Positions 1 through 64,000 of a stretch of 64,000 nucleotides of DNA are shown one piece after another (within the stretch, counting starts at the first letter, position 1; every line of letters begins with the position of its first letter). The notes under the pieces are model-generated. The model searched no databases. It was not told the origin of the DNA and saw only the letters and a list, made by a program, of their open reading frames with translations. Origin of the DNA: Macrostomum lignano (lineage: Eukaryota); assembly GCA_002269645.1 (NCBI GenBank), contig NIVC01001451.1:124001-188000 (forward strand), read 5' to 3'. Position numbers and translations under genes: made by a program.

Positions 1-159
1 CACGGGTGCTGGAAGGACACACACGGGTGCTGGAAGGACACACACGGGTGCTGGAAGGACACACACGGGTGCTGGAAGGACACACGGGTGCTGGAAGGAC
101 ACACACGGGTGCTGGAAGGACACACACGGGTGCTGGAAGGACACACAGGTGCTGGAAGG
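1..159. repeat. Minisatellite, 19-21 bp unit GGGTGCTGGAAGGAC(AC)n, left part of an array interrupted by a LINE
   Basis: Direct tandem copies visible; the same unit resumes at 4928 after the LINE. Confidence 0.95.
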
Positions 160-1050
160 CTTCAAAAAGTGTGGAGTGCTGTTGACTCCTATCTGATTGA
201 GCTGACTGTCGAGGAGGGAATCTCCATCGGCGTTGAGCGGATGGTGCTGCGAAGCACATTCGTTCTTATTGCTCCTAGCAGCGAGGAGGACGCTCGGCGG
301 CTGCTCCAGCGGCTACCGACGGTCTCCTTGGATGCTGACCTTGGTGGAGCTCTTTTTCTTCGCGAGGGCCAGCGTCCAAAGACGATACCCTATGTGGTTT
401 TCGTCCCTGCTAAGAGCACCGCAGCTGGACCAGACGTTATTCGCCGGGTCCTACTGCGTCTGAACCCCGACCTCCCTGCTAGTGGACTGGTGTATCACCG
501 CAAAGTCCGCAGGGGGGAGACGGGCAACTCAATTGTCCTCGGCCTTTCCAGCACTTGGGCGAGTCGGTACCCTAATGGATCCTCTTTCCAGCTGGGTGCC
601 CTCAAGCTCAAGTTGCGCCGAGGAAAGTCTGCCAAAGGGAAGGCTACTGCCAACCCCGGCATCTCCGGCAAGAGCGGGGCGCAGTCTAAGGCCCAAGGAA
701 AGGCGCAAGCCGATCCCAAAGCCAAAGCTGCATCTCGCCCCTCTGCTAGCAGCAGTTCGGCGACCGCGGTAACGGCTCCGGCCGAGCCCCGGGAACCAAA
801 CCTGCCAGTCGGAGAAGGAGTTGAGGACGAGGCCGGGTCTTCGGAATCCGAGCTCTCCTCGGCCACCTTGGTGGGGTCTGAAGGTAAAGATGCAGGTGAG
901 GAAGCTTCCTCCATCCTGTCATCGGAGCCTGAGGACTCTGCTGGGGGGGCCGGTGGGGGTGAGGAGGCCATGGACGTCGACCAACTCCCATCTCCCAGTC
1001 AAGCCCCAGCGGCCTGGGACGAGGACGATCTGTTGTCCAAGTCTCCTTGA
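160..1050 (+). pseudogene. LINE family A ORF1, 3' part (5'-truncated)
   Basis: Open frame homologous to ORF1 of the second LINE (LNPDLPASGLVYHRKVRRGETGNSIVLGL vs RHPDLDASGLVYHSTVRKGTTGATVILGL); acidic low-complexity C-terminus ending LLSKSP. Confidence 0.8.
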
Positions 1051-1089
1051 TGGCCCTGGGCTCTAGCCAGATATTGCATTTAATACAGT

Positions 1090-4000
1090 ATGACTAAGCT
1101 CCACGCTGCCAAAGGAGCGACATTCTGTCTGCAAATAAATTTACAGCATTGCGTATCTGCGTCAGTAAATCTGATGAAGATTGCTGAGCTGTACAGGCCA
1201 GGCCTCATCCTGATCCAGGAACCCTGGATGCGCAACGGTAAGTTGCCCAACATTCCCTCTGGCTACTCTGATTTTTATGTGTGTGGCCCGGGGAACAGCC
1301 GCCCTAGAGCGGCTATCCTCGCTGCTAGCCATCTCCAGGCTTGGCTGAGGACTGATCTCTCTGATGGAGACCTTTGCGTCATCCAATCTAATCATTTCTC
1401 TCCGCGTACGTGTCTTGTTGCCTCGGTTTATATCCCAGGCGACAGAGACCCTGCTCCCGAGAGTTTACTGCGCCTTGCGCAGTACTGCGAGTCCCAGAAC
1501 GCTGAGCTGTGCTTAGGGGGCGACCTCAACGCGCACCACAAGCACTGGGGCAGCAAAGATACCAACACTAGAGGAGAGGAGCTTCTGGCCCTCATCTCTA
1601 ACACAAACCTCATGCTCTGCAACCGCGGCAGCACTCCTACCTTTAATAATGGCAGATGGACCGAGGTCCTCGACGCCACACTCGTTACCCCAAGACTCTT
1701 TGACAGAGTCAAGGAGTGGAGAGTCTGGTCTGAGGAGCCCTCCCTGTCTGACCACTGCTTTATCGCCTTTAATATCGCGGACACTAAAACCCAGTCTCCG
1801 ATCACTTGGAGACGCAATATCCGCAACACTGATTGGGCGGCCTACAAGGCTGCCCTTGATCTGCACCTGCAGGAACTCACGGACTTACGTCCGATTGAGA
1901 CCTGCGAGGATGTGGATCATATGGCTGAGACGCTGACAGGTTGCATTATTGCAGCCTACGAAGCGGCTTGTCCTGCTCGCGCCTACAGAGGCAAGACCTC
2001 GGCGCCGTGGTGGAACCCGGAGCTGGGGAAACTCAGGCGGAAGGCCAAAAGCCTTCATCGCCGTGCCATGAAGACCGGAAACCCGGAGGACATGGAGCTT
2101 TTCCGGCAAGCCTCCCGCAATTTCAAATCTGAAGTGCGCAAGGCCAAGGAATGTAAGTGGCGCCAATTCTGAAATGAATTGGATCAAGACAGACCTACTT
2201 CTAGGCTTGTCAAGGCCCTTACAATGGACAAAATGTCCAAATTAGCCATGATAAAAAAAGATGATGGCTCTCTTACTAAAGACCCTGAAGAAGTGCTTCA
2301 GCATATGCTTAGCACATTCTTCCCGAGGGTACCTACTGCTAGACCGGAGCCCAACCATTCGATGGATGGAGCCACCCTAGCGGCGGGCATTGTCACTGAA
2401 GACCTAATCGCTCGTGCGGTCAGAACCTTCAAACCCTTCAAATCTCCTGGACCTGATGGTATCTACCCTGTTCTCCTTCGTGAAGCAGCCAAGATACCCT
2501 CGTTCCTGAGACTCACCCGCAATCTTATGCGGGCCTCTATCCAGCTGGGATACGTTCCCAAAAGCTGGACTGAAGCTCGAGTAGTCTTTATTCCCAAACC
2601 TGGGAAGGGTGACTACCAAAGCGTCAAGGCCTTCCGGCCAATTAGCTTAACGTCAGCAATGCTTAAGCTCACTGAGAGGCTTATTCTCTGGCGGCTGCTC
2701 TCCTGCGAGCTGACAGCGATGCCCCTCAGCAATAATCAGCACGCCTTCCGTACCGGGAGGTCGACTGACAGCGCCCTGCATGCGATTGTCGAAAAGATTG
2801 AACGGGCGGTACTGGGTGACGGTTACGCCCTGGCTCTCTTTCTTGACATTGTTGGCGCCTTCGACAACGTTATCTTTGAAGCGTTTCAGAGGGCCCTTCA
2901 AAATCGCAAAGCTCATGCTACCCTCATACGGTGGATCATGTACATGATCTCCAACCGTACGGTCACTGCCCAACTTCTTGGGCAAACTGCCTCCACCAGA
3001 GTCTGTAAGGGTGGACCCCAAGGCGGAGTCCTCACCCCGACGCTCTGGAACCTGGTCATGGACGCTCTTCTGAGTGACTCCCGACCTGACCCTGTCTTCA
3101 AAGTCGGGTATGCTGATGACGTCACGGCCATTGTGGCAGGACCGTCTCCCAGCACGCTCAGGGATCTGATGCAGAGCTTTATCCGCAAAGCAGAATCCTG
3201 GGCCAATGACAATGGTTTGGAACTCTCTGAGCCCAAAACCGTTGCCATTATGTTTACCAGCAGACTACGCTGGAACATACGTCCTCTGCAGCTCTACGGC
3301 AGAGATATTGCCTTCGCGCACCAGACCAGATGTCTCGGGGTCACACTTGACCACCGGCTCAACTGGTCCTTCCACGTGAAAGCAAAAGCTAAGCGTGCCT
3401 CAGCCATCCTGGCCCAGCTCCGACGAGCACTTGGCACTTCTTGGGGTCTATCCCCAAAGCGGCTTTGGTGGATCTATACTTCCGTAGTTAGACCTGCCAT
3501 TACGTACGCCTCTGTTGTCTGGGTTAGCGCTACCCAGGTCAAAAGCCATGCAGACCTGCTCAACACGATCCAAGGCAGAGCGTGTAGGCTCATCTGCAAC
3601 GCCACCAGGTCCACGCCCTTTGCTGGCATGGGGGCCTTTCTTAATCTTCCGCCTCTTGACCTCTTCATCAGGGGTGAGGCGGCTAGAACGACGCGGCGTC
3701 TAATTGATGCCGGCGTCAAATTCATTTACATGAGAGCACCTGCTAAGCGGAACCTTGTCCCGCATAGCGATCTGTGCCTCAACTTTCTCAACGAGTGTCA
3801 GGCCAATCGCGTCTTCACCGATGGCATTGCCTCAACGCTCAACCTGAGACAGCGCTACTCCGTAGCTATCGACTCGCGCGATAACATCAATGACCATTGG
3901 AACCCTGGTGAGCTTCATTGCTACACCGACGGTTCTAAGCAGTCAGCCAACACCGGCTTTGGTGTTGGAATCTTTCTGAACGGGAGGGTCATCGCTACCC

Positions 4001-4830
4001 ACGCTCAATACACTGGGGTCAACTCCAGTGTTTTCCAAAATGAAGTTCTGGCCATCAGCTCCTGCACTGCAGAGCTTCTCGCCACTGGCGTTACTGGTAA
4101 GAACATCATTTTCCATTCGGACAGCCAAGCTGCCTTGCACGCCATCAGTGGCTGCAGCACCAACTCTGCTACAGTCCTTGACTGTATCAAACTCCTCAAT
4201 GTGTTGGGTTCCGCCAACAAAATTACCCTTAAGTGGGTTCCGGGGCATGTGGGGATCCGAGGAAATGAGTTGGCTGACACCCTTGCAAAAGTTGGTGCCT
4301 CCGGCTCCTCTCTCGGCCCCGAACCTCTTGTCCCGATTCCTGGCTGTGTCATCGACTCGCGCATCAAAGCGTGGATCAGGACTCAGCACCGCTCGACTTG
4401 GGCGAACCGCACGAACTGCAGGCAATCCAGAGGCGCTGTCCCTCAGCCCTCTCACCAGCTCCGGAAGCTCCTCTTGCGCCTCTCGCGCAGAGACATCCGG
4501 GCTGCCACCATGACCCTCTCTGGTCACGGCTGCTTCTCCAGGCACCAGTACCTGCAGGGCAACGCCACCAACGCCTCCTGTAGTTTCTGCAACTCAGGTG
4601 ACGAAACCGCTGAGCATTTCGTCAGCATCTGTCCCGCCTTCACGCGGGCCAGACTCACTTACCTCGGGCCACACACATCTATTACTGAAGCGTGCAAACC
4701 CGAAAACTTTAATCAGCTCATGCGCTACCTTCGGGCCACCCGCAGGGCTGAACTCTCCTTTCCAGAGAGCACCATAGCTGCTGGCGACACTGGGGGACCT
4801 CCCTGGGCGGCGCCAACCCTCCGTCCATAG
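1090..4830 (+). pseudogene. LINE family A ORF2 (endonuclease/reverse transcriptase/RNase H) with one in-frame nonsense codon
   Basis: ORFs 1090-2172 and 2179-4830 are in the same frame. TGA at 2170-2172 in WRQF*NEL aligns to WREYCEEL of family B, implying a TGC/TGT-to-TGA change. Confidence 0.9.
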
Positions 4831-4927
4831 CGACGCGTCGGCCGTTCAGGGACTAGCGGAATGGGCGCCCGCGCCTTCCCGCTGTGTCCCCTCCGGGACA
4901 GCCCTGCAGCTAAGTCAAGTAAGTCAA

Positions 4928-5128
4928 GGTGCTGGAAGGACACATGGGGTGCTGGAAGGACACATGGGGTGCTGGAAGGACACATGGGGTGCTGGAAGGA
5001 CACACACGGGTGATGGAAGGACACACACGGGTGATGGAAGGACACACAGGGTGCTGGAAGGACACACAGGGTGCTGGAAGGACACACAGGGTGCTGGAAG
5101 GACACACAGGGTGCTGGAAGGACACACA
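4928..5128. repeat. Right part of the GGGTGCTGGAAGGACAC minisatellite
   Basis: Tandem copies visible. Confidence 0.95.
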
Positions 5129-5784
5129 AGGGTTGCTATGGGGTACACTACAGTGCCTTTCAAGTAATTAGATTTTTACTTTAAGCTTGTTAATAGTCCC
5201 ACCATGCTTCTATGTGAGTAGTGCATTATGCGCATCCATATACTAAAAATGGTCTGTCGGTATCCATCTATCTAGGTATGCGATCGATTTTAGCAAAATT
5301 AAATTCTAAAAACTATTTTAGACTAGACTAAACTATTTTAGACTAGACGAAACTCAAGGGCACAAAAGGGAGATGAAGTAGGAGCGGAAATGCTTTATCG
5401 TAAGCCTTACTGATTGTTTAACTCAGTGCTCTCAGACCTTCACACAATAACAAGAATGGTGTACTCAGATTGAGAAACACTTTAATATTCTGTTGACAAC
5501 AGGCCTTCAAGTTCCCACGCATGGCATAATTGACTTGGCATTTAATGAAAATTTAAATAGAAATTTGGTACAAGCAAACTGACTCTCAATGAACTGCATA
5601 GGGTCAGGTCAAATCTCCTTTTTGCGTAGTTTTGCTTTGCCACACACTGCAAATTGATGCTGGGTGCTGCACTGCTTTAGGGTGAGGGAGGGGGTGAACT
5701 TGAGAAAATCGCTTCAAGTGACCTTGAGCAATTAAGACTAGTCACGGTCTCTTATCACTTACCTGGTATCTTATCTTGATCCAA

Positions 5785-6830
5785 CCTCTCATATAACGAG
5801 TATCTCCCTCTGTTATCTCCCTCTCTCATATCTGCACTCTCTCACATCTCCCTCTCTCATATCTGCACTTTCGCATATCTCCCTCTCTCATAACTCCCTC
5901 TCTCATATCTGCACTTTCGTATATCTCCCTCTCTTATATCTAACTCTCTAATATCTGCACTTTCTCATATCTCCCTCTCTTATATCTAACTCTCTAATAT
6001 CTGCACTTTCTCATATCTCCCTCTCTTATATCTAACTCTCTAATATCTGCACTTTCTCATATCTCCCTCTCTCACATCTCCCTCTCTCATATCTGCACTT
6101 TCTCATATCTCCCTCTCTTATATCTAACTCTCTAATATCTGCACTTTCTCATATCTCCCTCTCTCACATCTCCCTCTCTCATATCTGCACTTTCTCATAT
6201 CTCCCTCTCTCATATCTAACTCTCTCATATTTCCCTCTGTTATCCCCCTCTCTCATATCTGCACTCTCTCCTATCTCCCTCTCTCACATCTCCCTCTCTC
6301 ATATCTGCACTCTCTCCTATCTCCCTCTCTCACATCTCCCTCTCTCATATCTGCGCTTTCTCATATCTCCCTCTCTCATATCTAACTCTCTCATATCTGC
6401 ACTTTCGCATATCTCCCTCTCTCATATCTAACTCTCTCATATCTCCCTCTTTCATATCTAACTCTCTAATATCTAACTCTCATATCTCCCTCTTTCATAT
6501 CTAACTCTCTAATATCTGCACTTTCTCATATCTCCCTCTCTCATATCTCCCTCTCTCATATCTGCGCTTTCTCATATCTCCCTCTCTCATATCTAACTCT
6601 CTCATATCTCCCTCTGTTATCTCCCTCTCTCATATCTGCACTCTCTGCTATCTCCCTCTCTCACATCTCCCTCTCTCACATCTGCGCTTTCTCATATCTC
6701 CCTCTCTCATATCTAACTCTCTCATATCTCCCTCTGTTATCTCCCTCTCTCATATCTTCCTCTCTTATCTCCCTATCTTATCTACTCTCTTTTCTTCCTC
6801 TCATATCTGCCTCTCTTATCTCCTCTCTCT
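5785..6830. repeat. CT-rich degenerate minisatellite (CTCTCATATCTCCCT / ATATCTGCACT)
   Basis: Tandem copies visible; boundaries approximate. Confidence 0.9.
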
Positions 6831-7285
6831 GTCCCCGGCCCTCTCTTTTTCCCACTCTCCAACCTGGCCCACTCCCTTGCAGCAAAGTACTTTATCAGAT
6901 CCGGCAACAACAGAGGTGTGGCTTTGCGTGTAGCTGATTCTCAGATAATGCCATGCAAAAAACTGATTCTACTCAACTCTGCGGAGTGAAAGGCAGCAGC
7001 AGAGCACTGCATGCTGCTGCACTCTCCGCGGCTCACAGATAGTTGCTGAGGGCCGGCAACAGCAGAAGCAAAGGCAATGAAAACTTTGTTCTGTCACGAC
7101 GCCCATTATCTTTTCCTTCTATTTTGCCTGTGCTTTGAGTATGGCTTGCTGATTCTAAAGAAATGCTGGGGGCTTTGAGTTCTGCACGCAATGGCAGGCA
7201 AATTAACGCCTGAGTAACCGCAGTTACTCATTTATAGAAAATGAACGCCTTTATGAGACGAATAGTCGACTACATGTGTGCTGAT

Positions 7286-7875
7286 GTCTCTCTAATCTCC
7301 ACCCTCACTCTGATCTCCCAATGTCTCTAATCTCCCCCCTCACTCTGATCTCCCAATGTCTCTAATCTCCCCCCTCACTCTGATCTCCCAATGTCTCTAA
7401 TCTCCCCCCTCACTCTGATCTCCCAATGTCTCTAATCTCCCCCCTCACTCTGGTCTCCCTGTCTCTAATCTCTCTCCTCTCACTCTGATCTCCCAATGTC
7501 TCTAAACTCCCCCTCACTCTGGTCTCCCTGTCTCTAATCTCTCTCCTCTCACTCTGATCTCCCGATGTCTCTAATCTCTCTCATCTCACTCTGGTCTCCC
7601 AATGTCTCTAATCTCTCTCATCTCACTCTGGTCTCCCAATGTCTCTAATCTCTCTCATCTCACTCTGGTCTCCCAATGTCTCTAATCTCTCTCATCTCAC
7701 TCTGGTCTCCCAATGTCTCTAATCTCTCTCATCTCACTCTGGTCTCCCAATGTCTCTAATCTCTCTCATCTCACTCTGGTCTCCCAATGTCTCTAATCTC
7801 TCTCATCTCACTCTGGTCTCCCAATGTCTCTAATCTCTCTCATCTCACTCTGGTCTCCCAATGTCTCTAATCTCT
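7286..7875. repeat. ~35-37 bp minisatellite GTCTCTAATCTCTCTCATCTCACTCTGGTCTCCCAAT
   Basis: Tandem copies visible. Confidence 0.92.
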
Positions 7876-8349
7876 ACAGAGCTCTAGATGCTGACAAATT
7901 CTATAAAAAGCCGCACAGTTCCCCTGCAGTAAACATGACAGAAAGCACTTTGAGGGTGAACAGTGACCAGTTTAGTATGCTAATAGGAAATGCGAGCTTC
8001 CACACAGCTGCATTGCAATTTCCCTGTGTACTTAGCTTACAGAGTTCTGCTATAAATATTTGCACAAATACACTCTGACAACAGACTTGAATATTACGCT
8101 CATATGATCATTTAGTCCGGAAACAGTTCTCTTTCTCAGAGTCTGCGCATGCTGAGGTTCTAGTTTATTCTGCGCGGAAAAATGACAACCAGAACAGAAA
8201 TTTGATGTAACTATAGAACAGTAACCATATTATGCCCTCTGTTCAAGCCTTTTGCCGCATAGTTTTCTTTGAGTGCTGAACTGGATCAGCGACCTTTCGA
8301 GTTCGATGTGACATTCATTTTCAATTTTCGACTGAAAGGAAAACGAGGG

Positions 8350-9136
8350 ATGAGAGGAGTGGGGAGGGACAGGGAGTGAGGGGTGGTGAGGGGCAGGGAG
8401 TGGGGGTGGGGTGGGGAAGGGCAGGGAGTGAGGGGTGGTGAAGGGTAGAGAGTGAGGAGTGGGGAGGGACAGGGAGTGAGGGTAGTGAGGGCAGGGAGTG
8501 GGGGTGGGGTGGGGAAGGGCAGGGAGCGAGGGTTGGTGAGGGGCAGGGAGTGAGGGGTGGTGAGGGGTGGTAAGGGGTGGTGAGGGGCAGGGAGCGAGGG
8601 GTGGTGAGGGGTGGTGAGGGACAGGGAGTGAGGGGTGGGGTCGGGCAGGCAGTGAGGGGTGGTGAGGGACAGGGAGTGAGGGGTGGTGAGGGGCAAGGAG
8701 TGAGGGGTGGGGTGGGGAAGGGCAGGGAGCGAGGGTTGGTGAGGGGCAGGGAGTGAGGGGTGGTGAGGGGTGGTAAGGGGTGGTGAGGGGCAGGGAGCGA
8801 GGGGTGGTGAGGGGTGGTGAGGGACAGGGAGTGAGGGGTGGGGTCGGGCAGGCAGTGAGGGGTGGTGAGGGACAGGGAGTGAGGGGTGGTGAGGGGCAGG
8901 GAGTGAGGGGTGGTGAGGGACAGGGAGTGAGGGGTGGTGAGGGGCAGGGAGTGAGGGTGGGGTCGGGCAGGCAGTGAGGGGTGGTGAGGGGCAGCGAGTG
9001 AGGGGTGGGGTCGGGCAGGCAGTGAGGGGTGGTGAGGGGCAGGGAGTGAGGGGTGGAGTCGGGCAGGCAGTGAGGGGTGGTGAGGGGCAGGGAGTGAGGG
9101 GTGGAGTCGGGCAGGCAGTGAGGGGTGGTGAGGGAC
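8350..9136. repeat. G-rich ~24 bp minisatellite GAGGGGTGGTGAGGGGCAGGGAGT
   Basis: Tandem copies visible; source of the spurious Pro/Thr-rich ORFs. Confidence 0.93.
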
Positions 9137-10769
9137 ACGGTTTACTTCACCAGAAAAGGCAGTCAAGAAAATTGGCTCAATGCGTTAACCAATAGAAAAG
9201 TAAAAACACGTGCAATTGCGTGTAGAATTTTTTTGAGCTTTTAAATCGAGTTTCGCGACTTAAGCACTAGCTAAGCTCATTCCCGGCTGTTTTATTATTA
9301 GATAAGGATTGTTCAACACCAATATTTAATATTTTGCAATCTAAATTGTGTAGCTACAGGGCAAACTGTCTAATAAAGTTTTTCATAAAGAATTTCGGTG
9401 CGGGGTGGGCATGCGGACTTGTAGAAATAAGAAAGGAATTGAAAAAAACACTTTGAGCGCAAACATTTTACGGGCTAAAAAACAACAAAAATTACGATTT
9501 AAACGTAACAAACGACAAACAAATAATTAAACATTAAAGAGCGGGTGGCGAAAGCACACACGTTACGGGAATATAAAAAGTGTTGATTTCGAAAGAAATT
9601 TAGTTTAAAGAAGATTGTTTCAAAAATGTGCTCAAAAAGCTGTTTATCTTGGGTGTAACAAACAAAGAAACAAACAAAGGGGGGCTCACAATAAGATAAA
9701 TGTTGTCAGCTGCAGAGTCACACAGCTAGGCAACACAAATACAGCTTATCATAGCAATAACAATAATACTTAACTTTTTTAAAGCCGGAAATATTTCAAC
9801 AAAAAAACTTACATATAGCGCAGTCATATTCATTAGCGCAGTGCACAAGACAGAAGCCCTGTTAAATTAAACTCCAATTTCTGCTGATACGTTTATTCAA
9901 GCATAATTTTTTTCAGCACTTTAATTTTCTCATCAATATGAAACACCCAAAAATTTTTCTAAGAAACAATTAAAAATAATTTGTAAGAAACAGAAATAAT
10001 TTCTAAGAAACACCCGAATATTATTTCTGAGAGATATCTTAAGCCAATTTCTAAGATAATTTCTGAAAAAGCACCAAAGATACCACAAGTTATTTTTACT
10101 GTATGATGCTGTTTAAAAATAATTTCAACCTTAAAAAATGTAAAAATTGGAGTTTAAAATGACGACGAACTGAGTAAAAAAATAAGCTGTGACCCCTAAC
10201 TGCAGCATCAATAAAATTGCACAGAACATTTATTTTAAGCATTAAAAGTGAGTTTGCACAAAAAATTGCATTTAAATATAGAACTTAAGCCCACAGATCA
10301 CGAAATGTGTTGCATTGAACAGTAGAATTGTTAATTATTATTTACTACTGCTAATATTGACAATAGTAATATTAATAGCCGAATAACGCTAAACAGAAAG
10401 ACACCCGAATATGAATGAGTTCTTACAGTAATCCGTATATACCTGTAAGAATTAAACAGTATCAATATATGCTTATATGAGTTACAGAATTTTACTGAAC
10501 AAATTGTGACAGGCATATTAAATTGAAACAAACAAAAATAACAAAAATAAATGAATAATAATAAAGCTTAGAGATTCCAAGACATTTGCAGTGTTTTATT
10601 CAGAGATTCATCGATAGTTCTAATTAATTAATACACTGTAATAAATTATAATAATGATAATAGTATTACTAATACACATCACCACCAGAGACCCAGTTGA
10701 ACATGTTTATTAATTAGTTTTACACATGTCAAAACCCAAAATAGACTGATGACGTCAGCGATGACTCAT

Positions 10770-11855
10770 CTAGACTTCGTCAAGCAGCTCCTTGGCTGGC
10801 GGTGACGCGTCACCAACGAAGATCACCGCCGCCTGCGACCGCTGCCTGCGGCGGAGGGACGGGCCTGGGGATGGATCGGGCGCGTGCGAGAATATTCAGT
10901 TCGTGCTTCAGTTGGTTATAAGTCTGCCATGATCCCCATCAGTCCGCGATGATCCCCATCAGTCCGCCATGATCCCCATCAGTCCGCCATGATCCCCATC
11001 AGTCTGCCATGATCCCCATCAGTCCGCCATGATCCCCATCAGTCCGCCATGATCCCCATCAGTCTGCCATGATCCCCATCAGTCTACCATGATCCCCATC
11101 AGTCCGCCATGATCCCCATGAGTCTGCCATGATCCCCATCAGTCTGCCATGATCCCCATCAGTCTGCCATGATCCCCATCAGTCCGCGATGATCCCCATC
11201 AGTCCGCCATGATCCCCATCAGTCTGCCATGATCCCCATCAATCTGCCATGATCCCCATCAATCTGCAATGATCCCAAAAGAATGATTTCACGAGCAATT
11301 AGTTAACTCTATACATAATATCATTAGTTGTAGCCCATGAATATATGTTTACTATTGAAATAATAAGCCATTAAAGGACAGCAAGCCATGACACGCACCC
11401 CACCACTATTGGCAATCCAGAAGGACGTGACACACCAGAAAGGGGCAGAGCGGAGAGTTGCTATGGTGTGATAGTAAAACTTACTGATATCAAATCCCAC
11501 ACAGCACACGCTTCCCTTGCCGCTAGCACAGCAATGCAATTCTCTTCCTAATCTCCCAGAATTCCCAATATAAGCGCATTTGGGGATTCCATGGGAAAGA
11601 AATTCAATTGGTTTATCCAGCCCGAGGCAGTTTATAAAAAAATCCCATCGCCTGTCAACAGGCCGAGCGGAGCGGCGGACAGCAACTGGGCCGGCAGGGC
11701 TGGCACTGCGCACTTTAATGAAATGGATTGGCTTGGAGATTGAAGCCTGACCGATTGTGTCCTCTGGGAGCTGCTTTGCGTAGCTGCAACTTGTGTGTCT
11801 GTGTGTGTCTTAGTTTCTGTCTATGTGTCTGTCTATCTGTTTGTCTGTAAGCCTG

Positions 11856-11888
<33 letters not shown>

Positions 11889-11994
11889 GCCTGTCTGTCA
11901 GCCTGTCTGTCTGTGTGTCTGTCTGTCTGTCTGTCTGTCTATCTGCCTGTCTGTCTGTCTGTGTGTCTGTCTGTCGTCTGTCTGTCTGTCTGTC

Positions 11995-12029
<35 letters not shown>

Positions 12030-15000
12030 GTCTGTCTGCCTGTCCGCACTCACCAACATAGCTGAGCAGCACAGGCAGGAACACGAGGCCGTGCAGCGCT
12101 CCGAACAGCACAATGCCCAGGTACATGCGGAAGTAGAAGATGCGGAACAGCTGGGACTTGGCGAAGCCCAGCACCACAATGCCGCCCAGCTTGGTGAGGG
12201 TGATGCCGGAGAACACGGAGCTGCCCATGTGGATGAAGCACTCGCGAGCGCGCAGCAGCCTGGTTGGCTCCTCGGACACGGTGAAAGCGCGAACCATGTG
12301 GGAGCAGAACTCCACTGAGATGCCCAGCGCCTGCGGATCGAGTGGCAATTCGGAATCCTTTAAAGGCTTGCCATTTAATTGATAATCTCACTCATCTCAT
12401 TGATAATCCCACCATTTCATTGATAATGCCACCTTTCGCTCTCCTAATCTCACCTTTCGCTCTCCTAATCTCACCTTTCGCTCTCCTAATCTCACCTTTC
12501 GCTCTCCTAATCTCACCTTTCGCTCTCCTAATCTCACCTTTCGCTCTCCTAATCTCACCTTTCGCTCTCCTAATCTCATCTTTCTCTCTGAGAATCTCAC
12601 CTGTCTCTCTGAGAATCTCACCTGTCTCTCTGCTAATCTCACCTGTCTTTCTTCTAATCTCACCTGTCTCTCTGCTAATCTCACCTCTCTCCGAGAATTT
12701 CACCTGTCTCTCTGGGAATCTCATCTGTCTCTCTAAAAATCTCACCTGTCTCTCTGAGAATGTCACCTATCTCTCTGAGAATGTCACCTGTCTCTGTGAG
12801 AATGTCACCTGTCCCTCTGAGAATCTCACCTGTCTCTCTGCGAATGTTACCTGTCCTTCTGAGAATCTTACCTGTCTCTCTGAGAATCGCACTGGTCTCT
12901 ACGCTAATCGCACCTGTCTCTCTGCTAATCTCACCTGTCTCATATTACTCCTGGGTCACTCTCATCCTTATCCATAGCTAAAAGCAACACAAACAAAACT
13001 CACCATGACAAGATTAACCAAAGACACGGCATTCAAGGTGATATCCCAGAAGTACATCAGGCCTAGCATAGAGTTGAGTATGAGGCCAATAGTGAGCATA
13101 ATAATGACGGTAGCGTACAGATCCAGTCCTAGCAGGACAAAAGTCACAACGGCAATGGCAGCTGCGCAGATGCTCAAGTTAGTAAACGTATCCTTGGCAA
13201 TAGTCAGGTACTGCTCGTAGAACACGTAGAACACGCTATAGGGGAACACCTTGAACTCGGGCTCGCGACCCAGCTGGCGTTTGAAATTAGCATTGATGCC
13301 ATCGGATATGGCGACAGCCGATCGGTAAGCATTGGTGAAGTCGGAGTCAGTTCTCAGCACAGAATGGTAGGCCATGAAATGAGAGGCTGACACTGCGGAC
13401 ACTTTGCTACTGCCAGGCTGTGACGATTGCCGCTCCAGGGACACCGCGTTGGCGTAGGCGGCGTGGCCTCCCTTGGCGCAGGCAACTCCGGGATTGTCGC
13501 GAAGGAAAAAGTCCAGGTAGCCATAGAAACTGCTGGCATCCGGCCAGGAGCTGCTGCTGCTGGTGGTGAAGTTCACCTGGCAACCGGTGCAGTCTGGTTG
13601 AGGGCCCAGGGAGGCTGGGCAGAACTGATGCGGCTTCCCAGCTCGATAGCGGCAGCACTGCACCCCGCTGCCAGAGCCGCTCGGGCTGAGCCAGTCCACG
13701 TAGTCATCAAGCCACGAGCTGGCCGGAGTGGCCAGATACGACACCGACTGCCGGTCGGGCTTGGACAGCCGCGACAACCGGCTCATCATGGAGTCCTGAG
13801 GACAGCCGGCCCGGCCGCACACCAGCTTGGCGTGAGCTGGCCGAGAGAAATCGATACCCTGTCCAGCCAGTACAAAGTAAACGGGCGGTCCAACGCTCAG
13901 GTATTTCTTCACTCCATCAAAGTATCCGATCATGTAGCTGTCTACTGGCATGCTGATTTCCTGGTCCAGGCCGCTGCGAATGCTCGGAATGGCAGCCAGG
14001 CACACGAATGCCCAGCTAACAAATGCTAGGATAACAACTGGTCGGCAGACTGGGGACAACAGCACGCGGGACAGGTGGCGCTTGAACAGCTGGAATAGAA
14101 AGCCGCGGCTCTCCGACTTCACCGTGGCGCTGTCCTCGGGCCGGCTGGACATGGGCTGCGACTTGCTGCTCAAGCAGCACAGCATGTCGAATCTAGAGAT
14201 GAGCATCACATCATGTACATTATGTACTAGCATCAGTCAAAATTATTCCTTTTGCTGTCGCTGTAATGCCTTCTCAGCATCCTACTAAAGTACCCAGCTT
14301 AAATATATACCCAGAAATACCCCCTGTAACATACCCCTGAAATACCCCCCTGTAACATACCCCAGAAATACCCACTGTAACATACCCCAGAAATACCCAC
14401 TGTAACATACCCCTGAAATACCCCCCTGTACATTACCCCAGAAATACCCACTGTAACATACTCCTGAAATACCCCCTGTAACATACCCCTGAAATACCCC
14501 CTGTAACATACCCCTGAAATACCCACTGTAACATACCCCTGAAATACCCCCTGTAACATACCCCTGAAATACCCCCTGTAACATACCCCTGAAATACTCC
14601 CTGTAACATACCCCTGAAATACCCCCTGTAACATACCCCTGAAATACTCCCTGTAACATACCCCTGAAATACCCCCTGTAACATACCCCTGAAATACCCC
14701 CCTGTAACATACTCCTGAAATACCCCTGTAACATACCCCTGAAATACCCCCCTGTAACATACCCCTGAAATACCTCCTGTAACATACTCCTGAAATACCC
14801 CCTGTAACATACCCCTGAAATACCCCCCTGTAACATACCCCTGAAATACCCCCCTGTAACATACCCTTAGAAATACCCGCTGTAGCTTTTCTTAGAAATA
14901 GCCCCTAGGTCATTGCCCTACTGCATCCAGTCTTAAAAAAATCCCTAGAATACATCCCTTACAAATACACCTAGAATACCTCAAGAAATACCCCTAGAAT

Positions 15001-18000
15001 AACTCCAGAATACCTTGAAATACACCTAGAATGTCCCGTAGAATACCCCAATAAATACCTTAGAATACCCCTAGAATACATTTACAAATACCCCTATAAA
15101 TACCCTAGAATACCACTGTAAATACCCTAGAATACCCCTATAAATACCCTAGAATACTCTTATAGATACCCTAAAATATCCTTACAAATACCCTAGAATA
15201 CCCATACAAATACCCTAAAATACCCCTATAAATACCCTGGAATACTTATATAAATACCCTAGAATACCCATATAAATACCCTAGAAAAGCCCTACAAATA
15301 CCCGCCCTAGAAGTACCCCGAAGAGCCTGGCAGCTCAGGCCAGTCGCTAGCCATTGTGACAAGCTAATAAAGCAACTCACCTGGCAGATGCCTGTCGCTT
15401 GCAGTCGAGAGTGAGCAGAGCCACAAAGCAGCTGATCTGCAGCAGGAAGTCAATCAGCACAGCCATGCCAGCGTACAGGGCGAACACTCGGACAGCTGGC
15501 ATCGGTGTCAGAGCTCCGAAGAAGAAGGCAACAGACTCGCTAGCGCTGGACAGCAGCATGCTGGGCCCGACCCCGCCAACAGCCCGAGCCACGCGCGACT
15601 CCACCGAATCCGTGCAGGCGCTGTAGTCCCGCTGATAGGCCTGCACCAAGATGAAGATGTTGTCAACCCCGACTGCCAGCACCAGGAACGGCACCACCTC
15701 CACTATGATGAGGGTCGCCGGATAGCCCAGGAAACTCCAGACTCCCAGAGATGAAGACACGGCCAGCAGTACGATGACAACTCCGGCCAAGCCTAGAGTG
15801 ATTTTCAAATCTATCATAACCCTTGAGCAGGACTTGTACTGGCCTAGGGTGACTGTCACATAGCCAAACATCACTAAATAGCTGATGAGGATGGTCAGCA
15901 CATCCGAGTGCGACTCCCGCTCCAGTTCATCCTGGATGCTGCGCTCGCTGCGGTAGCGAATGTCCCACAGGTCTTCGTGAGAGCTGGCGTGTCTGCGGGT
16001 TGGAGGGGCCGATTCTCATGCCTGCATTTCTCATCTATCTGTTCTTTCTCATGCCTGCATTTCTCATCTGTCTGTTCTTTCTCATGCCTGCATTTCTCAT
16101 TTGTCTGTTCTTTCTCATGCCTGCATTTCTCATCTGTCTGTTCTTTCTCATGCCTGCATTTCTCATTTGTCTGTTCTTTCTCATGCCTGCATTTCTCATC
16201 TGTCTGTTCTTTCTCATGCCTGCATTTCTCATCTGTTTGTTCTTTCTCATGCCTGCATTTCTCATCTGTCTGTTCTTTCTCATGCCTGCATTTCTCATCT
16301 GTCTGCTCTTTCTCATGCCTGCATTTCTCATCTGTTTGTTCTTTCTCATGCCTGCATTTCTCACCTACGGACCTACCTGTTCTTTCTCATGCCTGCATTT
16401 CTCACCTACCTGTTCTTTCTCATGCCTGCATTTCTCACCTACCTGTTCTTTCTCATGCCTGCATTTCTCACCTACCTGTTCTTTCTCATGCCTGCATTTC
16501 TCACCTACCTGTTCTTTCTCATGCCTGCATTTCTCACCTGTCTGTTCTTTCTCATGCCTGCATTTCTCATCTGTCTGTTCTTTTTCATGCCTGCATTTCT
16601 CATCTGTCTGTTCTTTCTCATGCCTGCATTTCTCACCTGTCTGTTCTTTCTCATGCCTGCATTTCTCATCTGTCTGTTCTTTTTCATGCCTGCATTTCTC
16701 ATCTGTCTGTTCTTTCTCATGCCTGCATTTCTCACCTGTCTGTTCTTTCTCATGCCTGCATTTCTCATCTGTCTGTTCTTTCTCATGCCTGCATTTCTCA
16801 CCTGTCTGTTCTTTCTCATGCCTGCATTTCTCACCTGTCTGTTCTTTCTCATGCCTGCATTTCTCACGCCCCTCATTCCCCACGCCAGAGCCCAAAACCA
16901 ACCTCCGCACGACCTCCATGAAGCCGGCCTCCCAGTCGATAGCCTTCTGCCTCACAGCGGGGTCGTTGCTAACCAAGAAAGTCAGGACAATCGCGCTAGC
17001 ATTCAAAAACTCCGAGCCATTGTAGCCTCCAAACACTACGGCGGGGTTGATGGGGCCGCCCCACTCGGATAGGCACGACGGTCCCATGGGATTGTCGGTG
17101 CAGGCGGACATGTGCATCCACCAGTCGCTAACGATGAGGTGCGTGTCCATGGCCAGCATCTCTTCGTCATATTTCACTTGCATCAGGCGGCTCATGTTGG
17201 ACTGCGAGAGCATGAATAAATAATAACCAATAATTATATAATCTCCGAAATCTCACCTTTCCACTCCAGAGTGACAATCTCAAATGGAGAGTGGCAATCT
17301 CAAATCGAGAGTGACTCTCCCAGACCGAAAGTGACAATCTCAAATCGAGAGTGAAAATCTCAAATCAAGAGGGACAATCTCAAATCGAGAGTGAAAATCT
17401 CAAATCAAGAGTGACAATCTCAAATCGAGAGAGACCATTTCAATTGGAGAGTGACCATTTTAAATCGAGTGACAATCTCAAATCGAGAGTGATCATTTCA
17501 AATGAAGAGTGACAATCTCAAATTGAGAGTGACAATTTCAAATCGAGAGTGACAATCTCAAATTGAGAGTGACCATTTCAAATGGAGAGTGACCATTTCA
17601 AATGGAGAGTGACCATTTCAAATGGAGAGTGACCATTTCAAATGGAGAGTGACCATTTCAAATGGAGAGTGACCATTTCAAATGGAGAGTGACAATCTCA
17701 AATCGAGTGACAATCTCAAATGGAGAGTGACAATCTCAAATCAAGAGTGACAATCTCAAATCGAGAGTGAAAATCTCAAATCAAGAGTGACAATCTCAAA
17801 TCGAGAGACCATTTCAATTGGAGAGTGACCATTTTAAATCGAGTGACAATCTCAAATCGAGAGTGATCATTTCAAATGAAGAGTGACAATCTCAAATTGA
17901 GAGTGACAATTTCAAATCGAGAGTGACAATCTCAAATTGAGAGTGACAATTTCAAATCGAGAGTGACAATCTCAAATCGAGAGTGATCATTTCAAATCGA

Positions 18001-21000
18001 GAGTGACCAGGACCATTTCAAATGGAGAGTGACCATTTCAAATGGAGAGTGACCATTTCAAATGGAGAGTGACCATTTCAAATGGAGAGTGACCATTTCA
18101 AATGGAGAGTGACCATTTCAAATGGAGAGTGACCATTTCAAATGGAGAGTGACCATTTCAAATGGAGAGTGACCATTTCAAATGGAGAGTGACAATCTCA
18201 AATCAAGAGTGACAATCTCAAATCGAGAGTGAAAATCTCAAATCAAGAGTGACAATCTCAAATCGAGAGAGACCATTTCAATTGGAGAGTGACCATTTTA
18301 AATCGAGTGACAATCTCAAATCGAGAGTGATCATTTCAAATGAAGAGTGACAATCTCAAATTGAGAGTGACAATTTCAAATCGAGAGTGACAATCTCAAA
18401 TTGAGAGTGACAATTTCAAATCGAGAGTGACAATCTCAAATCGAGAGTGATCATTTCAAATCGAGAGTGACCAGGACCATTTCAAATGGAGAGTGACCAT
18501 TTCAAATGGAGAGTGACCATTTCAAATGGAGAGTGACCATTTCAAATGGAGAGTGACCATTTCAAATGGAGAGTGACCATTTCAAATGGAGAGTGACCAT
18601 TTCAAATGGAGAGTGACCATTTCAAATGGAGAGTGACAATCTCAAATCGAGTGACAATCTCAAATCGAGTGACAATCTCAAATCGAGAGTGACAATCTCA
18701 AATCGAGAGTGACAATCTCAAATCGAGAGTGACAATCTCAAATCGAGAGTGACAATCTCAAAATTTCACCCCTTTTATTGCAATCGAGAGTGACAAAGAC
18801 GCACCTGAAAATACCCGAGCGGACTCTGCACAGCGCAGGTAGTGTAGTCAGGAGCCAGCGGCTTGAAGCAGATATCCGACAGGGTGATGTTCGCTGTGCC
18901 AAGCGAACTCTTCACAGACAGATTGACTACGTCTAACTGCAGCTGTAGCACGCGTTTAAGAAAGCTTTTGCTCAGCGCTGGCCCAAGTTGTTTGTGCTTT
19001 GGCAAGTCGTAGTAGTCATAGGAACTGATGGGCACCGGGCTCTGGTTCCTGGGGATGATGATCACTTGCTCCGTGCGGAAGAACGGCCTGGCGGTTTGTT
19101 GAAGAAAGTTTGACAATTGATTTTGTAATCTAAGAGTGTGATTTGTAATCTAAGAGTGAGATTTGTAATCTAAGAGTGAGATTTGTAATCTAAGAGTGAG
19201 ATTTGTAATCTAAGAGTGAGATTTGTAATCTAAGAGTGAGATTTGTAATCTAAGAGTGAGATTTGTAATCTAAGAGTGAGATTTGTAATCTAAGAGTGAG
19301 ATTTGCAATCTGGGAGTGAGATTTGTAATCTAAGAGTGTGATTTGTAATCTAAGAGTGAGATTTGTAATCTAAGAGTGTGATTTGTAATCTAAGAGTGTG
19401 ATTTGTAATCTAAGAGTGAGATTTGTTATCTAAAAGTGAGATTTGTAATCTAAAAGTGAGATTTGTAATCTAAGAGTGAGATTTGTAATCTAAGAGTGAG
19501 ATTTGCAATCTGGGAGTGAGATTTGTAATCTAAGAGTGAGATTTGTAATCTAAGAGTGAGATTTGTAATCTAAGAGTGAGATTTGTAATCTAAGAGTGAG
19601 ATTTGTAATCTAAGAGTGAGATTTGTAATCTAAGAGTGAGATTTGTAATCTAAGAGTGAGATTTGTAATCTAAGAGTGAGGTTTGTAATCTGGGAGTGAG
19701 ATTTGTAATCTAAGAGTGAGATTTGTAATCTAAGAGTGAGATTTGTAATCTAAGAGTGAGATTTGTTATCTAAAAGTGAGATTTGTAATCTAAAAGTGAG
19801 ATTTGTAATCTAAGAGTGAGAACAAGGATAATTTTGAAAATATTTAGCATAAAAATTTACAAGTTGAATGATACAAGTTTCTAAATAAAAATTACCCAAC
19901 CCTTGCGTAGGACCCCCCCCCCGCACTGCACAATTCAAAAAAGGTCAGGACTATTTGCAACCAGCATCAGGCCACCCGCCTACAAAGCCCGCCCACCCTC
20001 AACCTTCATTAAACATATTTAGTGAAGAGAAAAATACTAAAAAGTTGGCACAGAAGAACCCCAAATTCGGACACACTTCGGTGCCAAGCGATGACTCACA
20101 CGCCTGACCCCCCTGTCCCGCATTCTAAGCCAGGGACTACTGAAAAAAGAGAATCTGGACTGGAAAGCCCTGACCAGAATCGAATCTCAGAGCTGACAAA
20201 GGCGCTGAGATGAGAGGCGTAAAGTGCATCACGCCATCAGGAGAGAGCGGCCCCACTCTCTATCCCAAAATCGCAGAAAGCTTGTGTACAACTAACTGGA
20301 GCTAAAAATAGAACTCTCCCCATCAACAGAGAAGACCTTGGTTAGCGCGTTGCTATGGGAAACGGCCCAGAGACGGGCAGGGAAGGGAAGGGGCGGGAAA
20401 GGAGAGAGAAGAGAAGATCAGGATAAATCCTTCTCATCTGATTTAATCCATTCATTCCCTTTGCCACATCTCAGTAGTATGCATATTTTCCTTTACAATA
20501 TTATAACTTAATGTTAAAAGTATTATAGTCAATAACCACACATAGGAGGAGTAAAGTACACGCAAGGACTGAGTTAAGGGCACACAGCTGTGCCCGGTCA
20601 AGCGGTTTACTGTTTAATATAACTCAAACAAGCTTATAGACTTTATAAAATGGCGCGACAGTGCAGATCTACCAACCCCATATAAGTTGCAGCGGCCAGC
20701 TGCTGTCAAAGCTACCGTTAACATAATGCAATCGATAAGTTTTAACTGAAACAACTGTATAAAATGTAACCTATTCACTTCCTCCTGATTGTCATCAAAC
20801 TAACTAATCATTCAATCAAGGCTAATTTATCAATCTAAATGACATAACTGATAGCTGGTTGCTGAGTAAATACCCACACTGTGTTTATTTTGCATACATT
20901 AATATGATTGCTTTGATAAGCGTGGGTTAATAAGATAATCATATTTTACAATTGGAAAATCAAACTGATACAGTATGAGGCTGCGACCCAGCAACTGAGG

Positions 21001-23991
21001 ATCTGGGAGGCTGGCCTAGCAACTGAGGATCTGGGAGGCTGGCCTAGCAACTGAGGATCCGGGAGGCTTGGCCCGGCAACTGAGGATCTGGGAGGCTGGC
21101 CTAGCAACTGAGGATCTGGGAGGCTGGCCTAGCAACTGAGGATCTGGGAGGCTGGCCTAGCAACTGAGGATCCGGGAGGCTTGGCCCGGCAACTGAGGAT
21201 CTGGGAGGCTGGCCTAGCAACTGAGGATCTGGGAGGCTGGCCTAGCAACTGAGGATCTGGGAGGCTGGCCTAGCAACTGAGGATCTGGGAGGCTGGCCTA
21301 GTAACTGAGGATCCGGGAGGCTTGGCCCGGCAACTGAGGATCTGGGAGGCTGGCCTAGCAACTGAGGATCTGGGAGGCTGGCCTAGCAACTGAGGATCTG
21401 GGAGGCTGGCCTAGCAACTGAGGATCTGGGAGGCTGGCCTAGCAACTGAGGATCCGGGAGGCTTGGCCCGGCAACTGAGGATCTGGGAGGCTGGCCTAGC
21501 AACTGAGGATCTGGGAGGCTGGCCTAGCAACTGAGGATCTGGGAGGCTGGCCTAGCAACTGAGGATCTGGGAGGCTGGCCTAGCAACTGAGGATCTGGGA
21601 GGCTGGCCTAGCAACTGAGGATCTGGGAGGCTGGCCTAGCAACTGAGGATCCGGGAGGCTTGGCCCGGCAACTGAGGATCTGGGAGGCTGGCCTAGCAAC
21701 TGAGGATCTGGGAGGCTGGCCTAGCAACTGAGGATCTGGGAGACTGGCCCAGCAACTGAGGATCTGGGAGGCTGGCCTAGCAACTGAGGATCTGGGAGGC
21801 TGGCCTAGCGACTGAGAATCTGGGAGGCTGGCCTAGCGACTGAGGATCTGGGAGCCTGGCCTAGCAACTGAGGATCTGGGAGGCTGGCCTAGCAACTGAG
21901 GATCTGGGAGGCTGGCCTAGCAACTGAGGATCTGGGAGGCTGGCCTAGCAACTGAGGATCTGGGAGGCTGGCCTAGCAACTGAGGATCTGGGAGGCTGGC
22001 CCAGCAACTGAGGATTTGGCGAGCAAGGCGCACAGTGATATCGCAGCGGCTCACCCGAAGTGCGCATCAAAGTACTCCTTCTGCTGCCTGGCAGTGCTGT
22101 CTGGAGCGCTCCACAGGTCCACAGGGTCGGTGGTGACCTGGAAGCGGATGATGCCGCAGCTGAGGCCCAGGCAGGCCAGCAACCCAAGCGTGAGCACCAG
22201 CACGGGGTGCCCGGCCACCGCCCGACCCCAGGCCGCAAACACGGATTCAATTCGCCGATCAAAGCCGGCGCACAGCCTCTCGGACTCGGCACCAGACGAT
22301 GATGAAAAAGAATTCGACGACTTGGCGCCAGCAACCAGAGCGGCCTCGGAGCGGCTGAGCGGCTGGTGGGTCTGGTGCGGCAGGAAGCACTCCCGGCTGC
22401 TCGGCGAAGTCATGCCGAAGGTCACGCCGTTCGGACAGCTGTCCGAGGTGGCCGCAGCGGAGGCGGCTGCAGCTTCGGCGGCCGCCGCATCGGCTGGATC
22501 ATCAGCGATCAGTTCGTTATCGACGGCAACGGCGGCTGCGGCGGTGGCATCGTCGACAACGTCGCGCTGATGACGCATCGGCGAAGACGAGGACTTTTTC
22601 GACGGAGGCGAGTAGACGTGGAAGTACAGGTTGGAGGCGGCGAATGCCACAATGAAGGCCGCATAGGCAATGGCCAGGCAGATGTACCAGACGCTGATGC
22701 CGAGAACTCGCCAGGTGTTGGAGGAGCCGCTGCTCTGCAGTGCAGCCAAATCGTTGTCGAATCCGGCGGAAGCTGCGGAACACACGGCCGGACAGTCGAT
22801 GCAGGAGCAGGCCGACTGGCCGTTGAATCCGGTCTGGCAGGGCACCACCTTGGCGTTCATGCCGCACATGTCAGCTGCAGTGGTTGTCTTAGTAGTCATT
22901 GTGGTTTGTGTTGTCACAGTTGATTTGTTACTGCCAGCACTGGAATCTGCATTGGTGACAGGAGTTTTACTAACAACGCTGGTTGGAGTGGCGCCACTGC
23001 GACCATCGGCGGTCTGGGGCAGCGCAGTCGTCACCGGATTAAGGTCAAAGTCGCCAAAGTCAAATTCGCTATCAACAGACCGTCGAGTCCTGCCTGGTTG
23101 GTCCTGAGCGGCGCAGGCGTTGTCTGTGACGTGGAATTTAGTCACGAACGGTGCGTACGGGTTTATGGCGGGACTTCCCAGAAAGTTGAACACATCCGTG
23201 ACTTTGCAATCCTCAGCTGGCACAGGGGTGCACAGACTGCCGATAGCTTTGCCATTGCCCATTGTGACACTTTTGCAGCTGTTGAACATGCCCTCGGCAA
23301 ACTGCCGACTCACTGTGTAGTCAATTCGCAGCACTCCCTTACTAGCTGGGTCGGTCTCAACTACGCGCAGGAACTCGTGCTGCCGCGGTGAGCAAGCGTA
23401 CTGGCAGTAGAGGGTGCGGAAGTTGCGCCAGCAGCTCGGGCAGCGCTTGAACAGCATGCCAGCATTGCCGATGCCAGCGCTGAGTGACAGGACCTGGCTG
23501 GCTGAGCAGCACAGCTGCGGATGCCCATCTGGTCCGCGCATGCGGCTGTCCAGCATCTCTGGGCACAGTTGAGCCAGGGTGTTGAGTGCACTGGAGTTTG
23601 TCAGAGGCTGGGGTGGCCCACTGTACTTGCAGTTGAGTGGCTTGCCTGTTTCTGGATGCCGGCCGCATTCATTGTGCCAAACACAACTGGCAGCAACCTG
23701 AGATGGATAATTTATGAAATTTTGTTATAACCAGCCCAAAAACTAAAATATGTCAGAGCAAAAATAAATTTTAAGAAAAGCTTACCAATTGAACAGAGGT
23801 GGCAAGGAATAAACTAATTGTCAAAATGGTTTTCATCTGAAATAGGAAACATATAGTTATAAAAACTAGCAACTTTAATAAACATAAGAAACATAAAAAC
23901 TAAAATTGGTTAGTGCTTTAGAACTTAGATTAAAATCCATTACTAATATACATGCGCAACTGCTGGCCAACCTAGCCGATCCGGCCACCAT
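10770..23991 (-). CDS. NPC1: Niemann-Pick C1-like lysosomal cholesterol transporter (spliced, about 1480 aa)
   Basis: Exons (minus strand): 23944-23991 (tentative signal-peptide exon [16 protein letters not shown]), 22055-23697 (NTD: CVWHNECG...[16 protein letters not shown]; TDPVDLWS), 18805-19087 ([10 protein letters not shown]), 16903-17201, 15381-15992 (sterol-sensing domain: [17 protein letters not shown]), 13004-14192 ([20 protein letters not shown]), 12054-12330 ([16 protein letters not shown]), 10770-10864 (GPSLRR...ELLDEV*). All GT/AG with matching phases; total 4446 nt. Only the first exon is uncertain. Confidence 0.93.
10921..11277. repeat. 20 bp minisatellite GATCCCCATCAGTCCGCCAT (NPC1 last intron)
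   Basis: Tandem copies visible. Confidence 0.95.
11790..12045. repeat. (CTGT)n microsatellite (NPC1 last intron)
   Basis: Tandem copies visible up to the donor at 12053. Confidence 0.95.
12430..12945. repeat. 21 bp minisatellite CTCCTAATCTCACCTTTCGCT and variants (NPC1 intron)
   Basis: Tandem copies visible. Confidence 0.93.
14305..15305. repeat. ~24 bp CCCCTGTAACATACCCCTGAAATA array followed by a degenerate ATACCCTAGAAT array (NPC1 intron)
   Basis: Tandem copies visible. Confidence 0.9.
16013..16866. repeat. 33 bp minisatellite TTCTCATGCCTGCATTTCTCATCTGTCTGTTCT (NPC1 intron)
   Basis: Tandem copies visible. Confidence 0.95.
17255..18797. repeat. 20 bp minisatellite GAGAGTGACAATCTCAAATC with higher-order blocks (NPC1 intron)
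   Basis: Tandem copies; a multi-unit variant block recurs at about 17330, 17730 and 18210. Confidence 0.93.
19122..19820. repeat. 20 bp minisatellite GAGATTTGTAATCTAAGAGT (NPC1 intron)
   Basis: Tandem copies visible. Confidence 0.95.
20990..22018. repeat. 28 bp minisatellite GCAACTGAGGATCTGGGAGGCTGGCCTA (NPC1 intron)
   Basis: Highly homogeneous tandem copies. Confidence 0.95.
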
Positions 23992-26964
23992 AAATTGTGG
24001 TTGACAAGGGATAAGTTGCAAATTTGAGTTGACCAAAAACAGAAAAACATAAGAACCAAGAAAGAAAGGCAAGAGGAAAGAGAAAAAGAAAAAAGCAGTT
24101 CAGGGAAGTAAAAATGGTGAAGCAAAAGAAAAAAGTCACAAAAGAAGCAAACTAAGTTGCAAAAAGAACCAGGTAAGTCGCAAAACTAAGTTGCATTTTT
24201 GGTCAAAACTAAGTTGCACAGCCAGCATAATTTCAGAGGTTGTGCATGTATGATTACTAATCATAACAAAAATCTTTATTTTTATAATAATTAATGCTAA
24301 TTTACAATAGAATAAGTTTGTTTTTAATAATTATTGATATTAAAACTTTATTGATATTAAAAAACAATAAATAATTAAAATAGTTCAAAAAGACAAAAGC
24401 TAACTATAATAAGTCACACATTTTGACAGCAATATGTTATCTAATAGACATTGACAATACCTATCTACTTATCTAGATCAGTCTAAATAATGGTAAAATA
24501 TTAGAATAAAAAATTCATATTGACAAATTTAAGAAAAGCTGTCTTTTTAAACACTGATTATTTTGTTTATATATTACAATTTATTATTATTAACTTAAAT
24601 TATTTGTCAATAAAATAAATACTGAATAAAAAAATAATAAACTATCCAATTATTGAAACATGGTCATCCATTAAAATACACTGACTTGATAGTTACAATT
24701 AAAATTGTCTTCCAAAACTTCTTCTTCTTCTAAAATATTCAAATAGAATATAATGTGTTATTTATTTATCTAATGTATTTATCTAGACTATATTTATCTA
24801 AAATATTATCTTACTTATCTTATTATAAATTTTTATATAATTTGCAAGTCTTACAATAAAAAGGTTTTACAAAATTATGAAAGATATAAAAAAATCTTTT
24901 TAAAAGTCATTTTGTCGACCAGCTAATGAAAATGTGGCAAATGAAATAAACCATTATTTACCATTCTATAGGGCCTATCTATACTAAGATTCTTAATGAG
25001 GGCAAAGGGCAAAAATATATTAGAATTTTAAGGCTTAACGGCTACTTTTTAGACTATGGAGAGACGAGAGTGGCCAAGGATCAAAGTCTAATAGTTACTA
25101 TGCTATATGCAAGATAAATGTATAAGCATGCCAGAAAAGCACTATCTCAAAGATAAATTTTGCTAAAATCATAGAAACAAAAGGCTTATGTTGACAAAAA
25201 CTATTTAAATATTGTTGCTTTATATAAGCAGTTAAAAAGTAAGATTAGGCCTTAAATGAAGTCAATTCAATATATCTATAAATAATTTGCCTGTCAACAT
25301 TGCAAGAATTAAAGTTCTACATTTCTGAGGCTTATTTAGGCTAAAGCTCATACTCCCTCATACATAGCCATATCAGATCAGTTTTCTTAGCCTTAAATTT
25401 TTTGTCCTCAAACCATTAGACACATGCGGATACAAGACGGGTAATTTGTTATCGTTTGCAATTTGCTGAGTACTGTACAGCGAGCTTCAATTCCATTATT
25501 CCAGTTAGACTTCCAGTTAGTCGATAAGTCAAGTGCAGTGCATCAAGATTCAAGTGAAATAATAAATAATAGTGTTAGTGATAGGCGAAATAAATGTCAA
25601 AACAGTATGTGCTAAATTTCTTTGAGAGTATAAATAATATTAATAAATGCCTGCTATGTATTGTTACAAACAAAAACATGACTTTAGGCTTTAGCAGTGA
25701 TTCTACACAGGCCCAGGAATAAACAACTTTTTTGTTAAATCAAAATTTCGCCAGATATGGCACCATCGATCTAAAAGTGGGCGTGTCGCAAAAAATGTTT
25801 TATAAATCAAAGAAAAGCATACTAAAATTATCTTCACAAAACTTAAATTTTAGATGAGTGCTGATTATTAAAAATTTAAAAACAAAAAGGTTGTTTTTGT
25901 TTTTCTGTTTAAATCAATCCGAACCCGTCCGACTTTTTCAAGCGTGAATTTTGACTGAGCGAATCAATATCGTACCGTAGCGTATAAAGCATGAATAAAG
26001 ACTCTAGAAAAGCATGAATAAGTTTGGTAATTGATTTTGATGATCTCTTAATTAGGCCAAAGTTAATTCATACATGGTAACTCTCAGATAGTTTTTACGA
26101 TGGTGATAAAAATTAATAAATAATTATATACCCAGATTTTTTGTCAGGAGCTAATTCGCGGATTTTCTATTATCACTACATCTGTCTGAAGAAAAGAAAT
26201 GCTCAAATTTCCACGAGTGAGTTGCAGTATCACAGCGCACGATTTCACAGCATTATTTCCAGTGTATATTCACCATATTAGGGTTCGATCGTATATCCTG
26301 TTAGTACATGCACATTTCCTTGTTTAGGGGACGCCTACCAACAATTCAAAAGACTTTAATTTATTATAGTACAATAGTACAATACTAACAGTTCTAACTC
26401 GCGCGGAATGGTTTGCGTGTCAGATCAAACGTTGGTGTATAATTTATTTATGGGTATAAAACAGCCATGAATTGTATTTTAAAGCACTCATGCAATTGTA
26501 TTGCGATTAAAAACATAAACCAAAAGGAACAGGGCCAAAACAGCATAACTCACTATAATTGTATACCCTGAAATGGACCGCTTTAACAGTTAAAATTAGC
26601 GGTAAGATGTTCAAAAAGGAAAATTTAAAAGCTAGAAATTTTTAATATTTAGGATTAGCTGACCTCTAAAACAGATTAATATACAGCGCTCAGCGCATTC
26701 TTTAACGGCCTTCAAAACTCTGATTTATTGGTCTTTTGTTATTACGAGTATTTAAATGTAATAACTAAAAATAGTCGATATCTAAAGAAAGTAACTAATT
26801 TTGAATGATCGTGTAGACAGCTTCTTAAAAATAGTAGAAGTGAACAGTCTTAGAAATTGTTTCACAGAAAAATGTTCATGGATATTAGAGTTCCCTGGAA
26901 ATAGGAGCGTAGCATGTTATACATGTACTCTAATAAGCAAACCATTTCTAAGAAACCGTACGCC

Positions 26965-29088
26965 TCATATCGCCACCCGGCCGTGCGCAGACATAACCGA
27001 GTGTCCGGTGAGCGCCACCCGGCCACGGCCGGCGTCCACACGGAGCCGCAGCACCCCGCCCCGCCGGCTGCACTGCTTGGCCAGCATCTCGTCCCGGCCG
27101 CCGAGTTTGGCCCGCCAATAGGCCGCCAGAACCGTGTGAGCAGCCCCGGTCACCGGGTCCTCCGGGATGCCGACCCAGGGAGCGAAGTAGCGCGACAGAA
27201 AGTCGAATTCTCCGCTGTCTGGCGAAATATTTTGGGAGTTGCTGTTTGGTTTGTAAAAGACGGCACTGCACGTATGACTGATGCTATGAGCCAATATTAG
27301 CGAAACTATGAGCAACATGTGACCCATGCAATCAGAAAAACTATGAGCAATTTTGACAAATACTATGAGGAATGAGCAACACTTTGACTGACCCCATGAC
27401 CGACACTATGACCGACACTATGAGCAACACTATGACCGACACTATGAGCAACACTATGACCGACACCATAAGCAACACTATGACCGAAACTATAAGCAAC
27501 ACTATGACCGAAACTATGAGCAACACTATGACCGGCACTATAACCGCCCTATGCGCAACACTGTCAGTCCCTCGAAAGGATCATTCACCATCTCCATCCC
27601 GCTCTCGAAACCCCTCGCCGCTGACGGTGACAATCACCCCGCGAATCCGCTGCCCTGTTGGCGCCGCGGCCACCATGGCGGCAGTGTCGGGCCGGAGCCG
27701 CAGAAACTGGTCACGCGCCTCGGGTTTCAGTTCAATGAGCAGCTTCTGCCGGTCAGGCGAATGGGCCAGGCTCAGGACGGAGTTGACTCCGAGTTCGTCG
27801 CCGAGAGCAGACTCCAGCAGTGCGGCCGAAGCGTCTCGATCGCCCATAGCGATTGGCTCCACGGTGCCCAGCGGGAAGTCCAGGCTCCACTGCCCTGTGG
27901 CGGCGTCTCTGCCACATATTTTTTCGGGGGGAGGGGGGTAGCCGGATAGGGATGACTCGAAATGACACGGTGCGTACATTGCTGTCCTGGCTTTTTTCAG
28001 AAATTACAAGCCTGAACTTTGGGATTTGAACATCCGCATACGTGAAGACTGCGGTGCGGCGATGGGCAGATCGAAGCGTAGAGCGAAGAGTAGAGTGGAG
28101 GGTATAGCCGAGGGTAGAGTGGAGGGTAGAGTGGAGGGAGAGTGGAGGGAGAGTGGAGGGAAAGAGTGGAGGGTAGAGGGGAGGGTAGAGGGGAGGGTAG
28201 AGGAAGGAGATTAGAAAGTAGAGTGGAAGGAGAGTGAAGGGAGAGTGGGGAGAGTGGAGGGTAGAATGGAGGGTAGAGTGGAGGGTAGAATGGAGGGTAG
28301 AGTGGAGGGAGAATGGAGGGTAGATTGGAGGGTAGAGTGGAGGGTAAAGTTGAGGGAGAGCGGAGGTTAGAATGGAGGGTAGAGTGGAGGGTAGAATGGA
28401 GGGTAGAGTGGAGGGAGAATGGATGGAGAATGGAGGGTAGAATGGAGGGTAGAGTGGAGGGTAGAATGGAGGGTAGAGTGGAGGGAGAATGGAGGGTAGA
28501 ATGGAGGGTAGAGTGGAGGGTAGAATGGAGGGTAGAGTGGAGGGTGAATGGAGGATAGAGCGGAGGGTAGAGCGGAGGGTAGAGCGGAGGGTAGAATGGA
28601 GGGTAGAGCGGAGGGTGAAACGGAGGGAGCGGAGGACAAATTGAGGGGGAAGTGGAGGGTACAGCGGAGAGCAGAGCGAAGGACAGACCAACACCGCACG
28701 ACAACAAGCTGGCCCCAGCACCTGGTCACTGGCAGCAGGCCGCTCATAGTGTCGAACTCGAGTCGGTCGCAGTCGCGGCCGCTGGCCCGCAGGTGCAGGT
28801 GCACGGCGGTGGCCGCGGCCAGGGTGGCGTGACCGCACAGCGCCACCTCGCACTTCGGAGTGAACCAGCGCAGCGGGACGGGCCGGTCGGGGGCAGCGGA
28901 GCCGGAGGCAAGGAAGACGAAGGCGGTCTCAGACAGGTTGAACTCAGCGGCAACGGACTGCATGTCGGAGTCGCTGAGCAGCGGCTCAGGCGTCAGGAGC
29001 ACCACAGCCGCGGGTTCCCCCGTCGGAGGCGCTTCGTGAAAGCGTCCACGATGTAGAACGGGTAGTCAGCGGCTGGCTGAGTTGCCAT
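26965..29088 (-). CDS. PBLD: Phenazine biosynthesis-like (PhzF/PBLD family) epimerase; three exons, apparent 1-bp deletion in exon 1
   Basis: Exons 28722-29088 (FYIVDAFT...GNP[A]AVV; AEFNLSETAF; RWFTPKCEVALCGHATLA), 27589-27908 (SLDFP...GVIVT), 26965-27218 (FDFLSRYFAPWVGIPEDPVTGAAH). The ATG at 29088 is out of frame with the downstream exon-1 sequence by one base, near AACCCGCGG (about 29010-29016). Confidence 0.88.
27372..27545. repeat. 12/24 bp minisatellite ATGAGCAACACT/ATGACCGACACT (PBLD intron 2)
   Basis: Tandem copies visible. Confidence 0.9.
28078..28680. repeat. Purine-rich 12 bp minisatellite GAGTGGAGGGTA / GAATGGAGGGTA (PBLD intron 1)
   Basis: Tandem copies visible. Confidence 0.9.
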
Positions 29089-29199
29089 GGTTACGGGCTG
29101 AAATGCGCAGCAGAATCCATGCAGCAGCTGAGCATATTAAGAGCCTTGTGACGAAATCCGCTTTAATCGATAAGCATGTTTTGTTTCACTGATTTATGA

Positions 29200-29540
29200 T
29201 AGCGAGGCTGGTTAAGTGGCTCAAATCACTCTCACCCTTGGTATAACGAGGTCGATTAAAGCGGCTCTAATTACTCCCTCACCTCCATGAGAGTGAGGCA
29301 GTTTAGTTGGCTGTAATTACACTCACCTGGTTAAGTGGCTCCAATCACTCTCACCTTTTAAGATAATGAGGCTGGTAAAGTGACTCTAATTACTCTCTCA
29401 CCTTTATGATATTGGGCTGGTAAAGTGGCTCTAATTACTCTCTCACCTTTATGATAGTGAGGCTGGTAAAGTGGCTCTAATTACTCTCTCACCTTTATGA
29501 TAGTGAGGCTGGTAAAGTGACTCTAATTACTCTCTCAGCG
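29200..29540. repeat. ~46 bp degenerate repeat GAGGCTGGTAAAGTGGCTCTAATTACTCTCTCACCTTTATGATAGT
   Basis: About 6-7 imperfect tandem copies. Confidence 0.8.
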
Positions 29541-31049
29541 GTAAGATAATAAAGCGACTTCTAAAGCTCCGTTGGGGGTGTAATTTATGACAAGGATTTA
29601 CTGATAAACGATGGCTAAGCTCAATAAGAAGTGCTCATTTGAACGAAGTGAATCACAATTACTCTTATATAATTAGCCTAAAAGTACATTTGATAAACAC
29701 CAGCACTTGATAGACAAAGAACGATAAGTCAATTGAAGTCAGTCTGGTAGCAGGAATTTCATTTTTATAATCATGATTGAAGCTTAAAGCGTTGCTATAT
29801 TTTATCGTAACTCAGAGGGCTTCAGCAGACAGACAGATAGACAGACAGAGTAAGTCTATAAAATTACTTGTGTGACCAATATGGGTGGACAAAACATTCT
29901 AAACATTGGTGAATAAAAACTTGACTGACAAAAGTTGTAAACTTATTGCACTATTTGGGTAAAAATCTTAATAAATGAATGCATGCACGATAAAAGTGTC
30001 TAATTAAAACAATCAATTTTCAAAGGTAAAGCTACAACTTCAGTAGAATGAAAATTTAATCAACAGAAAAAATTGAAAAACACAAAAACAATATTTATTG
30101 CACTTTTATTTAAAAATCGAGGAAATCAAATCGTTTTGTTTTCATTTCTAAATGAAATTTTATCGTCGCTACTAACAGTAGCATTTCGAGAATCAAGCAG
30201 AGTTAATTGGAATTCTAGGAAAGTATAAACTACATAAGTACAATACAAGTATTCTATGCATGGTATATGCGGTGTAGAGTACATCACCAGCAGATTTGGG
30301 CACAAGGCTTCAGATAAAACACACCGAGACAGACGAAGCAAGCCAAAGCTTTCTAGGAAATTTCCTAAATCGTTTTTCCGGATTTTATATATTTAAACAA
30401 ACAGAACAGCACAAAATTTTATTAATTTTTATGCATTTTACAACTTTCAAAGTAAAGTAGACGCAAGCGCACAATTGTGCTACTAACAGTAGGAGGCTAA
30501 AATTCGTTTGAGTGGTTAACTAGAAAAAATTGCTGTTTCATAGAAATTACAGTCGAAGGCAAGGAGGAAAACACGAGAGGTCTCACTTGGATGTTCGTTG
30601 CTATCATTGAAAAAGAGGATGTATATGCATATACTACTAATATAATTAATATGGCAAAGTAGCTAAGAAAGCAAAATGTTTGAATTTATATTTTTTCTGC
30701 ACTATTCTGAGATTCGAAATATCCACAGCGGTTGCTCAGGGTTCGGACAGCAGTCTTAGACGAAACAAACACACAAAGCAGAGGAGATGTAAATAAAAAT
30801 CTACAGTCGCATTGAACAATATTGCAATGGAAAAAACGAAGGTCGAAAATCCTCAAAGCGTATTTACCTTCACTGAATCAGAAAATCTGCTCGGCAAACA
30901 CCTGTCAGACTAAAACAATCACATTAAACGGCTTCAAAACCAAAAAACCTAGCGTTGGTTGCAATTTTTGTTGATGCTTGCGAAATTAAAAAGGATGGAT
31001 CACGTGACCTGTTAGTGAAACACTAAAAACAATGGGCCACTGGACAATA

Positions 31050-31700
31050 TCTTTACAACGACCTTGTAGGAACTCCTTAGATAACGCAGTCAAAATAACC
31101 TTGGGGGGACCTTCGATCGTCTTGAGGGAACTCCCGAGACCATGCAGCAAAATAACCTTGGGGGAAATCCCGAGATCACGCAGTCAAAACGACCTTGAAG
31201 GGATCCCAAGACTATGCAGGCAAAACGACCTTGAGGGAACTCCCGTGACAATATAGTCTAAATTATGACCTTGGGGAACTCACGGAGTCAAAACGACCTT
31301 GAGAGAACTCCCGAGACTATGCAGTCAAAATGACCTTAGGGAACTCCCTAGACTATGTCCAAAACGACCTTGAGGGAACTCCTAGACTATGAAGTCAAAA
31401 CGAAGTTGAGAAAACTCTCAAGACTACGAGCGTAAGCAGACAAAACGACCTAAATGGAATTTCCGAGACTATGCAGTCAAAACGACTTTAGGGAACTCCC
31501 GTGACCATTTAGGCTAAATTATGACCTTGGGGAACTCACGGAGTCAAAACGAACTCCCGAGACTATGCAGTCAAAACGACCTTGGGGAACCCCCGTGACC
31601 ATATAGGCTAAATGACCTTGGGGAAAATCCCGAGATCACACAGTCAAAAAGATCTTGAGGGAACTCCTGAAACCATGCAGTCAAAATAACCTTAAGGACC
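31050..31700. repeat. ~37 bp degenerate repeat GGGAACTCCCGAGACTATGCAGTCAAAACGACCTTGA
   Basis: Imperfect tandem copies just downstream of the EML stop codon. Confidence 0.8.
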
Positions 31701-31772
31701 TCTTGTTTACGCAATCTTGACAGCAATAAAAGTCGCGGAACATCCTCAAAACGCCATCCATGCAGACAGTTT

Positions 31773-34700
31773 TCACAGAATCTCCCACTGCAACACCGCG
31801 GAGTCGCGCCCGCCAGCGGACAGCAGCCTGGAGTCGTCGCGCAGGAAGCGCACATTAGTCACGTGACTCGAATGGCCGCCGTAGGCGTGGCTTCGCGACT
31901 TGGCCTGATAGCAGGGATGCCTGAACAGACACACCTGGCCGAAGTCGTCTCCACTGGCTAGCAGGCTGTGGCCGGAGTTCCGATCGCACGCGTTGACATC
32001 GGTGCCGTCGGCCCCCTCCGGCCAGATGCCGGCAGTGTGGAAGGTCAGGGTGCAGCGCTGGGTAGCCCAGGCCACGTCGCGCAGGGTGGCCGCCGCGGGC
32101 ACCTGGCGGCAGTTGGCGGCGGTCCAGAACAGCAGCTCGTGGTCGCCGGAGTTCGAGCGCAGGCTGGTACCATCGACCGACCAGTCCAGGTGGGTAACGA
32201 ATGACGAATGGCCGCAGCATTTGCCAACACGGGAGTACTTGCGGCCGGCCTCGGAGCAGGAGTACACGTACAGGTAGTTGTCGCGGGAGCCCAGGGCGAG
32301 CATGGAGCCGTCTGGCGAGGCGGTGGGGGCAGTAGATAAGCGCCAATTGAAGCAGGAATAGGGGTAGATAAGCGCCTATTAAATCAGCAGGAATAGGGGT
32401 TGATAAGCGCCAATTAAATCAGGAATAGGGGGTAGATAAGCGCCAATTAAATCAGGAATAGGGGGTAGATAAGCGCTAATTAAATCAGCAGGGATAGGGG
32501 TAGATAAGCGCCAATTAAATCAGCAGGGATAGGGGTAGATAAGCGCATATTAAATCAGCAGGAATAGGGGGTAGATAAGCGCCAATTAAATCAGCAGGAA
32601 TAGGGGTAGATAAGCGCCAATTAAATCAGTAGGAATAGGGGTAGATAAGCGCCAATTAAATCAGCAGGAATAGGGGTTGATAAGCGCCAATTAAATCAGC
32701 AGGGATAGGGGTAAATAAGCGCCAATTAAATCAGGAATAGGGGGTAGATAAGCGCCAATTAAATCAGCAGGAATAGGGGTAGATAAGCGCCAATTAAATC
32801 AACAGGAATAGGGGTTCATAAGCGCCAATTAAATCAGCAGGAATAGGGGTAGATAAGCGCCAATTAAATCAACAGGAATAGGGGTAGATAAGCGCCAATT
32901 AAATCAGCAGGAATAGGGGTAGATAAGCGCCAATTAAATCAACAGGAATAGTTGTAGATAAGCGCCAATTAAATCAGCAGGAATAGGGGTAGATAAGCGC
33001 CAATTAAATCAGCAGTAAATCAACAGGAATAGGGGTAGATAAGCGCCAATTAAATCAGCAGTAAATCAACAGGAATAGGGGTAGATAAGCGCCAATTAAA
33101 TCAGCAGGGATAGGGGTAGATAAGCGCCAATTAAATCAGCAGGGATAGGGGTAGATACCATGGTAAGCGCCAATTAAATCGACAGGGATAGGGGTAGATA
33201 AGCGCCAATTAAATCAACAGGGATAGGGGTAGATAAGCGCATATTAAATCAGCAGGAATAGGGGTAGATAAGCGCCAATTAAATCAGCAGGAATAGGGGT
33301 AGATAAGCGCCAATTAAATCAGCAGGGATAGGGGTAGATAAGCGCCAATTAAATCAGCAGGGATAGGGGTAGATACCATGGTAAGCGCCAATTAAATCAA
33401 CAGGGATAGGGGTAGATAAGCGCCTATTAAATCAGCAGGGATAGGGGTAGATAAGCGTCAATTAAATCAACAGGGATAGGGGTAGATAAGCGCCAATTAA
33501 ATCAGCAGGGATAGGGGTAGATAAGCGCCTATTAAATCAGCAGGAATAGGGGTAGATAAGCGCCAATTAAATCAGCAGGGATAGGGGTAGATAAGCGCCA
33601 ATTATATCAGCAGGGATAGGGGTAGATAAGCGCCTATTAAATCAGCAGGAATAGGGGTAGATAAGCGCCAATTATCACTAGCAACACTCACCGGGCGAGA
33701 ACTCCATGCACTCAATCTGCTCATTGCCGTCAGTGTGCACAGCCACAATGTCGCGCCGCTGCGCATCCAGCACGTACCAGCGGCCGGTCTGGCAGCCCAC
33801 AGCCAGAGTCTCGCCGCTGGGATGAAAGCAGGCACAATGGGCCGGGTCGTTCAGCTCTTTGCTCCACACAACCTGATGGGTGAGCGCGTCCCACAAGTAG
33901 ATCCATTTGTCGTAGGCGCAGGTGGCGAACTGCAGCTGGCTTGGGTGGCAGGCCAGGCCCCACAGCTCCTCGACGTGGCCCTCCACAATGGGAGAGAAGT
34001 CCAGGTTGAAGGAGCCCTGCAAGGCGATCGATCGCAACCCTTAGCAATAGGATGCTTTAATTCAGAAATAAAAGTGTCCGTGTTCACCAACACCATCCTG
34101 TTCACCAACACCATCCTGTTCACGAACACCATCCTGTTCACCAACACCATCCTGTTCACGAACACCATCCTGTTCACCAACACCATCCTGTTCACGAACA
34201 CCATCCTGTTCACCAACACCATCCTATTCACCAACACCATCCTGTTCACGAACACCATCCTGTTCACCAACACCATCCTGTTCACGAACACCATCCTGTT
34301 CACCAACATCATCCTATTCACCAACACCATCCTGTACACCAACACCATCCCGTTTACCAACATCATCCTGTTTCTAACACACCATTATGAGCATGTAAAT
34401 CCATTGTGAAAACTCCTAGCAGAACTCACCTGCAGAATGCAATTCCTAGTGGTGCCAACCAGTACAACACTGCCGGGCCCCTGTGACAGAGTCCTGATTG
34501 GTCCGTACTGCTCGGGGATGGCAGCCTCCGAGCCAGTTCGGCTGTAAGTGGCGTCCCACTGCACCAGGCGGCGGTCCTTGCCGCCCGACACCAGGTTGTC
34601 GTCCTTTAGCACGCACAGGCTGAAAATGCCGCCCTCGTGAGCGCCAGTGACAGCCTGGCTGATTCTGTTCCCGCCCCGGGCCCAGACCAGGATGTTGCCG

Positions 34701-37700
34701 TTGGAGTCGCCCGTGATCAAGTCGCCATTTTGTGCGAATGTTAAGCAGAGAACAAATTTTGGCTTCTCGTGTTTCTGCGCGAAATATTGGTTATAAAAGC
34801 AGTTATCAATTTATTCTCGCTCGAGTCAGAACTGTTTCTATTGGCTAGGAACTCGACGTTTACCTAGAACTGTTCCTATTGGCTGAGAAATCATTCCTGA
34901 GCTAGAGCTGTTCCTATTGGCTGGAAAGTCGACCTTGAGCTAGAACCTTTCTATTGGCTGAGAAATAATCCCTGAGCTAGAACTGTTCCAATTGGCTAAG
35001 AAATCATCCCTCGGCTAGAGCTGTTCCTATTGGCTGAGAAGTCGACCTTCAGCTAGAACTGTTCTTATTGGCTGAGAAATCATCCCTGAGCTGTTCCACT
35101 GTTCCAATTGGCTGCTAATGCGATCGATCTTCAAGTACAAACAGTTTATAGCCTAACAAAAACTCAAAAAAGCGAGAAGAAACATGCGACTGTTTTGTGT
35201 TTTACCTCAAAAATTCCATTCTTCTTAGACAGCTGACCGCCCTCTATAGTCCAGAAGGTGAGCTGGTTCTTGCCGCAGGTCACAATACTGCCATTATCTA
35301 ACGGGTGGTACTCGCAGGCTAGCACAGGATCGCCAGAAGTCTTTGTCTCGGCCAGCTTGTGCGGCTTGCGCCAGTCCCAAACGGAGATCATGTGCTCGTT
35401 GGACTCGTCTACGGCGCAGAGAAAATTGCCGCCGTCGGCTCGGCTGAAGGCCAGGCAGCACACGGCCCGCTCGAAGTCTCCGAGGCCGAGCACGTGCATG
35501 GTGGTCAGGTCCACGCTGTTCCACACTCGGACGTGTGGCTGCCGGAATCCGAGCAGTTGTTGAGGGGTTGGTGAGTCTCATTGTATGATGCCTCATTAGG
35601 TAAGTATTGTACATCAGAGTCGCACTTGATAATTACATTAAGGATTGACTCAATGCATCAGCACACCAATGACTCAATGCATCAGCACACCAATGACTCA
35701 ATGCATCAGCACACCAATGACTCAATGCATCAGCACACCAATGACTCAATGCATCAGCACACCAATGACTCAATGCATCAGCACACCAATGACTCAATGC
35801 ATCAGCACACCAATGACTCAATGCATCAGCACACCAATGACTCAATGCATCAGCACACCAATGACTCAATGCATCAGCACACCAATGACTCATGGATCAG
35901 CACACCAATGACTCATAGATCAGCACACCAATGACTCAATGCATCAGCACACTAATGACTCATAGATCAGCACACCAATGACTCAATGCATCAGCACACT
36001 AATGACTCAATGCATCAGCACACTAATGACTCAATGCATCAGCACACCAATGACTCATGGATCAGCACACCAATGACTCATGGATCAGCACACCAATGAC
36101 TCAATGCATCAGCACACCAATGACTCATGGATCAGCACACCAATGACTCATGCATCAGCACACCAATGACTCATGGATCAGCACACCAATGACTCATGGA
36201 TCAGCACACTAATGACTCAATGCATCAGCACACCAATGACTCATGGATCAGCACACCAATGACTCATAGATCAGCACACCAATGACTCAATGCATCAGCA
36301 CACCAATGACTCAATGCATCAGCAAACTAATGACTCAATGCATCAGCACACCAATGACTCAATGCATCAGCACACCAATGACTCATGGATCAGCACACCA
36401 ATGACTCATGGATCAGCACACCAATGACTCAATGCATCAGCACACCAATGACTCATGGATCAGCACACCAATGACTCATGGATCAGCACACCAATGACTC
36501 ATAGATCAGCACACCAATGACTCAATGCATCAGCACACCAATGACTCAATGCATCAGCACACTAATGACTCAATGCATCAGCACACTAATGACTCAATGC
36601 ATCAGCACACCAATGACTCAATGCATCAGCACACCAATGACTCATGGATCAGCACACCAATGACTCATGGATCAGCACACCAATGACTCATGCATCAGCA
36701 CACCAATGACTCATGGATCAGCACACCAATGACTCATGGATCAGCACACCAATGACTCATGGATCAGCACACCAATGACTCATGGATCAGCACACCAATG
36801 ACTCAATGCATCAGCACACCAATGACTCAATGCATCAGCACACCAATGACTCATGGATCAGCACACCAATGACTCAATGCATCAGCACACCAATGACTCA
36901 ATGCATCAGCACACCAATGACTCATGGATCAGCACACCAATGACTCAATGCATCAGCACACCAATGACTCAATGCATCAGCACACCAATGACTCATGGAT
37001 CAGCACACCAATGACTCATGGATCAGCACACCAATGACTCAATGCATCAGCACACCAATGACTCAATGCATCAGCACACCAATGACTCAATGCATCAGCA
37101 CACCAATGACTCAATGGAATAAGTTATAAATGGCAAAAACGAATCCGAATATTTGAGACGCTACATGCTGCAAATTCAGGAAAATAGGTTTATTAACAAG
37201 CCTAAATATTGTTTTATAGGACGGTGCGAACTTTTGACATATTTGGTGCCGCTTTTACAGAACCGCTGAGCATACACAGGTGTTATCAGCTATCTCTAGA
37301 GCAATATCGGCGCCATCTCTAGAGCAATATCGGCGCCATCTCTAAGAAAAGATCGGCGCCATCTCTTAGACAATATCGGCGCCATCTCTAAGACAATATA
37401 GGCGCCATCTCTAAGAAAAGATCGGCGCCATCTCTAAGACAATATCGGCACCATCTCTAGAGCAATATCGGCGCAATTCCTAGGGCAATATCGGCGTCAT
37501 CTCTAGAGCAATATCGGCGCCATCTCTATGGCAATATCGGCGTCATCTCTAAGACACTATCGGCGCCATCTTTAAGGCAATATCGGCGCCATCTCTAGAG
37601 CATTATCGGTGCCATCTCTAAGACACTATCGGCGTCATCTCTAGAGCAATATCGGCGAAGGCAATATCGGCGCCATGTCTAGGGCAATATCGGCGCCATG

Positions 37701-40700
37701 TCTAGGGCAATATCGGCGCCATGTCTAGGGCAATATCGGCGCCATGTCTAGAGCAATATCGGCGTCATCTCTAGAGCAATATCGGCGCCATGTCTAGGGC
37801 AATATCGGCGTCATCTCTAGAGCAATATCGGCGCCAGCTCTAGAGCAATATCGGCGCCATCTCCACGCGACTGCTATAAATATGATAAGTAAAATGTCTA
37901 ATTTTCTGTGCAAGATTAGGCTAACCTAAGAGTGCAAAATATGTTTTCAGAACTTTAGCATGCTGGATTCTCTTCTTTTTGGCTAGAAGAGAAAGACTCC
38001 AAAGCAGGCACACTTTAAGTTACTAAGATGGTACATTTCCAAGATGCTATGATGGTTAATTGCTATTCTTAAAGGTACAAACCGAACATTGCCAAGCGGT
38101 GCTCAGTGCGTCAAATTTCTGTCTCAAACTGAATGCCAAACTCGCACGCGAAGGCGTATTCAGCATGCCAGTGAAGTATGAGACAGACTAGGCCTACGAG
38201 CTAAGGTCTGCGATGCTTCACGCCTGCCCCCATCTTCAGCAGGTCAAGGCTGGTGGGAGGTCTGCACCCTCTATTTGCCTCTGGCAGCCGCAGACTCCCC
38301 CACGCTGTCTCGCAAGTCGACCCAGGGGTACTCGTCCCCGCGTGTGTTCAAGGCAGACCCTAGGGCTGCTGGACAGACTGGGCTCCGGCGCTGGCGACCC
38401 TATCCAGTGGCTTCGGCCGAATTTGGGTATGCGGGTCTGGCTCACCAGCCTGCAGGCCGTGGTACTGCTTAACGTACCCTCTAATGCCTAAGGTGTTTGA
38501 CCGTGCCGATGGGCTGGAAGGCCGGGGAGTAGTCCGGTCGCTAGCGGTCCTTTTTTCAAACCGGCTGGCTTGAGGTGTCGGCCAGTCGGGTACTCAACTC
38601 GCATAACGAGTAGCCCTCCCCCGCTTTTCAGCTATGGCCACTAACGCCACCATCCCTAAAGAAACTGACCCGGTCGCCTCTGGCTCACCGGGATCAGCCG
38701 CTCCGGTAGCTACCACTGGTAGCACCAACGCCCAACCTGGTCCAACCGGGCCAGCTGACGCTGCCGCCGATCACCCTGGCCGCCAGTCTAGCCGACCGCG
38801 CACGGCCGAGTCTCGACGACAGCGGAACATCCGCCGCAACCGTAAGCGGCAGGAGAAGCGGGCTGCTGCTGCGTCTGAGGAGGGCACGCAAGCCGCGGTG
38901 AGGCCTTCGGGAGCCACCGCAGCGGGGAGGCCCTCTGGGGAGTCCGGTGGCGCGGCTGGGCCGTCAGGAACCGCCGTGTCCTCGGGCTCTCAGGGGGCAA
39001 CCCTGCCGGCCTACCGCCTTCCAAAGACAAAGCGGCCCCGCTCAAGACCTCCGAGTCCTACGCGTCCAAGGTCAAGCAGCCGCTGCAACCCGCCGTGATG
39101 ATCCTCGGCGGGGATTTCGACCTGACGCCCGAGCAGCTCGACGTCGCGTGGCGTACCATCGACGAGGGCTTGCTCAATCTAACCCTGGAGGGCGTCTTCG
39201 TGGACATCGTCAAGTCCACCAAGGCGAACGGGTGCATCCTACTGTGGTGCAAATCCGAGGAGAGCACCCAGCTCCTGCGGGATCAGCTGCCCAAGTTCGA
39301 CTGGCACAGCGACCTGGGCCAGCTGACCTTCGCCTTGGAGAGCGAGCGGCCGAAGACCATCCGCCATCGGATTTGGGTCCCGGCCGACAGTGCAATCAAG
39401 TCCGGGGAGCAGCTGCGGCAGCTCCTGCTCAAGCGGCACCCGGATCTCGACGCCAGTGGTCTTGTGTACCACAGCACGGTCCGCAAGGGCACGACCGGGG
39501 CCACAGTCATCCTCGGCCTGACGGAGGGATGGGCCAAGCGGCTACCGCACGGCACAAACCTCCACCTTGGTCTCCATCAACTGACCATCCTCCGCTGTGA
39601 GGAGGGCAAGGTGGAGACCAAGAAAGACGGGAAGCGCGCCGCTCCCGGAGCTGGGGCTCATGCCCCGCCGGCCAAGCGGCAGCAGCAACCCGATCCCGAG
39701 CCTAACAAGGCTATTCGCGCTGCTGAGTCCGCCTCGCGCGGACGTAGACCCGCCCGCAGTAGCCGGCGGTCCGGTCTAATCCAGCGCGCACTTGACGAAG
39801 CTCAGTCTCTGAGACTTCACCTCGAGCAGACTCGTGCCGCTCGAAAAAACACTGAAAGCCAGCCGAGGGAACTGGACGACGGCACGGCTCAGCCTTCCAA
39901 CTGGTGGGATTACCACCAGGAGGACGCTGCCGGCCGAGCTCAGACTCCCGACGGCGGGGCGCAAGGCGAAGGCAGCAGCCGTACCCCAGTCGCTGGGGAG
40001 GAGGGCGGTGTAGCGCGGCTAGGTGACTCACCTGCCGTGGGCGCCGTGTCCGCCTCCGCGGCGGCTGGGGAGGCGGCTGAGCCTGAGCCAATGGAAATTG
40101 GCGACTCAACTCTCACCGATGAGGCTGAGAATGAGTTGCTTTTCTCCTCCCCTGGACAGTAGACATGACTGTCTCCCAGGGCATCCACTGCTTGCAGGTC
40201 AACCTGCAGCACAGCATTGCTGCTTCAGTCAACCTCTTGAAGCACACTGACCAATACGTGCCAGGGATTATCCTTATCCAGGAACCTTGGACGCTTAGGG
40301 GCAGCCCCCAACATGTCCCCACCGGCTACCAGTGTTTAACCGCTGGTACCCGGGAGGGAAACCTGGCACCAAGATCCTGCATCATGGTGTCCAGTTCTAT
40401 TAACGCATGGCTCAGATCAGACCTGTCCACCAGGGACATCTGTGTCATCCAGTCTGAAGACATACTCCCTGGGAGGACTACCCTCATCGCCTCGGTTTAC
40501 CTACCGGGCGACGGCGAGATGATCCCAGTAGAGCTTGTCACACTGGTCGAGCTCTGCTCCACCAGAAACTATGAGCTGCTCGTGGCAGGTGACATCAATG
40601 CCCACCACACCCACTGGGGCAGTTCTGATATAAACCAGAGAGGTGAAGACTTCCTGGCTTATATTGCTACTACAACCCTTGAGTTCTGTAACTCGGGTAG

Positions 40701-43700
40701 TACCCCTACCTTCAATAACGGACGCCGATCGGAGGTGCTGGATGCCACCCTCGCCACGCCCAGGCTCTTCCAGAGCACTAGGGAATGGCGGGTGCTTCCT
40801 GAGGCGTCCCTCTCCGATCACAAGTTCATCTCTTTCACGCTGGCCAGCGCCCGTAACGCAGGCCAGCTTTACTGGAAACGGAATGCTAGGAATACCGACT
40901 GGACCGCCTTCAGGCTTGCCCTGGAGGAGACCTATCGTTGCACTAGCGCTCCAGTCTCCATCAACACCTGCGAAGAAGCAGATGAATTTGCGGCCGCACT
41001 TACGGACTCGCTCACTGCTGCCTTCGAAGCCTCATGCCCACTAAAGGCATATAAAGGCAAACAGTCGGCCCCATGGTGGAACCCGCAGCTTGGCGACCTC
41101 CGTCGCAGAGCCAAAAGGCTTCACCGCAGGGCCCAAAAAACTAAAAACCCGGCCGACCAAACCGCCTACCTGAACTCTATCCACGAGTTCAAGAGGCAGG
41201 TTAGGAACGCCAAAACCAACAAGTGGCGCGAATACTGTGAGGAACTTGAGGGCTCCCGCCCCACCTCCAGAATCGTTAAAGCCCTCACCCTGGACAAAAT
41301 GTCCAAACTCTCCTCAGTCAAGAGAGCCGACGGCTCGCTCACTGAGAACCCAGGAGAAACACTGGAAGCGATGCTAACAGCGTTTTTCCCGAACGAGCCA
41401 GCTAGGCCCGGCCCCCCTGACCACTCAGTGGGCGGACACGTACTGGCTGACTCAATCATCACGGAGGACCGCGTTACTAAAGCTGTCTCCTCCTTCAAAC
41501 CCTTCAAATCCCCAGGACCGGACGGCGTTGTGCCAGCCTTCCTGCGGGAGGCGGTGAAATGCACCGGTTTCCTGCGGAACCTTTGCCGGCTTCTGAAAGC
41601 CTGCATTGTGCTCGGCTTTGTTCCGAAATCCTGGACCGAGGCCAAGGTGGTCTTTATCCCCAAGCCTGGCCGACCGGACTACCGGTCCATTAAATCCTTC
41701 AGACCAATTAGCCTCACCTCCTCATTGGTGAAGCTGTTAGAGAGACTGGTGCTCTGGCGCCTCCTCTCTGTGGAACTGAAGAACAAGCCGCTCAGTGAGA
41801 ACCAGCATGCCTTTCGGGCAGGCAGGTCCACGGAGAGCGCGCTTCACGTTCTGGTTGACATGCTGGAGAAAGCCGTTCTTGGTAATGGCTACGCTCTCGC
41901 TGTCTTCCTCGACATTGTTGGAGCCTTCGATAATGTCCTCTTTGAGGCCTTTGACAGAGCTCTACGTGCTAGAGGAACCCACTCGCACCTCACCCGGTGG
42001 ATCATGTATATGATCAGCCACCGTACTGCCACCGCACACCTGTTGGGCCACCAACGGACGGTAACCGTCTGCAAAGGCAGCCCCCAGGGCGGTGTCCTCT
42101 CTCCAGTTCTCTGGAACATGGTCATCGATGAGCTCCTCCAGGACAGCCATCTTGACCCCATCCTCAAGGTCGGTTACGCCGATGATGTCACAGCCGTGGC
42201 ATCCGGACCGTCACCTGAAACCTTAGAGATCTTTTGCAAAACTTCATTCGCTCTGCTGAACGTTGGGCGGACAGGTGCGGCCTCAGGCTCTCCGAGACCA
42301 AAACTGTCGCGATCATGTTCACCAGCAGGGTAAACTGGCGTATTCGCCCACTAAAGCTTTACGGGGTGGAAATTCCATCCTGCAAGCAAACCAAGTGTCT
42401 CGGCGTTACGCTGGACCACCGGCTGAGCTGGTCCACCCACGTCCAGGCCAAAACCAAAAAAGCCCTCGCGATTCTTGCGCAGCTGCGCAGAGCCGTCGGC
42501 ACCACCTGGGGCCTCACCCCAAAGCGTCTCTGGTGGATCTATACCGCAATGGTCCGACCGGCCGTTACATACGCCGGCCTGGTCTGGACCAGCGCCTTGC
42601 AGATTAAAACCTGCCACGAAGCCCTCAAAAAGGTGCAGGGACGTGCGTGCCGCATGATCCTGAATGCCCCGCTCTCTGCTCCCTTTGACGGCCTCAACGC
42701 CTTTCTCTGCCTCCCGCCTCTGGACATCTTTGTCCGTCGCGAGGCTGCTAAAACCACCCGCCGGCTCATCGAGGCTGGTGTTAGCTTCAAGCCACAAAGA
42801 GCGATGGCGAAGCGCAAGCTCCTGCCGCACTCTGACCTGTGCCTTAAAGTTCTGGAGGAGAGTGGGAGTGCGGCTGTCCTTTCGGACGCTGAACCGCGCT
42901 CCCTCAACCTCTACCAACGCTTCAAGGTCACGATCCCCTCCAGGGAGAACGCCAACGACAGCTGGGCCCCTCAGGAGGTTCACTGCTTCACTGACGGATC
43001 CTCCAAAGACGGTTTATCCGGCTTTGGAGTCTGCATCCTTATCAACGGCCGCGTGATTGCTACTCACGCCCAACACACTGGCAGACTCTCCAGCGTCTTC
43101 CAGAATGAAGTCCTTGCCATCAGCTCCTGTGCAGCTGAGCTCCACCGCAAGGACTTCAAGGACAGAAGAATCTTCTTCCACTCTGACAGCCAGGCCGCTT
43201 TACAGGCCCTGTGTCACACCACTACGAACTCCCGAACAGTCCGCGACTGTATCGGGCAGCTCAACAAGCTGGCTCGGAGGAACACCGTCCGGCTCACGTG
43301 GATCCCAGGACACGCCGGCTTCAAAGGTAACGAGCTCGCCGACTCCCTCGCTAAGGCGGGCTGTTCCGGCTCGCCCCTTGGCCCCGTGCCCCTGGCCCCC
43401 ATCCCCGCCACAGTCATTAATCGTCAGATTAACGACTGGGCGGACATCCTGCACTTGCGCAGATGGGATGGTATCTCCAACTGCCGCCAATCTCGTGCGG
43501 CAGTGCCCAATCCGTCCCTCAAGCTGCGGAGAATCCTTTTGAATCAAAATCGAAAAGATATCCGCGCTCTCACTATGACCTTCACAGGTCACGGTTGCTT
43601 TGCCAGGCACTGCTTCCTCCGATGTGTTCGCCGGAGTGAACTCTGCCCCTTCTGCAGCCTCGAGAATGAAGATGCCATGCACTTCGTCTGCTACTGCCCG

Positions 43701-46700
43701 GCCTTCAACCGAGACCGGCTCAACCACCTCGGGCCCAACCCGTCCCTGGACGACGTTTGCCGGCCCGAGAACATCCCACGGCTCATCCGGTTCCTCCGGG
43801 CCACCAAGCGAGCCTCCGTCTTCCCCACCGAAGACAACGCTGCAGACAGGACCGGCAGACCTCCCTGACCGGCCCCGCGCCCTAGCCTATGCGGGTCTTT
43901 CAGGGATTAGCGGAATGGGCGACGCTCGCCTCCCCGCTGCGTCTTCGGACCGCCCTGCAGCTAAGTCAAGTAAGTCAAGAATGCCAAACTCTGAGCAGAA
44001 AAAATAAGAAAAATGCTTTTTAAACTCTAAATTTATTTGTCAATGCCGATATAGAGGGGTGCTTCTCAGGTATATAAGGGCGAGTCTCGGGTAGATAAGG
44101 GCGAGTCTCAGGTAGATAAGGGCGAGTCTCAGGTAGATAAGGGCAAGTCTCAGGTAGATAAGGGCGACTCTCAGGAAGATAAGGGAGACTCTCAGGAAGG
44201 GCGACTCTCAGGAAGGGCGACACTCGGGTAGATAAGGGCGATTCTCAGGTAGATAAGGGCGACTCTCAGGAAGGGCGACTCTCGGGTAGATAAGGGCGAC
44301 TCTCAGGAAGGGCGACTCTCGGGTAGATAAGGGCGACTCTCAGGTAGGGCGACTCTCAGGTAGATAAGGGTGATTCTCAGGTAGATAAGGGCGACTCTTA
44401 GGTAGATAAGGGCGACTCTCAGGTAGATAAGGGCGACTCTCGGGTAGATAAGGGCGACTCTCAGGTAGATAAGGGCGACTCTCAGGTAGATAAGGGCGAC
44501 TCTCAGGTAGATAAGGGCGACTCTCAGGTAGATAAGGGCGACCCTCGGGCAATTTAATAGGTCGCTTAGCATTTGTTACAAAGAAAAACCACAACATACA
44601 AATACAGTATAGAATCGATCAAGAACAGAACAAACGCAAAAAATATTATTAGCAGCCAGCCTCACCTTGCCCTGAGCCTTATCGTGCCCAGCCACCTGTC
44701 CGGTTGCTATAGTGATCTTGTCCGGATGAACGGCAATGCATTTAACGTCGTCATTGTGGCCAGTATAGTGCCTCTGCATGCCCTCTTCAACGTTGTGAAG
44801 CACGACCACGCTGGCTATGAAGTAGACCATCTCGCCGGTGGGCAGAGAGTACAAGTTGGAGCGGCAGTCCCGGCCGCGGTAGCCGTAGGCCCACTCCAGT
44901 TTGAGCTTCTCCGCGGGCGGCTCGGCCGGCTCAACTTGTTGAACGTCGCGAAGCTGCTCAACAAGATCCGATGGAGCGTACAGATTCAAAGGCCGGCCGC
45001 GCAGGTGCATTCGGATGACGCCGTCCTCTGATAGTTTTTTGTTGAGTAGCAGCATAATGAACAATAAAATGCTCAAGTTTTTCTTTTTATATGCCCAACG
45101 TAAGAGTAATAGAATTTCATACGAATAAAATAAAAATAATTAAATTGAATTAAGTACTCTACTCATAGTAGAAATATAAGAAATTACTTGATACAGAAAC
45201 AATAAAACCGCCTGCAAATGTACTGTAGTATCTACTATTAGTAACAATATTAGTTTTCTTTTCATTTTGGTGTTTATAAAAGTCACTCACCTTTTGACCA
45301 GACCGACTCCTTGACACTGGAAATTTGTTTGAAGGTTGGTTGGAATTGAGGTTAGTGATGATCGAAAAAATTTGCACGGATTAAGTAAAGTATTTTATAA
45401 TATGGATTTAATCATTATGAAGTACCATATAAAAATTTCAAGAGATTTTGATTTCTGGAATGTGATAAAGCATCATGAAGATCCTGAAGTATCATGAAGG
45501 TCCTGAAGCATCATGAAGGTCCTGAAGTATCATGAAGGTCCTGAAGTATCATGAAGGTCCTGAAGCATCATGAAGGTCCTGAAGTATCATGAAGGTCCTG
45601 AAGCATCATGAAGGTTCTGAAGCATCATGAAGATCCTGAAGTATCATGAAGGTCCTGAAGTATCATGAAGGTCATGAAGCATCATGAAGGTTCTGAAGCA
45701 TCATGAAGGATCTGAAGCATCATGAAGGTTGATGCACCATGAAGGTCCTGAAGCATTATGAAGGTCCTGAAGCATCATGAAGGTTCTGAAGCATCATGAA
45801 GGATCTGAAGCATCATGAAGGTTGATGCACCATGAAGGTCCTGAAGCATTATGAAGGTCCTGAAGCATTATGAAGGTCCTGAAGCATCAAAGGTCCTGAA
45901 GCATCATGAAGGTCCTGAAGCATCATGAAGGTCCTGAAGCATCATGAAGGTTCTGAAGCATTATGAAGGTCCTGAAGCATCAAAGGTCCTGAAGCATCAT
46001 GAAGGTCCTGAAGCATCATGAAGGTTCTGAAGCATTATGAAGGTCCTGAAGCATCATGAAGACCCTGAAGCATCATGAAGGTCCTGAAGCATCATGAAGG
46101 TCCTGAAGCATCAAAGGTCCTGAAGCATCATGAAGGTCCTGAAGCATCATGAAGATCCTGAAGTATCATGAAGGTCCTGAAGCATCATGAATGTTCTGAA
46201 GCATCATGAAGGTTCTGAAGCATCATTTAGGTCCTGAAGGTACTGTACTGAAGTAGGATGACTGAATAGCATCAAGTTTCATAAAGATAATGAAGTATGA
46301 ATCACCATAAAGTTCTTAAATGCCAGAAGTGCGAGCTAATCATTAATATTAATAATCTTGTAATAAGCATTACTAGAAATTAATGCCAGAATTTGATAAA
46401 AATCAGTAAGCAGAAAACTGACTATATAATTTTTACGCCAGAATAAACTCGACTAAGAGTCCTAATGCAATTTGAAAGCATCTACACTACGAGTATAGCA
46501 GACAATCCTAAATATTACCAACCGTTGCTTAGCAACCGGCTTAGCCAACGATTTCCCAGCATAACCGCCAACAGTGGGTATGCATAGCAGTGAATTGGTT
46601 CGAACCGACAATTGCTGGCTGGCATAACGAATAGGGCAGCAAAGTTACTTCAAAATTTAAGGAATTCAACTTTGTTAAGATCAACTAAAAAAGTACGAAA

Positions 46701-49700
46701 ACTGCAAATTACTCAACTCACAGTAGATAAATGTAAAAACCCAGGATTTTTTCTCAAAACAATATAAAGCATAAATGTTTATATTTCTACTCACAGTAGC
46801 TGGATAAGCAAAAATGCGTTTTCCTTAAAAACGTAGAAACGCTTATATTTCTACTCAAAGTAGTTCGACTAGAAAAAAAGTGAATTTTTTCTTTAAAAGT
46901 TTAAAGCAGAAATCTGTCTAGTCCTCACCTTGAGCCGTGAGAGGCCGTCTGCTGCTGCGACTGCTCTGTTGAGCCTCGGACAGACGAGCCGCGACCGCCG
47001 GCGCCCGGACGAGGCGACGCCGGGCCCACGCCGGTCGAATGGGCACCGCTGCTCGATTTGCGACCACCGCCGGAAGGCGACGACAAAGCGGACGAATGCG
47101 ACGGCTGGTCCGACCGGGTCGGCTTGCGGACCATGGGCGCCGACTGCGGCTTCCGGCCTGCCGTCGCCGAGCCGCTGGCCGAGTGCTTGGCGCCGGCTCC
47201 CGCTCCGCCTGCCGACTTGGGTGAAGCTGCCGAGTGCACAGCTGCGGAGATTTGATAGGGCCGCTGTGGGGTCCTCTGGCGCACCTCACATTTACAGTGA
47301 TTGTTGCTACCCTCAGTGCCTGCCACCAGCCCTGACTTTTCAGCGCCTGCCACCAGCCCTGACCCTTCAGTGCCTGCCACCAGCCCTGACCCTTCAGTGC
47401 CTGCCATCAGCCCTGACCCTTCAGTGCCTGCCACCAGCCCTGACCCTTCAGTGCCTGCCACCAGCCCTGACCCTTCAGTGCCTGCCACCAGCCCTGACCC
47501 TTCAGTGCCTGCCACCAGCCCTGACCCTTCAGTGCCTGCCATCAGCCCTGACCCTTCAGTGCCTGCCACGAGCCCTGACCCTTCAGTGCCTGCCACCAGC
47601 CCTGACCCTTCAGTGCCTGCCACCAGCCCTGACCCTTCAGTGCCTGCCACCAGCCCTGACCCTTCAGTGCCTGCCACCAGCCCTGACCCTTCAGTGCCTG
47701 CCACCAGCCCTGTGTCAGTCTCCCATACAGAATAAAAAGCCGCCATGCAAGCTCGCACAGCACTGCAGCCCCACAGATAGAAAATAATTTCACAATACCG
47801 AAAATCAATTTATAATTGGCTTGGCAGTGACGCCTCCAGCTTAGATGAGGAAATCAAGAACCGCAAATGTTTCCCTTCTTTTAGGAGCAATTGAAAAGCA
47901 ACCCTGTTCTTATTAAGCCAGCTTAATAATCCAAACTTCTTTACTGGGAAATTATTTAAAAATTACAACATAAATATAATTGGTTGCAAAAACTCAAAAT
48001 GCAGATAAAGTGCAGAGTAGTCAAAGCTAGCAAATCAAAGTACATATAAAACTAATAATATTGGCAACAACAACAAGTTGGGGCACTAATTTGATAGACA
48101 GTTGGACGGCTGAAATGGAACAATGGTTGTAAAAGATGGTTGAGTTATGATTGGCGGAATTAATAACTGGATCGGTCATTCAAATGACCAGTATGGAAAG
48201 TGCGTTATCCACTACTTCAACTGTGACTAGTGAGTAGTTATATTCTAGGAACTATCTATAGGCCTATAGCTAGGAAAGAGAGTGGGAGAGGTGAAGACTA
48301 GGGAGAAAGGGAGAGGGAAAAGGAGAGGAAGAGAGGGAGAAAGAGAGGGAGGCTGAGAGAGGAAGAGGGAGTCGGAGAGAGAGGGGAGGGAGGCGGGGAG
48401 AGGGAAAGGGAGGGGAAAGAGGGATAGGGAGGGGGAGAGAGCTACGGAGGTGGAGAGAGGAAAAATGGAGGAGAGGGAGAGGGAGGTGAAGAGAGGGATA
48501 GGGAGGAGAGAGGGATAGGGAGGAGGAGAGAGGGATAGGGAGGAGGAGAGAGGGATAGGGAGGAGGAGAGAGGGATAGGGGGGAGGAGAGAGGGATAGGG
48601 AGGCGGAGAGAGGGATAGGGAGGCGGAGAGAGGGATAGGGAGGCGGAGAGAGGGATAGGGAGGCGGAGAGAGGGATAGGGAGGTGGAGAGAGGGATAGGG
48701 AGGCGGAGAGAGGGATAGGGAGGCGGAGAGAGGGATAGGGAGGCGGAGAGAGGGATAGGGAGGCGGAGAGAGGGATAGGGAGGCGGAGAGAGGGATAGGG
48801 AGGAGAAGAGAGGGATAGGGAGGAGGAGAGAGGGATCAATCGGCTCAATATTAATGTGAAAGTGAATCCTTCCATTGAACTAGAGAATTACAATACAGAC
48901 AAAGCCATTAGATGAGCTCAACACGGGCCCCATCAAGCAGCTCCACACGAACTGAAAAATCCATGCAGTTCAGCAACTCACCCATCGAATTGGTGGCCAC
49001 GGCACCCGATGGCGACAAAGTGAGGCTGGCGTTGGTGGGCGCTACAGACAGGCGATTATAATTGGGTGCAGCTGGCGGGAACCCACCTTTGCTGGTTTCC
49101 ACGCTGGCCAGACGGCGGAGGCAGTCCGACAGAGCAGAGCGAAGGCAGACCAGCTCGTCAGCCTGGGACTGCACGCGCTGTTCCAGATCGCCAACCCGAT
49201 CGCGCAGCTCGCTGTTTTCCTGGCTGAGCAGGCCGTCTATGGTCAGGGTTATAAGGAAATTGAGTTTTTAAACCTCACTTCCCTATTGTCAGGCATATAT
49301 CTGGGGTTGGCTCTTATAGGCCAATTAAACATAAATATGGCCAAGCATAGGAACTCAAACCCTGAGGCAAAAGTCAAACACATTTATTTCTACTAGGCTA
49401 ATCTGTTTAACAAGTTGATAATATAAGCAAAAACTTGTTTATTAATCTTTTGTGCTTGAAGTCAATTAATATTCAGAGCAATTAAACTGGATAGAAATGA
49501 GTTTTTTAAAAATCAAGTTTGAATATATTAATCGATCAAAACATTGAAATTATAAGCTTGAATATAATAATATAAATTTATGAAATCATTAATCTAGGGG
49601 TTGATCCAGAAATCTTTGAGGGGAAGGAGGTCAAGCTATAACAAGTATTACAATCCAATATTGTAAAATAGACTTTGCATAGTTATAAGCCAAAAAAGTA

Positions 49701-51343
49701 TGGCCTAATTTTTTAGCTTTAGCTAATGGGAGACCATGGCCTCTTGGCCACTTAGCACAATGACTTCATTTTGACAAAAATGCTTTCTGGTATTTAAGGT
49801 TGTGTTTTCTTTGTTAGCCAAAATTATTGCTTTGAATTTATTTGTTATCAATTATTTAATAGTTAAGACCTTAGTTATATATTCTTAAATATTAAAATAT
49901 TATCTAATGATTCTTATCTTTATTTGTTGCATTGCTTTTTGTAAATATGATCAAACAGCTTTCAAATTAATAATTATTTTAAATAGATTTAAATACTAAT
50001 TTACTTAGCTAGGTAATTTAATTAATCAAATCAAGTAGAATTTTCATGATTTTTTTTTAATTTTAATTAAAATAATATATACATTTTATAGAAAAAATGG
50101 CTTTACCAAAGGTGAACTCTAAAAAATGTAAATTAAACCGATCGATTTATTATGGATATTATCTCAATACACACATACCGACATACTCATAGCAAGCAAA
50201 ATGAGAGGGTAAAATTTTTACAATACTGCAATTTGTAAACCTCACACCTCAACAAACTTATAACCAAAGAAGCATAAAAAAACGACAACACCATGTATGA
50301 ATGAACAAACTAAAGAAGAAACTTAAGGTCACAGTTACAGTTAAGTTATAGACAATAAAATTGTAGAATTTCACTCTCTGTAATTTAAGAAAGTCTGCTA
50401 CTAAATGCACTTACTAATTCCTTGGCTAGTAGCACTATCGTCTAGCTGTTTACCCGCATTTTCCTGACTAGCTGTAGATGCATCCATTACTGTAAATTAT
50501 AGTTAAAAATATTGCACAAATTGGAAATAAGACCGTGGTCTTATCAGTTTCTAACTATTGTAAATCTGAATGTGATAATAGCTGGCTTATACAATTTATT
50601 TTCGTGTAAATTATCAATTTTAAAATCATACTGACGCAGTCCGGAGAGAAGAGACTAATCAGTTAAACAACTAGTACTGGCAATAAGGCCAATAATCATT
50701 ACTAAAAAGTATAGAAAAGTTACTGAACTTTTGTTGTAAAGCCAGAAGTTTAGATAAATCTCTTTTCGTTAAAATCGTTGGCAATGCATTTAGAGCATGC
50801 TTAGATTAATGGGCTTTGAGTTTGTAATTTATTTAGCAAGCATGATGTCCATGAAGTTATTTGGCCGCGGAATTTACCTCATCATTTTTTAAAAGAACTA
50901 CTTTTATTATGCTTCTTTTTTTTCTTTGATTCCCCATCCTCTAGTCATCATGACGTTGCCAATGCAATAACGTATGCATGCTTATATGGTACTTGTAAAT
51001 CCATATGTACAATTTCGCAGAAATTGCAGGGTGTAAATTGATTAGCACTACATATTTGGGTTAGACTTTTTAAGGGGTCCTTAAATTTAACAGTGGTTCT
51101 ATATATGCATCGTCGTAAAATGTTGAATTCTGCAGAACACTGATATGTAAAATATGACGCATGCATAAATGCATATTAAAAAATATGCTCACCAGTTGAC
51201 AGCCCATTCACACGCAATCCACCGGGAGAGAAGACGAAAACATCGTCAGCTGGTGCATGAGAGGAAGCGCTGTTTGGCACAGCTGCTGCATCCTGTTCCA
51301 AATGATCGTATTGCGGCTGTTGCTGACGACTCAACGAGCTCAT
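31773..51343 (-). CDS. EML: Echinoderm microtubule-associated protein-like (EML1-4 type: coiled coil, basic region, HELP motif, WD40/TAPE)
   Basis: Exons (minus strand): 51193-51343, 48982-49236 (ELRDRVGDLEQRV...LRSALSDCLRRL), 46929-47241, 45291-45316 (26 nt), 44666-45027 (RMHLRGRP...LKLEWAYGYRGRDCRSNL), 35206-35538, 34430-34774, 33692-34016, 31773-32311 (RSNSGDHELLFW...GHSSHVTNVRF). All GT/AG with consistent phases. Exact paralogue not assignable. Confidence 0.92.
32325..33675. repeat. ~35 bp minisatellite GGGGTAGATAAGCGCCAATTAAATCAGCAGGAATA (EML last intron)
   Basis: Tandem copies fill almost the whole intron. Confidence 0.95.
34080..34385. repeat. 18 bp minisatellite TTCACCAACACCATCCTG (EML intron)
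   Basis: Tandem copies visible. Confidence 0.95.
34830..35110. repeat. ~38 bp degenerate repeat CTAGAACTGTTCCTATTGGCTGAGAAATCATCCCTGAG (EML intron)
   Basis: About 8 imperfect copies. Confidence 0.85.
35648..37115. repeat. 24 bp minisatellite ATGACTCAATGCATCAGCACACCA (EML intron)
   Basis: About 60 tandem copies. Confidence 0.96.
37310..37862. repeat. 23 bp minisatellite ATATCGGCGCCATCTCTAGAGCA (EML intron)
   Basis: Tandem copies visible. Confidence 0.93.
38144..38382 (+). ncRNA. Predicted HDV-like (CPEB3-type) self-cleaving ribozyme at the LINE 5' end
   Basis: P1 GCACGCG (38144-38150) / CGCGUGU (38339-38345) with a G1-U wobble; P2 CCCAG (38321-38325) / CUGGG (38378-38382); P3 GGG (38326-38328) / CCC (38336-38338); L3 UACUCGU; P1.1 AC/GU (38346-38347); P4 hairpin 38348-38373; J4/2 CAGA with catalytic C at 38374. 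Fold assembled by eye; activity untested. Confidence 0.8.
38634..40162 (+). CDS. LINE family B ORF1 (about 509 aa after correcting one 1-bp deletion)
   Basis: ORFs 38634-39098 and 39095-40162 join if one base is added. The downstream frame reads ...PSKDKAAPLKTSESYASKVKQPLQPAVMI... upstream of the track ORF start; the G5 run at 38993-38997 is the candidate site. Confidence 0.75.
40165..43868 (+). CDS. LINE family B ORF2 (APE-RT-RNase H-zinc knuckle; about 1234 aa after correcting one 1-bp deletion)
   Basis: QVNLQHS, LIQEPW, GDINAHH, PQGGVLSP, YADD, FTDGSSK, WIPGHAGFKGNELAD, CPFC..H..C. Frameshift at about 42218-42221 (GAAACCTTAGAGAT; adding C gives ETLRDLLQNF, matching STLRDLMQSF in family A). 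Confidence 0.88.
44070..44545. repeat. 21 bp minisatellite GGGCGACTCTCAGGTAGATAA (EML intron)
   Basis: Tandem copies visible. Confidence 0.93.
45468..46240. repeat. 19 bp minisatellite CATCATGAAGGTCCTGAAG (EML intron)
   Basis: Tandem copies visible. Confidence 0.93.
47310..47712. repeat. 27 bp minisatellite CAGTGCCTGCCACCAGCCCTGACCCTT (EML intron)
   Basis: Tandem copies visible. Confidence 0.95.
48285..48835. repeat. Purine-rich 21 bp minisatellite GGGAGGCGGAGAGAGGGATA(G) (EML intron)
   Basis: Tandem copies visible. Confidence 0.92.
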
Positions 51344-52325
51344 GACTGTGTGAACCAATCAATCTTATGTTTTCGGAAAGCACAGTTTCATTCGATGATT
51401 CAACCCAAAATCTACTTGCCACAAAATTAAAACAACTGGAACGAGTGGCTGTCGAAAAAAGACAAATAATAATGGCCTGCTGTTTTCACAAAGAACTCGA
51501 TCTGTGGTTTTTTGTGTCGAGGTAAAGCACTATATATACACACTTATCATGAGCAACTGCTTGCGTTTACTACAGCATATATAGGAGCGAAGCTCGACGA
51601 GGCCAGCTCAACTGTTTACCTATGCACGAAGCTCCCACCCCTCTCTCTCTCTCTAAACTCACTCGCTCATTCAGCTGCTTCAATTGAAAAGCATTCCGAA
51701 AAATAGGATGGCCGTCACGCTTCCAAGCTTGTTTTTCAAGGCAGAGAAAGAGAGAAGAAACAGCGGGAGGTTGATGACCCAGTGCGAGTTGAGCAGATAA
51801 AAACTAGCAAAAAGTTTTTTCTCCACTCAAATATTTAGTAGCAAAGAAAATTGTACTAATAGTACAATTAATAGAATAACTGCGCTTATAATCGTTTTAC
51901 TGCTTTAGGGGTAATTTAACTTCCTAATTCACTAAACAGCTATACAATACAAGAGAATTATAATTTCAGCCAGAGCTGAATCTTGAACAATTCTCATGAT
52001 AATTAAATCAGATCGTTGTAGCTATAGGTGGCATACTGAAGGTGTTCTATTTCTCCTGTCCAAATTACTAAAAGTAGTATGATTCATTGCTAAGGCGAAA
52101 TTAAACGTAAACAGTGGCTTATTTAAACATACAAATAAAAAATGAAAACGGAAAACGAAATACAAAGAGTACAATTAATTTTGATATAAATGCCTAATGG
52201 TACTGTTGTTCTCGTATTTACACTGCAATCCTGTATTTATTAACAAAGCTTACTGCAAATAGCTCAGTAAATTAAATTCAAACAAAGTGAAAATTGCTTT
52301 TTTCACGAGTTTTTACAGAGTTAAA

Positions 52326-55293
52326 CACGCCTATGCAGAAGCTGAAAAATGGGGAAAGAAAATTCCCCAAGAAACCAATGCTTCTCCCAGCCCCAAGGAC
52401 CCATGCAGATCCCAAAAACAGTGTCAGACAAATCTAATCGCCTTGTCCAAAAATAATAGAATGGAAAATTGAAATTATGTGTTCTCAGCTGCATGTTCAG
52501 TATTAGATTCGTCAGTTGCGCCATTGCAAGTACTGAAAACAATTGCGTAACAAGAGCAGGCATCAATTGCAAAGTTTAGAGCATAAATTTAAGGGCGTTA
52601 TATAATGCTGTACATTATTAGATAGAAATTTTGGCAGACAACTCAAATGTACATATTTATTGAGATCTATTGTGATTAAGGGATTGAGAAACAATGAACA
52701 GACTATGTACATTCATAAAGTAGAACATGCCTCTTATCACAAGTTTGCTAACACGCAGACTTCCTTTGAAAATAAAGTTGCAGTCAATTGAAACAATTAC
52801 CCTCAGTACTCAAATCAGTTCTCTGGCCTCGCGATGCCAAACTTTCGACGCACACATGAAGAGAATCGTATCTGGTGCTGCATCCTCTGCTTCCGCAAAG
52901 CCGATCGCGTTATTTCAGCTGCTCAGGCAAAACTCATCGAGCAATTTATCCTGTCAGAATTCTGTCATGCCTACATCCGTAATACTCTGCCAGGAGGCAT
53001 GTGCAGCTGCTGCATCAAGAAATTGCAGTCACAGACGTCACCTGTACCGCAAGAACTGCCTGCTCGACTGCCATACCTTCAAATTGTTGCAGATTTGGAG
53101 GTTTTGCCACAACTCACACGTGAGCATCCGCACTGCTCCTGCTGTATCTGCCAGGTAGTTTCCAGCCCATCAAACAAGCGGGTGGCGGTCTGGCACCCAT
53201 ACATGTCTGACAGCAGCCGGGCCAACCATAAATTGCCCCAAGGACGACCTGCAGAAACAACTCGAAGCCAGGACAGAGACTCGGAGAAGCGCTGCACTAG
53301 GTGCCACTCACTTGTGGGCAAAGGCCTAAGGCACGAGTGCAGCGTCTCCAGCAAGTTGCAGTACCTGCGCACGCTCAGCCCTACATCAAAAGAGCACATC
53401 GCTCATGACGTGATGCGTGAAAAGCTAAGAGCAGCAGCAGCATCAGGACATGGATCAACGGCTTCTATTTCCAGCGCCACCGGTGGCCCACCAATGCAGC
53501 TGAGGCATGCAAGTGATTCAAATGAGCCGAGAGCGCTGAGGACCGAGACACTAGTAACGTTAAAGACATCTCTCAATCTGAGTGACCGGCAGACAAACAT
53601 GGCAGCCACAATTATCAGGCAGGCGGAGGGCAGTCGTAAGGCCGTGCAACCCGGACTGCGGGCAGCTCTGGCAGCCGCAGGCAGCATCGCGGAGAGTTTT
53701 TTTGAGATGCGGCAGCTCAAATTCACTCAAAGTCCTCAGGTGGCAGCTTTACTGATACCACAAGATGTTCCGTCATATGCCCCGATCTGCAGGGACTGCT
53801 GAGCTTCATTTGCTCAAAGCGAGGATTTAGTGAGTTCGATGTGAGATTGAAGCTGGGGATGGACGGAGGTGGTGGCTCGCTAAAAATCTGCCTTAGTGTC
53901 GCCCCAGTACTGCCTACCGAACCACAGGCAGAGTCCACACCTAAGAAGCTGAGCAGGGAGTCGCGAATAAGCAACTTTGGCGTAAAAAAACTGTTTATCA
54001 TCGCGATTGCTGAGGATGTCCAGGAGAACTATGCAAATGTGCGAGCACTTCTAGATGAGCTAGACTTGACATCGATTAAGTTCACAGTCGCTTGCGACTT
54101 CAAGCTAGCCAACATCCTGTGTGGCCTTCAAAGTCATGCCGCAGCTCATCCTTGTCTCTACTGTGAGGGGCAGGCGCCGTGGCAAGTTGCCGGTTCCATA
54201 AGAACCCTTGGATCCATTCGTCGGATGGCCACGGCATTCGAGGCTGCTGGTAGCTGCCAGCGACTGGCAAGAAACTACGCAAGCTGTGTCAGACAGCCTC
54301 TTCTCCCTGGGGCTGATTCTACGCCAATGCTGGACCTCGTGCCACCACCAGAGCTGCACATCATGCTTGGTGTGACCAACAAACTGCTCGATCAGCTGAA
54401 CTCAGCTTGAGGCGACGACAAGGCATACAAGTGGGCGCATTCAGCTGGAATCTGTCGCGAGCAGTACCACGGCGGGTGTCTGGAAGGCCCTGCGTGTGTC
54501 AGATTGCTGCTTAAAGCTCAAGAGCTCAAGAGCAACCTGCCATCAAGGCTCCAGGGCTATGCGTCTGCTCTCATGGCATTCGATGCTGTTCGCCAAGCAT
54601 GCTTTGGGCAACAGCTGATGAGCGACTTTTGCCAGAAGATTGCCCAGCTGGAATCCTGCTGCGCTGAACTGAAGCTGGTGCCGACACCTAAGATGCACGC
54701 CCTTTTCCACCATGTTCCGGAGTTCTGCGAGCGATTCAACTCAGGCCTTGGGACCTTCAGTGAGCAGGCAGTCGAGTCTGCACACAGCGACTTTCGTTCG
54801 ACGTGGCAGCGGTTTTGCAGGCCTCTGGGGCATTTGCAGTATGCAGAATGCCTGCTGCGCGCAGTTGTTAGCTACAATTCCAGCCATATTTGATGTCAAG
54901 CATTTTCATGCCTGCCAAGATTTCTAGGATTTAGCTTGTGTACTTAATATCCATGCGCACTTTATTCCATACGGACATTAGCAATAATAAGTGCATGGTT
55001 CTCATTTTATAATATTAATACTAATACATTTGCACGTTCCTTTAATGATTAAAAATAATATTAAAACTACGAACTTATATTAACATTAATATTATCGATG
55101 GGTTTCGCCTTAAATATCTATCATCTTACATGTAATTTGCATATAATATAAAAATTCATATTACCATTTTTGACAAGGCGATTAGATTTGTCTGACACTG
55201 TTTTTGAAATCTGCATAGGTCCTTGGGGCTGGGAAAAGCATTAGTTTCTTAGGGAATTTTCTTTCCCCATTTTTCAGCTTCTGCATAGGCGTG
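52326..55293 (+). mobile_element. Chapaev-type DNA transposon (Transib/RAG1-related DDE core), near-complete copy
   Basis: 5'-CAC...GTG-3' termini; 122-bp TIRs (52326-52447 and 55172-55293; 116/122 identical); 4-bp TSD TAAA (52322-52325 and 55294-55297); transposase with a Chapa-like zinc finger. Confidence 0.88.
52834..54893 (+). pseudogene. Chapaev-type transposase (about 686 aa) with one frameshift and one nonsense codon
   Basis: H-X7-C-X2-C...CSCC...CSCCIC...GRP, then C-X2-C-X8-H-X-C; catalytic motifs KLGMDGGGG, ACDFKLANILCGLQSH...CLYC, PELH, PKMHALFHHVPEF, SEQAVESAH. 1-bp deletion at about 53770-53773 (GTTCC[C]GTCATATGC gives VPVICPDLQGLL); in-frame TGA at 54408-54410 (likely TGG). Confidence 0.85.
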
Positions 55294-55341
55294 TAAAGAA
55301 AGTCGCACATTTTTATGTAAATACTAAGGGCAACTTTAAAT

Positions 55342-56290
55342 GTCACGTGACCATTTGTAGATTAATATGATTCTTGACACACACACACACACACACCAGC
55401 TAGAAAGTCACGTGACCATTGGTAGATTAATATGATTCTTGACACACACACACACACACACACCAGCTAGAAAGTCACGTGACCATTTGTAGATTAATAT
55501 GATTCTTGACACACACACCAGCTAGAAAGTCACGTGACCATTTGTAGATTAATATGATTCTTGACACACACACCAGCTAGAAAGTCACGTGACCATTTGT
55601 AGATTAATATGATTCTTGACACACACACCAGCTAGAAAGTCACGTGACCATTTGTAGATTAATATGATTCTTGACACACACACACACACACACACCAGCT
55701 AGAAAGTCACGTGACCATTTGTAGATTAATGATTCTTGACACACAACAGCTAGAAAGTCACGTGACCATTTGCAGATTAATGATTCTTGACACACAACAG
55801 CTAGGAAGTCACGTGACCATTTTTAGATTAATATGATTCTTGACACACACACACCAGCTAGAAAGTCACGTGACCATTTGTAGATTAATGATTCTTGACA
55901 CACACACCAGCTAGAAAGTCACGTGACCATTTGTAGATTAATGATTCTTGACACACAACAGCTAGAAAGTCATGTGACCATTTGTAGACTAATGATTCTT
56001 GACACACACCAGCTAGAAAGTCACGTGACCATTTGTAGATTAATATGATTCTTGACACACACACGCCAGCTAGAAAGTCACGTGACCTTTGACACACACC
56101 AGCTAGAAAGTCACGTGACCATTTGTAGATTAATATGATTCTTGACACACACACCAGCTAGAAAGTCACGTGACCATTTGTAGATTAATATGATTCTTGA
56201 CACACACACCAGCTAGAACGTCACGTGATTATTTGTAGATTAATATGATTCTTGACACACGCCAGTTAGAAAGTCACGTGATCAGTAAAA
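55342..56290. repeat. ~50-65 bp minisatellite (CA)n-CCAGCTAGAAAGTCACGTGACCATTTGTAGATTAATATGATTCTTGA
   Basis: About 18 units, each with a variable (CA)n tract and the palindrome GTCACGTGAC (15 perfect copies counted). Confidence 0.95.
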
Positions 56291-56383
56291 ATTCACTCTG
56301 ACCACGTGACGTGGCCAGTTAGAAATGTCACATAAAGGCCAGACAGAAAGTCACGTGAGCGGGACACCAGCGGCACAAGGGAA

Positions 56384-58856
56384 CTAGAAGCCGGCCAGCT
56401 TGCACACCTGCTCATACGCCAGCCCAGACACGGTCTTGCCAGAGTACGGCCCGTCCTCCAGCCGCACAGTGCAGGCATAGTCGGCCTCCTGCAGCGACAG
56501 CAGCGTTGCTAGGCGACCCTTGAACGAACCCAGAACAACTCGAACCCGGCCGCCCAGGGCGGGCAGCACAGTTTCCAGCCGGGACTCGGCCACCTCCTCG
56601 GCTCTGCGCTTCTCCACCTGGTCGTCGTCAAGGAAACGGAGCCGGGCGCCGCGCGGCGTTGTCGATTCGACAGTCGCTTTCCGTCGATGCCAGTCCGGCC
56701 GGCCGGGGTCGACGACGCGGACCACGAGGCCGGGAGAAAGCCAGCTCCGACCCGATGCACACTTCTCCCGTTCCAGCTCTTCGCGCAGCTCCTCCACAGC
56801 GGAACGCGGTTTCTTTTGCTGTTGCAGCTGTTGCTGCTTTTGTTGTTCTTGCTTCCTGCGTTTTTTTGCTTCTTGCTCGGCTCTGTGTGGAGAGGAACAA
56901 TAAAAGTTTAACCAATTAGTAAGCAATGCTCATGATGGCTTCTGGCTTAAATATGCTTTAGATCGACTCCTCGACCAGTCCGAATGCACAAATGCGCAAG
57001 ACTAAACCCCTCAACCCCTTCCCCAATGTACACACACGCCAGACCAAACCCCTCCACCCCTTCCCCAATGTACACACACGCCAGAACAAACCCCTCCACC
57101 CCTTCCCCAATGTACACACACGCCAGAACAAACCCCTCAACCCCTTCCCCAATGTACACACACGCCAGACCAAACCCCTCCACCCCTTCCCCAATGTACA
57201 CACACGCCAGACCAAACCCCTCCACCCCTTCCCCAATGTACACACACGCCAGACTAAACCCCTCAACCCCTTCCCCAATGTATACACACGCCAGAACAAA
57301 CCCCTCAACCCCTTCCCCAATGTACACACACGCCAGACCAAACCCCTCCACCCCTTCCCCAATGTACACACACGCCAGACCAAAGCCATAAACGCCTTCA
57401 CCAATGTACACACACGCCAGACCAAACCCCTCAACCCATACCCCAATGTACACACACGCCAGACCAAACCTCTCAACCCCTTCTCCAATGTACACAGGCA
57501 AAAAAAACTTACCTGGCCAAAGCATTGCCGCCAATCTCAGCTGGCGTGGCCGCGGGTTTTATCTTCTGCTGCGGTTGTAGCGCAGGAGCCGGCGCTGGCC
57601 GCTTCAACGCAAGATTAATTTTAATTGGCTGCTGCGACTCGCCGCCGTCGCCGTCGCCCTCTGGCCGGAGCAGCTCGGTCGGGCCGTTAGATTCGCCGTC
57701 GACGTCAGAGCCTCCAGCGGCAGCCTCGGCGGCCCGCATGCGGCCCCATTCGATCTGTCTGTCAATTTGGCGCTGCTGCATCTCGGCGTCTGTCAGCTCG
57801 AGACGCTCCTTGCCGCGCTGACGGCGCTCCTGCTCGGGATCGCGCTCCAGGTACTGGACGTACCAGCCGCGTTCGGTCTCGTCCACTTTGCAGATGCCTT
57901 CACGGCCGAGCCACTGCACCAGGCCGGTCAGGGTGTGCCACCTGCGGATGGACGGGCGAAGGCGGCGGCATCAAGTGGGTGAATAAGACGGTATCAAGTG
58001 GGCGAAGACGGCGGTATCAAGTGGGTGAATGAGGCGGCATCAAGTGGGTGAATGAGGCGGCATCACGTGGGTGAATGAGGCGGCATCACGTGGGTGAATG
58101 AGGCGGCATCAAGTGGGTGAATGAGGCGGCATCAAGTGGGTGAATGAGACGGTATCAAGTGGGCGAAGGCGGCGGCATCAAGTGGGTGAATGAGGCGGCA
58201 TCACGTGGGTGAATGAGGCGGCATCAAGTGGGTGAATGAGGCGGCATCAAGTGGGTGAATGAGGCGGCATCAAGTGGGTGAATGAGGCGGCATCAAGTGG
58301 GTGAATGAGGCGGCATCAAGTGGGTGAATGAGGCGGCATCAAGTGGGTGAATGAGGCGGCATCAAGTGGGTGAATGAGGCGGCATCAAGTGGGTGAATGA
58401 GGCGGCATCAAGTGGGTGAATGAGGCGGCATCACGAGGGTGAATGAGGCGGCATCACGTGGGTGAATGAGGCGGCATCAAGTCGCCAACTAAATCAAGTG
58501 GAACTAGACATCTAAACTCACTTAGTGGCATTCATGTGAACATGATTCCTATCCTTGATGTACTCCTGGTACACCGAGTTAGCCAGCACCCGCTTACAAC
58601 CAAACTGCCGTCTGAGAAGATCCGTATAGCCTTTCAGAAACTCTTTGCTGTAGTCTTCAATGTACTTTTCGGGGGTCTCGGCGAACAGCAGCAGTTGGCG
58701 CTGGTGCGACTCGGACATTGTGTGGCACTTGAAGCCGTTCTCATCGCGGCACTGTTTCTGGCACATCTCGCAGTACCAGCGCAGCTTCTGCAGGCCCTTG
58801 GCTTTGATGCGATTGCTGATCGCTTTGGGAGTGTTGGCCTCCGCTTTCTTGCTCAT
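56384..58856 (-). CDS. KIN17: DNA/RNA-binding protein KIN17 (three exons)
   Basis: Exons 58522-58856 (KAISNRIKAKGLQKLRWYCEMCQKQCRDENGFKCH...HVHMNATK), 57513-57941 (WHTLTGLVQWLGREG), 56384-56882 (tandem SH3-like: WLSPGLVVRVVD, LETVLP...YEQVCKL). GT/AG and phases consistent. Confidence 0.96.
56993..57495. repeat. 42 bp minisatellite CCAATGTACACACACGCCAGACCAAACCCCTCCACCCCTTCC (KIN17 intron 2)
   Basis: Tandem copies visible. Confidence 0.95.
57960..58482. repeat. 23 bp minisatellite GGCGGCATCAAGTGGGTGAATGA (KIN17 intron 1)
   Basis: Fills nearly the whole intron. Confidence 0.95.
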
Positions 58857-59004
58857 AGCTGTTGCTGCTTCTGCTGTTGCCTGGACAGCAACGATTTAGT
58901 AAGTGGCTGCAATTGTGACAGAAGTTAAAGCAGAGTTAACGCATTGAAGATTCAACAGATTCTGTGAACGACCATCATTCACAAGGTGTTTCTATGAATT
59001 TGCG

Positions 59005-60255
59005 AATCGTCACTATTCACTAGGTGATTCTGTGAATGGTCACTATTCACTGGGTGATTCTGTGAATGGTCACTATTCACTGGGTGATTCTGTGAATGGT
59101 CACTATTCACTGGGTGATCCTGTGAATGGTCACTATTCACCTGGGTGATTCTGTGAATGGTCACTATTCACTGGGTGAATCTGTGAATGGTCACTATTCA
59201 CTGGGTGATTCTGTGAATGGTCACTATTCACTGGGTGATTCTGTGAATGGTCACTATTCACTGGGTGATTCTGTGAATGGTCACTATTCACTGGGTGATT
59301 CTGTGAATGGTCACTATTCACTGGGTGATCCTGTGAATGGTCACTATTCACTGGGTGATTCTGTGAATGGTCACTATTCACAGGGTGAATCTGTGAATGG
59401 TCACTATTCACTGGGTGATTCTGTGAATGGTCACTATTCACTGGGTGATTCTGTGAATGGTCACTATTCACTTGGGTGACTCTGTGAATGGTCACTATTC
59501 ACTTGGGTGACTCTGTGAATGGTCTTTATTCACTTGGGTGACTCTGTGAATGGTCACTATTCACTTGGGTGACTCTGTAAACGGTAAATATTCACTGGGT
59601 GATTCTGTGAATGGTCAGTGTTCACTTGGGTGACTCTGTGAACGATTACTATTCATTAGGTGATTCTGTGAATGCCACTATTCACTGGGTGATTCTGTAA
59701 ACGCTCACTATTCACTGAGTGATTCTGTGAATTTTCACTCACTATTCACTTGGTGATTCTGTAAACGCTCACTATTCACTGAGTGATTCTGTGAATTTTC
59801 ACTCACTATTCACTGGGTGATTCTGTGAACGGTCACTATTCACTTGGGTGATTCTGTGAACGGTCACTATTCACTTGGGTGATTCTGTGAAGGTCACTAT
59901 TCACTTGGGTGATTCTGTGAACGGTCACTATTCACTTGGGTGATTCTGTGAAGGTCACTATTCACTTGGGTGATTCTGTGAAGGTCACTATTCACTGGGT
60001 GATTCTGTGAATGTTCACTCACTGTTCACTGGGTGATTCTGTGAAGGTCACTTTCACTTCGGTGATTCTGTGAAGGTCACTTTCACTTTGGTGATTCTGT
60101 GAACGGTTTACTATTCGCTGGATGATTCTGCAAATGGTAAATTTTCACTTGGGTGATTCTGCGAAAAGTCACTATTCACTTGGGTGATTCTGTGAACGGT
60201 CACTATTCACTTAGTGATTCTGCGAAAGGTCACTATTCACTTGGGTGATTCTGGG
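59005..60255. repeat. 30-31 bp minisatellite CTGGGTGATTCTGTGAATGGTCACTATTCA (between FIS1 and KIN17)
   Basis: Tandem copies visible. Confidence 0.95.
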
Positions 60256-60834
60256 TGAAGTTAACTTAATTTTCTGAATAATCTGAATAATTCTGAATAA
60301 TAATAATGAATAAACCAATAAATAAAATAAGTCATAAAAAGATCAAACGTCAAACTTGATCACTAATATGTAAAATTTATTGTACTGAAACACATTAATC
60401 CACATATTTAAACAGAGTTCCTGTACAATCGATAAACTTCATGAAAAAATTCTTATTTTTTTAAAACGCCATCGCGTCAAAAAAAGTTGAAAGAGCTCAA
60501 CTTTAATACTTTTACATGATTATTACTGTTTTAAATGACTTGATTGCAAACCCACGCAGCTTTCTGAATATTCTGAGTACAATGAATAAAGTACAAAGGC
60601 TTTTTAAAAAGCAATAAATTACTTTAAAAAATCAGATAACATTAATTATGCAGCAATTCATACAGATTACACCCAATACCCATTGTGAGAAAAAAATTTG
60701 CTGGCAAAATCTTTAGACTCCTGAATATGAATGACATTAAGATACAGCTAAGATAGTGGACTGGATCCGACACACCAAAATTTTATGATCTAAAAATATA
60801 ACAATCTGACGAGATCTGACGAGGATCTGCGAGA

Positions 60835-61017
60835 CTTTGATTGTGGGATTTGACACCCTTTAAACTGTGGGATTTGACACCCTTTAAACTGTGGGATTTG
60901 ACACCCTTTAAACTGTGGGATTTGACACCCTTTAAACGGTGAGATTTGACACCCTTTAAACTGTGGGATTTGACACCCTTTAAACTGTGGGATTTGACAC
61001 CCTTTAAACTGTGGGAT
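60835..61017. repeat. 24 bp minisatellite CTGTGGGATTTGACACCCTTTAAA
   Basis: About 7 copies. Confidence 0.92.
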
Positions 61018-61122
61018 CTATTACAAGATTTATTTGTAATTTTTACTGAAAACTGAGAATCCTAGTCGATAGCTACATGAGATGCAATCGACAGTCCCGG
61101 ACGCTCCTGGATGCCCTGCTGT

Positions 61123-62926
61123 TCAGCGCCTGGCCAGCTTGGCGATGCCGATGGCGGCTCCAACGGCGGCGCCGACGCCCACAATGGCAGCCGCTCCACC
61201 CAGGATGGCGACGCCGACGGTGCCGTCGCGTTTGCGCTGCTTCTCGGCCTCCTGCCGGAGCTGGCGGACCTGGTGATTGTTCGGCTCCACTTTCAGAATG
61301 CCGTCAATGTACTCGAATGCGTCCTCATATTCGGCCAGCTTCACCTGGGAATAAGAGGTGTATAACAGAAGATAGAATCAAGATATAACAGAAGATAGAA
61401 TCAAGATATAACAGAAGATAGAATCAAGATATAACTGAAGATAGAATCAAGATATAACGGAAGATAGAATCAAGATATAACAGAAGATAGAATCAAGATA
61501 TAACGGAAGATAGAATCAAGATATAACGGAAGATAGAATCAAGATATAACAGAAGATAGAATCAAGATATAACAGAAGATAGAATCAAGATATAACAGAA
61601 GATAGAAACAAGGTATAACAGAAGATAGAATCAAGATATAACGGAAGATAGAATCAAGGTATAACAGAAGATAGAATCAATATATAACAGAAGATAGAAT
61701 CAAGATATAACAGAAGATAGAATCAAGATATAACAGAAGATAGAAACAAGGTATAACAGAAGATAGAATCGAGATATAACAGAAGATAGAATCAAGATAT
61801 AACAGAAGATAGAAACAAGGTATAACAGAAGATAGAAACAAAGTATAACAGAAGATAGAATCAAGATATAACAGAAGATAGAAACAAGGTATAACAGAAG
61901 ATAGAATCAAGATATAACAGAAGATAGAATCAAGGTATAACAGAAGATAGAAGCAAGATATAACAGAAGATAGTCAAGATGTAACAGAAGATAGAATCAA
62001 GATATAACAGAAGATAGAATCAAGATATAACAGAAGATAGAATCAAGATATAACAGAAGATAGAATCAAGATATAACAGAAGATAGAATCAAGATATAAC
62101 AGAAGAAAGAATCAAGATATAACAGATGATAGAATCAAGATATAACAGAAGATAGAATCGAGATATAACAGAAGATAGAATCAAGATATAACAGAAGATA
62201 GAAACAAGATGTAGCAGAAAATAGAATCAAGATATAACGGAAGATAGAATCAAGATATAACAGAAGATATAAGCAAGATATAACAGAAGATAGTCAAGAT
62301 GTAGCAGAAGATAGAATCAAGATATAACAGAAGATAGAATCAAGATATAACAGAAGATAGAATCAAGGTATAACAGAAGATAGAAGCAAGATATAACAGA
62401 AGATAGTCAAGATGTAACAGAAGATAGAATCAAGATATAACAGAAGATATAAGCAAGATATAACAGAAGATAGAATCAAGATATAACAGAAGATAGAATC
62501 AAGATATAACAGAAGATAGAATCAAGATATAACAGAAGATAGAATCAAGATATAACAGAAGATAGAGGCAAGATATAACAGAAGATAGAAGCAAGATGTA
62601 GCATAAATAAAGAAACAGATAATAAGTGCATTTTAGCATAAGATGAAATGAGATGCTTAACGTTGCCCCACCTTGGCCACAGCAATGTAGTACAAGTAGT
62701 CTCGCTTGGCAGTTTCATCTTTGGTGCCTAAAAAGAGGCTCTGCAGCAGCTGGCAGGCCAGGCGAAGGCTGGGCCTGTGCCGCGTCCTGCTTAGGCCCCA
62801 GGCGTATGCAAACTGGGCCGCCTCCAGAGCCTCCGGATTGCTCGGCTTCTCCGATTCTTTTTCATATTGAAGTTGGCATCGCTCCAAGTCTTCAGTTGAT
62901 ATTATGTCTTCTAGAATGCTGCACAT
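61123..62926 (-). CDS. FIS1: Mitochondrial fission 1 protein (two exons, 158 aa)
   Basis: Exon 62672-62926 (QFAYAWGL...RDYLYYIAVAK) and exon 61123-61344 (EYEDAFEYIDGILKVEPNNHQV, C-terminal TM VGVAILGGAAAIVG..., basic tail KLARR). Confidence 0.93.
61357..62600. repeat. 23 bp minisatellite GATATAACAGAAGATAGAATCAA (FIS1 intron)
   Basis: Fills nearly the whole intron. Confidence 0.96.
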
Positions 62927-63158
62927 CTTTCTTTACTTAACAGCATAAATGTGCATTGTTGTGTCCAGATTATGCGTGGGAAGAATTCATTTTAAAAAGG
63001 CATTTAACACATTTTTCTACTGAAACATTTTTTCTGAATTTTAAAAGCCCTCTGTATCTAGGAAAAAAGCATTGTCAGCACAATGATAGTCTTTAATAAA
63101 TGCAACTTCTTTGTTGTTTGTAGGTAGCAAGACTTCAAAGTTTCACATTAGTTTAGAG

Positions 63159-63467
63159 CAGGGGTTGGCAAACTCCAGTTTGTGGACACATGTGGCCCAC
63201 AAAGCCTCTGTATCTGCCCTGTGGGTGCTTTGAAACTTCACAATAGCAATCTGGCCTACTCAATGTTTATATCGCTTCTTAGTGCTCTTCCCTCTTGTCT
63301 CTCTTCTCTTTTCTTTTCTCCTCTCCTTTTCTCTCCTATTTTATCTTTCTTCTCCTTTCCTTCTCGCATCTCCTCTCCTCTTTATTCCCTCTCCTCTCAC
63401 CTCTAGCCTACAGTTGTGCTTCAAGTTCTAAATCTAGACCTTAGGATAAAAAAATTGCCAACCCCTG
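63159..63467. mobile_element. Non-autonomous hAT (Buster/Charlie-like) MITE, 309 bp
   Basis: Perfect 13-bp TIRs CAGGGGTTGGCAA / TTGCCAACCCCTG; 8-bp TSD GTTTAGAG (63151-63158 and 63468-63475) with central TA; CT-rich interior. Confidence 0.9.
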
Positions 63468-64000
63468 GTTTAGAGCTTGTGCACATTATTTGGCTAGGGG
63501 ATATAATGCAATTTGCATCTTAGCTAGGCCATAAGGCAAAATATATATGCTTGATGCTTTAAAATTAAAGTGTCTATACATAATGAGTGCCTATACAAGT
63601 ATGCCTATAGACAATATCTATAAAAAACCACTTCATAATTAGTTGTAGGCAATAGTATATTTAGGACTTTCCTCAATGGGAAAATGAAAAATCTATTTTT
63701 CCAGAGGTGGCCTTATTATGTAAATTTTTATTTGTGCAATATAAAATTAAAAAATGACAAAATGTTTTGTAATATTGATATATAAATGCATATAAAAAGA
63801 ACATTCAATTAATATAGGCCTAAAGTGTCTAAACATGAAGTTAATTATGTCAAAATTGAATTAGCATGCCACATCACAATTTAAAATTTCCTAAGACTTA
63901 AAATTTCTCTAAGTTTATAATTTAAGCATTTACAATAATCTGCTTAAGTTAAATAAGGCCAAAACTTTGAACTCTAAATTTCACATTATAGAAAATTTGA

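Follow-up and report, generated by a model that had tools for sequence, protein, structure and literature searches.

Our analysis indicates that positions 38144-38389 on the forward strand of the 64,000-nucleotide stretch of Macrostomum lignano DNA studied here (the window) very probably encode an HDV-like self-cleaving ribozyme, in sense orientation within a 5.8-kb LINE. The fold lies exactly at the terminus of the element, is statistically significant and is conserved with compensatory changes. This was also the central reading of the original prediction, and it is backed by descriptor statistics, the boundary set by the TSD, compensation and the 5' terminus in the close relative L001, ribozyme cores in three distant relatives and published precedent.

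The LINE and its predicted ribozyme core

The LINE is 5,835 bp long, carries ORF1 and an APE-RT-RNase H ORF2, and is bounded by a perfect 13-bp TSD. The 5' copy of the TSD, GAATGCCAAACTC (38131-38143, +), is repeated exactly at 43979-43991 (+). Because these 13 bp are exact at both ends, G38144 is the first base of the element. ORF1 (38634-40162, +) has no Pfam domain and shows a frame change between the frame of the ATG at 38634 and the homologous part that begins at 39017. ORF2 (40165-43868, +) contains Pfam domains for the APE endonuclease, reverse transcriptase and RNase H, and is frameshifted at about 42219-42225, as seen by tblastn with the L001 ORF2, which gave 60-61% identity in two frames. 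The 3' UTR (43869-43978, +) ends in a short tandem tail (TAAGTCAAG x2), and both the UTR and the tail motif are conserved in L001. The description of this copy as full-length therefore stands for its two complete termini but not for its ORFs; since both of these are frameshifted, the copy is not an autonomous source element. In the flanks of the insertion only minisatellites were seen, with no host gene or upstream transcription unit. The predicted ribozyme lies on the same strand as ORF1 and ORF2, and G1 of P1 directly follows the TSD, so that the predicted cut site coincides with the 5' terminus of the LINE, as originally proposed.

All helices and junctions of an HDV-like ribozyme are present in these 246 nt (38144-38389, +) in the canonical order P1-(J1/2)-P2-P3-L3-P3'-P1'-J1/4(P1.1)-P4-J4/2-P2', which makes two nested pseudoknots whose strands are fully paired, and contiguous where required. 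The 5' strand of P1 (GCACGCG, 38144-38150) pairs at seven of seven positions with the 3' strand (CGCGUGU, 38339-38345), G1 forming a wobble with U38345 and the predicted scissile bond lying 5' of G38144. P2 is built from 38316-38325 and 38378-38389, the latter being the 3' edge of the ribozyme. Its core CCCAG (38321-25) pairs with CUGGG (38378-82) and its extension GUCG (38316-19) with CGGC (38386-89), giving 4 + 5 bp with an unpaired A38320 on the 5' strand and an internal loop, CUC, on the 3' strand. P3 (38326-38338) consists of 3 bp, GGG (38326-28) with CCC (38336-38), and encloses L3 (UACUCGU, 38329-38335). Positions 2-3 of L3 (AC) are the 5' strand of P1.1, and J1/4 (GU, 38346-38347) is its 3' strand, with the pairs A38330-U38347 and C38331-G38346. 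Within the P4 hairpin (38348-38373), folding places the core stem at 38353-59/38364-69, preceded by a UCAA junction. J4/2 (CAGA, 38374-38377) follows directly 3' of P4, and its first base, C38374, is the predicted catalytic cytosine, in agreement with the first position of J4/2 being the place of this base across the HDV-like family (PMC10879173). In folding, the nested parts were the minimum-energy or near-minimum-energy structure, and P1, P2, P3, L3, P1.1, P4 and J4/2 were each found where the original prediction had placed them.

A strict descriptor was used, consisting of G1, a 7-bp P1, a 3-bp Watson-Crick P3, L3 of the form U...CG.(.), a 2-bp P1.1, a P2 of at least 5 bp and J4/2 C-N-R-A. 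It gave one match on both strands of the 64-kb window (128 kb), namely the site at 38144. Over 300 dinucleotide shuffles the mean was 0.017 matches per window and 0.004 per GC-rich element, and the chance of a strict match starting at one given base is about 1e-7. When the catalytic C was replaced by A, G or U in the descriptor, these decoys found 0 matches in 521 kb, where the C version found 2. Few bases are conserved among HDV-like ribozymes, and loosely drawn descriptors therefore yield many false positives (PMC4870747); here, relaxed descriptors (any L3, 6-bp P1) returned mostly noise and no further convincing ribozymes. Rfam gave no ribozyme match in the window at the gathering threshold, nor in 38000-38700 at E<=10. 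The Rfam models of this family (HDV_ribozyme, CPEB3, drz-Agam and HDV-F-prausnitzii) leave room for only about 10 nt in J1/2, and neither P2 nor P1.1 is encoded in them. The miss is to be expected because the J1/2 insert measures 165-170 nt, and it is still a negative result.

Conservation in related elements and the J1/2 domain

The covariation analysis rests on two sequences, the window element and L001, its sole close relative with DNA, which is 60% identical in ORF2 and 47% in the 5' UTR. The L001 contig (ERR14788467) starts exactly at the homologous G1 and extends about 530 nt beyond the 3' end. This start shows where the terminus is, not that cleavage occurs, and it answers, for the one relative with a 5' end, the earlier question of whether full-length copies begin at G1. 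The 5'-end comparison left out P0002 (56% identity, protein only) as well as L002 (P0003) and window copy B, which are 5'-truncated. A protein search based on ORF1 found only L001 and one Macrostomum lignano model as family members. A metagenome scan with the ORF2 alignment gave 80 loci, none of which exceeded 38% identity or belonged to the same family, and exact-pattern scans of genome_contigs and viral_contigs for the conserved J1/2 block found no match.

Pairing is maintained in L001 while the bases change. Six of the seven P1 pairs are kept, two of them by compensatory change, and both pairs of P1.1 are compensatory, AC/GU in the window having become CU/AG. The P2 core keeps 5/5 pairs (one compensatory) and its extension 4/4, and P3 is unchanged; P1, P1.1 and P2 together have five compensatory pairs and one broken pair. 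In the control drawn from the same UTR, only 3/110 chance stems of at least 7 bp and 7/410 chance 5-bp stems matched the conservation of the real ones, and when partners were slid, 25-42% of positions were paired versus 98% observed. P4 of L001 is longer (9-11 bp) and lies at the same place, after GCAA. J4/2 is CUGC in L001 versus CAGA in the window, and since its last position is without the usual A, the activity of the L001 variant is uncertain.

The J1/2 ('P1.2') domain of 165 nt (38151-38315, +) has closing helices at 38154-56/38311-13 and 38161-64/38304-07 and a branched interior, with linkers of 3 nt on the P1 side and 2 nt (AA, 38314-15) on the P2 side. A closed multibranch J1/2 is common to the minimum-energy folds of the window element and L001, and the closing helix, which reaches 9 bp in L001, keeps 3/3 pairs, one by compensatory change. 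The most conserved block of the 5' UTR is a hairpin inside this domain (38175-38222, +; stems 38175-79/38213-17 and 38184-89/38205-10). It is 77% identical to L001, as against 47% for the whole UTR and 47-52% for the catalytic core, and retains 11/11 pairs with two compensatory changes. The earlier proposal that J1/2 is itself structured was borne out for a GC-rich hairpin (about 38253-38303), which occurs at the same place in L001, but not for a helix between AGGCGU (38152-57) and ACGCCU (38220-25); the letters of this helix are present, but it is absent from the minimum-energy fold and four of its six pairs are broken in L001. Folding models predict J1/2 as a closed branched domain with short linkers, adjoining an extended P2. 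By analogy with drz-Agam-2, such a domain would keep P1 and P2 together, which would make both folding and cleavage faster.

It is possible, if rather doubtful, that the 246-nt ribozyme is a composite regulatory 5' end and more than a cutter. The hairpin at 38175-38222 could be a second module, that is, a binding site for an element protein, a translation element or an internal promoter; alternatively, cleavage could depend on it, as it does on part of J1/2 in silkmoth R2. The segments 38146-49 (P1 5' strand), 38154-57, 38310-13 and 38340-43 (P1 3' strand) are mutually complementary in both the window element and L001. They could allow the RNA to alternate between a cleaving fold, in which P1 and the closing helix of J1/2 form, and a 5' hairpin, 38146-49/38154-57, that does not cleave.

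Three distant metagenomic relatives, L008, L024 and L082 (31-34% identity in ORF2), each carry a canonical HDV-like core that lies upstream of the ORFs on the coding strand, according to structural tables built from explicit coordinates. They share with the window family the LINE superfamily, this position and the topology, and their P1 sequences are different and co-varying. Two of the three have J1/2 inserts of 150-160 nt. The bases U1, C5 and G6 of L3 are the same in the window element, L001 and all three. The distant cores have P3 ACC/GGU or GCC/GGC, L3 UCCACGU(U), P1.1 CC/GG and J4/2 G-C-N-A-A, whereas the window family differs in its P3, L3, P1.1 and J4/2 (GGG/CCC, UACUCGU, AC/GU and CAGA in the window element). 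For L024, in which J1/2 is short, the top Rfam matches were HDV-F-prausnitzii (25.7 bits, E 0.5) and drz-agam-1, which are sub-threshold and start at the predicted G1. TSDs around the ribozymes of these three relatives were not resolvable in their contigs.

Proposed mechanism and alternative explanations

Catalysis, the origin of transcription from upstream and any part played in translation are inferred. The transcript would fold into a nested double pseudoknot of P1/P1.1/P4 and P2/P3, with C38374 as general acid/base and an Mg2+ ion bound close to L3 and to the G1.U wobble, and self-cleavage would take place directly 5' of G38144. RNA entering from upstream, or from an imprecise start, would in this way be trimmed, so that any such transcript would begin at the first base of the element. 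The trimmed RNA would be the template for target-primed reverse transcription, and because this RNA is what would be copied, a complete insertion would start at G1 right after the TSD. The original prediction proposed that the element is released from read-through host transcripts and may use the structure for cap-independent translation (IRES); both may hold.

It is unlikely that an internal promoter starting at G1 mainly sets the 5' terminus, with the HDV-like fold as a back-up or additional module like L1Tc Pr77. In L1Tc, one 77-nt stretch at the start of the element comprises both an internal promoter and an HDV-like ribozyme (PMC3383444). The block at 38175-38222 is not part of the catalytic core and might act at the DNA level or bind protein, and the minisatellite surroundings of the insertion offer no visible upstream gene. 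However, cleavage alone accounts for the fold, the covariation and the register with the terminus, and the conserved block acts at the RNA level, because it is a hairpin with compensatory changes. We also consider the alternative of a relic, or of a structured 5' UTR without catalytic activity that derives from an HDV-like ancestor and now serves translation or protein binding. Every position of the strict descriptor is intact, the window element and L001 both terminate exactly at G1, compensation maintains P1 and P1.1, which are relevant only to the catalytic fold, and a TSD without mismatches speaks for a recent insertion. A relic is therefore quite improbable, although the J4/2 sequences of the window element and L001 depart from the G-C-N-A-A of the distant relatives, this copy has two frameshifts and Rfam is without a match.

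The original prediction also raised the possibility of a second J4/2-P2 module (CGAA-UUUGGGU, 38418-28) and of switching between this distal module and the proximal one (38374-82). The letters of the distal module are present and able to pair with ACCCAG (38320-25) in the window, but there is no co-variation with the P2 5' strand in L001. That strand is CUCAG(A) in L001, and only the proximal 3' strand has followed it (CUGAG); the distal site is unpaired there, with 3/6 pairs and gaps, and the conserved 4-bp helix brackets and extends the proximal P2. Such a two-fold switch is very improbable. The small number of conserved bases in HDV-like ribozymes, together with the noise from relaxed descriptors, might suggest a chance resemblance in GC-rich sequence. 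This is effectively refuted by the rarity of strict matches expected in a window or in a GC-rich element, by a match whose first base is the very one that the TSD fixes, by pairing kept with compensation in L001 and by decoys without a match.

Comparison with known ribozyme-terminated LINEs

The window ribozyme is a well-supported further case of a mechanism known from other LINEs (R2, R4, RTE, Baggins and L1Tc). It leaves the understanding of how ribozyme-terminated LINEs work unchanged, and adds a clean, terminus-exact example of a ribozyme-defined 5' end. It also gives an annotation rule for the true 5' end of this LINE family, a large HDV-like ribozyme from nature, with a J1/2 predicted to be branched, on which the 'pinch' model can be tested, and a candidate 5' module for self-processing. 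In the literature searched, no ribozyme-defined 5' end was described for the Macrostomum flatworm lineage or for this ORF1 + APE-RT-RNase H family; the flatworm cases met there are planarian R2, with HDV-like ribozymes, and Schistosoma LINEs, with twister ribozymes (PMC3774820, PMC8501958).

HDV-like ribozymes lie at the 5' ends of R2, R4, Dong, Baggins, L1Tc and RTE (PMC3774820, PMC6765202). The precedent named in the original prediction, HDV-like processing of non-LTR 5' ends with a large J1/2 in R2, agrees with these sources. In R2, which has such ribozymes in Drosophila, silkmoths and many animals, the ribozyme frees the element RNA from a co-transcript, the conserved core is L3/P3/P1.1 and P1 co-varies; J1/2 of silkmoth R2 measures 216-498 nt and is partly required for cleavage (PMC3774820). 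The window element is like R2 in having a sense-strand double-pseudoknot ribozyme with a large J1/2 at a non-LTR 5' end. R2, in contrast, has a single ORF and a restriction-like endonuclease, inserts site-specifically into 28S rDNA and often cuts upstream in the 28S, whereas the window element has ORF1 + APE-RT-RNase H, a 13-bp TSD, a non-rDNA site and a predicted cut at its own first base.

In drz-Agam-2 of Anopheles gambiae, a structured J1/2 (P1.2) with short linkers and a long P2 forms a 'pinch' that accelerates cleavage (PMC4908430). Both ribozymes are large and HDV-like, with a base-paired J1/2 (predicted in the window element), an extended P2 and an association with non-LTR elements (PMC6765202). 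Unlike the window element, drz-Agam-2 belongs to the RTE clade, without RNase H or an ORF1 of the window-element type, and the two ribozymes are without sequence similarity (no match in Rfam). P1.2 is a simple helix in drz-Agam-2 but a branched domain of about 160 nt here, and P2 is 12 bp there versus 4 + 5 bp with an internal loop here.

Baggins (LOA clade, Drosophila) and L1Tc (ingi clade, Trypanosoma cruzi) are APE-type LINEs like the window element, although they come from other hosts and families. Their clades also carry RNase H, as the window element does. In both, the RNA's 5' terminus is the ribozyme cleavage site (PMC3774820, PMC6765202, PMC3185411). At 77 nt L1TcRz is compact, and it shares sequence with an internal promoter, whereas the predicted ribozyme of the window element extends over 246 nt.

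LINE anatomy and surroundings

The element at window positions 38144-43978 (+) is a non-LTR retrotransposon of 5,835 bp, flanked on both sides by GAATGCCAAACTC, a perfect target-site duplication of 13 bp (38131-38143 and 43979-43991). It has a 490-nt 5' UTR, ORF1 (38634-40162, +) without Pfam domains, ORF2 (40165-43868, +) encoding an APE endonuclease, a reverse transcriptase and an RNase H, and a 110-nt 3' UTR with a short terminal tail of two tandem TAAGTCAAG units. A protein search with ORF2 found three proteins with more than 45% identity, all from Logan assemblies. One of these, L001 (contig of ERR14788467), has 60% ORF2 identity and intact ORF1 and ORF2, and is the only one of the three with DNA covering the 5' UTR. 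Named proteins more than 50% identical to the LINE are M. lignano models only. The description of the window copy as full-length held for its termini but not for its reading frames, since compared with L001 ORF1 shifts frame somewhere between its ATG (38634) and 39017, where homology begins, and ORF2 does so at about 42219-42225. This copy is complete at both termini but lacks coding competence.

The GC content of the LINE is about 60%, versus roughly 45% in its neighbourhood. Long minisatellite arrays lie on both sides (36001-37863, 44064-44546 and 45468-46000, with units of 23, 21 and 19 nt). A 3' UTR motif, …TTAGCGGAATGGGCG…CTGCAGCTAAGTCAA…, is conserved between the window (43869-43978) and L001 (5849-5963) and is likely a recognition structure for the LINE's own reverse transcriptase. 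At 88-4830 (+) lies a further, diverged copy belonging to this LINE group, with an ORF1 tail at 88-1050 and an ORF2 at 1090-4830 that has one in-frame stop near 2173-2178. Its ORF2 shows 57% amino acid identity to that of L001 and its DNA is about 65% identical to the studied LINE; its 5' end, with any ribozyme there, lies outside the window. A long open NPC1-like exon at 22051-23556 (-) contains the NPC1 N-terminal domain and shares 79% identity with a protein of Macrostomum lignano. Together with the M. lignano models that match the LINE, it makes a Macrostomum flatworm the probable host; the exon itself would fit either a species distinct from the M. lignano reference or a paralogue.

Predicted ribozyme core at the 5' end

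All parts of the nested double pseudoknot named in the original prediction are present in the sequence, on the (+) strand. P1 pairs GCACGCG (38144-38150) with CGCGUGU (38339-38345) in 7/7 pairs, including a G1.U wobble at the predicted cleavage position, and the P2 core pairs CCCAG (38321-38325) with CUGGG (38378-38382). P3 is GGG/CCC, L3 is UACUCGU, P1.1 is AC/GU, P4 is a hairpin at 38348-38373, and J4/2 is CAGA, with C38374, the predicted catalytic cytosine, as its first base. In folding predictions, the nested portions of this HDV-like structure came out at or near the minimum energy. P2 is extended across a small internal loop by GUCG (38316-38319) and CGGC (38386-38389), with 4/4 pairs kept in L001, and the predicted ribozyme therefore spans 38144-38389.

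A strict descriptor was built from general family features: G1, a perfect 7-bp P1, a 3-bp Watson-Crick P3, L3 of the form U...CG.(.), a 2-bp P1.1, a P2 no shorter than 5 bp and J4/2 of the form C-N-R-A. When both strands of the 64-kb window were scanned, it matched once, at 38144. Dinucleotide shuffles gave a chance expectation of 0.017 matches for each window and 0.004 for each GC-rich element, so that a match starting at one prescribed base would be of order 1e-7. Decoys in which A, G or U took the place of the catalytic C (an idea taken from PMC10879173) gave 0 matches in 521 kb, versus 2 with C. The Rfam search did not report the ribozyme site; its HDV-family models take only a short J1/2 and omit P2 and P1.1.

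Conservation of pairing and alternative folds

The very first base of the L001 contig is the homologue of G38144, as anticipated for other full-length copies, and this was seen in the one relative with 5' UTR DNA. The contig (1-6492) extends about 530 nt past the LINE 3' end, into flank that carries antisense ORFs. If ERR14788467 is RNA-seq, the contig would be a 5'-processed transcript with 3' read-through. The 5' UTRs of the window and L001 are only 47% identical, yet L001 has the same fold, with P1 GCCUGC/GCAGGC, P2 CUCAGA/UCUGAG, P3 GGG/CCC, L3 UCUCCGU and P1.1 CU/AG. Between the two, P1 keeps 6/7 pairs (two compensatory, G.U changed to G-C, one pair lost), P1.1 keeps 2/2 (both compensatory) and the P2 core 5/5 (one compensatory), with no other change in either, and P3 is unchanged (3/3, none compensatory). 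As a null, all chance stems in the window's 5' UTR were mapped onto L001: 3/110 stems of at least 7 bp equalled P1, and 7/410 5-bp stems were unbroken like P2. An automated count found 98% of cells paired and 6 compensatory pairs, falling to 25-42% and 0-1 when partners were slid. Helices 2-5 in this count were derived from both sequences; the helices predicted from the window by itself were P1 and P2 only.

The 165 nt separating P1 from the extended P2 are predicted to form the same closed, branched domain in the window and L001. A 3-nt linker leads into closing helices 38154-38156/38311-38313 (9 bp in L001) and 38161-38164/38304-38307, followed by several hairpins and a 2-nt AA linker. The helix AGGCGU/ACGCCU originally proposed for J1/2 is not in the predicted folds, and 4/6 of its pairs are broken in L001. 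Conservation within the 5' UTR is highest at 38175-38222 (77% versus 47% overall), a segment that forms a hairpin within J1/2 and is maintained through compensatory changes. This hairpin might bind protein, act as a promoter element or represent a part of J1/2 that cleavage requires.

A distal CGAA-UUUGGGU module had been suggested as a switch between two folds. Where the P2 5' strand is changed in L001, this module has no matching change, whereas the proximal strand changed along with it; switching through the distal module is not supported. The P1 5' strand (38146-38149) can also pair with 38154-38157, and this hairpin is kept in L001 with two compensatory changes. The segments 38146-38149, 38154-38157, 38310-38313 and 38340-38343 are mutually complementary in both sequences (ACGC/GCGU becoming CUGC/GCAG). 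Because the letters of this hairpin recur at 38310-38313 and in the P1 3' strand, a non-cleaving fold in which 38146-38149 pairs with 38154-38157 in place of the P1 3' strand is conceivable, and with two sequences compared it is only a lead.

Distant relatives and known systems

A metagenome scan yielded 80 loci of more distant relatives (29-38% identity). Canonical HDV-like cores were found in three of them, L008, L024 and L082 (ORF2 identity 31-34%), where they lie 5' of the ORFs and on the coding strand, which suggests that predicted ribozyme-capped 5' ends are recurrent in this APE-RT-RNase H LINE group. The cores lie at 45-288 (L008), 848-966 (L024) and 706-944 (L082), each beginning with G1, and have J1/2 of 160, 9 and 150 nt; large J1/2 inserts are common among the LINEs of this group with predicted ribozymes. 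All three have P3 of ACC/GGU or GCC/GGC, L3 of UCCACGU(U), P1.1 of CC/GG and a 7-bp P1 whose sequence differs from locus to locus. Their J4/2 is G-C-N-A-A, compared with CAGA in the window and CUGC, without the last A, in L001. This variant junction might reduce activity, above all in L001. For L024, with its short J1/2, the top matches among 4,227 Rfam families were HDV-F-prausnitzii (25.7 bits, E 0.5) and drz-agam-1, both below gathering and both beginning at the predicted G1.

The strict descriptor, the target-site duplication boundary and the compensatory pairs in L001 indicate that the main claim is real and was correctly interpreted: the 5' end of this LINE is a predicted HDV-like self-cleaving ribozyme, a further example of an established kind. 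In the literature that could be searched, no HDV-like LINE ribozyme came up for Macrostomum or for non-R2 flatworm LINEs, and the ribozyme reported in Schistosoma LINEs is a twister (PMC8501958). For this LINE, freeing of the RNA from read-through transcripts of the host, like translation without a cap, would be an extrapolation from work on R2, RTE and L1Tc (PMC6765202); no upstream gene near the insertion is visible in the window. Established non-LTR elements with an HDV-like ribozyme cutting at the 5' end include R2, R4, Dong, Baggins, L1Tc and RTE (PMC3774820, PMC6765202, PMC3185411). The ribozyme predicted here shares their topology, position, strand and presumed role, but differs in host lineage, LINE family and core (P1.1 AC/GU, J4/2 CAGA), and has a branched 165-nt peripheral domain. 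Its J1/2 recalls silkmoth R2 ribozymes, in which J1/2 is 216-498 nt long and partly required for cleavage (PMC3774820).
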